A stretch of DNA of 62,748 nucleotides, filler included, from Syncephalis fuscata S228 (lineage: Eukaryota > Fungi > Zoopagomycota): assembly GCA_025786725.1 (NCBI GenBank). It is 4 parts of 4 records of this genome, joined end to end, with 100 filler letters (N's around TTAATTAATTAA, not from the genome) between each part and the next. Parts side by side here need not be neighbours in the genome. Positions count along the whole stretch, not along the records: positions 1 to 22,097 come from JAHLTZ010000145.1; 3 more parts are not named here. One strand, given 5' to 3'. The notes beneath the pieces are model-generated. The model worked only from the letters and a program-made list of their open reading frames with translations, made no database searches and had not been told where the DNA came from. Shown one piece after another: positions 1-62,748 of the stretch. Position 1 is the stretch's first letter, and the number at the start of each line of letters is the position of its first letter. The position numbers and the translations under genes are program-made.

Positions 1-48
1 ATGATAAATATAGATACAATGTCAATGCCAAATACATTTAAATATCGC

Positions 49-780
49 TTATTTCCATGCTATCCAATAAATAATATCAATGTATACAAGTATAACAGAA
101 GACAAACGGTAAATGATATAACCGGTGGATAATATTGCTAAAATAGGCATACATTGTTTAATATACTGTTGGCTTTGAATTAAGAATTTGCAAACGCAAC
201 TCGATGCGCTAACACAATTCAAAATCCCAAATGTCATTTTCATCAAATTAATGTCATATAATGCATTTTTACAACAGGATTATCTCTGATTATTATGTCG
301 TATTTTATTTATCTACACTGAAGCTAGATATACAAGACTGGTATAACCTAGCGAGCACAATCCAGTATTTTGCATTATTCTATAAACAAAGAATTAATAA
401 AATTGATGTTCAAACCCCATGATTTGTTATCGGGAATGTCGTTATGCAAAGGCCAATTGCTAACTGTGATACCTGCATCAGCATTTGGTAGTACCGTGTT
501 AAAATGAATAGTCTATTTTATTAAACAATCTGTAATGCCGAATTTAATGTATATGCAAATCAATCAATATGATTTATAGCTAAGTAATTGCAGCCAACTT
601 ATCTATAGCATAAAACACTTTTAAAAAGACGCAAATATACTAGATCAAAATTGATAATATACTGAAGCTATATGTTACTTTGAATAGCATACATGCAGAT
701 GTTGGGGCAAGTTTTTCGGTAAAAGCGACAGCAAAGGCGCAAAACAAAACAATAGCAAAGGCACAGTAATTCATTGCCAT
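49..780 (-). pseudogene. Possible degenerate gene with signal-peptide-like N-terminus, divergent from the micro-exon gene
   Basis: ATG at 780 gives MAMNYCAFAIVLFCAFAVAFTEKLAPTSA followed by a GTATGC donor at 692. Downstream exon-like pieces (TIHFNTVLPNADAGITVSNWPLHND; hydrophobic ORF 49-246) could not be joined without stops. Confidence 0.3.
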
Positions 781-1314
781 TGTTGTAGAATCAATAAATT
801 TAGCTTATATTGTATGGCCTAGTTGTGTAACAGCATGGTGAAAGCCGATATATAAACCTTTACTGTATAAATACCAGATTATTGGTGTTACCAGCTTGTC
901 TGTTTAAATGTTAAACAAATTAAAACAAAGAGCTAGGCTGCATATCATCACGTTATCAGTGTGTTGGTATACGTGTGCCTCAAGTCATCATGTGAATGTA
1001 TCGCTATTGGCTCACACTACATTTCAATGGTATAGTCCATACACTACAGCCTATTGACATTTCAGCATAACCATAGGCTTAAATAGACCACGCAATACAC
1101 ACAGCTAACCATTGCACCACAATTGCACTCTCTTTCTCCAAGTATTCACCACTATCTACTTTATACCAATTATATTCTATTATCTGTTTTATTTGTTTGT
1201 TTCAACAAATCAGAATCAACATAAAGCGTCCTATTGCTGTCGTCTGTACCATCGTCGTGGCTTTTGTGGCCAATATAGCCATGGCAGATGCTAAGCCAAT
1301 GCTAGTTCGTCGTG

Positions 1315-2104
1315 GTAGGTTGCAACTACGATGCTCAATTAATTAGTTACTCAATCAAATACTTTTTGTAATACCAAACTGAATTTGATAGCCTGTAAGT
1401 GATTTTATAAACTCCTTAAACATGCTAAATACATATCGCCCACTATACGTGTTTAGTAACTTATATTGATAGTTTGTAAGTAGCTCCATCTATTAATTAG
1501 TTATATAATAACCATATGCCATTCACCTTTTTGTGATTAATAATTTGTATTAATAAAGAGTAAGCAGCGTTGTATATTAATTTAATTATATACCAACAAT
1601 TTTGCATTTACTTTGCGTGCTCAATAATGTGCATTAATAGAGCGTAAGTAACGTTTTACATTAACTAATTATATACTAAATTTATGCTGTTTACTGTGTG
1701 TACTCAATAATATGTATTAATATTTTGTAAGTGGTGGTTTAGCTTAACTAACTATATGCTAAAATATTTCATGCACCATGTGTGCCAATGATTTGTATTA
1801 ATAGCAGGTAAGTGGCGATGTATAGTAATGGGCTATATATTAATCATGTTTCATGCGCTGTGTTTGTTCAATAGCCTGTATTAATAGGCGGTAAATAAGA
1901 TTGTATATTGATTAACTATCATTAGCTAATCCGATATTTGTACGTTGAATGGTTTTTATTGATAGATGGTAGGTGAGACTGCATATTAAGCTACTATGTT
2001 CTAATCATAAACCATGCATTGTGCGTTTTTAGTAAGATATTTTTATAGAATGTAAGTGGAGCTGTATGGAAATTGGATAAATGTTAATTATATATTATAC
2101 ATAG
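1315..2104 (+). repeat. Degenerate 78-84 bp tandem array (intron plus 3-nt exon unit), continuing at 7531-7720
   Basis: Recurrent TATT(A/G)ATAG-NNN-GTAAGT motif with donors at 1395, 1476, 1560, 1644, 1727, 1808, 1891, 1969 and 2052. The unit split by the transposon restores an 84-nt period when the element is removed. Confidence 0.85.
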
Positions 2105-2319
2105 TGTGGTATCAATCTTGGAAACGATGGTATTTAGGAGCGGAGCTCAAATAATTAATATAAATACTATCCAAGTTCATATAATTAATAAAGAACAGAC
2201 TTTCTTACGACTAATCTTCTTGCTACAAATATAAGTGGAGATATCACAATAATATTCAGTGTTTATTGATAGTTGTCACCTCGCTCTACCGTCCCCCCAA
2301 ATCCTCCACCAATACGACA
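2105..2319 (+). repeat. 5' LTR (215 bp)
   Basis: TGTGGTATC...ATACGACA; no difference from 7311-7525 on manual comparison. Confidence 0.97.
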
Positions 2320-2321
2320 AT

Positions 2322-2338
2322 TGGTGGAGGACCTGGGC
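2322..2338 (+). other. Primer binding site, probably tRNA-Ala
   Basis: TGGTGGAGGACCTGGGC begins 2 nt after the LTR. Its complement ends ...TCCACCA, the U70-C71-C72-A73-CCA end typical of tRNA-Ala. Confidence 0.7.
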
Positions 2339-2465
2339 AACGTAAAACAATCGTTGCCCGTTCGTGCTCTCCCGTACCTAAAGACACTAATATTATTGAA
2401 TACCTTCCACTTGACTCGATCTAATTTTATCTAATAATACCGCTAATATCTCGTCATACATCCAA

Positions 2466-3818
2466 ATGTCTACTAACGAAAGACTAAGGCCATTAACACG
2501 CGCTGCGGCAGCCATCGCCTTACCTATTGATGAACAGGATGAGGTTGATGATCGATCGAATGTATCACAGAACAATCAACCCGAAGTACCAGTTCCAACG
2601 ACCCCGGAACAGGCACCCACATCAGTACCATCCAGTACTGCAACAGTGATCCAATTGATCACAGAAAGTTTTGTCAATACATTGGTACAAAATGCCGGCT
2701 CATTATCGACCACAGACAGTGCGCAAATGGCCATCGCGTTAAACTACACACTGCAAAAGTTAGGCCATAATCAAATTGCTACCTTACCTTCAATTACCCC
2801 TGGCCCTGGGTACACCGTACAAACGCCCGGCACTATTCTGCCGACAGTTGTCCCAACCCATGAAGTCACATCCTCTGCGCCCATAGCGGAATTCAACAAT
2901 CTAACGGATACTCCCAGTCGTATTCCCAAATCGACTACCTTCGAATCGATAGCTGACAGTGAATCCACTGATAGCGTATCAGTAATACTACAAAACGATA
3001 CTCCGCCGGTGAAAAAAATTACACCAGCAGCAAAATTACCCAAGATGGATATCGAAAGGTTAGACGATAAGGACGACCCGTTAGAATGGTTAAACAGCTT
3101 TCAGATGATCGCTGGACTAGCGAAATGGGATGAGCCAACAAAATGCGGTCGCTTATTTTACGGATTACGTGGCCGTGAGAGTGTTTGGTGCCTTCAAAAC
3201 ACTCCGCGACTAGATGATTATCGTCCTGGACTATTCACACAGTTAGTAAGGGAATTGAAGACGAAATGGTGTTTAGGCGATCCCGAAGAAATGTTAATGA
3301 CCAAATTCCATCTGACTCGTTTACGTCCCAATGAGACCCTCCTCGCTTTCGCTGAGCGAGTAGAGAAGGCCGGTAGTAGCGCTGGTGCTGATACCGACGC
3401 CATTTGGTACCAGATTAAATTGGGTACGAATGAATACGTCCGCGATAAACTACGGAACTACCAGATCCAAACATTGGATGATTTGCGATTCAGAGGAAAA
3501 AGTATACCAACAATTGACCCAAATAAGAAACAAATCAACCGATCGGATATCCATGCTGTTCTTAACGATGATTCAACCTTCTCTGACGAGCTAGTGTCTA
3601 GTTCAGTTCAGATGGTCTCTAATTTGAGTCAGCAACGTTGCCGCCCCAATAACAACAACGGACGGAAAAGCAAACAACAACAATCTGTTCCTCGTTATCC
3701 CTGCGCTATCTGCGATGTTCAAGGACACTTTACACACCAATGTCCAAAATTACCCGCTGCCCGAGCCTCTGCATTAGGTGGACTACCTAATGTAGACGCT
3801 AACGAATCGGAAAACTAA
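2466..3818 (+). CDS. gag: Retrotransposon Gag with CCHC zinc knuckle
   Basis: 450-aa ORF with a capsid-like region (DDPLEWLNSFQMIAGLAKW) and CAICDVQGHFTHQC. Confidence 0.93.
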   Translation: MSTNERLRPLTRAAAAIALPIDEQDEVDDRSNVSQNNQPEVPVPTTPEQAPTSVPSSTATVIQLITESFVNTLVQNAGSLSTTDSAQMAIALNYTLQKLGHNQIATLPSITPGPGYTVQTPGTILPTVVPTHEVTSSAPIAEFNNLTDTPSRIPKSTTFESIADSESTDSVSVILQNDTPPVKKITPAAKLPKMDIERLDDKDDPLEWLNSFQMIAGLAKWDEPTKCGRLFYGLRGRESVWCLQNTPRLDDYRPGLFTQLVRELKTKWCLGDPEEMLMTKFHLTRLRPNETLLAFAERVEKAGSSAGADTDAIWYQIKLGTNEYVRDKLRNYQIQTLDDLRFRGKSIPTIDPNKKQINRSDIHAVLNDDSTFSDELVSSSVQMVSNLSQQRCRPNNNNGRKSKQQQSVPRYPCAICDVQGHFTHQCPKLPAARASALGGLPNVDANESEN

Positions 3819-6800
3819 GTGGGGTGTCGACGTTTAAGGGTACCGACACCCCCGACCAATTAACAAATCCCTTGAAAACCGTATCCGTAGTCAATGCCAT
3901 TTCCGCAACGACATTACTACAGGATGGTACTATCAATGGACACGTAGTCTCTATGCTGATCGATACAGGTGCTGAAAGTACAGTTATTTCTAGTGCGGTT
4001 TGCACTAAAATAGGACTCATTTTGGGCCCACGTACCGATTCATTTGTACGATTAGCTGATGGCCGTCACGTTAACACTCGTGGACGCACTCCAGTGCGGA
4101 TTGAAATCGCTAACGTGGTACGGCAAGTCGATGCAGTTATACTAGACGCTGCCCCGTATAGCGTTCTACTTGGTATGGATTGGTTATCAGCCGCTGGTGC
4201 CAGCATTGATTGCGCAGCGGGCCGATTGTTCATTGATGGCCAATCCCATGATATAAAATTATCAAATAATCCCTCTCCTGGTATACATGTCGTATCCATG
4301 GTAGAGAAAGTCAGAAATAGTCGTTTACTTAGTAAGATTAAACAACACTTACTGAGACGGGGTGAACGACCCACTAAGAAGATTAATGATGCCGTGTTAG
4401 CATTGGCACTATCCCAATCGTCTAGTGAAGAATGGAATGAGTATACGCGTACAGCAAAACTCAATCAAGTGCTACAGGAATATTCAGATCTCTTTGCGGC
4501 GAATCCGAATAATCCTAATGCCACTACTAGAGTTCGCCACACAATCGATACAGGTGACTCACAACCAATTAATACACCCCCCTATCGTTCGGCTTATCGA
4601 CAGAGAGAAAAGATAACTGAAGCAATTGCTGACATGCTCAAGAATGGTATTATTGAACCATCTCGTAGTCCATGGTCTTCTCCTGTGGTACTAGTCGGTA
4701 AGAAGGATGGTGGTGAAAGATTTTGTGTAGATTATCGCAAAATCAACTCTATAACCAAGAAGGACTCATATCCAACTACTCGGATCGATGATGCCCTTGA
4801 CATGCTGACTGGCGCCTGTTGGTTTACTACTTTAGACCTTGCGTCAGGATATTGGCAAGTTAAGATGGCCGAGTCCGACAAAGAAAAGACAGCGTTTGTC
4901 ACTCACGCTGGTCTATATCAATTTAGTGTCATGCCATTCGGTTTATGCAATGCACCTGCGACTTTTCAACGATTGATGGATGAAGTATTGGCGGGATTGA
5001 AGTGGCATTCGTGTATTGTTTACCTAGATGACATTATCGTGTTTGGTAGAACGTTTGAAGAACACCTACAACGACTGAGTGCTGTATTTAAACGACTACG
5101 TGACGCTGGACTTCGTCTGAAGCGTAGTAAATGTCATTTCGGACAACAACAACTTGCTTATCTCGGTCATGTAGTTAGCGCTACTGGCGTTAAGCCCGAT
5201 CCAGATAAAGTGTCTGCAGTGCACAATTTCCCTGTTCCCACTGACGTCCGGGGATGTAAAAGCTTTCTAGGCTTAGCATCTTATTATCGCCGCTTTATTA
5301 ATCGATTCGCTGAAAGAGCCGAACCCATTCGTCGCCTAGAGAAGAAAGGTACACCTTTTGTATGGTCAAACGAACAACAAATCGCTTTTGATGATCTACG
5401 AACTGCTTTAACTAGTAATGACGTACTAGCTTACCCAACTCTATCTGAACCATTCCGAATTGAAACTGACGCATCTACTTACGGCCTTGGCGCTGTATTA
5501 TCACAACAAATCAATGATGTATGGCGGCCAATTGCATATGCTAGTAGAGCGTTGAATGATGCTCAAAAGAATTATTCAGCAACTGAATGTGAATGTATGG
5601 CTATCGTTTGGGCCATTGAAAAGTTTAGACCCTATGTTTATGGTAGCAACTTTACTGTAGTTACAGATCATTCTGCTTTGCGTTGGCTCATGTCTCGACC
5701 TAATCCAACCGGTAAACTTGGGCGATGGGCGTTAAAACTACAAGAGTACCGACCAACCATTGAATACCGACGTGGTACTGCAAATGCTAATGCTGATGCA
5801 TTATCGCGCGATCCTTTACCGTGGCATGAACTGGTCGAATTAGCAGAGCAAGACAAGGCAACTATGGTGATGCACATAGCCGAAATACCTGTACCCTTGT
5901 TACCCACTAATGAAGAATGGCTATATGCTCAACAAACTGAGGCTGGTACAGCAGATATTTATGCTTACTTGAAATATGGCGCTGAGTCTACGCTGATGAT
6001 GTCCGAACCTACTCGTCGCTCTTTACGTAAACGTGCCAAACGCTTTGGATTGGTAAATGACCGAATGAAAAGGAAAGTTATGAAAAACGGCATTGTGGTA
6101 GATTTACTAGATGTAGTACCCAACCAATATCGACCAGTAGTACTATATCATAGTCATGATCAGGAACTGGCTGGTCATTTGGGTATCACACGTACTCACC
6201 AGCGATTACGTCAAAACTATTGGTGGCAAAATATGCACAGTGACGTATGCGATTATGTAGCATCCTGTACTGTATGTCAGAAAGTGCGACGTATACACCA
6301 ACGATCCGGACTGTTACAGTCATTACCGGTGCCAGAAAAACCGTTCGACTTTATTGCCATTGATCTAATGGGACCTTTTACTGAATCCAATTATGGAAAT
6401 AAGTATGTGGCTGTATGTTGTGATTACACCACTCGATGGATAGAAGCAGCGGCCATTCCAGATGCGACGGCTGAGACGACCGTTCAGTTCCTAATGACTC
6501 ATATTATCGCTAGGCATGGTATGCCAAGAGTATTACTTACTGATGGTGGAACCAATTTCACATCTGGTTTGACTACTGGCATAGCACGTAGACTAGGCAT
6601 ACAACGACGGATCACTTCGGCTAGACGACCTCAAACTGATGGACTTGTAGAAAGATTTAATCATACACTTGCTTCTATGATAGCTAAGTTCACTAGTGAT
6701 TTTGAACAAGATTGGGATAAGTATTTGCCTTTACTACTATTCGCTTACAGAACGACAAGACAATCGTCGGCTGGACACTCACCTTTTCAACTATTGTTTG

Positions 6801-7360
6801 GACGAGAGGCTACCCAACCGTTGGAAGTCGCCGTCGACCCAGCTCCGACAATTCCGATCCGGTTCCATAAAAAGGTAGAAGAATATGAAGAATATGTCAC
6901 CGATCTGCAGTTGAGATTAAACGATGTAAGAGAAAGGGCCAGATTGATGATTGAAGCAGCCCAACGTCGACAATCTGCAAGATATAATAAAGGACGACGA
7001 AAGGAACCGTTTAAAGAAGGAGATTTAGTGTGGGTGGAAGAACAACTGTTAAAAGGAACAAAATTGAAAAAGATGAAAGAACGTATCAAAGGACCGTTTA
7101 AGGTGATTGACCAGACGTCGGCTGTGAATTATCTCCTAAAGGATTTAGAAACGCAAAGAACGTTTTCTGAACATGCCGATCGAATGGTGCCCTTACATAA
7201 CAGGCCCGCACACTTATTATTACCTGCAGTAGCGGTAAACCATTTATCAGTGCCCAACCTAAGTCAAGATGATATGTCAGCGGGACGCTTGACAACCAAA
7301 GAGGGAGTGTTGTGGTATCAATCTTGGAAACGATGGTATTTAGGAGCGGAGCTCAAATAA
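3803..7360 (+). CDS. pol: Retrotransposon Pol (protease, RT, RNase H, integrase)
   Basis: LIDTGA protease, YLDD RT, ETDAS RNase H, HHCC zinc finger, DDE integrase and GPF module; no internal stops; frame open from 3803. Confidence 0.97.
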   Translation, partial: RIGKLSGVSTFKGTDTPDQLTNPLKTVSVVNAISATTLLQDGTINGHVVSMLIDTGAESTVISSAVCTKIGLILGPRTDSFVRLADGRHVNTRGRTPVRIEIANVVRQVDAVILDAAPYSVLLGMDWLSAAGASIDCAAGRLFIDGQSHDIKLSNNPSPGIHVVSMVEKVRNSRLLSKIKQHLLRRGERPTKKINDAVLALALSQSSSEEWNEYTRTAKLNQVLQEYSDLFAANPNNPNATTRVRHTIDTGDSQPINTPPYRSAYRQREKITEAIADMLKNGIIEPSRSPWSSPVVLVGKKDGGERFCVDYRKINSITKKDSYPTTRIDDALDMLTGACWFTTLDLASGYWQVKMAESDKEKTAFVTHAGLYQFSVMPFGLCNAPATFQRLMDEVLAGLKWHSCIVYLDDIIVFGRTFEEHLQRLSAVFKRLRDAGLRLKRSKCHFGQQQLAYLGHVVSATGVKPDPDKVSAVHNFPVPTDVRGCKSFLGLASYYRRFINRFAERAEPIRRLEKKGTPFVWSNEQQIAFDDLRTALTSNDVLAYPTLSEPFRIETDASTYGLGAVLSQQINDVWRPIAYASRALNDAQKNYSATECECMAIVWAIEKFRPYVYGSNFTVVTDHSALRWLMSRPNPTGKLGRWALKLQEYRPTIEYRRGTANANADALSRDPLPWHELVELAEQDKATMVMHIAEIPVPLLPTNEEWLYAQQTEAGTADIYAYLKYGAESTLMMSEPTRRSLRKRAKRFGLVNDRMKRKVMKNGIVVDLLDVVPNQYRPVVLYHSHDQELAGHLGITRTHQRLRQNYWWQNMHSDVCDYVASCTVCQKVRRIHQRSGLLQSLPVPEKPFDFIAIDLMGPFTESNYGNKYVAVCCDYTTRWIEAAAIPDATAETTVQFLMTHIIARHGMPRVLLTDGGTNFTSGLTTGIARRLGIQRRITSARRPQTDGLVERFNHTLASMIAKFTSDFEQDWDKYLPLLLFAYRTTRQSSAGHSPFQLLFGREATQPLEVAVDPAPTIPIRFHKKVEEYEEYVTDLQLRLNDVRERARLMIEAAQRRQSARYNKGRRKEPFKEGDLVWVEEQLLKGTKLKKMKERIKGPFKVIDQTSAVNYLLKDLETQRTFSEHADRMVPLHNRPAHLLLPAVAVNHLSVPNLSQDDMSAGRLTTKEGVLWYQSWKRWYLGAELK
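3809..3876 (+). promoter_or_regulatory. Putative -1 ribosomal frameshift signal (slippery site plus pseudoknot)
   Basis: G GAA AAC at 3809-3815 just before the gag stop; stem 3821-3829/3844-3852; loop 3833-3840 can pair with 3869-3876; pol is in the -1 frame. Confidence 0.75.
7298..7308 (+). other. Polypurine tract
   Basis: AAAGAGGGAG immediately upstream of the 3' LTR. Confidence 0.75.
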
Positions 7361-7525
7361 TTAATATAAATACTATCCAAGTTCATATAATTAATAAAGA
7401 ACAGACTTTCTTACGACTAATCTTCTTGCTACAAATATAAGTGGAGATATCACAATAATATTCAGTGTTTATTGATAGTTGTCACCTCGCTCTACCGTCC
7501 CCCCAAATCCTCCACCAATACGACA
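7311..7525 (+). repeat. 3' LTR (215 bp)
   Basis: Direct repeat of 2105-2319 followed by the CATAG duplication. Confidence 0.97.
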
Positions 7526-8340
7526 CATAGTATGTAGCTAGTAATTTAATGCTAACAAACAGTAAGTGATATTTCACACCATCTAATTATGTACTAATCA
7601 TATACTGTTACTGAACATTTTAATGGCATTTGCCGATAGATGGTGAGATAAACTGCATAATAGTTAGCTATATACTAATTAAACGAACTTTACTGTATAC
7701 ATCTATACCATGAAATAACTAGCATAATTTAAAACATTAGCATGTATAATCATTAGGTTACCGTTTCCACTACTTTAGATATATATATGGCAAGAAGCAA
7801 AATCATTTGACAAATGCCGTTCAGTCCATTCACATATCAAGCTCCAGCCAATGCTCCGGGTTATTCATATTTCAATCAATGATATTATCATATTACAAAC
7901 AATTTTACAATTAGTCGTGTATATATAGCTATGTAAACTTGTAGTAATAAACATATAGTCATATCTATGCTTATGCTTAATTTGCATCCAATTATTGAGA
8001 AGCACTAGTCAGTAAATATATTAGCATTGTATTTGTACAAATACAATTTATTATGTCGACTTGCGTGATGCAGGGCAATGTTAATGATTAAGAATGCACA
8101 AACCAAAACTATTAAAATCCAAAGTAAGCCACATTAAAATGAAACTAAGGAATTAGAATTTAGCAACAATGTTAATACTCTATCGTTAATATTAACTTTA
8201 AAAACAGCCTTTTTATTAGCAACAGCCTTTCAGTAAATAATAAACATAAGATTAAACATAACATTATCGTAAAGCTTTTAATCTTCATTACTATTTGTTG
8301 ACATGCTTTTGTAAACAATTATAGCATTTCGCTTTTTTAA

Positions 8341-11300
8341 TTACGTTTCATAAGCAAGAATAGGACGAAGCCACTTCTCTACTTCATCTACCGATACCGA
8401 TTTACGCTCGGCATAGTTTTCAATCTAGTTGTAAATGAAATACATTATTAGTTGTCTATACAAACAAGCTTATCGTTTCTACTTACTTGATCCTTTTCAA
8501 TCTTGCCTACTGCAAAGTATCGTGACTCTGAGTTGGCAAAATAAAGGCCGCTAACCGATGCAGCTGGCCACATGGCAAGTGATTCAGTCAGTTGAATATC
8601 CGTTTCTTGTTCGATATTGGCAAGCTTCCACATAACACGTTTCTCTGTGTGGTCTGGCTGACTTGGATAGCCCGGTGCTATATAAGATACCATTATTTGT
8701 TAATTAATCTACCTACTATAATTAAAATGTTATTAAATACCTGGTCGAATGCCCTATTTTTATACAATAAAATACACGTTATTAGCAATAAATTGCATAT
8801 CCATCAATATGTCACTCACCTGATATTTCACCGACAACATGGCTTCAATATCCAAATTTTCATTCTTGTTATAGCCCCAGTATTCCTGTAAATCATTGAT
8901 GGCTGATTAGTATGTTCCATCTACTAACTTAGCAAAATGGCTATCTTATTTACCCGACGCAGTTCAACATGGAGTGCCTCGGCAAATGCTTCGGCCAATC
9001 GATCGGCCAACGCTTTAACCATAATTGAGTTGTAGTCATCAAACTGCTTTTCATAGCTCGCGGCAAGTTCATCGGCTCCAAAACCAGAACTAACGGCAAA
9101 AAGACCAATATAGTCTGCAATACCGCTATCTTTGGGTGCAATAAAGTCGGATATGCACAAATATGGATCTTGAGATTCTTTATCCTATATAGAGATGCAT
9201 TAGCCATTATTTCTATGCTGTATAGCAATGTACTTTTTCCGCTTGTTGTCTAAAATATAGAACAAATAAGTATTTATAAGCAATTAACCCTGTATGCTTA
9301 TCATACCTTAATCCACAGAATTTTGCTGAAACCGTTTGACGTGTCTCATCGGTGTAAACCTGCCATTCAAGTATTTAACAATTTTATACAAAGTGGCAGT
9401 ATTAGATTTATTACCTCGATATCATCACCTACGCTGTTGGCTATACAATATCATTAGATTTAATTATAATATTTAGCAACCCTTACCTGGATATAGACCA
9501 ATAATACCCTTGGCTTTTAATAGCTTTTCATCTATAATACGTCTCAACAGCACTTGTGCCTCGTCGTATAGTTTCTTGGCTTCAGCACCTATTAAATCAC
9601 AATTAGATTGAGCCATGTCTATAATTATTCAACAACCTACCAACATTCTCATCCTTAAATATCTTGGGATAGCCACGATTTGGATAGCGACCTCGTAGTT
9701 GCCACACTTGGAAGAATGGATTCCAGTCGATATATTTAAGCAGTGAATTCAGATCATAATCTTTAAACACCTATAATTGAAATATCAATAGCAATTATAT
9801 GTAATTTGCCATTTATCTACCTTCACACCCAAAAATGATGGCTTAACGGGCGATGATTGTGCTGCCCAGTCGATTTGTAAGCCTTGTTCGCATGCCTTTG
9901 GATATTTTAAATATTTACGATCCTTTAAAGAATCATACTAATCAAAGCAATTACTTGTTACACTCTCCACCATTATTAAAATCAAAAGTGGCTACTTACA
10001 TGATCCTCGCGTACCTCTTCATACTCCTCTCGGATATCCTCAGCAAAGTCTTCCTTTGCTTGTTCATCAAGTAGATTTGAAACAACAACAACACTAGCCA
10101 TTTAACTATTAATAACTGCAATATCGATCGTTTTTACAACGATTACCTTCTAGAAGCATCTAATACATGAATTGCCGGTACAGAGTAACGAGGAGCAATC
10201 TTCACTGCTGTATGTGTTTTACTCGTTGTAGCACCACCAATTAAAAGTGGAATTTTTACACCTCGTCGCTCCATTTCTCGAGCCACGTGGATCATTTCAT
10301 CCAATGAAGGCGTAATTAAACCAGACAAGCCAACAATGTCGGCCTGTTCTGCAATGGCCGTCTCGATAATCTTTTCAGCCGGAGTCATGACACCCAAATC
10401 AATAACCTATAATTAAGGGTTAGTTACGGTATCAATTATATTGATGTATCTATCTATTGAACATACTTTGTAATTATTACAGCCTAGTACAACAGCTACA
10501 ATATTCTTGCCAATATCTGTTTATCATCCATTGTTAATAATACGATTACAAACATACATACACATATATATATATTCAACTATCATACCATGAACATCTC
10601 CCTTGACCGTAGCCAATACTAATAACAATGTTTAATGATATGTTTACATTATCATATTCCACTTACCAATTGTGCCATTGTACATCGATTGACTGGCATC
10701 AGTGTTGGCAGTCAGCTGTTGCTTTAATCGCTCTTCTTCCATAAATGGAATTAGATGAGCAACAGCTCTAATAATTAAATGCTTAGTAATTCTATACTAT
10801 TAATAATTTGATCGTTTAACTTACTGCTTCATAACACGTGCACTTTTAATTACTTGAGGTAGAAACATTTTACCTGCACCAAATAGATCACCAACAATAT
10901 TCATTCCGTCCATCAACGGCCCTTCAATGACATGTAATGGCCTTTCAAACTATCATTGTTGGCATGTATCAGTTTTGTTTATATAATCACTATTGTTTGA
11001 TAATTACCTCTGGCGATACACGGGCTTCTTCCGTATCTTCGATAATATACTTGGTAATACCTTTAACAAGCGCATAGGACAGTCGTTTCCTTACTGGATC
11101 TTTTCGCCATTCTTCTTCGTTCTCCTTCTTCTCACCTACTTTTCCGTGTTGTTCAGCGTATTTAAGTAGTTTCTCTGTTGATTCGGGATCTTTGTTGTGA
11201 ACTGCATTTTCACAAATCTCAAGCAGATCTTTGGGAATATCGTCGTAAATGGTAAGAAATCCTGAATTAACAATGCCCATGTCTAGACCAGCTCGAATTG

Positions 11301-13929
11301 CATGGTACTATCAACGTCTATTAATAGACATGTCTATACTGTTTAATAAACGACTTACCAGAAACACGCTGTGCATTGCCTCTCGTACGACATCCTTACC
11401 ACGGAACGAGAATGAGACATTTGAAACACCACCGCTTACCTAGATCGATTCATTTGTAAACGTGGCTTTAATTCGTATCTATTTATACTTACTTTTGCAC
11501 CAGGGAGCTCTTGTTTAATTCTACGCGTTGCTTCGATGAATTCAACTGCATAGTTATCGTGCTCCTCTAAATAGACCATTAATATATAGACAAAAAGTAT
11601 AGACTAATTACTCACCCATGCCAGTACAGATGGTCAAAATATTTGGATCAAATACAATATCATTCGGATTGAATCCCACGACTTTGGTTAATAAATCATA
11701 CGATCGTTTACAAATCTCAAATTTACGATCCTTTTCTGCTGCTTGGCCTTGTTCATCAAACTAATACAGAACAAGATTTAGAATTGCTAAATAGCATAAT
11801 ACAAATTTACTCACAGCCATAACAATGACTGCAGCACCGTAACGTTTGACAAGACGTGCTTTGTGTAAAAAGTCTTCTTCACCTTCCTTCAAACTAATAC
11901 TATTAACAATGCATCGACCTTGATAACATTTGAGGCCCGCTTCAATAACATCGAAGTTGGACGAATCGATCATTAAAGGAACCTATAATATTGGTTAGCG
12001 ACATCATAGTATCACTAATAGTAATATTGGTGTTTTAATCATTACCTTGGCCACATCCGGTTCAGAAACAATTAAATTAACAAATTTTGCCATGGCCGTC
12101 ATACCGTCCAGCATACCATCATCCAAATTAACATCTTAATTATAACAGTAATATAATTAATATAACATAGATGACAAAATGCCACTAATATACTTACCAA
12201 CAATCTGGGCACCATTCTCCACTTGAAGTCGAGCAATAGCCAGACCTTCGTCGTACTGATTATCTCGAATATGTCGTGCAAACTTACGTGATCCTGAAAC
12301 ATTGCATCTATAGCCATATAGTCAATGTTGCCATCTATCTATGTAGGATTGGTCATATTTACCTTTCGCCTACATTCACAAAGTTGGTACGTTCGTCGAT
12401 TGACAATGGCTCCAGACCCGATAACAACATTTTATTTAATGCTTCATTGGCGGGCGGCACTCGTGGCTTATACGGCAGGCATGCGTCGACAACAGCCTTG
12501 ATATGTTTCGGCGTAGTGCCGCAACAGCCGCCTACAATATTAACAAGGCCACTTTTGGCAAATTCAGCTACCTGTTGTGCCATACTTTCCGGTCTATACT
12601 CATTTAGTGCATGTTTAACCATTAGTATAAAATGTATAGACTGTGCTGCTATTAAATTATTACTTACAATTGGTCATATTCACCAAATGTGTTAGGTAGG
12701 CCGGCATTTGGATAACATACAACATAGGACGAAGTAAAGTTGGCAATATTTTGAATAAACGGTCTCATTTGATCGGCGCCAAGAGCACAGTTAAGACCAA
12801 TGGCTAGTGGACTGGCATGGGAGACACTAATAACAAAAGCTTCTCCTGTTTGGCCAGACAGTGTTCTAATCGTAGATATTGGTTAGTATATACATACATA
12901 TATATATATTAGTATAATCAATCGCTTCTTATTACTAACCGTCCACTTTGATCAACAATAGTACCAGAAATAAAGATAGGAACCCGTTCATAGCCGTCTT
13001 CATCGTCAAAAATCGAATCAATGGCAAAAAGAGCGGCTTTTGCATTAAGTGTATCAAAAATTGTTTCTACAAGCAAAATATCCGCTCCACCATCAAGTAA
13101 TCCACGTGTTTGTTCTTTGTACGCATCAACCAATTCGTCAAATGTAACATTACGATATGCAGGATTTTCGACCGATGGTGAAATAGAAGCCGTACTATAA
13201 TGACTCATTAGCAGTCTATTCGGTCAGTTCAGCTTAGTACGCACCGATTGGTTGGACCTATAGATGGTGTTGATAGGCAGACCATCGTTGTTATGCAACG
13301 GCCAACAATGTATTGCTGTACTTTAACTTACCTATAGCACCGCATACATAACGCGGTTTATCCGGCTGTTCCTTAGTGACCTCCTCACAGGCTTGTCGGG
13401 CCAATTCAGCAGCTACTTTGTTAAGTTCGTAGGCCAAAGGTTCTAGGCCATAATCAGCTTGGGCAATACATGTCGATGAAAAAGTGTTTGTTTCGACAAA
13501 ATCTGCGCCAGCCAATAGGTATTCCTTATGGATATTAACAATGGCATCTGGTTTAGTAAGTACAAGTAAATCGTTATTGCCCTTTAAATCCTTGGGATGA
13601 TCAGTAAAACGTGTGCCTATAATAATAATAATAGTGTAAATTTAATAATGTTAAGTAAATCGACTATATTGAAATCAAAAATTATTCACCTCTAAAGTCG
13701 TCCTCGTTTAAGTTTAGCGTCTGTATCTGCGTGCCCATAGCACCTTTTATCATATTGTGTTATTTTATCATATACTGTTTTTTATGACGGCGGCCAACTT
13801 ACCATCTAGAAACAGTATACGCTCTTTCAACGCCGACGCGATATAGTCTAGATAGTAGCTGGAATTAACATGTAATTCCGCTTAACCATAGCAGTAGCTA
13901 CCTTTCAAAGGAGGTCTTACACTTGACAT
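8341..13929 (-). CDS. metH: Cobalamin-dependent methionine synthase, about 30 introns
   Basis: Exon translations include [65 protein letters not shown] (B12 binding), [20 protein letters not shown] and [16 protein letters not shown] at 13929, TAA at 8341. Confidence 0.96.
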
Positions 13930-15942
13930 ATTGTTTTAATCGTACGTACTAATACTTGTTGTTGGTTACGGGAAATACACACGACTACAAGTTGATATTG
14001 GGGAAACTATGAAAAAGCCAATGAAAAAATGCTCTATCTCTATGATTAATCACGACATTTTAATCTCGATGCTCATTGGCTCGTATGAAATGATCTCAAA
14101 AGACGAGGATTTTAAACACCGAATTTCGTAACTTGTTAATTAATTAACTATCCATGCTACAATTACGTAAATTATCATTATTGTAAAAGTAAAAGTTTAT
14201 TTAATAAAGTTTTGGTATTTAATTGGCATTATAAGTGATTTATTAAACCAATTTATTATTAACTATTATAATTGTTGTAATTATTCTATTAATATATACT
14301 AAAATAGAGTGATCTGTTGACGGTATATTAGACATTAATTAACAACGACTATTATATTGTTATAAATAAAAACTGCCAATCGTTTCATTGCCAACTTAAT
14401 TATTCATAATAGTAATTATTCTGGGTATTCATAGCCGTACTAAATGATTTCTAACCAAATTAGTATACTAATATTAGTGAATTGAGTTTTGTTGATAATC
14501 ACTACCAAATATGCAGTAAATTAATCACTCTTTGATCATAGCAACAACAATAGTGTAATGGTAGTCCATCAATGGATATCAACGATAAAACATCATTAGG
14601 AAAATGAGACTTGACAACGGTAATTCCTCACAACCATTGTTACACTACTCCTTTTAAACTTTGTCTATTATCGATTGGCTATTTATGTTTCATTGATGGC
14701 CCCTTTTCTATTTCACTCCACACATACATACAGAATGCACCATATATACATATTTATAGGCATCGATGCCTAGAATGTACCATATATATGTATGTATCAC
14801 CAAAGAGAGATATACATATATAACTATCAACCAATCTCCTGCTTGTCGTCAGTACATAAATAAAACGTCTCCTGCATTTCGATAGTGCAAATACCACAAG
14901 GGACCATAGTGTCATTCTCCGTCCATACACATCATCTATTCATACACATTTACATACAATTCACCGCTTTGCCGTCATTCAATCTTTGTCTCTAGTTCAA
15001 TTCTTTTTTATTTTGTATCGTCTTAAACGGTAAGTTATACGTCGATTACTCCTAAACCATTGCCCTCCAATGATTGTCCCATTGAAGATGCGTGGGTGAG
15101 TGAGTACATGTCTATGTATCATATGCATCCGTTCTTGTTCGCTAGTTTACTTACCCTATTTAGTCCCTTGGCTACAGATGATATCTTACTCATTTAGTGG
15201 TCACTCACTCGCTTAATGGCCGATACACTCTTACACATTATAGCCGCCCTTTCTACTGCTACTGCTGCTCCTCCTACCATTACCGCTACTAAGACTGCTG
15301 TCCTTCCCCCTTTGGTTAGATGCATTCACAGCTATATCAAAATTGATTACTTTCTTATCCCATTCAAAAAAATACTTTATTGCTCATCATAGCATTACAT
15401 CAGTTTTCTTTTGTTGTTCATTCATTCTGTCGTTTCTTCGTCTTTTTATCCGTTTGCTTGGCAGTTGCTTAGATGTTTGTTGCCTGGGCTTTGGCATTAT
15501 CGCTATTTTACTGACCATTATCGTTATTATCATTGACAGCATCGCGCTGGACACTGACTCGTCAGTTACACAGTCACACTTTTGGGCCATTAACGACGCG
15601 TGTGCTACACTACTCGTCATTCTTATTTCTGCCATTACGATCTGTCACTTTGTTCTCTTTAGAACTTTGCCAGGTGTGCTTCTTGCTACAACACTTGCCT
15701 TTTTGTCGCATAGTCACGATACTAGTTTCTCTTTTTATTAAATACACGAAATTAACTGATTTTTTGACGATTATCATTCATAGCTATTTCTTCTACTGTG
15801 TCCATCCATCGTTTTTGTATTCTGCTAGAATTTAAGGTAAGCATTTGATACTTTAACACTTAACACTTTACTTATTCAATTAACTATTATCCATTGCAAT
15901 TACAACTAAAGTATATAGTACTTAATTCTACCCAACCCCATT

Positions 15943-18266
15943 ATGCCTAGCTCTCGACAAACATTTGCAGTCCCCGGAAGCTTTTTATTCCTTCCACAGG
16001 ATAAGCGTCGCGCGTACAATTCTCATCATGAGCAAGATACCAAGAGACAATTGTTAACAACAACCGCCTTGTTGGCAAAAGGGGCTAGCAATGTTGACGA
16101 TACCCCGAAGCATCATCACATATCGAATGTTCCCCTTGAGCAAAACTATAAACTATTGACCGAGATTGGCAAAGGAGCGTTTGGAAAAGTATACCGCGGT
16201 ATTCATCTTGCTACAAAAGATGAAGTGGCAATCAAGGTTATTGAACATAAAAATCTAAAAACCGCTCGACAACGTCGTAATGTTGAACGGGAAGTACGCA
16301 TTATGAGCTTGCTACACCATCCAAACATTATACCAGTGCGTGAGGTAATTATCGTACCCGGCCGCTACACTGTAGTCATGAACCAAGCACGCGGTGGTGA
16401 ATTATTCGAGCATATTAGCAAGTCTCGCCGCTTAAGCGAGTCCTCTTCACGCCGATACTTTCGACAGATTGTATCTGCGTTACATTATTGCCATGAGGTA
16501 AGTTATTTATGCAAAGAAGAAAAATACAATTTCTTCTAGTAGCACACATGTACTAATACGTGTGATGTACAGCATTCTATTATTCACCGAGATTTAAAAC
16601 CGGAAAATATATTGCTTGATGAGACACGCAAACGTGCTTTTATCATTGATTTTGGTTTTAGCAACACTTATCGTGCAGACGGTGTCATCAACACGTTCTG
16701 CGGTTCTCCATCCTATGCATCGCCCGAAATGCTTCGCGGGGTACCATATATTGGACCTGAAGTAGATATCTGGAGTTTGGGTGTCATTCTCTATGTGATG
16801 CTGACTGGTAATCTGCCTTTTTCTGCAAAAGAAGGTAAACAACTCTGTGCTCAAGTCTCGCTCGGTCAATTCCGCATTCCCGACTATGTCTCGGCGAGTA
16901 AGTTGGCAAGCCGTTACTACCTGCATAGCCATTCAAGCATGCTAACATGTGATATTTAGGTGCAGCGGATTTATTGAGAAGAATGCTTAATGTGGATTCA
17001 TACAAACGCGCTACCATGCAAGAAATCATTAATCATACTTGGACAATGGAAGGCTACTCACATCCCGTAACGCGTATCCATAAAAACCGACCGTGCCTCG
17101 TGACAGATCCTAATGAGGAAAGTATTCAGCAACTTGTATCCTATGGATATAAACGCGAAGATATAATCAAGTATCTACGTGATACACGAATAGTCAGTCA
17201 TCCAATTATAAGTTTATATCATCTTTGTGAAGATGGCCGATTACGCAGAGAGATTGCTGCTCGTCGTACCGAGCTTGAAAAGAAAAAGCTTATTTACCAT
17301 GGCCGCCGTTCCTACTCGTTGGTTGGACAGTCGAATTTCTTCAATACCAGCATCGAAGGAACAGTGCCAATAGAGCAATATGACCCCACATGCCACATGC
17401 CATCACCACTGGCCATCGAGGACTATTTGGCACGTGCAACTGATAAGTCAATTAGTGGTCAATTAGCGGTCAAACGGCAATCGACAGCACCGGCCAAAAT
17501 GCCCCATACTGTAGCTGATACGATAGCCGATATGACTGTTTGCGGGTTATGTCACAATGTTGATGGTGATTGTGACTGTTTTGTCGTCGAATCAACATCA
17601 GACTCGACTCATCCACGGATATCCGAAGAAGATCGTGAACGATTCTACACACCTGAATTACCACCGGCCGATGATAGTGGATGTGCCAGCAGTGCCGGTC
17701 GAGCATCAAATCATAGCGCTCTTTTGGCTCTTGAAAGCATTAAAGACGGCCATTCACTGCCGAATAAAAGTGTTTCACTGATACATGATTACTGTAGAGC
17801 TTCGTCAGGCATGGCATCACCTACCGATGCTACCTTTGGCTCTGAGATTGAATCAGCTCAATATTTGCCACAAAAAGAGTACAGGGCCCGCTTTAGAAAT
17901 ATACTCAATAGAAAGACGGCGGTGACCACGACAACGACGCCGCGGCTTGGCTCATCAGCATCTTCAATCGTTAATGCAAATAGATTGCCTGCCACTGTTC
18001 AAACAAATCCACCATTATACGATTCTCATAAATTTACATGGAAGAAGAATGCCCAACACTCCAATGGTACAAATGTACGGCAATTCATGGGCCAATGCCA
18101 GTTATTAGTCGTTTATCGTAAATTATATCGCAAAATGGCTCGTTGCGTTCGACGTAAACGTAGTTGTAACAGCGCAACTCCTGATTCTTACGTATCAGCT
18201 CCTCCTATTGCACCAATCACATTTCCACATACACACATCACAGCTGCCAAGCGAAAGGCTGTATAA
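15943..18266 (+). CDS. CAMK-group Ser/Thr kinase (KIN1/MARK/SNF1-like) with UBA-like region and disordered tail
   Basis: GKGAFG, VAIK, HRDLKPEN, DFG and TFCGSPSYASPE; introns 16498-16572 and 16898-16959. Confidence 0.92.
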
Positions 18267-18853
18267 GCGCTTTTTGTCATCATGTATGTTTTAAAAAACA
18301 TATATTCTATTTCGATACTGTATCATTTATATATATTTGCAATGAATAAATCGTGAACCATTTTTTGAAAATCTATTAAAATTAATTTGACTAAATGTTG
18401 TCGAAAATACTGTCTTTGGAATAATAGTAAATTAAAAGAATAATTTGTTTTGTCTATTCGTATGATAAATAAAGTAAATTAAAGTGTACATAAATGCGCT
18501 ACCCTGACATTCAATCTCTATTGGCTTGGTGGATGAATGGTGGGAGTATTGTCAGGCAAAATATTCAAACTCCGGAATTGAACATTTTTGTAATAATTTC
18601 TAATCTTTAATCTTTCTATGGACCATCATTGCATCTATACTAATATAGCAGTCCTAACGACGTTGCAGATACTCAACTTTGATTGGATAGAAATGGCGTA
18701 TGCTTGGGATGAATTTTGTAATTTCTCTTTCCTCTTCAAGTTCTTCATTCTTACACTAGTTAGCATTGCTTTCTTTTTTATTCCAATTGCATTCCTCATT
18801 TGTTTTTTGAATTTAGTTTTTCATACCAGTAACACTTGTAACGACCTTTGAAA

Positions 18854-20535
<1,682 letters not shown>

Positions 20536-20885
20536 TTTTACAGGCATAATGGGCAGGCCTAGTAACACAAATCATGCTACCCTTGTCCACTAGAATCATA
20601 GGATACCCAATCGCCTGGCGTAAATGAATTCTAATGTAGTACAATTTAGTAGAGCATGTTTGTTCACACAATACTATTCTCGCTTCTGTTTCATCATTTT
20701 GTTTCCAATTGATTATTATTGAACATCTGTGTTGCCCATACTATCTTCATTCATACACGCACATATACATATACATATATATAGTGCTACGTTTATCCAT
20801 TTCAAATAAATTATCATAACATCAAATCGCACTCATTACTCGCTATTTATCTATATTGCAACGACTCTATTTAACTGCCTCCATT

Positions 20886-21974
20886 ATGTCTACCGCTAGC
20901 CGATACACTACCTGGCGTCAACGCTACCTTCGCGACGAACCAAGTCTCGGCTCAGGACAGCCGTGCCGATATGTCGCCTACAACACAGATGGCTCCAACG
21001 GTGATGCCATCACTACTAGTGAATCTTCTGGCTATGGTTTGCTAATTTCCGTTCTAAATAATGCTCGCGAAGACTTTGATGCTATTCTGCGTTTTACCGA
21101 CCACTTCATGAATAGCCGTGACCTACTCGGCTGGCAGCAGAGACGTGAACAAGGTTCAGGCCGCATACTTCCCGGTAACAACGGCGGTGAAAACTCGGCT
21201 ACCGATGGCGATCTTGACTGTGTAGCTGCACTATGGATGGCCCACAAACGATGGGGCAACAACCAGTACGCCGACCGTGCACGCAGGTGGGGCAATGCCA
21301 TCCTAAACCACTGTATTAATTCAGATACTGGTGCTATTGTTCTTGGCGACTGGGCCAACTTCAATAAATGGGATGATAAGCGATGGCTTACCCGTCCATC
21401 TGACTATGTTCTCGGTCATTTAACCATGTTTTCACGCAAGCATACCGATCGAAGCGATGCCTGGAACCGTGTCATTAACGCTACCCGTTCCATCATGAAT
21501 AGCCAGTACAAGCTTAATCCAAATACTGGTTTGGTTGCTGATTTCTTGAAATGGGATTCAGGTCGTAACATGTACATGCCAGCGAATGGCTTTGTTCAGG
21601 AATCATCGCACGATGGCGACTTTAACTGGAACGCATGCCGAGTTCCATGGCGTCTAGCCCAGTACTACTTCTATACTAGGGACTCTTCTGTCTTGCCACA
21701 CTTGCAAGCACTTGTCAGATTCTTTGAAGCTAGGTGCAGCAACGGCTACGTACTTGCCGGCTACCAGCTAAACGGTCAAGGATATGTCAACTATACAAAC
21801 TTGGCATTCCTTGCTCCAGCTGCTTACTGCCTCAAAATCATGAACAGCCCGTTGGCCAACACTGTCTTTGGTCAAATGGACCAAGCTTATCCTAGCGCTA
21901 CTTACTACGGTGAAACTATTTCTCTCATTACTCTATTGCAAGCCGAACGAAGCTCGCTTGACTTGATGAACTAA
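20886..21974 (+). CDS. Glycoside hydrolase family 8, chitosanase/lichenase-like, intronless
   Basis: TTSESSGYG (catalytic acid), NSATDGDLD signature, TRPSD, PNTGLVADF and FNWNACRVPWR. Confidence 0.9.
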   Translation: MSTASRYTTWRQRYLRDEPSLGSGQPCRYVAYNTDGSNGDAITTSESSGYGLLISVLNNAREDFDAILRFTDHFMNSRDLLGWQQRREQGSGRILPGNNGGENSATDGDLDCVAALWMAHKRWGNNQYADRARRWGNAILNHCINSDTGAIVLGDWANFNKWDDKRWLTRPSDYVLGHLTMFSRKHTDRSDAWNRVINATRSIMNSQYKLNPNTGLVADFLKWDSGRNMYMPANGFVQESSHDGDFNWNACRVPWRLAQYYFYTRDSSVLPHLQALVRFFEARCSNGYVLAGYQLNGQGYVNYTNLAFLAPAAYCLKIMNSPLANTVFGQMDQAYPSATYYGETISLITLLQAERSSLDLMN

Positions 21975-22097
21975 TTAGCTATTGCTTAGCAGCAGTTTGC
22001 TAACACTTAATAAAATAATATTTTATTATTTTAAATATATCTCAATATTTTATAATTTACAACTGTTTTATTAATTAAATAATGATGATTAATAACC

Positions 22098-22197
22098 NNN
22101 NNNNNNNNNNNNNNNNNNNNNNNNNNNNNNNNNNNNNNNNNTTAATTAATTAANNNNNNNNNNNNNNNNNNNNNNNNNNNNNNNNNNNNNNNNNNNN
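22098..22197. other. Assembly joiner or gap
   Basis: 100-nt N block containing TTAATTAATTAA. Confidence 0.99.
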
Positions 22198-22895
22198 TTG
22201 GTCGTAGCATCATCTTCTTGATTGTTGATATCGGCAGTATTGAGGCTGTTGGCTAATGCTTCATTGATATCGTCGATTGATTGCTCTACATCAATAGTTG
22301 GTGCAATATTGATGTCAACGTTGCTTTCTACACTAGTGAATGGGTTGTAATCAACAACAGTCTCTTTTTCGTCCACATTTTCGCTTGGTTGTTTGCCTTT
22401 GCTATCGGTAGCAATGTCAACTGAGTCTTTCCTGGCAGCTTCATCATCTGGCTCTGCTAAAACCCAAACTGCATCAGCGGTAGGGTCGACAGTGGCAGAT
22501 GCTTCATTTGCTTGTTCTGAACTTGGCACCAATGCGGGTACTTTGCCGTCTTCAGCACTCGATAGTAGCGATGGCTCAAATGAGGCTACAGAAGCAGCAC
22601 TGGAGTGATCTAGGCTGCTATTGTTTTCAACTAGCCAGAATCTGACAGCTTTTTTATTGCCAGTTGTCACAGCTTGTTGAAGGGCCTCGTTTAATTCAAT
22701 GTCCGTATTGAATATAACTTGGTCGCCATCGTCGTCCACGTAAGAAAGCTGAATATCCTCAACGGCAGCAATCTTGGGAAACAGTGACTTGACATTGGTG
22801 GCAAGTTCATTCCAAGTCACAGTGCCTGGGACGGTGAAGCGACGGGCAATTGGCCCTTGCAAAATCTTGACGGTAATAGCAGTGGACATTTTCAT
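22198..22895 (-). CDS. PB1-domain protein (NBR1/p62-like N-terminus), 3' end lost in gap
   Basis: ITVK...RRFTV...IQLSYVDDDGDQVIFNTDIELNEAL (OPCA motif), then an acidic disordered region. Confidence 0.8.
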
Positions 22896-23492
22896 GTTAT
22901 CAAAAAAAGAGTAGCTGAAATTGGGAATAATGTTGCTTATTGAATTGAGATGCTGAATTGAATATTATCGCCTACACATTACAGCTATTTATACACCAAT
23001 TGAATATATTGTGATTCATATTGCTACAGCATTTTAGAAGTTAATGGAATATTGTTGCTTTACTCCACAATCACTTTACTAAGCATTTCCTAATTAGGAA
23101 GTGACAATAATTAATAAGCAAATCGGATTTTTCCACCATATTCTAGACTTTGCTAGAACTTTTCAACCAAACCACCTTGTTTTTCGAAACTATATTATAA
23201 TTTTAGACAAGAGTACATTAAATGATATTCTATTAAACATATATTTATTCAACTATTGAATTCATTAATAAATTATCAATTTAAAGATTACAGCAAAATA
23301 AATAACTAAATTAAAAGACACAGTATAATAATTGAAAAACACAGCATTATAATTAAACACTTATGAATACACGCTTTTTTAAACTTAATGAACTATTTAT
23401 TGGCATTTTATTTAATAGACTTGATCATCTATTAAAAAAATGCTATTTGTTAATGTTTATTGAGGAGATAATTGGTAATTGCAGCATGTGTG

Positions 23493-24485
23493 CTAACAAT
23501 GGCCACGGCCTCCTCTTCTACCTCCCATACCTCTTCCACGTCCTCTACCACCCCATGACCCTTCTGGTCTTCCATGATGAAGTGAAAAGCCACCATTAAC
23601 ATTTTCATCATCAGAATGCATATTGTCACTCATATGCATATGGGAAGGACCATGGGTGGGGAAATGATGATGGCCATGCGCATGGCCGGGGAAGTGGTGA
23701 TGATCATGACCAAAGAAATGATGATGACCATGAGCATGGCCAGGGAAGTGGCCACGACCACGACCACGATGATGGTGGTGATGGCCATGGAAATTAAATG
23801 GATGATGGCCATGGAAATGACCAAATGGTGGGTGTGGTGCAAATGGTGGATAAAAAGCACCACCACCAGGTCCACAAATCTCTTCATAATTTTGTAGATG
23901 TTCTGCTAGTTTTTTGTGCCATTTGTGGCGCTGTTGTTCTTGTTCTTGTTCATTTGTCTCAGTTTGTTCATTTTGACCTTTACCTTCAAAATCATTTTGA
24001 TTATTCTCAGTATTCGTAATCAAAAAAAACTCTGAACTCTGTTGACCCTTTTTACCTGATTCTTTATCCTGCGATACATAGCAATCGCTGTAGTCATCTT
24101 GAGCAGAATGACCATTATCATTACCGTGCTGGTTTGCTCCATTAAATTGAGTAAATACATTGTAGGCATGCCATGGATAATGCCATGGATATTGACAACG
24201 CCTATCATACGTATGAGCTTTTCCGCTCTTATTACCAACTACAAAATAAAGCTTTTCGTCTTCGTATAAACGCTGCATAATTCTACGCAGCTCTGATTCA
24301 GAATCAAGTACTATTATAATATTATCACTATCTTTGTACGATAGTTGAATATCTTTAGTAGCACCAGCCTCAGGAAACACTTGTAGAATCTTATTGACCA
24401 AATCAATCCAGTTTATTTCGTAGTCAATGTAGAGCAGTCGTCCGGTTGCTCCGTACATAACCTTGAATGGGACCTCGCAGACCAT
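23493..24485 (-). CDS. PB1-like domain protein with His/Gly-rich repeats and RGG tail
   Basis: FKVMYG...DIQLSYKDSDNIIIVLDSESEL; repeated GHHHF-type units; GGRGRGRGMGGRRGGRG at the C-terminus. Confidence 0.75.
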   Translation of the reverse strand: MVCEVPFKVMYGATGRLLYIDYEINWIDLVNKILQVFPEAGATKDIQLSYKDSDNIIIVLDSESELRRIMQRLYEDEKLYFVVGNKSGKAHTYDRRCQYPWHYPWHAYNVFTQFNGANQHGNDNGHSAQDDYSDCYVSQDKESGKKGQQSSEFFLITNTENNQNDFEGKGQNEQTETNEQEQEQQRHKWHKKLAEHLQNYEEICGPGGGAFYPPFAPHPPFGHFHGHHPFNFHGHHHHHRGRGRGHFPGHAHGHHHFFGHDHHHFPGHAHGHHHFPTHGPSHMHMSDNMHSDDENVNGGFSLHHGRPEGSWGGRGRGRGMGGRRGGRGHC

Positions 24486-26011
24486 GTTGCAGAAAGTAAA
24501 AGTTGAAGAAAATAAAAAAGTGGAGTAGTGAGTATAATGCTTTTTAGTTCCAGCTATGGTTGGTATGTATTTATACTAATAAGCAAGACATTAGATAGCA
24601 GCGACACGGATAAATAAGCTCCATTATGTCCGTGTGACTCAGTTATATTCAAATTGGAACAAGAATATAATTCGGTATTACTATATTTAGATTTGTGTCT
24701 TGTGTTGCATTTTTATTGTGCATACAATACAGAAATATTATTGATGTGAATAAGCATTGCGTATTGTACGTATCGTATGTACCTGAATTACCACACCGTA
24801 TTTAATTAACAAAGTATTAAATTGCTGTTGCTATAACTAGCTTTAATTCTTGATTATAAAATAAGTTGCTACTATTAACATGGAAGGTTATTGTAGAATC
24901 AATAACGAATCGACTTGACTGCATTACTGTAAATGAAATGCTTGTCTGCATGACTCATTTATATTCATATTGAAGCACAAACATCACTTGGTATAGCTAT
25001 ATTTAGATATACGTCTTGTATATTTTATTACGAATACAACACAAAACAGTAAATGCCATCGGAATTTGAATCTTTGCCTGATTGAAATTCCCATCACACA
25101 TCCGGTCAATCGGTGATAATAAACCGAGCAGATGTCTGATCATAGAAATAATTATATGAGCAATGACAATGTAAATCGATATGGCTATAGTAATCAGAAA
25201 CACTAGCGCTATTATTATTATTATTATTGTTGTTGTTATATTTATTGAGCAACTATTATATATTATTACTTTGTTAACTAGATGAATCTTATATTACATT
25301 CAATTAATACTTTTTATTCACTTATGAGAATAATTTTATTGCTAAGGTTACGCTGATGTACTCAAAAATTATGGCTTTGACGACAGGTGAGAAAAGACGT
25401 TACTTATCACATGGATATGAAGCAATGGCACTAAATTAATTAACAAGCTGTTAAATTAGTGTTAAAATAACGGTACTGTAATAAATAAATAAAAGATTGA
25501 ATAATTGCTATAATAATTAACTTTACTATTTAATAAATCGATTGCAGCTAATACCACGGAACTGTTTGTAAAATTAACGATAGACCAACATTTCAACACA
25601 ATTAGCCTAAATGTATCGTAATAAATAGACGTTAACTGTTGTAGACTGAGTTTTAAGTTAATTCGATAACTGGTTTTTTTTTCATATTATTTCAACACAA
25701 TTAACAAGTTTATTAATTACTAAATTGTAGTGTTATTTTCTAAACTGTACCAATTGGTTGGTTATAGTAACTAATTACATTAAAGCATAAATATTCAATC
25801 ATATTATTTGTAATGAATAGTGTGTATTGTAAGTAATGTAAAATAAAAAAGACGCAGCATTAGCGCAATGATTTAGTAATAAATTATGCGCTTCAAGGTA
25901 AAACAAACTAAAGTACAGCAACGCAGCCATGTAACTATGCAACTAGAATCAACCAACCATGTCTATTCAACAAAACTAGAATTGATGTCTAGATTATAAT
26001 GCAAAATATCA

Positions 26012-27013
26012 CTATAATGGCGAATTATCTCGTCTAAAGCGCACCTTTTTAGTTGTCGGTGGGCGATGGCCATGGTGTTGCTGCTGGTGGTGTTGATGTT
26101 GATGTGATTCTTGCTGTTGCTGTTGTTGTTGTAAATGATGCTGTTGCTGTTGTTGGTGCTGCTGATGCTGTCCATACTGACTATTATTATTAATAGAAAT
26201 TTGTGGTGGTGGTAAGTTAATTGCATTATTGTTATGTCCATGAAGATTAAACATATTTCCTGTATGTGCTGTGCCATTATTGGCCGGGTTGTAAGTTGTC
26301 GAATTGAGCGATGACATTGAATTTGACAATGGCCCAGTATGACTTTCAAAATCGGACATATCTACGTCGCGGCCAAGAAAGCTCATTTCATTTGGTGGAT
26401 GACGGCGTTTAAACGGCACAGTCATTGTGGATGGTGTACCGTTATTGACAAGTATTGAAGCGTGATTTGATGTTAACGTTGTGCCAGCAGTGGCAGTGGA
26501 AGCCAGAGGTGGTGGGACAAATTGGAATGGATGTGTTGTTGTATCTACGCCACCAAATATGACACCACCCAATGACGCATGATTAGTGGAGTTTAGTGTG
26601 CCATGAGCATTCTGTACGTTCACTGGATGGCCATTAGTACTGACCGAGGAGGAAGCCACATCATTATTAGTAGTAGCAGAGGCAGTAGCAGATGGTGGTG
26701 GTGGTGACTTTTCCGTCTCTACCATAAGCTCTGCATGCTTAGCCTGGGCATAATTAACAAGATCATCGGCTGGGATGGATGCGGCGCCCAAGCCTACTTC
26801 ACGCTGCTGTACGTGAGGATGTCCTGCTAAAAAATCCAAAAGATCCTGTAGACATTGTTCGTAGCCTTGTCGATAGGCAAATCGTTGTGTACGTTGTGCA
26901 TCTTTATAAAGCTGCGTGACCGAACGAGCTGCAGTACGAAACGACGAGAGCAATGACTGCTCCAATGACGCCAGTTCGCTCTGGTTCCGATCAAGATCCT
27001 GGCCTGGCTCCAT
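26012..27013 (-). CDS. HAPSTR1/C16orf72/YJR056C-like protein
   Basis: LLSSFRTAARSVTQLYKDA...GYEQCLQDLLDFL N-terminal motif, Q/H-rich tract and C-terminal basic NLS-like KKVRFRR. Confidence 0.65.
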   Translation of the reverse strand: MEPGQDLDRNQSELASLEQSLLSSFRTAARSVTQLYKDAQRTQRFAYRQGYEQCLQDLLDFLAGHPHVQQREVGLGAASIPADDLVNYAQAKHAELMVETEKSPPPPSATASATTNNDVASSSVSTNGHPVNVQNAHGTLNSTNHASLGGVIFGGVDTTTHPFQFVPPPLASTATAGTTLTSNHASILVNNGTPSTMTVPFKRRHPPNEMSFLGRDVDMSDFESHTGPLSNSMSSLNSTTYNPANNGTAHTGNMFNLHGHNNNAINLPPPQISINNNSQYGQHQQHQQQQQHHLQQQQQQQESHQHQHHQQQHHGHRPPTTKKVRFRRDNSPL

Positions 27014-28716
27014 GATCAAGAACTATAATAGGTGGTGGTGGTGGTGATAAACGTAAAAGTACCAAACTACCAATGCCAGTGATCCTTTCTAGCTCTTAAA
27101 ATAACAGGTTAGGCCAATTGATAAGCGATAGTAGAAGGAGGACGAGAAGAAAATAAGAGCGAGAAATACGCAGGTACAGGCCCTAGATGAGTGGCTATGG
27201 TAAAGAGTGACAACTAGTTAAGATGAAGAGAGAGAGAGAGGAAGCTGCTGTTGTGCTGTTGCTATTGTTGGGTGAGAGTAGTGTTGTGTAGTGCTATGCA
27301 GCTCAGTCTTAAAGTAAGGGGCTGATAACAAGAAAGAAAGAAAAACTTTTACATTAATAGATAGTTAACATTAACGATTTACGACCAGTATTGAAATATG
27401 GCAATGATAGAGTGAAATTTGCTTTGTTTTTGCAGTGTCGATAGAGGAAAGTGTCAACTGAGTTGTTGTTATATTGAGAGTGGCAAAGAGAGAGAAAATG
27501 AGAAAGTAAGATTTGGTTTTATTGTACTTTGACTCGCACATCTGTCCCCAAAGTAAAATTCGTTCCAGAGTCATGTCGTTATGCACAACATAGTTATATT
27601 ACTTCCTATTAAGATGTTGTTAATAAATTGATTTCAATAAACAATGTAACATATTATTGCTTTCTTTGCAACATCTGAGGCTGATTGTTGTTGTTGTTGG
27701 TCATGCGTAGAAAGATTGATTGAATATTAATAGAAGCCATATGATTGCGATTCCATATCGTTCTTCATCACTTCTGTTGCTTGTTTGTCATACTGTACAT
27801 CAAACTGTTATGTGATCTATTTGTTTTCTATCTTGTTTCCGTTTACTTGAACCACATTTGCATATTGTAATAATTATATTTAATAATTGCAATTATTTTA
27901 TTCTTTTTATACTTGTAGACCATTTCAACAAAGATATTTAACAATTCAGTGTAAAAAGCCTTTTATTTTATTGAATTGTATTTCAACTTCAACTAATACC
28001 GTAATGTGCATATTTAATTGCATTATTGTATTGATAATTACACATGAATGGATTAATGTTGGATGTAATATTATACATGGTATAGTAATGAATGAATGTT
28101 TAATGGTATTTAAAAGTGTTGAGGTGTGAAATGGATAAATAAAAATGTAAAAGTCAGTGAAGTAGCTTCATTTATTTAATTAACACTTCTTACTTTAATA
28201 AGATCATAAAAATTATGTATGCATGGTCACAAATGTACTAGTTGCATAGATAGATTACACGATTTATTAAACACTATTTTATAGTGATGTCCATCATGGT
28301 TATCATTGCATTGCCATAAAGTTAATAGATTGATTTAAACTCTAGTTCTCTGTATTACTTGACAACCATTGTATTTGATGGATAAAATAAAAAACGGCTA
28401 TACCAATATCCGTTATTATTAACCGTAATAGCAGCAAATAATGGTTGTAATTGAGGGTGTGTTACTTGAATGCCATTCTACATATCATATGCACCACTAA
28501 GTAACAAAAGTGTAGGCTACATAGCCTAACATCCGATCTACATAGTTACATGGTTTCTTTTAGTGCATTATTTCTTTTAATCGAATTTTTACTATTATTC
28601 TACATAACGTATGTATACACACTGCACACCAGTATTTACACTTTTATAGCCTTTGTAAAAAGACTATAAGCAATACTGATTACAGCATTCAGACTTGGAG
28701 CACTTGTACCAGTAAC

Positions 28717-31372
28717 ATGCAATTAGAAAATAACAATTTGCTAATTATGAATAGCCCTAACGGTGGCGTCGATCCTGATGACCAAAAGACAGTGCCTCAA
28801 CTGCTTAATGACGTTGAATTCAGTACAGTACTTGATAACTTGCTAACGAGTGGTCCACCGCCATCGAGTAATATCGTATTTCCTTATCTTCATGGTGCTG
28901 GCCGATATCTTGAAAAAGACCCACAACCGCGTCCACTATTACTGGTCTATATTGGTGCATTGCCTTCGCCGCAGTCTTGCTCGTCAGCCACCTCGTCGGC
29001 CGATGATAGCCATAGTGTGGATCTATTAAAAGATTTAAATATAGAAATGAGTGGTACCAACGCTAAATTATGGTCATCAACACCGTCTAACAATAACGAT
29101 ATGGACACCAGTGATTCAAATGCCCTTACACCTTCCGCAAAGAATGGCCCATTATTCCTTAATACAGCGCTGGCCGATCAAGTACTTGGTTATCGAGAAA
29201 AACGCGGCTGGCACTTTCGAACTATATTGCCTTTCTTCCAGCACCAATCTAGACATTTTGGCGGCCAAACAGCTCTATGGGCCTCCTTATCCGATATTGT
29301 TATCTATGGCAGCGATCAGCTTGATCCAAATAGCATGATTAGTCGTAGTAAACCTTATAACACAGCAACTAATATAGACGATTCGCGCGATTTTGTAGCC
29401 AACTGCATTATTGAAGCTCAAAAGGAATTCACAAGTAAAATGCGTATTGCCATTCCTGATTGGGAAATGCGAAAGACGTTTATCTATAAAGGTAGGTTTA
29501 AACAATGCAATAATAATTAATAGTAACAAAAAGACAAAATAACAATATCCATGGTAATTATTAAATATTAGGTGAAACAATGCAATGGGCACAACAATAT
29601 AAAGAATTGATCACTGTAAATAATAATGGCAAAATATCTCCACTATATGACATGTCTAAACGGGAAACCATGTCGATGTATGAACTTGCTGCACCTGTTG
29701 AAATCTCACCTGGAATATGGGTAAATATTAATATAACTTACGCTATTTAAAGACTTACAAAATGTAGTTTGGACATGATGATCGTAGTATTAATGCTAAA
29801 ACCGATTGTTTGCCTACTGGTAAAGGGAATTATTCTATTTACGGCATAGAGAAGAAGAAAGAAAAAACGCCTAGTTCCCGCAGTTCATCAAAGTCGTCAA
29901 GCGACGATATAAGCACGCCTACTGATATGGAAACTATTACAACTATTATTGATCCTATTCAACTATCACCACCTTCTAAACGACCAATTCAACCCAGCTG
30001 TCCACCTAGTGTACATAATAGCTCTAACGGTCGTGATACTAACAGTTCTAATTCTCATAGTAAAAGTCAAAGCCAGAGTAGTGACGGTAGCAGTAGTAGT
30101 AATAATAGTGAAGGCGATGATAAAACTTATAATAGCTTTTTCCACCATATTATACGTATACGACCAACAGCTTTTCCAGCTGTACGTGCCGATCTAGAAG
30201 AACATTTAACACAACAAGCCAATCATACAATAGACAAAACGATCACTCAATACAATCCATCGGTATTATATGTTACACCATGGAATCCACAGCACAGTGC
30301 TACTATGATCACACAGCTACGTGATTTAGTATGGTATATTACGCGATTAATAGCCAATAATAGCTGTAAAACTAACCACAACAATGATACTTGTGACTCT
30401 TGTTTGCCACAACAACAACAACAAGTTCTATTGTATTATGACTTTACTGATGATTCGTTTCTTTATATGTCGTCATTGGCTCTGGCTTATTGTATACAAC
30501 GACATCGATTAAGCCTTGCCGCGGCATGTTTACGTGTGAATGCTGCAAGCCATGTGTATCTTGGCTCTTTTTGCGATGTACTACAAGATTTTGAAGACGA
30601 GACCTGGCTACACTTTGAAGTAGAAAGGGAAACGAAAGAGGTGGCCAAGAAAAACAACCATATATATATGGAACAGGAAGAAGAGAATAATCAAAAGAAA
30701 GAATCTTTAATGCCAATAAGTACAAGTTGGTTCTTTTCACGTGAATTTGAAGGCGAGTGTAGCTGTTAATTAACTGGTATGATTAAAATGATTAACACTT
30801 TATTATATTTAGGTAATTTCCCTTCTCGTATATTGCCTCATTTATTATTAGGAGATATTGCCGTCGCCAATAATATTGGTTTATTACGAGCACTTGGTGT
30901 TACACATATCCTTAGTGTTGGCATTCGACCTAATCACACTGATAGAGCATTAAAGTTTAAATATATTGATAACATAGAAGATGATGGCTACGGTGATCTA
31001 TTAAACTGTTTTAATGATTGTAATGCGTTTATCGGTAAGTAATACGCTATTAAATTAAGTATAATGCTAATTGTTTAATTTGTAATGACGATAGATGAAG
31101 CACATGCTAACAATGGACGTGTACTTGTTCATTGTCAAGTAGGCACTTCTCGATCAGCAACGGTAGCTATCGCCTATGTTATACACCATCAAAACATTTC
31201 ATTATTGGATGCCTATTTTGTTGTGCGGGCCCGTAGATTACTTTTGATTATTCAGCCTAATCTACGATTAATGTACAATTTATTAGAATACGAATGGCAA
31301 CAACGACATTCAATATCGCTGCCGTGGGTTGATTTGTCGCGAGGTATTTCACTGCTTAACCGTGCTTGTTAG
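28717..31372 (+). CDS. Pps1-like dual-specificity protein phosphatase
   Basis: VFPYLHG, FPSRILPHLLLG, VLVHCQVGTSRSAT (CX5R) and VRARRLLLIIQPNLRLMY; about 4 introns. Confidence 0.85.
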
Positions 31373-31654
31373 ACTAGAAATACGGCATTTTCTGTATTAT
31401 AAGCATATTTTTTAATAAATTAACATAGTTAATATTTTGTGTTATGGTGTACGGCTGCTGCTGCTATCACCGAATCTGTTGGTTAATGTGTTTCAAAATA
31501 AGACATAGGACGTTTAAGACATGATCCACTGTGAATAGAAATGACTTGGATACCACCAATTAACCATCCTATTTATTCATTCATTCATTTTATTATCTGC
31601 ACCGTAGTGATTAAGCTACAACGATTGTCTATTACTTGCACTAGTGTATACAAA

Positions 31655-34216
31655 ATGAATGCCGAAACACTTATCCAAGCAGTTGCTGGTGCAAATAAAT
31701 CAGCTAAAGATAATAAATATCCATCTAATCACTTGACTCGAGGTAATGTACGAGTCGATGGTTATTTACCTATTGAAGAGTATGGTGTAATTGGTAATAT
31801 GCGTACGGCTGCACTATGTGGTCGAGATGGCTCAATTGATCTATTTTGCTATCCGGATTTTGATAGTCCATCAGTATTCTGTCGATTATTGGATGCCAAA
31901 AAAGGCGGCCACTTTTCTGTAGCGCCTTGCCAGCCATCGACATGTAAACAGCAGGTAAATTAATGTTTAATATGCATAATCGAATATAATAGTAATTTGA
32001 TATTTATCCAGTATCTATTGAATACAAATATGCTTGTAACACGCTTTCTACGTAAGGAGGGTGTTTGCCAAGTTATTGACTACATGCCACGTCCATCAAA
32101 GAAATCCCAGCCCAAGACGCTTTATCCATGGCTTGTGCGTCATATTGAAATGACTCGAGGAGAAATGACACTATGTATTGAGTGTGCACCAGCGTTTAAT
32201 TACGCTCGTAGCACCCATAAAACAAGTCTAGTGCCCGACGATAATACAGCCGATCGTGAACCAATAGACACATACGACCATGTGCGTCGTAAAACAATAA
32301 TAAACGATAAAAAGATTCTTTTTAGCTCAGAGGAATTAAATTTGGATTTACGTTGGATTATACGTTCAGATGAAGATGGACGACAGCCTGATGTGCAATG
32401 GCAATTGATTGAACCAAATGGTGATGACGATGGACTTTTAGGACCAAAAGCCTATACCGAAGTAACACTAAGCGAAGGTCAACAACTGATTTTAATTTTA
32501 CGGGAACCAGTGCAAAAATCACTTTGCTGCCCAAGTCCAAATTACCAAGAAACGAAACGTATGTGTACAACAACACAATGTGTTACACTCGACCCGCCAC
32601 TTTCGGCTGCACTTGTCTATGGGACATTTCATGATACGGCCGATTACTGGCTCGATTGGATTGCCCACTGTAAGTATGCTGGTCGATGGCGTGAGGCAGT
32701 TGAGCGTAGTGCACTTATGCTTAAACTATTGGTCTATGAGCCAGTAAGTAGACTTGATAGATTTGGACGATTTATTACTAACTATTATCATGTGATTACT
32801 ATATATACGCAAATATATCTTTTTTGCCAATAGTCAGGCGCAGTAGTTGCAGCACCGACATTCTCGCTACCCGAAGAGATTGGTGGCACGCGTAATTGGG
32901 ACTATCGTTTTACGTGGATTCGTGATTCATCGTTTGCTATTTACGCACTTATTCGTATTGGTATGCTAACGGAAGCCGAAGCGTATATGGAATTTATCGA
33001 GCATCGCTGCGCAGACGCCAACCCCGATGGTTCATTGCAAATTATGTACGGTATACGTGGCGAAAAGCTACTTACCGAACATACACTTGACCATCTTCAT
33101 GGTTATCGCGGCTCAAAGCCAGTGCGTATTGGCAATGGTGCCTATGACCATTTGCAGCTCGATATCTACGGCGAGTTACTTGATGGTGCCTATCTTTTTA
33201 ATAAGTTTGGCAATCCGATTTCCTATGATATGTGGTGCAATCTACGAAAGCTTGTCAATTACGTATGCGATAATTGGCATCGCGAAGACACAAGCATATG
33301 GGAAGTACGCAATCAAAAACGCCACTTTGTCTACTCAAAAGTGATGTGCTGGGTTGCAGTTGATCGGGGTAAGCTTGTATTTATTACTATAATAGCAATA
33401 GTATTAATTGATATTATTACAATGGCTGCTTTTCAAGGCATTCGATTGTCAGAAAAGCGCGTACTACCATGTCCTGACCGAGAACGTTGGTTAACTACAC
33501 GCGATATGATTTACGAACAGATTCAAACGCAAGGCTATAATAAAGATCTCAAATGCTTTAGCCAGTCGTATGAAGCGCGTGACGTGGTCGATGCCTCTAC
33601 GCTTATTATGCCACTGGTATTCTTTATTTCACCGACGGATCCACGCCTATTAGGTACAATGGACCGTATTATGTTGCCTCCTGAAAAAGGAGGTTTGACG
33701 GCCAATAATCTTGTTTATCGATGCAAGTACCAAATTGGCTGTATTAATTAGTTTGTTAATCCATTAATGATTATTAGATAATGTACTAGCTGCACACGAT
33801 GGTGTTAGTGGCGAAGAAGGATGGTAAGTTGCAGTATACATGTTTTTATTTATTTCATACTAAGTCATAATAATAAACTGCTTATTGCGCTAAAACAGTT
33901 TTACGATGTGTTGCTTCTGGCTTGTTGAAGTAAGTTGCTACTCGATAATTTCACTAGTATTTAAACTAGCCATTTACCTTTCCTCTTTCTCTTCTAGGCA
34001 CTTACCCGAGCTGGCCGATATCGGCACGATCTACTGATGCGGGCCCGTGTTATGTTCCAACAGCTACTCGGATATGCCAATCATCTTACACTCTACGCCG
34101 AAGAGATTGCCCAAGGCGGCGAACAACTAGGCAATTTCCCGCAAGCATTCACACATATCGGTGTTATATCGACCGCGTTCAACTTGGACCGCGCTCTTCA
34201 AGAATCACATTCATAA
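31655..34216 (+). CDS. Glycoside hydrolase family 15 (trehalase/glucoamylase-like)
   Basis: [57 protein letters not shown] and [10 protein letters not shown]; multi-exon. Confidence 0.92.
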
Positions 34217-34723
34217 CATATGTGCCATAATGACAATGTTACTAAATAGTTTAATATCTTACTCATACAATATATATATATATAATATAATGACTATTCC
34301 CTCTCTTTATACACTTGCATTAATATTTCACTATTGCATCACACAGTCATTGATTAAAGGCGCATTGGATAAAGGAGCAGAACTATTTTACTTTGAGCCA
34401 TTTGCTTTTTTAAAAAATAAATGGCATAATAAACAAATAACTTTAAAAAAAGACAAATAGCATGTGTACACAATTATAATGGATTGGGCTTGTTAAAATG
34501 ACGCTATTTATGTATATAGCTAATAGGCCATTGTTTTGCTTTCTGAATGTTTGATGTAACGTTTTTATGTATGTTGACTTATCATCTCTCTCTCTCTCTC
34601 GATCCATCGATCACCTTATTAATTTACCAACCAACAGAATTATTGTCAATATACTTCTTTACTATTTTCATCACTGTAAATTCCACATCATTGTCTACTT
34701 TGTTAGCTTAGCGTTCACACACC

Positions 34724-36459
34724 ATGAATATTAGTGGAAAATCAAACAATGACCTTCAGTTTATTAATTTCAACCAAGATTTTAGGTACGTTTGCTTCTA
34801 CGAAAGACTGGACGAAGGCATGTATTGTAGTACTTTATTAATCATTCTACTACGTCAGCTGTTTGTCAGTAGGAACACGCACTGGCTACAAGATCTACAA
34901 TTGCGACCCTTATGGCAAATGCTACGCTAAAAGTAGGCTCTATGACTCTATTATTACGAAAACTAATCTAGACTGTGCTGTAGATGAAGTTGGTATGGGC
35001 ATTGTAGAAATGCTCTTTTGCACGTCACTTGTAGCACTTGTAGGTGCTGGTGAACAGCCGGGATCGTCTCCTCGTCGACTACAGATTGTTAATACAAAGG
35101 TGACTATTAATATGCTATATTGTTATATTGTTATATTATGTTATTAATACTGCTTATTATGAATAGAGACAATCGACTATTTGTGAACTTACGTTCCCTA
35201 CTACTATTCTAGCGGTGAAGTTAAACCGACGACGTTTAGTCGTGGTATTGGAGGAACAGATCTACGTTTATGATATCAGCAATATGAAACTCATTCATAC
35301 GATAGAAACCACGCCCAATCCTCAAGGTAAGTTGATTGTAACAGGGACATATATTGTCGATATTAATATACATCTCTATCTAATTAGCGGTGTGTGCTTT
35401 ATCGCCGTCAAGCGACAATTGCTATCTTGTGTATCCGGCTCCATCGCCTGCATCGGCTGGATCGCCATTTGTTAATCCATCAGACACGGCACAACATGGC
35501 ACAACAACAACGGGCACTGTATACATCTTTGACACGTTATCACTACAAACGGTCAATACGGCCCAGGCTCACAAGAGTCCGCTAGCCTATGTGGTGACCA
35601 ATGCCGAGGGCACGATGATGGCAACGGCCAGTGATAAGGTAGATACGACATGCTATGATAATCGGTCTATATATCTAACGCTGCTATATGCGAATTGCTT
35701 CTAGGGCACGGTCATTCGTGTATTCTCCCTGCCTGATGGTCAAAAACTGTATCAATTCCGTCGAGGCAGTTATCCAACACGTATTCATTGCATTTCCTTC
35801 AATTTGGTTAGCTCATTGTTATGCGTTTCGAGTGATCATGAAACGGTGCACATATTCAAGCTATCCGATGGCAATAATAACGACGATATTAACGCTACAG
35901 GCAGTATTGGTCGGGCCACTGCTGCTTATGGAGATAACAATAGCACACAAGGTCGTTCATCTGGCGGTGTTAGGTAAGTAAATATTGATTTATTAAACCA
36001 TTTACTAAATATGAATATTACATTAAATGATTGTAGTAAAATGCTACGAGCATCATCGATTAAAAAGGCAGTTGGCAAGAATATGGCCGGTTATCTGCCA
36101 GATGTATTAACGGAGATGTGGGAGCCTGCACGTGATTTTGCTCATTTGAAATTGAAGAGTGCAGGTGTTCAAAGTTTAGTAGCTCTTTCTAGGTAGCTTA
36201 CACTATTTTATTATATATGAATTACTAATTATTATTATTATTATTATTAGCTCGACACCACAAGTTATTGTTGTCACTTCAGAGGGCTATCTCTATTTAT
36301 ACAACATTGATTTGGAACGAGGTGGTGAATGCGTGTTTAACAAGCAACATTGGTAGGCTACAATGGTGTATAATAGTGGTCATATGGGTATTAATATAAT
36401 CTGAACATAGCCTACTTGATCCCAATGAGGATATCACATCTAGCATGATAGGCGAATAG
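34724..36459 (+). CDS. ATG18: Autophagy PROPPIN (WIPI1/2 family)
   Basis: [45 protein letters not shown] lipid-binding motif and [10 protein letters not shown]. Confidence 0.94.
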
Positions 36460-36697
36460 GCGACTAAACAAACGTTATTGTTTATAACAAAGCAACGAAA
36501 GAAGATGGTCGACAAGAATCATAATATCTATTCTACAGTACCGTACACTACTATTCTCATTGTTGAATCCATTTTCATTTATTTTAGTGTGTGCACACGA
36601 TAGTTGGATCTATGATTTATATAATTAATGTTATCTTTTATTTGTCTATATAAGCGGTTGTATTAATGTAAATGTGTTTCCGTACTACAATGGTTTA

Positions 36698-38549
36698 TCA
36701 ATTAGATGTTGGTAATAACAGTTGTTCATCTAAATGGGCCACAGTAAACATATCTCTGTCGATTAATAAAAGAGAGCGGCCAGTCGGGCTCCATCTTAAA
36801 CCATTGACCACGAATTTACCTAATAGTTAAAAGAAACAGCAATATTAGTAGCTGCATTACTATTGATGTGCCTAATAAGCAACACTTACTACTAGGTAAC
36901 TCGATGGCTTGACATCCCTTTTCTTCGGTCCAAAGATAGACATAACAATTACCACAACAAAATGCTAATACACCGGGTAAGATAGGATGCCAACGGGCAG
37001 TTCTTACAGGCGATAATTGTTGAATAAGTGCACGTCCTGCTAATTGATCAATTTGCCATATCCATAAACAATGTGACATATTATCTAAACATTGGTTAAT
37101 ATCTATGTATTTAATATTTATGGTCAATAGATTACCATTGCGCGTTACAAAAAATCGACCTGTGGCATCAAAATCCAATAAATTAATTCCTAGACGTGGA
37201 TTTGGTTTATCTGGATCTGATTTTGCTGATTGAATAATGAGAGGTGGTTGAACAATATCATCTATAAACAATATTAGTTATAAGCTTATTAGTACCACCA
37301 TTGGTACTGACAAATTGGTGCATTGCTCGATGAGGTTGATTCTAGTATATTTTCAATATTGTCACGCTCTCGATAAATGGTCTATTATTGTTTAATACGT
37401 ATAATAGTGAGAACGAATGACTACTTACTGTGGTAGTAGCAATATTATTCCGTTTTATTGCTGCCGGATGTTCGAATGAAGCAATTACTGACCAGGTAAA
37501 ATGATTTAGTAAATGGACCTAGCTCATAATATTAAGATACTGTTACATTTTAATTTGATTTATTTACCTTTTGATCGTAGCCACCTACGGCTAAGAACTG
37601 TGATGAAGGAGACCATGCAACAGAACGAACCCCTAGACCACGCCAATCCGGTATAAATGATTTAACAAGTTGTCCAGACAATGTGTAGATCAGCAGTTTA
37701 TACTAAGTATTCGATAATTATTAGTGCTTTTTATTAAGTATAAACAATTTATAGCTATTTACCTCTAATAATGTATCCCAAACTGCTAGAAATTGACCAT
37801 TGGGTGACCATTGTAATCCTTCTAAATCAAGTGTATCGACTAGAAATGTCTAATAGACACTATTAGCACAGAAATAAACAATAATCATAATTAAATAGCA
37901 ATAGATTACCGTAGCCAATGTCCAACTATTTACATCGTAAATACCAATATGATCTTTAACCTCTTTTCTCTCAGCCAGTGCCATATAACATCCATCTTTT
38001 GTTACACTCAGGCCTAGTTGCAATGAATAAATGGCTGTATAAACAAAAAAATACTCTACTTTGCTATAATTTACCTTTCTCGCGTTGTTTAGGATACTTG
38101 ATGTAAAAAGCTTCTTTATCGGTTAAAGACCAAATAGTAAGGCGCAGCTATAGTTACAAAAAAGCCTCTTTTAGTATAGTATTTCTTTAGCGAATATCTC
38201 GTACTTACTTGCAAGTCGGAGAAACAGAGGATATGCCGACTATCGGCGCTCCATGCCACTCGCGACACACCCGCGACTGCCTCATCAAGCGAGGCAGTCC
38301 ATTTCTCGTCGTCAACACACCACACTTGTACAAGGTCCGTCTTGGCCGTGACCGACATGAGCAATTCACTGTCGGGCGACCAATGAAGCTCGCGAAGCTG
38401 ATCGGTCGACGTCCACTGCCGTACAAGTTGCCGTGTTTCAACATTGCGTACTACGACGCGATGCTGATAAACATTCGCCACATATACGCCGACGGTGATA
38501 ATTGGCAACTCTGCGGCACAGTATGCTTGAAACGCTCCGTGACATTCAT
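36698..38549 (-). CDS. WRAP73: WD40 protein WRAP73/WDR8 homolog (one apparent frameshift near 38490)
   Basis: MNVTERFK...QHRVVVRN...WSPDSE...LVQVW...LDEAVAGV...[25 protein letters not shown] and TRNDNM..LWIW match the WRAP73 family as I recall it. Confidence 0.85.
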
Positions 38550-39788
38550 AATGATGAAGTCGCGACAATCAACGCGTGTATAAATGCGTAAGCGTCAAAT
38601 AGGGGAAAGGAAAATCCAGTAAAGTTGAATTTCCAAATACTACTAATGCCATGTTCATACAGTATTTTACTAAATTTGTATTTAATTATGTGCAGACTAA
38701 TAATAAAGATTAGCTAGTACTAAAGCACGTTTATAATATATTCATAATTTCGTATTAATAAAACCATTTTAATATATCTTTAAATATTTGCACTTATTTT
38801 TTGTAATCAATGCTACGTTGAATGTTTTGTATATAACAATTCATCGACATGTACATGGTTACAGTTGCAATGGTGGCTTACTTGGCAGGTAATTTCAACT
38901 CTATAGTTCGATTATCAATAAATCCAAAAGGTATTTTATAACTATGGTATTAGTTTTCAAACTTGATTTAAGACTTGCCATACATCTTCTGATACACAGT
39001 AATATATTCTAAAAATAGCATTCTGAAGTTCTGGTATTTGTACCGCATATCTAAAATTATTTGTTTCAATAGAATGCAAATAATTAGCCCAAATAATCTG
39101 AATATTTGCCAAATTTGAACTCTATTGAAACAAACAACATGAGCTAGACTAGTTTTTATTACATTGAATCGCTCTTGTTGAATTGCTTCCATTATAAAAT
39201 ATCCATTATAAAATATAATCTCCAGTTGTTGTTATTTGTAATGCTTATTATACATACTAATATTGGCATGCGGTGGGTGCCTTGAATTGAACAAGTTTAT
39301 TGCCAAACGCAATGTTACAGAGAACATGCAGCTGCAATAATTAAACTGGATTTATTCTATTGCACTGAATGCCAACAATTGTTATTTCATCAATGCCCTG
39401 TGATGCTGGTCAGGTTTTTAATGAAACTTGCTACTGTTAACTATGTAATTATTCATGCAATATTGTAAGCAATTGTAAATGATTGGTTTTTGCTCCACCC
39501 ATCAACCTGTTTGTTTCAAGATTTAGAAACTGGCCATTATGGCCTACACGAGTCACCGTGATCTTTGATACAACTTTGCGTTACAAGCTGGTCGTCATCT
39601 GTTAAACAGCTATATAAACACATGCCTAATCCATATATCCAATTATTACCGCAACATAGCACACTCTACTTCATCAGTTTTCACACCATCTAACATAATC
39701 TATACTTTCATACTGATATTACTGCCTTCTATAAACATCATCAATTTATTGAATACTGGATCTTCAATAATAGCAATCAAGTTTCAGC

Positions 39789-40912
39789 ATGTACTCCAAT
39801 ATTCTTAGTGGCAAACAACAACTAATTGCTGTGCTCGCCATCCTATCGCAGGCAGCTTCCATTTCCGCTAGCCCTCTCATTAATACAAACTTACTTGGCC
39901 CGCTTTTATCATCAGGACCATCCTTTGATAAGCAATACAACTTTAGGGCCGTTGCTCCAAAAAACCCAAGCGCATGGTTTGGTCCAGACGTTGAAGGCTT
40001 ATCCGTGGATAACAAGGGCTTCTTCTACGCCAATAATTTCGGCGAAGCAAACACACGCCCGCATAACACTATTGGTCGTATTGATCCATCTACCGATGCC
40101 GCCACCCTCTTTTACACGACCCGGACAGCACTACCTATATAACTGGTACAAGATTCTATAAGCCTTTCAACGCTCAGAATGGACTTTTGATGACCGATAT
40201 CACCAACCATCGAGTCATCAGCCTTACCTGGAATACACCTGATACACCTCTTTCCCTTAGAGTGGGAGAAAATGGCAATGCTGAACGACGAGTCTTGTGC
40301 CAAAACCCCAAGATGATCCAGCCAAATGACTTGGCTGTAGCTGCACGAGGTCGCCACATTTACCTTACCGGCCTGCGTGGCACTAATGAAGTCGGCGAGG
40401 GTGATCTTTGGCTTTGCAGCGAATCCGGTGAAATGACCCAACTCGAGCATATGGGACGAACAAACGGCATTGCGCTTAGCGCACACCAGGACTATCTTTA
40501 CGTTTCTGAGGCGGTTGGTGGCTGGAAACCAAGTACCAATCGAATCTGGCGTTACAAATTGGATTTGATCACTGGCAAGCCGGAAGGACAAAAAGAATTG
40601 TTCTTTGACTTTAATGCATTTGATAAATCAGGTGCCACGGATATCAATGGCATTAGAATTGATGCGGAAGGTTCACTTTATGTGACCCGTATGGGCGTTG
40701 GTGAGATTATTAAACTGTCACGCGATGGAAAAGTAATTTCTCGCATCAAGACGTTGAAGAAAGTGGCAGATATTGAGTTTGGTGGCCCAGGCGCCAGGTC
40801 TATGTACGCCATTGGGCCTTGTGAATCAAAACCAAACGAGTTCTCCACTGCTGGCTGTGTAGAAAAAACATCTGCACCAGTTAGTGGTCTTTCATGGACA
40901 CAGCTGCAATAA
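39789..40912 (+). CDS. Secreted SMP-30/gluconolactonase-family beta-propeller, intronless (one frameshift near 40117)
   Basis: Signal peptide; VEGLSVD, QPNDLAV, MGRTNGIALS, NGIRIDAEGSLYVTR and FGGPG. Confidence 0.85.
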
Positions 40913-41071
40913 GTAATTGTTAATACTAATTAAACATACCGTTTTAGCATATAAAAGTTCATTCAAATTATAGTTAGCATTTATTATAAACTATATACAA
41001 ATTGCAATTTCATATACAATGTATTGAATAAAGCAATTAATTTCATTTAGCTAATATTGATGCAAGATAGT

Positions 41072-42007
41072 TTAAATCACGTAAAATGACCTACTAAACT
41101 GATCTATTTTTAACTGAGTAGTTTTAGCGATCCAAGGAATGAAAAAGTCGCATCGTGCATAAAAAACCAATAGCTCCTCTTCCACCGCAAACATCGCCAA
41201 TACGTCCAAAAAAGTTTTGCCAAAACTTGTGATACCAATTTGTAGCCACAATGGTAAATCTATTTCATCTACTGAGCAGTATGAAGTATCCTGAGTCTCT
41301 ATCAAAAGAGGATTGCCTGAATCGCCTACACACGTGTCTCTTCCATTGCCACTACCGATACATATAAGCTGATCAGTATGGTTGCTATAGCTGGGAAAAG
41401 CCTTGTTGCAAATGTTTTTGTCGCCTGCAGGTAAATTAACGCGCTGAAGAAACGGCGACTCATCAAATGTCTTCGTCTTACCCCACCCAATGGCTGTGTA
41501 GACTTGGTTGTTTTCTACTATGCTACTATTTTGCACTAATTTCACAGGCTGCATATTTGTGGAGAAATTTACAGGCTTTTCAAGTTCAATCAAGCCTGCA
41601 TCAAATAAGTTGTCATTATCTTTGTAACCGGGATGAATAAATATGTTTTTTGCTAGTTTGGGAGCAATCGTATTGCTAGTGATGTTGCCTATGCTTAATG
41701 AAATATTTTTAATGTTTAACAAAATGGTTTTTTGTGTCTGTTCTGGTTGATTTATATCTACCAAGCAATGCGCAGCAGTTAATACCCAACGATCGCTGAT
41801 TAGAGAACCGCCACATATAGCAGTATGATTGACAAGAATGCTAACAGCGAATGGAAACTGATTTACCTTTGCTCTAGAGCCACCAGCAATTTTCATTACA
41901 TACTTTTGCGGTGTAGACGTAACAATCAATTGGAGATTTGAAAGGATTGTCATAACTAGGAGCAATAAAAGCAATGGCTTTTTGGACTGAAAGTAATTGC
42001 TATACAT
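41072..42007 (-). CDS. Secreted trypsin-like (S1) serine protease, intronless
   Basis: Signal peptide, K|IAGG activation site, CGGSLI, LTAAHC, DAGLIEL and GDSGNP. Confidence 0.92.
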   Translation of the reverse strand: MYSNYFQSKKPLLLLLLVMTILSNLQLIVTSTPQKYVMKIAGGSRAKVNQFPFAVSILVNHTAICGGSLISDRWVLTAAHCLVDINQPEQTQKTILLNIKNISLSIGNITSNTIAPKLAKNIFIHPGYKDNDNLFDAGLIELEKPVNFSTNMQPVKLVQNSSIVENNQVYTAIGWGKTKTFDESPFLQRVNLPAGDKNICNKAFPSYSNHTDQLICIGSGNGRDTCVGDSGNPLLIETQDTSYCSVDEIDLPLWLQIGITSFGKTFLDVLAMFAVEEELLVFYARCDFFIPWIAKTTQLKIDQFSRSFYVI

Positions 42008-43532
42008 TGTTGAAACTTAAGTTGCTCGGTGCTATTTGAAGATATAGTGATGATGAAAATGCGTACAGTGTACTAGACGCTGTATCTGAGTCGATGCAAA
42101 TAAAACCGCATATAATAAAAAGTATGCAAAGTATGCATGTAAATAATAATTGTTATAAATTTAAAATTATACAATATGAGAGGAGCAGCATCTGATTTTG
42201 AGAATTAAGAATAAAATGTAAAACGATAAAACTATTGCTCGATATATACACATAAGCTGCCTTTGCGGTTGAACAAAGAAACATTGCAAAGGCGATGTTT
42301 AGCAACAAATATGCAGTCTAATACAAAAAATTAGTTGCAATTAAATATTGTATTAATTTATTAGCTAGACTTTTATTGTGGTCAATTATTAAATTTAAAC
42401 CTATGTTTGTATGCACAGCAAAAACATGTTACAGATGCACTAGTAATTATATTTGATTATGTGACATATTTGATATAAGTATAATACAGCTAAAAAGTCA
42501 CGTAATTGATTATTTGACACATAAATTACTGCTTGTGTGGCATATCTAATCCATAGTACATAATATAAATCAAGTCCAAGCTATCTGTTTCGTTTGTGTT
42601 TAGACAACTACAGATAAACTTACACCTTTAAATGTAAAAATATTGAAAATTAGCGATAGCACATGACAACTTTTTATTGCTATCGCTTCCAATAGCAATC
42701 AGAACTACAAAGATTGTAGTCTATAAATCTACAAAATAATTATAGCAGCTTTACTATTTTTGTATCATATTCGTAACTATTTACAAACTCGTAGCTGAAA
42801 TGCTATATGGTTTTATTTTTGTTTATTTATACATGTAATTATATAAATAAATATTATTCTGATTGCTGCTGTCACGCTCAATCTTAAAACAAGCAATGTA
42901 ACCTATACTAATTATAGAACCAGTATTTTGTGTAGTACGTTTAGTGAATTGATTCATGAAACGATGATATGGCATTAGTTGAGGCTATAATAACCGGTAT
43001 TTGCTGCAGGCATGGTGTTCCAGACTCTCCTTGTTTCAAAAATAGTCCAATGTGATTTGACAAAGCTCCCTGTGCTGTTTCAACTACTATATCAGTTACA
43101 TTGATGTCTACTAAATAATGCATATATTTCAAAGTAGTATCGTAAATCCGATTAACACAGAAAACTTGCAGCTACATTGATAGCTAACCGCCACATTACA
43201 ATGTTTTAGATTTCCACTTGGCAATACATTTTGGGGATCGTGTTACATGTTTCTAAGTAGCAATTAAACATGAGCGAAAATCGAATATCGTTTGGAAGCC
43301 AGCTAATACCAAGTGATAAGCTTTATAAATGCATGCCAATTTCGACAGTTTGTCTTTTATCCCTCACTTCTTATCCAATATTTCAGCTATTTAGCACATT
43401 ATTACATCCGCAGGTTTCGGACAATAACACTGTTTACTCATTACTTTACAATATACTATAGTATATTGTACTTATCTTTTTATCAGTTTCTATACTTTAC
43501 TACAAGTGACCAGCTTGCCAACTACAGCTAAA

Positions 43533-44641
43533 ATGCATTCCACTTTGCTTTTCTCTTCTGCTGCCGCAGTTGTTATCTTGCAAGTTCTTTCTGCGACTGC
43601 CATATATGTGCCCCCAAATCCAACCACTAGCAATTATAAACCTGTATCAAAGCTGCCTAAAGGAAAGATCGCATTTACAAAGATCGAACAAGGCAGCAAC
43701 AATTTGTGGTTTGGTGACAAGGCCGAAGGTGCTGCTGTAGATAAAGAAGGCAATATCTATGCAGTTGATATGACCGCTTCTGGAACTGACGCCAAGCGAC
43801 TTCTAATAACGTTGGCCGTCTTGATTCCTCCAACAAAGCCAGTATATTCTACACCGATTCAGATACCACTACCTATGTTAATGGTGTTCGGTTCGTTCAA
43901 CCACGGCAAGGAGCCAAGGTGGCCGTGTTTTATTGGCAGATGTTACAAACCACCGTGTTATCGAAGTGTCATGGACTACTCCAAATACACCAGAAAAGCT
44001 AACCATTGGTGGCAACTCCGAACGTCGTATTCTCTGCAAAAACGATAAGATGCTGCAGCCTAATGATCTTGCCGTGGCACCAAACGGCAAGCATGTTTAC
44101 CTTACAGGGATGAAAGGAGATAACACCAGTGGATCTGGCGATCTTTGGCTCTGCGATGAAAAGGGCGTGGCTACACTTCTCGACACCATGGGTCGCACCA
44201 ATGGTATTGAAGTGTGTCCGCTTGGCGACTATCTTTATGTTACAGAGGCCGTTGGTGGATGGACACCTACAGCTGGTTATATGGAGATACACACTGAATA
44301 AAACCACCGGAAAGCCCGAAGGCAAGAAAGAGTGTTCTTTGATTTCCAAAAGTACGATCAATCTGGCTCGACTGACAGCGATGGTATGCGTATTGACAGC
44401 GCTCATAATCTTTACGTAACACGCAACGGTGGCAAGAAAGTGGTTAAAATTTGCAAAAATGGTAAAGGCCAGACCATTGAAACCCCATTTGAAAAAGTAA
44501 CCAATCTGGAAATGGGTGGCAAAGACGGAAAGACACTATGTCGTTGGCTCATGTTCAAGCTCGAAAGGGGACGGTACGACTGGCTGTGTAGCCAAGGCAT
44601 CGGTTCCAATTGCAGGCCGTGCTTGGAAAGAACTACAGTAA
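43533..44641 (+). CDS. Second secreted SMP-30/gluconolactonase paralog with multiple apparent frameshifts
   Basis: Signal peptide; fragments AEGAAVD, QPNDLAV, MGRTNGIEV, DGMRIDS and GGKDGKT lie in different frames and are colinear with 39789-40912. Confidence 0.8.
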
Positions 44642-45329
44642 ACAGAATCCATCTTAATTATGCTGTTGTCGTTATACATATTAAATAAAGATGGCTTAAC
44701 CAAATAATATTATACAATTTTATTAATGTAGAATGTTAACAACTGCAAATAAACTATGGTAAAAACATAGTCATGAATTACCAGACTATCTTTACTGGCT
44801 GTTTTCTAGAAGCAATCAATCCAATAATACCATTACACTTAATTGCGCTAAATATTCTTACCAATCAAGCAAACTTTACATTATACATTAATCTGCAACT
44901 TTACAGTAAAAGAGTTTTGCTAATATTTTACATACTTAGTAATTTAGTGGCAAAGCTTTATTATATTATTACCGTAAAAACAATAGCAATCCTTAAGCAA
45001 TTAAACATTACGCTAGTTGATTGTAGACTAGATAAGATTTATAAGAAAACAAGAAAATAAATGAAGTAATTAATAATTTTTATTAGAGATAACAAATAAT
45101 AATGTATTTTTATAATAAAATGAGCTGTAATAAAGATAGTTGTGAAGAAAGAATTTGAGCTTATTGTCTGCTTTTTCCATTCAATGATAAACGAGCACTA
45201 TTTTACTTCAATTAAATTAGCGTTCACGCAATATGTTAATAGTATAATAAAAGCAGCGATGTACCTGTAAGGGCCATAGGTCACTTATAAATTAGTAATT
45301 GGCCATTTCAATTATTTGCTAAGTATATT

Positions 45330-45429
45330 NNNNNNNNNNNNNNNNNNNNNNNNNNNNNNNNNNNNNNNNNNNNTTAATTAATTAANNNNNNNNNNNNNNN
45401 NNNNNNNNNNNNNNNNNNNNNNNNNNNNN
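45330..45429. other. Assembly joiner or gap
   Basis: 100-nt N block with TTAATTAATTAA. Confidence 0.99.
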
Positions 45430-46005
45430 TGTAATAATTGTACGAATATGTTAATAAATGTGTAAAAATAGCCGTTTTATGCTGTTTATGACCTATATAA
45501 TTAAAATGCAGCAAAATGATTGCCGGATTCGAGTTCTCCATGCTTGGTTAAACAGATTGGTATAATGTATAGAGTAACAATTTTTGCAAAAAAAATTGGT
45601 CAAAAGTGTAACTTATGTATCTGTTAATTAGAATTACGTTATACGTATACATATAGTATAACTTGATTCTGTGCACCGTTATCGCAACATAATGACTTGC
45701 TATAATGTTTATTTTAGCACTATACAATGCTTTGGATTTTCTTTAAATTGAATTTCATTTTTATCCTTAAATTTCTAAACTCGTGGAATTTACATACTTT
45801 CTTGTTAACTAATAACACCTAAGTTGCATTTTTGACCAATTTTTTTTGCAAAAATTGTTACTCTATACATTATACCAATCTGTTTAACCAAGCATGGAGA
45901 ACTCGAATCCGGCAATCATTTTGCTGCATTTTAATTATATAGGTCATAAACAGCATAAAACGGCTATTTTTACACATTTATTAACATATTCGTACAATTA
46001 TTACA
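45430..46005. repeat. 176-bp perfect inverted repeat at contig start
   Basis: 45430-45605 is the reverse complement of 45830-46005. Confidence 0.92.
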
Positions 46006-47421
46006 TCATAACACAATGCAATTACGGTATAATTTGTTAATAGCTACATATATGTTATGTACGTATATATACAAACATCATACAGTTTGTTTTGTTTTAC
46101 GTAAAGTTATGCATAATTTAGCAGCATTTTATTAATCAAGTTATTGTTCTTATTTAAACGCCATTGAATTTTGCCATTTATTTATACTAGAATTACGCTT
46201 TCAATACGTTGTACATTTTATAGAATTGGCGCAATAATTTTAATTTTAATATAAAATAGCGCTTTATTGGCATTTCAAAGTATTGTAAGTAAATGTTTTT
46301 CTAAAATAATAACTATTAAAAGCATAAATTTTGCATTTTCCAATGGTTGTATCATTACAATCTCGATATTATGCACATACTATTATAATCACGTAGCTAG
46401 AAAAACTTACCATATAATTAGACAAATCTGTTAACATTACATATGAATAGTCGCAAAAACAATATATATATATATTGAATATTTGCACTAGCTATTAACG
46501 ACAACTACTACAAAGATATAGCTGGTAAATATTTATCAGCTGTGAACATATAATTGATAACATACACTAATAACGCTGCGTTGATAAGAAAACACTAATA
46601 ATTATTCAAGCTCTACTATTGGCTATGTCTAGTATATAGTGCTAACTTTATTTGATAGCAATAAATACATTAATAATTTCCAGCTCGATCCTATTTCTAC
46701 TTGATGTTACACAAATTATTGAGTTTATTATAGCTGAGCTGTGATAATTAATGAACAATGAGTAATAAACATATTATCAAATCAACATTAAACAATCAAC
46801 ACGTTGTATTCTAAGCATTAAAATAAACGTTGGCAAATATCAAAGAATACCGTGAGGATGTGTGTTGTTTGGTCATCTAGGCTACCATCTCTAAAAGCAG
46901 AGCTGTAACAATAATAAACAAATAACCATCATTATACTATTTAAAAAAGTTCATAAGGTAATAGGTCAATGTGTACTAATACTTTTTAATTTTTTAATAA
47001 ATGATTATAGATTAACTGTCAATAAATGAATGTAATACTATACAATAGAGATATCAAATCGGCCTAAAAGCAAATATATTGCTATAAATTTTTTAATTCA
47101 GTGATAAAAAAGATTGAATAAAGCTAAAAAATAAAATAATTTGAATAGTATACTAATAATGTTATTTTATAGTACAGTATAGGCATAATAATTGATAGTA
47201 TTAATACATAAATATACATTATTCAACTTCTATTTTATAAATTACTTTGTAAAATTAATAAACTAAATCTACAATATAGATTAATTATTTAGATAATCCA
47301 TTTCCATTATTTAGATCAATTATATAATTAACATAAAACATTTTAAACAAATAGATTTGTATAAATAAAATACCATTTGTATTACTAGTACGCAAACAAA
47401 TAGAACAATAGACTAAAGCTA

Positions 47422-48156
47422 CTACGTACGAGAACCACTGGTCTTTCGGGTCTTTCGCTTATGCGTGGTTCCTTTTCGTTTTGGCGACTGTTTGTTATTG
47501 GTTACCGAAGAAGCGGATTTGAATGCACGTTCATTTGAAGTAGTTTTATCGTCCTCGCCCATCGACGTAGAGTCGGTCAATTCCGATCCAGTGGAGGTAA
47601 TATCCTCATCATCGCTATTGCTAGTACTGTTAGCTGCTGGATTCATAGAACGGCTCAATTGAAGATGGTCTGGTACAGTAGGCACTGCAAGGTAATGATC
47701 ATCAATTCCTAAGCTATTGATTCTACTCTGCAAGTTTCTACTAATAGGATGCTTACGTGCCTTACTAGGTAATGTCTCCTTTTCAGTTGCCAGCAATATC
47801 GTTGTTGCTGTAGAATTTGGCTGCTTCGTTTGACGGTGGGTACGCGACAATAGCCAACTTGGCACGAGTGACTTGCCGTAAATTAGCCATACTTGCTGCC
47901 AACGAACACCAATCAACGATCGACCCGATGTCAGCTCTTGTTGAGTCTCATTAATCTTTTGCTCTATTAGTAATAAATTCTTAATATCTGGATAGAATCG
48001 CAAAGCGATGGTAAGGACAATGGCTGACGACCAAAGTAGAAACGAAGCAATGGGTACTGGTGTCCATAGCGACACTTTACCAATCATGTCGCACACTCTC
48101 TCAGTAAGACTGGACGGCTCATTTGTCCGGGAACGAATGGTAGTATTAGTCGACAT
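47422..48156 (-). CDS. Hypothetical membrane-anchored protein with Ser/Thr-rich, basic tail
   Basis: 244-aa ORF, GC-richer than its flanks, with one hydrophobic segment (PVPIASFLLWSSAIVLTIAL). Confidence 0.6.
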   Translation of the reverse strand: MSTNTTIRSRTNEPSSLTERVCDMIGKVSLWTPVPIASFLLWSSAIVLTIALRFYPDIKNLLLIEQKINETQQELTSGRSLIGVRWQQVWLIYGKSLVPSWLLSRTHRQTKQPNSTATTILLATEKETLPSKARKHPISRNLQSRINSLGIDDHYLAVPTVPDHLQLSRSMNPAANSTSNSDDEDITSTGSELTDSTSMGEDDKTTSNERAFKSASSVTNNKQSPKRKGTTHKRKTRKTSGSRT

Positions 48157-48525
48157 AATAACAATTAACCAGATATATACGAGTATTAGTAAATCAATAA
48201 ACTGGCTATAACGAAAAGTGACGATAATATAGCTTTAAATACACTTTCAGGGGGGTATAGCAAAGATAAATAGTTCACCTTGAAGTTTAATAAACATTTA
48301 CTGATGTGCGTTAAGGGGGTATCAATAAAACATCCATTATTAACAAGCATGCATATTATCTTTCATAATCAATGATACCAAGTCAAGGCGCTTTTTTTAT
48401 TTATTCCTAATATGTATTGCCATTGATGACAACAAACCAGATGTAAACATATATATGCATACGGCAAGTGAACATCACTATGGACATGTATACTTAATGT
48501 TTGTTCGTTGGCTACGTATGCATAA

Positions 48526-51500
48526 TTAACAAAGTTCCATATCATCACCAGCCCGATAGTTGCCATTGCCCAAACGGTATTGTTCACGGTTTTCCGTCTC
48601 GGTGGTTGCCACCCGCAGTTCCTCAGCCAGTGGTCCGGTGCGTGTCTCACGTAGTAACGTATCAAACTTCAATGAAGTTGTATGATCTGGCAATGTGGCC
48701 AAAGCAGCAAGCACGCGCAGCGCAGAACGAACCAATTCGCGATTCTTTTCTACTTCCTGCTTCACGGCATTCTCCTTTAGTTTACGGGTCAGAGTAGCCT
48801 TTAGTGGATCGGCAATGTCATCGAGTCCTAACGAATAAATAATGGTTAGTAACGGTCAATCAATCATCAATTCTATCCATCGATACTTACTCTGGATAAC
48901 TGAAGTAGGCGCAACGCGAATCAATCTTGTAAGGATGAGATAAACTAGAATGCGAATATCATGCTGATCACTCAATGCTGGAATCACATGGTCTAAAAAG
49001 ACCGATGTCTCAACTCGATCTACGCAAGAGTCCAGGAGTGTACACATACATTCATATGCAGCCTTGTGCTTTGTCGTTAATACTATAACCCTGAATATAT
49101 GAAATAGCCTACCTTTCGTACATCAAGACCATCATCAACTTGATATTTGAACGGACCCATATCAACAGTGTGGATAAGTTCCGGCTAAATCATCGTTATA
49201 TCAATGGCCAGTAACGAATAGTGAGCGTCAAACTTACTCGAATCACTGTTTCCTTATACAGAAGCGGTAATAGCTGGTCTAGTACATCGCGTACTAATTG
49301 TGGCTTATTATGTACAACCGAGTTTAGTGTGGTAAGGGACAAATGACGTACAGTCTAGTCAATAAACAAAGATGATGGAGTTTAGCCATAACCGTGTTGC
49401 ATTATTATGATCTTCTTACCAGATCGTCGTCTTTCATCAATGACAAAAATTCCACAAGGAGCGGACGTAGTAAATCGTCATAGGCACGTGATTGAACACT
49501 TGTAAAGGTGAATTTGACAGCCGCAATTGAGGCAGCACGCCAACGAGCCGAATCAGATTGAATGCGTGTTTGTAATTCAGGCAAGAATTTACTTGGATTG
49601 GCCAATGTTAAACGACCAATACACTCGGCAACGACGTTCTTTGAGGTTTCTTCATCGGTACTGCTTTCTGTGTATAGTAGATCCCTATTATCATTAACTA
49701 TATTATTAATAAAAATGCAATTATAACAATTTATACGTGCCAGATTTCATCAGCATATTTCTCCATTAATTGTGCTCGATCATCAGATGAATAGCGTGTA
49801 ATAGTCTATATATGTATGTATTAATAAAATAATTGCCATTAATGTTACGGTTATTATTATTATTAGTAGTTAATTACTTCTTTAAGTGCATTGAGTAGTA
49901 AATAACGACGGTTGTCATTTAGTTTAATTTCTTGAATAATCAATGGCAAATAGAGCGGAACATTGCCAGCGGCCAAATTACCTAATATAATAAAAACTGT
50001 TATTAATTTAATTCTGTTTAATATAGAAATACTTGCCTAAAGCAAAGGATGCCGATACTTTAACATCTTCCGATTTATCTGAGATTAATCCTAATAATTG
50101 GGCATGTAATTGCTCGTAGTCACTTAAATCACTAAAAAGTAATATTAGTATATATATATATATGTAAATTAAGCTAATGCTTACCAGCTACGACCAATCT
50201 CGCCTAGTGTTTGTAAAGAGGCACAACGTAGTGATTCTGAATTAGAAGTAGTCTAAATAAACGAGTAAATAAATCTGTAAATATTAATATATTTAATATA
50301 TTAAACATAATTACCTCTGCTTGTTGAATAAGCTTGGCAATAACGCTCTTTTGTTTATTTGGTGCTTGTAGACAGCAAACGGCAGCACAACGAGCAATAT
50401 TTGTATACACCTATTCAATTAAATGTATTATTAATATATTATAATATGTTGGTTGTTAATATCACTGACCTGTTTTGAGGTGGCTGCAGCAGTCGATTGT
50501 GTATTAGATGTACATAACGTAAATAGATGATCAAATAGTTCAACCGACTGGGCAGGATTGGCTTTAGCCATTGCTGCATAGAAACGAGTTAATGCTTCTA
50601 ATGGACTACCCTGTACTAATGGCGACACTACAAGCCTGTGAGCATAGACCGTAATATCACTATTAACCAGAGACCATAAATCGGTCTTTCTCGTTACAAT
50701 GGCTGCTGTACAATTTAATGCCAATGGCAATAATTGTAAATCATCGTCATTAATAAGAAGACGACAGGCATCAATAAGCTCGACATATTGTTCACGAGGT
50801 ATGTTATCGCCATAACTAAATGTAAATAATAAGTAATTATGACCATATAAATACTGGCGCTTACACTTCAATAAAGGCCACAATACAAGAAAGGGCACCA
50901 ATCTTTGTTGGTCGACGACCTGTACGTACTAGACGAACAATATCACGTGCCCCTTGACCAACTACTTGCTGAATAATGGGCTGTACTTTAGCATCAGTGG
51001 CCGTGTCACTTTGCACAGTGCTGCGTAGAGCACGTAGTGCTGCTACTTGTGTACCTTCATTGCCGCATCGTTCGAGTAAAATAGCCAATGCATCCGATAA
51101 AGGAATCTGTTTGCTGGCACGAGCACAAAGAATGCCTAGTGCATCGACAGAGCGTTCACGTACTTCTTGGTCGGCATCAAGAGTACGGGCGTGACTTTGG
51201 ACTGCATCATAGATGGCATCAATGGATACATCAGCTGGCGATTCGGCCAAGGTCATTGCTACGACTAGATCACCACAAGTACGAATAGCTTCGGCAGAAA
51301 TCTTGTAGAATCGATCATGAGTCGCTGAACATAAAGCGGGTACAAGTGTGACCAAATGGGCGGCAAATACCGATAACGGTAGATGGCGCACCACTTGGCG
51401 CAAGAATAGAATTGCTTCAATCTTAAGACTGGATGCAGAACTGCTAAGCTGCTGACTGGATGTAGCATGTTGTGTCTGGTATTGCTGATCACCACTTGCA

Positions 51501-53501
51501 CCAAAGGTTAGCGTCTCCGTCAATACGGGAACGAATAGTTCAAACTGTTCTGAAGTCAAACTTGATTGGTGTAGTACTTGAACGAGATTGGCTAATAGTG
51601 AGAATCCTGTTTGACGTGTGGCCGCTGTAATGGTCTTTGATTTGCCACGCATCTGTTTGGCCAATCGTTGGCATATACGCGGTATTAATTGACCCAATAA
51701 TCGTAGACTGGCACTAAATAGATAGCAATAATAGTGTATTAATATTAGCAAAAATAATAATAAATACTTAATTACATACTTTGTATCCATAGATGTATCA
51801 GTATCTGACATTGTATCTGCACTAACGCCGTTTACTTGGCCATCCTTGGCATGGACGGCGGTTTGGCGCAATAGGCCAATAAATGCTTGAAGCACCTCGA
51901 TTCTGACAGTTTCTTCTCGTTCATTAAACCGTGATACAAGTTTGGGCGCCACTTGTTCGTAGAAATAGACCAAATATTCAGGCCGAGTACCAATTAATCC
52001 GGCCAGTGTTTTGGTTGCACCACGACGTACTTTCCACGAAGTATCATCATCATCGGAATAGTCACTAATAACATTTAATTAATACGGATTTAATTATAAT
52101 CGATAAATAATACGTAATTACTTACTCTTCATAATCTTCATCCTCTTCATCTTCATCCTCTTCATCTTCACCACCACCATCTTCCATTGTATCGTCCTCG
52201 TCACTTTCATCAACTGCATAATTTGGATCATAAGTGATTTGTTGAAGACACAATGTAGTGACGGTTTCCAAATGCGGTTTAACGGCTGCCGGACAGCGTA
52301 AAACAAACGTTTCCAAGGTCTATATGTATTAAATTATGCTATTAATAAGCCATTAGTGATGTAATAATAACCAAGCCTACCTGTAAGCACTGTTCGCGTA
52401 AATCGTCATCTTCCTTTGTCTGGGCATGTTCAACGACCAACGGCAAGAATTTATTTATATAATTGCTAAATCTTTGTGGATTATTGCGACTGCATAATAA
52501 ATAACAATTGTAATAATTAGTCTATCAATAAAATACAATTTCATTACAATTTACCAAATAGCATTTAAGCAAATAACTGCAGTGCGTGTACTTTCTGGCC
52601 GCGAAGTCTTAGAGGACAGTTCTCGTTGCATTAGATCGGCCAATTCTTCAAATAATGTGCCACTTGTATGTCGCACCAAATTACCTATAGACCATCATCT
52701 ATTAATATGTAACAGTACAATCTATCAACAGTCGTCCTACCAATAACAATAGTGGCCCGTTTACGAGTAGCAGCCCGTTGATGATCAAGCATCGGAAGAA
52801 CAACACGTTGAACATCGGCCAATTGAGCCGGTTGCATCACATGACCGAATCGAGCAAGACTTTCAGCAAGTAGATCTAATTGATCCATATGAGCTTCATT
52901 GGACAGTTCACTCTATAGTATATCATTAATTAAAGTGGCGTATAAACTGCTATAGCTAAATACGTACATCGCTTAGTTGAACCAGTAGTTTTGGTACTAA
53001 TTTACTACTTAAATAGGCACCTTCAACTGTACCAGCAGGGATTTCCACCACTACAATCTTTAAGCCTAGACTGGCCACTTCACGTAGTGATGCCTGTTCC
53101 TTTTGTGCTACCAACTGGCACAATTGATCAATCATATCCTGAAGTCGGACATTCTGGACTTTACGAGCTAGAGCACCCAGACTATAATACGTGTATACGA
53201 TGTGTTAATAAAGATGTATATGACAAATCGTTATTTGCTATCGCCACTTACCATTGTACAGCCAAGTTTTGCACTTCTCCATTAGAATCACGGACCATCT
53301 TTAGTACGGTATCCACTAGTCTCCGTTCTGCATTGTCGTCCAGTTTGTAGGTTGACTTTTGTAGCTCTGATTGTAAATCATTGAGGGCCATGAACCGAAT
53401 ATCGGCATCATGCGAGTCCATCTTATTACAACATAAATGTCACGTCCATCTTTCTATTAGCGTCTATTTACCTTGCCCAACAATTCGTTAATTCCCGACA
53501 T
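48526..53501 (-). CDS. CAND1: Cullin-associated NEDD8-dissociated protein 1
   Basis: DADIRFMALNDL, NGEVQNLAV, YDPNY, YSDDDDTSWKVRR, RFNEREETVR, DADQEVRE and [23 protein letters not shown]. Confidence 0.95.
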
Positions 53502-53699
53502 TTTGAGAATAGTAACGAGAAATACAGATAACCAAAAAACAAAGACAGTTAGATGAATAGACAAGTAAGCGTAGTGTAAAAAGTAGACAAAGGTAGTGAC
53601 GCAAGCTGTTATGAATCATATCCAATCATTTAAATTAATTTATTACAAGTATTCAATATTTATTACAAATATTTCATGTTTATTATATGTATTTAGTAT

Positions 53700-55093
53700 T
53701 TATTGTAAACTATCAACAATTCCCGTTAATGCTTCATCACGTTGTTGTTGAAGTTTGCGCTATTTTGTAATAATTATAATATTAATGCTACTGGCATTAT
53801 TGGTATTTTTAACACTTACTAATTGTTCACGTGTTTCTTCAAGTTTTAATCGTGCTAGATTTAAATCCTAAATCATTCATTGGTATATATCATTAATAAA
53901 TATGAATGTATATAAACCGATTGCTTACAGGTGGCAATGAATGAAATGCATTAACTTGACGAGCTACCTTTTGATGTGTTAATCTCATTTGTTCGACGGT
54001 CTTTTCAAGTTCTAGTATATCTTCAATACGAAGCTGTTCTTTTACTACACCTGTTGCTTCATAATGTGCCATATGCTGTGTTGTTTTTGTATCATATTCA
54101 TCGGCTTTTTGACTTAATACAGTAATATTCTGCCGCCATTCAAGTATCCGTTGACGAGCTTCCTCGTGGGATGTTGTAGCAGTGGCACTTTGTCTATACA
54201 TCATAATACGTTCTATCAAACGCTGTAATATTAATAAATACTTACGTTTTTATAGTTGATAATTGAGCCGCTAGCTGTCGTCGTTGTGCACGGATATGGT
54301 TCATTTTGTCGTTTAGCTGAATTTCACGTAGCTGTTGTGTAAATTCGTCAGTAGTTAAATCGTGTATCGCTGCAGTAACGCTGTAATAATACATCAATTA
54401 ATGATATATTATAATTAAGAGATAATAGCTAACCTGCCCCGTGTTAATCGTTGTAATTTTAGGCAATGGGCTAGACGTGACAATGACATGATGCGTCTAT
54501 TAATATTGCGTGGAAGTTGGTCGAGTTTTAGACCGGCTGCCGCTTCAAGTGTTTGATTTATACGATTTGCTATTTATTGATTAGCATGACTAGTTATTAG
54601 GTCAGCTTATTATTTATCTACCTTCAAGACTATATTCCGCATTATGACGTGTTGTATTATCGATAAAGGTACGTGCTGCACTATCGCGTGTTACATTTAA
54701 ATGCATCAAAGCGTAAAGTGTACGCAGGTTATGTGGCGTATGTGCTATGGACGGTAAGATAGCGTCTTGTTCCGTGGCATATAAATCTTCTAGCCAGGCT
54801 GTAATCTAACCGAAAAGTTCAGTAATATTTTCTTGCTATTCTTTGGCCTAACCTGCCTGGCGCCACTCGGCCTCGTCGCTGTGAAGGGTCGCGGCTGACG
54901 TGCTTAAGTTGGCGAGGAATGAATCGTCGACTGACATGAAGGTCAGGTCGGAAGCGGCTAATAGCCGTGCATCCAAGCCACTATCGTCTGCGTCTTCTTC
55001 ATTGCTATTCGGCTGTGACAACATAGGCGTGTCTTCGTTATCGGCGACCATTGTAATAGCTAGCTTTGAATTGTTACTGTTTGAATCAGTCAT
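53700..55093 (-). CDS. HAUS1: Augmin subunit HAUS1-like coiled-coil protein
   Basis: AWLEDLY..., N..RD...AEYSLEANRI, AAIHDL and C-terminal FHSLPPDLNLARLKLEE match the HAUS1 pattern; multi-exon. Confidence 0.7.
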
Positions 55094-55585
55094 AACAAAA
55101 TTAAAAGTAATAAAATAAAAATTTATTACTTAGTTTATTAAAAAAAGAATTAATATGTAAATAAATAGATTATTATAATAGCTATTGATGATCTATTAGT
55201 TCATTTTAAAAGTATACTATTATAAATTGTTATTAATGGCCTATTGATTTATGTTATAAGTAAATGGTTGTAAATAGCTAATAATTTATTAATTCAACTT
55301 ATAAGTTATAAGCAAAACATTATAAATAGCTGTAGATTTATTAATTCATCTTTATTTGTTGAAATGACAAAAATAAATGTCATTATCATCTGTGTTTGCC
55401 TTATATACAAAAGGAAAACAACTGGTTCAACCGAAAAGGCAAATAACAAGTCAAATAGCGCTAATACCAATTACTATAGTGTAAATACTAACAGTAACGA
55501 GAGAAAGAGTTGCTGTTGTTGGTAGGAACAGATAAAAAGGTGTAATAGAAATGGAAAGTCTTCTCAATAATATTAGACTACGTAT

Positions 55586-58032
55586 TTACATAGTCATGTG
55601 CTCGTGTAGCTGCGCTTGCAACTGATGAATGAGTTTAAGCATCTGCTCGTTTTCCATTCGAAGCGATGATGCTTCGTCGGAAAGACTGACAATTTGCTCT
55701 TTTTGAACGGCAATTTGCATGTCCTTGGCATCCAATTCCTCGCGCATTGGACCATAGTCTTCACGAGCTGTAGTAATATGATCTTGAACGAGTTTCTGTT
55801 GTTCCGCTTCTAATTCAGCAATTAATTTACGATTACGCTCCTGAATATGGGTGATTTCTTCTTCGTGTTGCAATGCAAGGCTGTCCATCTGTTTATTAAC
55901 CGTTTCAGTCTCTTGTTCGCGTTCTTTCATTTGTTTCGCGTATTCTTCTTCAAGTTGTTGAATATATATCTTGTGCTGTTCAGCCTGATGAGCAAGCATA
56001 GCGTCGGCATCTACTTGATCTACATTGCGAACGGCCGCATCAGCAATCTGCTCAGCCTCTTCAAGTGCACTATTAAGTGCAGCGCGTGTCTGGCTAAGTT
56101 CGGCCTCGTGAGCTGCACGGATTTCAATTAGCTCTGCATCGTGTTGCTGACGTAGTGTATCCAATTCGGCGTGGAACTTTTCGCTATCAATTTTAGCAGT
56201 GTCAGCGTCGAATGATCGCGAACGCAATTGATCCAGTTCATTAGCCTGTTGGAGTAGCTTCTCTTCAAGCTCAGTTGTTATTTGGGCAAGTTTGGACTCG
56301 GCAGCAATATGTGCTTGCTTGGCCGTTTCAATTTCAACGTAAAGATCGGCGGCGTTAGAAATGGTGTTGGATTTGGCGGCTTCAATGGCCTCAGCATGGG
56401 CAGTCTTTAGCTCTGATAGCTCTGAAGCGTGCGTTTCACGTAATGTGGTAATTTCCGTTTGTAGAGCCACATAGCTTTCGTCGTTTACTTCTACAGATGT
56501 TGTACTGCGAGTAACCATTTCTATAGTCTCTGTATGCGATTGCTGTAGTGCCACTATCGCCACTTCATGTTCGGCACGCAGTGAGGCCAATGCTTCTTCA
56601 CGTTCAGTATGATGTCTTGCTTGATGCTCTTCTAAACTGGCAGCAGCGGCTGCTTCAGCCTCAGCGACAGCAACGGCTACTCTCTCTTGTGCCTGTTGCA
56701 CTTCAGTTTGCAATTGAATGATCTGTGCATTCAATTGTTCACGTTCGTTGTTTGCTTCTTGTTGAGCTGCTTCTAGTGCGGTCAAATGGGCAATTTCGGC
56801 CTCTTGAAGTTTGGCATCGGCATTGGCTTGAATTGCGACTAATGTGGCTTCGTGTTCAGCGTGTAGTTGATCCAACTGGCCTTGAAGAGCCAATAATTGC
56901 TCTGCAGCCTCAGAAGTGGCTGAAGAGCCTTTTGTCACCTCTGCAGCCTCTGCACGTACCGTTTCGAGCTCTTCAGCATGTATACGTGACAGTTCTTCCA
57001 AAGACTGGGCATGTGAACTAGCGAGTGCCGTTAATTCTTCAGTATGACGGCTGATGGTAGTTTCAAGCTGTAGACGCAGCTCATTCAATGTCTCGTCATC
57101 ATCGTGTTGAACAATGGCAACAGCAGCAGCAGTGTTAACGGCAGTCAATTCCGCTTGATGGCGGCTTGCAGTTCAGCGATTTGCTCGTTATGGTTTGCTG
57201 TCAGTTGGCGTAATGCTTCTTCACGTTCGTCACGGGCTGCCTGTAGAAAAGGAATGGTTACGTCGTGAACGCAAGAATGATGGAGGAGAAGAAGACAAGT
57301 GTCGCCAAACGTTAGAATGATGTCGATGCGGAAATGCATGCAATACAGATAACATTAAGCTTCTAGAGCTGCTATCTTGTATATTCATTTCCTGTATGCT
57401 CCATCTCTCTTTTATTGAGCTATACTCTCTCACTCTACTCCCCCTTCGTTCTGAATTGACACGCACCTCCAGTTGAGCACGGGTATCCTGGCATCCGCTG
57501 CTACCTTGCAATCTCCGACTGGTTAACGCATACGTTCACGCATTCTTGTTCGACTTGAGCATTTTTCGGCATAACGTTCTCGACCGCTTGTACTTCATCG
57601 AGCTGTTCAAGCTGTTCATTAACTTACGTGTGTGCTTCAATGGCAGCAATAGCATCAGCACACTACTTCTTTGCAGCACGTAACTCGGCAGCTGTTCACT
57701 TAATCGAGCCAATTCAGCAACGTGGACTCGGTAGCATTGCCACTGCAGCAGCGACTGCAGCAGCAATGCCTCTTCGCCTGCACCAGCTGCCGATGATGTG
57801 CCGATCACGTGCAGCTTCTAATCGCTGATGAGAACGCTTAGTTCGCTATTCTCAAAGTGTTCAGCGCCAATCGTTCCATTCACCGATGTGCACGTTCCGA
57901 TGCAGCATACTTGATATGTGCAGTCTCCAATGCTTGAGTACGTTCTTCTAACTCACGTCGGGCCAAATTAAGCTGTTCAGTAAGTGATTCAATCTGCTCA
58001 CGCAATGAAGTTACTTCTTCTTCTTTAGTCGC
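55586..58032 (-). CDS. Long Glu/Ala/His-rich coiled-coil protein, 5' part lost in gap and frameshifted near the contig end
   Basis: 520-aa heptad-rich ORF, further coding fragments up to the gap, and an intron at 57241-57466. Confidence 0.75.
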
Positions 58033-58132
58033 NNNNNNNNNNNNNNNNNNNNNNNNNNNNNNNNNNNNNNNNNNNNTTAATTAATTAANNNNNNNNNNNN
58101 NNNNNNNNNNNNNNNNNNNNNNNNNNNNNNNN
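58033..58132. other. Assembly joiner or gap
   Basis: 100-nt N block with TTAATTAATTAA. Confidence 0.99.
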
Positions 58133-58261
58133 TTCATTTTGGTGGTGACAGTGTTCACTTTAACCGTATATTGTTCAATCATTTATGCAATTGGTTGTCT
58201 ACTTCTTATATTGTTGATTATTAATGTCTACGAATTAGTCGAGTCGTTAGTCTGTAATATT

Positions 58262-58435
58262 GTTAGTCAATTAGTTGGTAAATTATGCCAACTAGTTAGT
58301 CAATAGTTGGAAATTAGTTGGAAATTAGTTGTTCATTTAGTTAGTCGTTTATTCAATTAGTTGATCATTTAGTTGGGCAGTTGGTAAATTAGTTGCTTAT
58401 TTAGTTATTCAATTTGTCCGTCAATTAGTCAATCA
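58262..58435. repeat. Degenerate ~12-bp tandem repeat (ATTAGTTGGNAA-like)
   Basis: Many TTAGTT(G) cores at about 12-nt spacing. Confidence 0.6.
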
Positions 58436-59413
58436 CTCATTTATTCAATTAATTCCTTCTTTATTTGTTCCATTATTCAATTAGTATATGTCTGTCAATA
58501 TATGTCCTATATCAATAATTAAATTGCAAAATATTGTTTAGTTAATGTTACATCTGTGTATATAAACGTACATAACTTTTATGGTAATGAGTGCTAAATT
58601 CTATTATTCATATATGAATGTCAATCTACCGATGCAATACATCATATACGTGAGGTAATAATTAATATAAATCATTGCATGTTATAAGCACTATAACATA
58701 CTGACATGAATGAGTCGTGTATATTGCTTCCTACAATTAATATGATATACACACGATATCATACAATGATATATGTAAATACTGGATGTATGCATATTAA
58801 GTATATGCACACTGGATATATGCTTACTGGATAATACTTCTACATTAATGTCTATTTTCTATTTTATTTATTCATCATCCATTATCATGTTCAGTACATT
58901 AAATGCTTTTAAATATTGCCATTTGATCTGCTGATCATACTATAAGCATTGTTAAATTGTTTAATCATTAGTTAGTATGTGCAACACATACTAATTGTAT
59001 AATATTTATTGTCACAATTCACTTGATTAAATACAATAACTATATTGTATTGATTTTTTGATTGAGATGCAAAAGTATAAAGCTTTGCATCTACTTATTT
59101 AGTAGCTATGTGCTTTTATTTAATGCTTTGCTTGGATATTGTTTGGTAATATCAATTACTAATCCTTGGATATTACCAATAAATAATATATTATTAATTG
59201 ATCCAATATCTTTTTTAATCTTGCTGTTAATTGATAGCAATAGTATCAATTAGTCTTGATGATGTCACATCAAGTACTTGTGAAGTTGCTATTGTTGCTA
59301 TTGTTGCTATTGTTGTGATGGTATACCACCGTTTATTGGTGGCGGTATACCACCACATACAAATTATGATGGATACTGCTACAACTGCTTTATCACATTA
59401 CTTACTTACTTAA

Positions 59414-61006
59414 AATGGCAATTAGTGTGTTAGCGGCCGGCTACCTACAATTCTAAAACAATAAATACAATGTTAGTACGTTAGTAGACAATTGTCTTGA
59501 ATTGTTATTGCATATTTGTTTTAGTGTGCTAGCGGCCGGCTATGTATAATAATAATACTTACGCTGGGTGTCCATGGCCGGCTACCTACGAATCTAAAAT
59601 AATAAATACAATGTTAGTGTTAGTTTTTATGCCAATGTTAATATTGTTACTGGTGTTGGTGCCGGTGCCGATGTTGGTGCCGGTACTGGTGTTGGTGTTG
59701 ATACTGATGCCGGTACTGGTGCTAGTACTGATGCCGGCGCTGGTGCTAGTACTGGTGTTGATGCTGGTGTTGGTGTTGATGCTGATGCTGGTGTTGGTGT
59801 TGGTGCTGATGCTGGTGTTGGTGCTGGTGTGGTGCTGATGCGGTGTGGTGTGTGGTGCTGATGCTGGTGCTGGTGTTGTGTTGGTGCTGGTGCTGATGCT
59901 GGTGTTGTGTTGGTGCTGATGCTGGTGTTGTGTTGGTGCTGGTGCTGATGCTGGTGTTGGTGCTGGTGCTGGTGCTGATGCTGGTGTTGGTGCTGGTGCT
60001 GGTGCCAATGCTGGTGTTGATGTTGGTGCTGGTGCTGATGCTGGTGCTGGTGTTGGTGTTGATGTTGGTGCTGGTGCTGATGCTGGTGTTGATGTTGGTG
60101 CTGGTGCTGATGCTGGTGTTGATGTTGGTGCTGGTGCTGATGCTGGTGTTGATGTTGGTGCTGGTGTTGATGCTGGTGCTGATGCTGGTGTTGGTGCTGG
60201 TGCTGATGCTGATGCTGATGCTGATGCCGGTGTTGGTGTTGGTGCTGATGCCGGTGCTGGTACTGGTGCTGGTGCTGGTGTCGATGTTGGTGCTGGTGCT
60301 GGTGTTGGTGTTGGTGCTGGTGCTGATGCTGGTACTGGTGTTGGTGCTGATGCTGATGCTGATGCTGGTGTTGGTGTTGGTGTTGATGCCGATGCTGGTG
60401 TTGGTGCTGATGCCGGTGCTGGTACTGGTGCTGGTGCTGGTGTCGATGTTGGTGTTGGTGCTGATGCTGGTGTTGGTGCTGGTGCTGATGCTGGTGTTGA
60501 TGTTGGTGCTGATGCCGGTGTTGGTGCTGGTGCTGGTGCTGGTGCTGGTGCTGATGTTGGTGTTGGTGTCGATGTTGGTGCTGATGCTGGTGTTGGTGCT
60601 GGTGTCGATGTTGGTGCTGATGCTGGTGTTGGTGCTGGTGCTAGTGTTGATGTTGGTGCTGATGCCGGTGTTGGTACTGGTGTTGGTGCCGGTGTTGGTA
60701 CTGGTGCTGGTGTTGATGCCGGTGTTGGTACTGGTGTCCAGCTATCTAAAATCTATAATAATCAATAAATGTTAGTGTTAGTGTCCGGTATCTAAAATTT
60801 AAAACAATATATGTATAAAGTTAGTATGTTGCAATGTTGTGTAGCCGGCCGCTAGCACACTAAAACAATTTGGTGATTTTTATTTATGATATAAATTTGT
60901 AATTATCAATACAGGTTAGTAAGTTAGTAATCTAAATCTAAAGTCATCAATATAACATTGGTTGTTATATTGTTGGTAGCCGGCCGCTAACACACTAATC
61001 GCCATT
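59414..61006. mobile_element. Candidate non-autonomous foldback or TIR element with nested inverted repeats
   Basis: Outer inverted repeat 59414-59445 / 60975-61006 (31 of 32 match); inner 59516-59542 / 60842-60868 (27 of 27). No target-site duplication found. Confidence 0.5.
59650..60737. repeat. Hexanucleotide minisatellite G(G/A)TG(C/T)T, about 1.1 kb
   Basis: GGTGCT, GATGCT and GGTGTT units; translates as PAPAST on the minus strand and as LVLM or GADAGV on the plus strand. Confidence 0.97.
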
Positions 61007-61261
61007 GTCCTTGAACTTGATACTTGATGGTTGTAAATCTAAAGCATTATATGCAGAGTTAGTGACTGATTTAAGTTAGTTACTTACCATTGCATAATCA
61101 GTGCATCATAAAGAAGGACCGGTAAGTGGTTTGTTAAAAGTGAAAAGGGAAAGAGAAGAAGAGCTGCCAATGCAACATCGTGCTAGCAGGTGTTTACAGG
61201 TAGTGCATATAATGGCACTGCTGTATGGCCAGTACAGAGTGCCACCATATGCTACTACCAT

Positions 61262-61605
61262 AGCTAAACACACTATTGCTAGCACGGTGAGCAATGGAAG
61301 ATATAGAGATAATGATGAGGAGAGGGTGAGGAGAGGGTGAGAAAGGAACAGTATATGCTTGGTAGCATATATCCAGCATACACTGTTGCTAGTACGGTAA
61401 GTAATGGAAGGTTGGTGAAAAGGATAGGGAAGAAGGAGTGAAGAGAAAGAGATGAGAACAGTGTATGCTTGGTAGCATATAGCCAGCATACACTGTTGCT
61501 AGTACGGTAAGTAATGGAAGGTTAGTGAAAAAAGGATGAAGAGAAAGAGGAAAAGAAAGATAAAGAGAAAGATAACCGTATATGTTTGGTAGCATATATT
61601 GCCAT
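61262..61605. repeat. About 110-bp tandem repeat of a hairpin plus a variable purine-rich spacer (about 3 copies)
   Basis: AACAGTRTATGCT-TGGTAGCATATANCC-AGCATACACTGTT at 61347-61387 and 61457-61497, with partial copies on either side. Confidence 0.85.
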
Positions 61606-62748
61606 AGTTAGCATACTAGCAGCTGCCCACAAGGTAAAACGATACCGCTAGCACTGCTGTATGGCGCCATACAGCAGGGCGGTATGTAGTACCAAGACTA
61701 GGCATGCTTATACTAATAGACTAACAATGACATATAGCAAGCAAGGCATATACTGAACTTATGGAAACAAGTGCAAGTGGGAACGTGGCTAGTGGATAAA
61801 TGCTGTCAAGTGTGGTGGATGAGAAAGAGGAACGTGTGACGCAAATCGTGTGCTATGCGATCGGCAGTCTGTTTTTATAGTGTGGGTGCAAGTGCTAATG
61901 TAATATGAATAAACAATTATTATGATTGGTGCCAATTGACTTGTTTGACAGCACTCGCCCAGTCAAACTAAACGTTTATTTTATTGAATAATCATTTTCA
62001 TTAAATTATCAAATCATTAGATTATATTATGATTTGGGGTCAAATGACTATATTGATAACATTCGCGTAGTTGAACTGCACATTCAATGTATTGAACATG
62101 ATGGTGGATGGTAAGTGACGTCAATCATCAAATACTCATTGCTGTAAATGTATTGTCCAATATGCATATATCCTCTATTTACTTGCATTATTCACATTCT
62201 GTTTATGCTGTACACTTTTATATATATAATGTCGTTGTACATCGTTATACAGTATATTGACCACACTCTATCGATTGGCGTTGTCCATTTGACCATAGCT
62301 TTATAGTTGAATTGGACATTCATTACACTCATTTTGCTAATTACCATATTACGCAGTCACAATTGGACACACTAAAATATTAATAGTAAATTAACGAAAA
62401 AATATACAGCAAATCCGATTGGTTCTGCGTACTCAGACGACAATTCTGGTTATAATAAGCCAATAAAATGATGTTAAATATTTATTGTTTTTATTCAGAA
62501 TTGTATATGCATATCATAGCAATATTGGTCAAATATTGGTAAAAATAATAAGTATACAAATAAATTTGTTTATTTATTGCTATAATTTGTTTATTATGAT
62601 ATTGTGTTGATTGGTGTATGGTATACTGGCTACTGGGGGTCAATTTGGCCTATTCTAGTGCAGTCATTGCAGTCATTGCAGTAATTTCAGCTAATGACCA
62701 GTCAGTATGGTTCTTGCAGGTCATTACTCGTAGTTCAGCTAGCGTATT

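Follow-up and report, generated by a model that had tools for sequence, protein, structure and literature searches.

Predicted genes with codon-sized exons and their precedents

The closest described system in fungi is that of the nank genes of Tuber melanosporum, which, in the passages of PMC4986451, PMC10197012 and PMC13449251 that relay Iotti 2012, contain tens of alternatively spliced codon-sized exons. These genes are a precedent for the Syncephalis fuscata locus studied here, for which a first-pass annotation had known no fungal equivalent. The two share an expanded gene family with tens of 3-nt exons in tandem; nank genes, however, encode large intracellular NLR-type receptors whose variation is reported as alternative splicing, whereas the S. 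fuscata genes are predicted to encode small secreted zoopagomycete peptides, with the array supplying the whole mature product. The S. fuscata exons also differ in being in phase 1, with selection apparently favouring full inclusion, with gain, loss and exchange of units at the DNA level, and with intronless paralogues. Neither NACHT nor ankyrin domains were found in the S. fuscata products, which are short secreted peptides.

Micro-exon genes (MEGs) of Schistosoma have 10–20 exons each, mostly of 6–81 nt and commonly of 15, separated by introns of 0.1–5 kb, and the 35 genes generate isoforms mainly by alternative splicing (10.1101/2023.06.21.545858). The resemblance lies in a parasite, secreted products, a conserved signal peptide and a multigene family with frame-preserving tiny exons, and in S. 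fuscata, as in MEGs, signal peptide and micro-exons together make up most of the coding region. The S. fuscata genes differ in that about 96% of their exons are of 3 nt, their introns are copies of one repeat of about 80 nt, the exons reach at least 76 in one gene and the loci exceed 100. No sequence homology to MEGs was detected, all credible leader matches being from S. fuscata itself. Other fungal microexons, namely 27 exons of 3 nt in 26 genes of Coprinopsis cinerea (PMC12230235) and those of Xlr2 in Trichoderma (PMC11121469), show that fungal spliceosomes handle exons of 1–3 nt, but they are single exons in ordinary genes. A literature search that reached a minority of subscription papers returned nothing on Syncephalis microexons or on arrays of 3-nt exons in peptides secreted by fungi.

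The copy in the window

The window is a stretch of 62,748 nucleotides, filler included, from the mycoparasite S. fuscata S228. Its features are as follows.

1221..1314, + strand: exon 1, signal peptide and pro-segment to RR plus one base (phase 1); LVRR codons; ATA where paralogues have ATG
1315, + strand: exon 1 donor GTAGGT, directly after the LVRR codons and one base
1392..1394, + strand: 3-nt exon 1, CCT; TAG/GTAAGT
1473..1475, + strand: 3-nt exon 2, TTT; TAG/GTAAGT; its last base and the following triplet make a stop
1557..1559, + strand: 3-nt unit 3, AGA; AA at the acceptor position
1641..1643, + strand: 3-nt exon 4, AGC; TAG/GTAAGT
1724..1726, + strand: 3-nt unit 5, TTT; AT at the acceptor position
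1805..1807, + strand: 3-nt exon 6, CAG; TAG/GTAAGT
1888..1890, + strand: 3-nt exon 7, GCG; TAG/GTAAAT
1966..1968, + strand: 3-nt exon 8, ATG; TAG/GTAGGT
2049..2051, + strand: 3-nt exon 9, AAT; TAG/GTAAGT
2100–2104 and 7526–7530: CATAG target duplication of the Ty3/gypsy element
2105..7525, + strand: Ty3/gypsy LTR retrotransposon inside intron 10 (paired LTRs, target duplication, ORFs)
2105–2319 and 7311–7525, + strand: its LTRs of 215 bp, identical
2466–3818, + strand: its gag-like ORF
3824–7360, + strand: its pol
7559..7561, + strand: 3-nt unit 10, ACA; AA at the acceptor position
7640..7642, + strand: 3-nt exon 11, ATG; TAG/GTGAGA
7723..7951, + strand: terminal exon; TAA at 7725–7727 after two coding bases, then family-conserved 3'UTR (7779–7882 included); AATAAA at 7946; 3' end putative

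The leader exon, its donor and the eleven triplets were re-read in the sequence exactly where the first-pass annotation had placed them, eight units having TAG-NNN-GT intact and the other three (1557, 1724, 7559) AA or AT instead of AG; the introns measure 75–81 nt. The copy is a pseudogene, as the ATA start, the three acceptors without AG, the early stop at a junction and the retrotransposon insertion demonstrate. An in-frame ATG upstream of the leader was sought and is absent, and the joined exons give no open frame under selection, such as the paralogues have. The gap of 5.4 kb separating triplets 9 and 10 is the Ty3/gypsy element, with domains in the order protease-RT-RNaseH-integrase. Its insertion is recent, and another allele of the copy (C90), whose leader also begins with ATA, does not have it.

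The last exon had been placed at 7779. This is ruled out by a conserved acceptor, the TAG ending at 7722, located 80 nt past the last donor and followed by two bases and TAA; in 22 further genes the terminal acceptor lies 70–73 nt past the last donor, and the stop falls at codon 0 or 1 of the terminal exon in 19 of the 23. Since the terminal exon stops at TAA 7725–7727, the segment at 7779 and its IYMARSKII...YFNQ reading belong to the 3'UTR.

Size and architecture of the family

A genome scan for periodic arrays, which had been proposed beforehand, recovered 2,752 exact matches to the 15-mer TAATAG-NNN-GTAAGT against 5 for the reversed control, hence the units are not due to chance. The leader exon has 209 candidates in the genome, and the strict leader followed by a GTATGT donor matched 100 loci (control, 0); the family comprises well over 100 S. 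fuscata loci, haplotigs included. In the paralogues, a leader of 31 residues for secretion ends in RR and is followed by a phase-1 donor, and exon 1 is in phase 1 in all intact copies. The paralogues have 11 to 49 exons of 3 nt, and one has at least 76; 629 of 658 exons are of this size; most of the others are of 6, 9, 12 or 15 nt. The introns between triplets are mutually homologous and the tandem unit is of about 83 nt. Canonical YAG and GT or GC signals surround the tiny exons and are better conserved than their flanks, GC accounting for most non-GT donors. In 529 units anchored without use of splice signals, conservation peaked at the AG (98%) and the G-T/C (99%) and was lowest at the triplet. 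The units are tied to signal-peptide exons rather than forming a free satellite, and the original proposal of 3-nt phase-1 exons in a gene for a secreted peptide with an RR site of kexin type is supported. Of the 24 complete models, about a third have exons of 1–2 nt, dead splice sites or early stops, and may be pseudogenes or reflect long-read indel errors.

Selection on the joined peptide

Joined models were made in silico from genomic loci, leaving the broken window copy unmended. At junctions between neighbouring triplets, 1 of 462 codons was a stop, against 14.8 ± 3.0 expected from shuffles of exon order (1 of 406 against 13.3 with near-copies removed), and a second set of loci gave 0 of 202 against 6.5, including 74 stop-free junctions in a single gene (L040). 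Stop avoidance was absent at skip distances of 2 to 8 (18 stops against 14.3 at distance 2, 13 against 13.7 at distance 3). A phase-2 reading was rejected, its 35 stops against 33.7 expected showing no depletion; a phase-0 reading, rich in Leu, Ala, Ile and Val, is at odds with the phase of exon 1. Cys codons were enriched at neighbour junctions only (45 against 24.9), and CxxxC occurred 12 times in the joined peptides, against 1.4 for exon shuffles and 5.1 for residue shuffles. Judging from these statistics, selection clearly acts on the fully joined peptide of intact paralogues, and we infer in-order joining of nearly all triplets. The array had been proposed to diversify the mature N-terminus; it appears to encode the whole mature peptide.

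Variation in DNA and intronless paralogues

Whole units or blocks distinguish several genes whose leaders are nearly identical (L007/L006, L036/L043, L014/L018, L042/L043 and L044/L045/L050), and duplicated exon-plus-intron blocks occur in runs within single genes. Triplets diverge about ten times faster than their near-identical flanking introns, with more differences at replacement than at wobble positions, both results being biased by the choice of nearest neighbours. Array diversity appears to arise in DNA through gain and loss of whole units and exchange of blocks, the differences themselves being observed and recombination deduced from them.

Intronless paralogues share the same leader and are probably processed copies. 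Coding sequence is contiguous in the genome for P0005, P0010, P0008, P0001 and P0014, and for the first 93 mature residues of P0009; at C361:476109 the terminal-exon match directly adjoins a contiguous coding match. Joined L038 aligns with P0014 at z 8.0, and joined L042 and L043 with P0005 at z 5.1 and 3.9. Likewise AVxPLAKR, at the start of P0001, spans four exons in L044 and L050, and full CxxxC scaffolds of the intronless genes match those of joined arrays. The closest leaders of verified intronless genes are those of L045 (94% to P0001) and L042 (90% to P0005). The leader tree is weakly resolved; it implies 9 label changes, and none of 200 bootstrap trees had only one.

Proposed mechanism and alternatives

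We consider it quite likely that this is a secreted-peptide family whose one-codon phase-1 exons are joined in order and whose units recombine in DNA, the window copy having been pseudogenised. The constant leader exon would supply the signal peptide, the pro-segment and the kexin RR site; the array would encode the entire mature peptide before the terminal exon stops it immediately, and the introns would most likely be removed singly, by intron definition. As the intron units are all copies of one another, unequal crossover or conversion could insert, remove or swap blocks with a resolution of one codon, both inside a gene and from one gene to another, and this is the probable source of the variation. 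On a broader proposal our opinion is evenly balanced: the repeated intron between codons would serve as a recombination handle in a genomic generator of peptide libraries, producing unrelated lengths and folds behind a fixed leader through one-codon indels and swapping of blocks. Some products would have become fixed as intronless copies, and codon-sized exon arrays may be widespread but unannotated in fungi.

The most credible alternative, although improbable, reverses this history: intronless genes would be ancestral, and an introner-like unit would have been gained codon by codon, leaving arrays as tolerated clutter rather than a diversifier. The introns do form one repeat family as introners do, the leader tree is compatible with one origin, and introns may be lacking in the most divergent members (P0016–P0021, of which two have an SVWC domain). 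Against it, the closest leaders of verified intronless genes fall in different micro-exon groups, exon-plus-intron blocks are visibly duplicated, every intron sits at the same codon position, and the triplets outpace the introns, with the bias noted above. Somewhat less probable still is combinatorial skipping as the main purpose, with many isoforms per gene as in nank genes and MEGs, the 2^n design of the first-pass annotation. All exons preserve the frame, weak GC and GTATGT donors are present, and Tuber codon-sized exons are reported as alternatively spliced in PMC4986451 and PMC13449251. Moreover, a single skip creates a stop only 3–4% of the time, so that selection against such stops would be weak; by computation, 5% of molecules would gain a stop at 5% skipping and 15% at 20%. 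Low-level skipping may occur, but stops are avoided at neighbour and not at skip junctions, which argues for selection on full joining and leaves combinatorial skipping unsupported; it would also destroy the Cys codons and CxxxC spacing found only in the full order, and complete scaffolds recur in the intronless paralogues. Finally, it seems to us very improbable that a non-coding minisatellite, or an intron-borne repeat, spread within one intron of the leader gene family and that the triplets are not exons, despite the homologous tandem units and the public models P0002–P0004, which leave the triplets unused: conservation within the unit is highest at the splice dinucleotides and lowest at the triplets, stop avoidance is specific to frame and order, GC donors and exons longer than 3 nt obey splicing rules, and intronless paralogues match the joined products.

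Predicted products and implications

Alpha-hairpinin type peptides are disulfide-stapled helical hairpins with the motif CxxxC...CxxxC. The Cys spacing of some S. fuscata members is similar, and P0014 is modelled as a hairpin of two helices, but many members have no Cys, and a known Pfam family or fold was rejected for the Cys-rich ones, which gave no significant match to either. Predicted products include disulfide-stapled helical hairpins, peptides rich in Pro, Ser and Thr, and helical peptides. Considering secretion, expansion and lifestyle, their most likely targets are the fungal host or competitors.

These genes are an extreme case of splicing: the longest would require at least 76 3-nt exons in a row to be joined in order, so that intron definition and the treatment of tiny exons become directly testable in one gene. 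They also suggest a way for new peptides to arise, with recombination driven by repeated introns and not by coding repeats, so that codon-by-codon reshuffling of coding sequence would need no coding homology. Those public models of S. fuscata that we examined either run into introns or correspond to intronless members; genes of this kind escape gene finders and read aligners, and a large family of candidate effectors or antimicrobials of this mycoparasite would thereby stay hidden. A metagenome scan found similar arrays in at least 120 contigs, and the architecture has therefore probably been overlooked in many fungi.

A family of genes with codon-sized exons

The array of codon-sized micro-exons is a real feature of the S. 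fuscata genome. The genome scan for periodic YAG-NNN-GT units near signal-peptide exons that the first-pass annotation had proposed revealed a large family. In the 29.36-Mb genome, exon 1 has 209 candidates and the terminal exon 217; there are also 100 strict matches to the leader end plus GTATGT donor (control 0) and 2,752 exact TAATAG-NNN-GTAAGT units (control 5), all four counts being inflated by haplotigs. A profile built from 23 leader exons had 21 matches among 1.84 billion proteins. Of these, 20 match at the N-terminus, and every one of the 20 is a hypothetical protein of Syncephalis fuscata, which parasitises other fungi by means of haustoria. Searches for the family used either single exons or public proteins as queries.

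Genes were modeled on a sample of 50 loci, including 24 complete genes. Exon 1 (94 nt, 97 in a few genes, phase 1) encodes a 24-residue signal-like segment followed by a short pro-segment ending in RR. Complete paralogues carry 11 to 49 small exons, and locus L040 (contig C2:654000-661000) has at least 76 units, each a triplet with its repeated intron, in an array that extends past the end of the sequenced stretch examined; its predicted joined frame is free of stops and looks like an amphipathic helix. The exons measure 3 nt in 629 of 658 cases and 6, 9, 12 or 15 nt in most others, with 13 GC donors among the array exons of this set. When units were located without splice signals, AG (98%) and G-T/C (99%) were the most conserved positions and the triplet the least, the opposite of a repeat whose AG and GT are no better conserved than the rest. 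The terminal acceptor lies 70–73 nt past the last donor in the paralogues (in the window this distance is 80 nt, with the AG at 7721-7722); a stop falls at codon 0 or 1 of the terminal exon in 19 of 23 genes. From this, the array is predicted to encode the whole mature peptide, and the exon at 7779, previously taken as the last coding exon, would be 3'UTR. Branch-point-like CTRAY motifs cluster 41–60 nt before the acceptor in array introns of all genes, farther than usual in short fungal introns, with smaller peaks nearer the AG.

Signatures of translation in the joined order

In phase 1, each codon combines the last base of one exon with the first two bases of the next, so that stop avoidance depends on exon order; the null model was therefore exon order shuffled within genes. 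Stops occur at 1 of 462 junctions between adjacent triplets versus 14.8 ± 3.0 expected, at 1 of 406 versus 13.3 after removal of near-copies, and at 0 of 202 versus 6.5 in a further set made up of partial arrays, among them L040 with 74 stop-free junctions. No stop avoidance was detected in the phase-2 frame. Following a T-ending exon, starts in AA, AG and GA are nearly absent and those in GC and GT enriched, which gives an excess of Cys at neighbour junctions (45 versus 24.9 expected) and of CxxxC motifs in the joined order (12 versus 1.4 by exon shuffle or 5.1 by residue shuffle). Intronless paralogues lend independent support, at the sequence level, to translation of the triplets: joined L038 aligns to protein P0014 (z 8.0), joined L042 and L043 to P0005 (z 5.1 and 3.9), and the AVxPLAKR segment that starts P0001 is spread across four exons in L044 and L050.

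Exon skipping or unit shuffling

Combinatorial skipping (up to 2^11 patterns) had been advanced as a possible source of diversity in the mature N-terminus. We found neither stop avoidance nor Cys enrichment between triplets joined 2–8 apart, and random skipping would destroy disulfide spacing; since one skip carries a stop risk of only 3–4%, this may still be compatible with some skipping, but it marks the order with all exons joined as the one that selection has shaped. The paralogues themselves differ by whole units. Two missing units and two with dead splice sites set L007 and L006 apart; several whole units differ between L036 and L043; L014 and L018 have their first 14 exons in common and diverge afterwards; L042 and L043 are identical in the leader and can hardly be aligned in the array; and L044, L045 and L050 have common ends and different middles. 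In unit pairs with about 1% intron difference, triplet positions 1, 2 and 3 (position 2 being the wobble base) differ at 13%, 6.5% and 14%, a contrast biased by the nearest-neighbour choice of pairs; this excess would fit diversifying selection or intron homogenisation. The repeated intron could provide a site for crossover between any pair of codons. We consider it quite probable that these codon-sized micro-exon genes work mainly by full inclusion and DNA-level shuffling of units.

Intronless members of the family

For five proteins (P0005, P0010, P0008, P0001 and P0014), a contiguous coding sequence follows the family leader; in P0009, such contiguity covers the first 93 residues of the mature part. 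Intronless and micro-exon genes are interspersed in the leader tree, with 9 label changes and 0 of 200 bootstrap trees with a single change; this tree has 31 columns and little resolution, contiguity was checked for 6 of the 17 rows labelled intronless, and a single origin may be compatible with it. At contig C361, a terminal-exon match directly adjoins the contiguous match, and retrotransposons are active in this genome. We moderately favour repeated retrocopying, intron gain into ancestral intronless genes being the less likely history. P0016 and P0020, whose genes may be intronless, join the family leader to an SVWC (single-domain von Willebrand factor type C) domain, unusual for a fungus.

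The window copy

1221-1314, plus strand: exon 1, signal-peptide-like (from sequence)
1315, plus strand: donor GTAGGT after exon 1 (from sequence)
2105-7525, plus strand: Ty3/gypsy element between triplets 9 and 10, with paired LTRs, target duplication and pol
20856-21974, plus strand: intronless glycosyl hydrolase family 8 gene

Exon 1, its donor and the eleven triplets were all re-found where the first-pass annotation had placed them; the triplets are separated by introns of 75–81 nt, and eight of the eleven have an intact TAG-NNN-GT, the AG being missing at three. The two 215-bp LTRs of the Ty3/gypsy element are identical, CATAG is duplicated at its target site, and its pol is ordered protease-RT-RNaseH-integrase. 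Contig C90 carries an allele (99% identity) that lacks the element; like the window copy, this allele reads ATA where the start codon would be, and it has the same three dead acceptors. No in-frame ATG was found upstream of exon 1, and the last base of the second triplet forms a stop with the following bases. The window copy is a pseudogene that was already dead before the insertion.

Comparison with known systems and metagenomic arrays

A fungal precedent, which the first-pass annotation did not know of, does exist: the Tuber melanosporum nank receptor genes are described as having alternatively spliced arrays of codon-sized exons (Iotti 2012, as cited in PMC4986451, PMC10197012 and PMC13449251). 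Isolated 1–3-nt exons are reported in Coprinopsis (PMC12230235), and schistosome MEGs likewise encode secreted proteins, but with longer exons and long introns (10.1101/2023.06.21.545858). Our literature search found no paper on the S. fuscata family, nor on a secreted peptide encoded in its entirety by 3-nt exons.

A scan of metagenomes for runs of three 3-nt units retrieved at least 120 contigs (L051-L170) from other organisms, with spliceosomal signals and, among the matches listed, up to 75 units per locus. Five of the listed contigs (L064, L102, L121, L149 and L170) adjoin NACHT/ankyrin NLR-like frames, as the Tuber arrays do. When the listed contigs are pooled, stop avoidance shows in phase 0 (18 versus 77) but is absent from phase 1 (160 versus 175), the phase in which S. 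fuscata arrays avoid stops. L053, L108, L069, L145 and L159 are pure tandem repeats of one triplet and may be non-exonic. Contigs of 15–25% GC, such as L052 and L125, are very AT-rich and contain 3-nt exon arrays; that of L052 precedes a protein-kinase exon, which we take to resemble the kinases that are expanded in arbuscular mycorrhizal fungi.

Predicted products

Some predicted products are rich in Cys, others rich in Pro/Ser/Thr or helical. Mature P0014 was modeled as a two-helix hairpin (pLDDT 82), for which PDB, Pfam and Atlas gave no significant match. Secretion, kexin sites, family expansion, rapid change and an obligate mycoparasite lifestyle point to possible effectors or antimicrobials against the fungal host or competitors.

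Other elements and neighbouring genes

A SINE-like element of about 410 bp lies in array introns of L032, L034, L036, L038, L044, L048 and probably L046, in reverse orientation with its T-rich tail first and a tRNA B-box-like motif; it had no match in Rfam or ARAGORN. Its insertions carry a target duplication of about 15 nt and lie at an almost constant position within the repeated intron, a few bases past the donor; this suggests a preference for this unit as target.

From ORF translations, the intron-rich gene on the minus strand at about 8430-13810 resembles cobalamin-dependent methionine synthase (MetH). On the plus strand, 15943-18266 would encode an AMPK/MARK-like kinase, and 19009-20219 would be a homoserine O-acetyltransferase-like gene. 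The glycosyl hydrolase at 20856-21974 belongs to a family more typical of bacteria, and its product could act on host wall chitosan.
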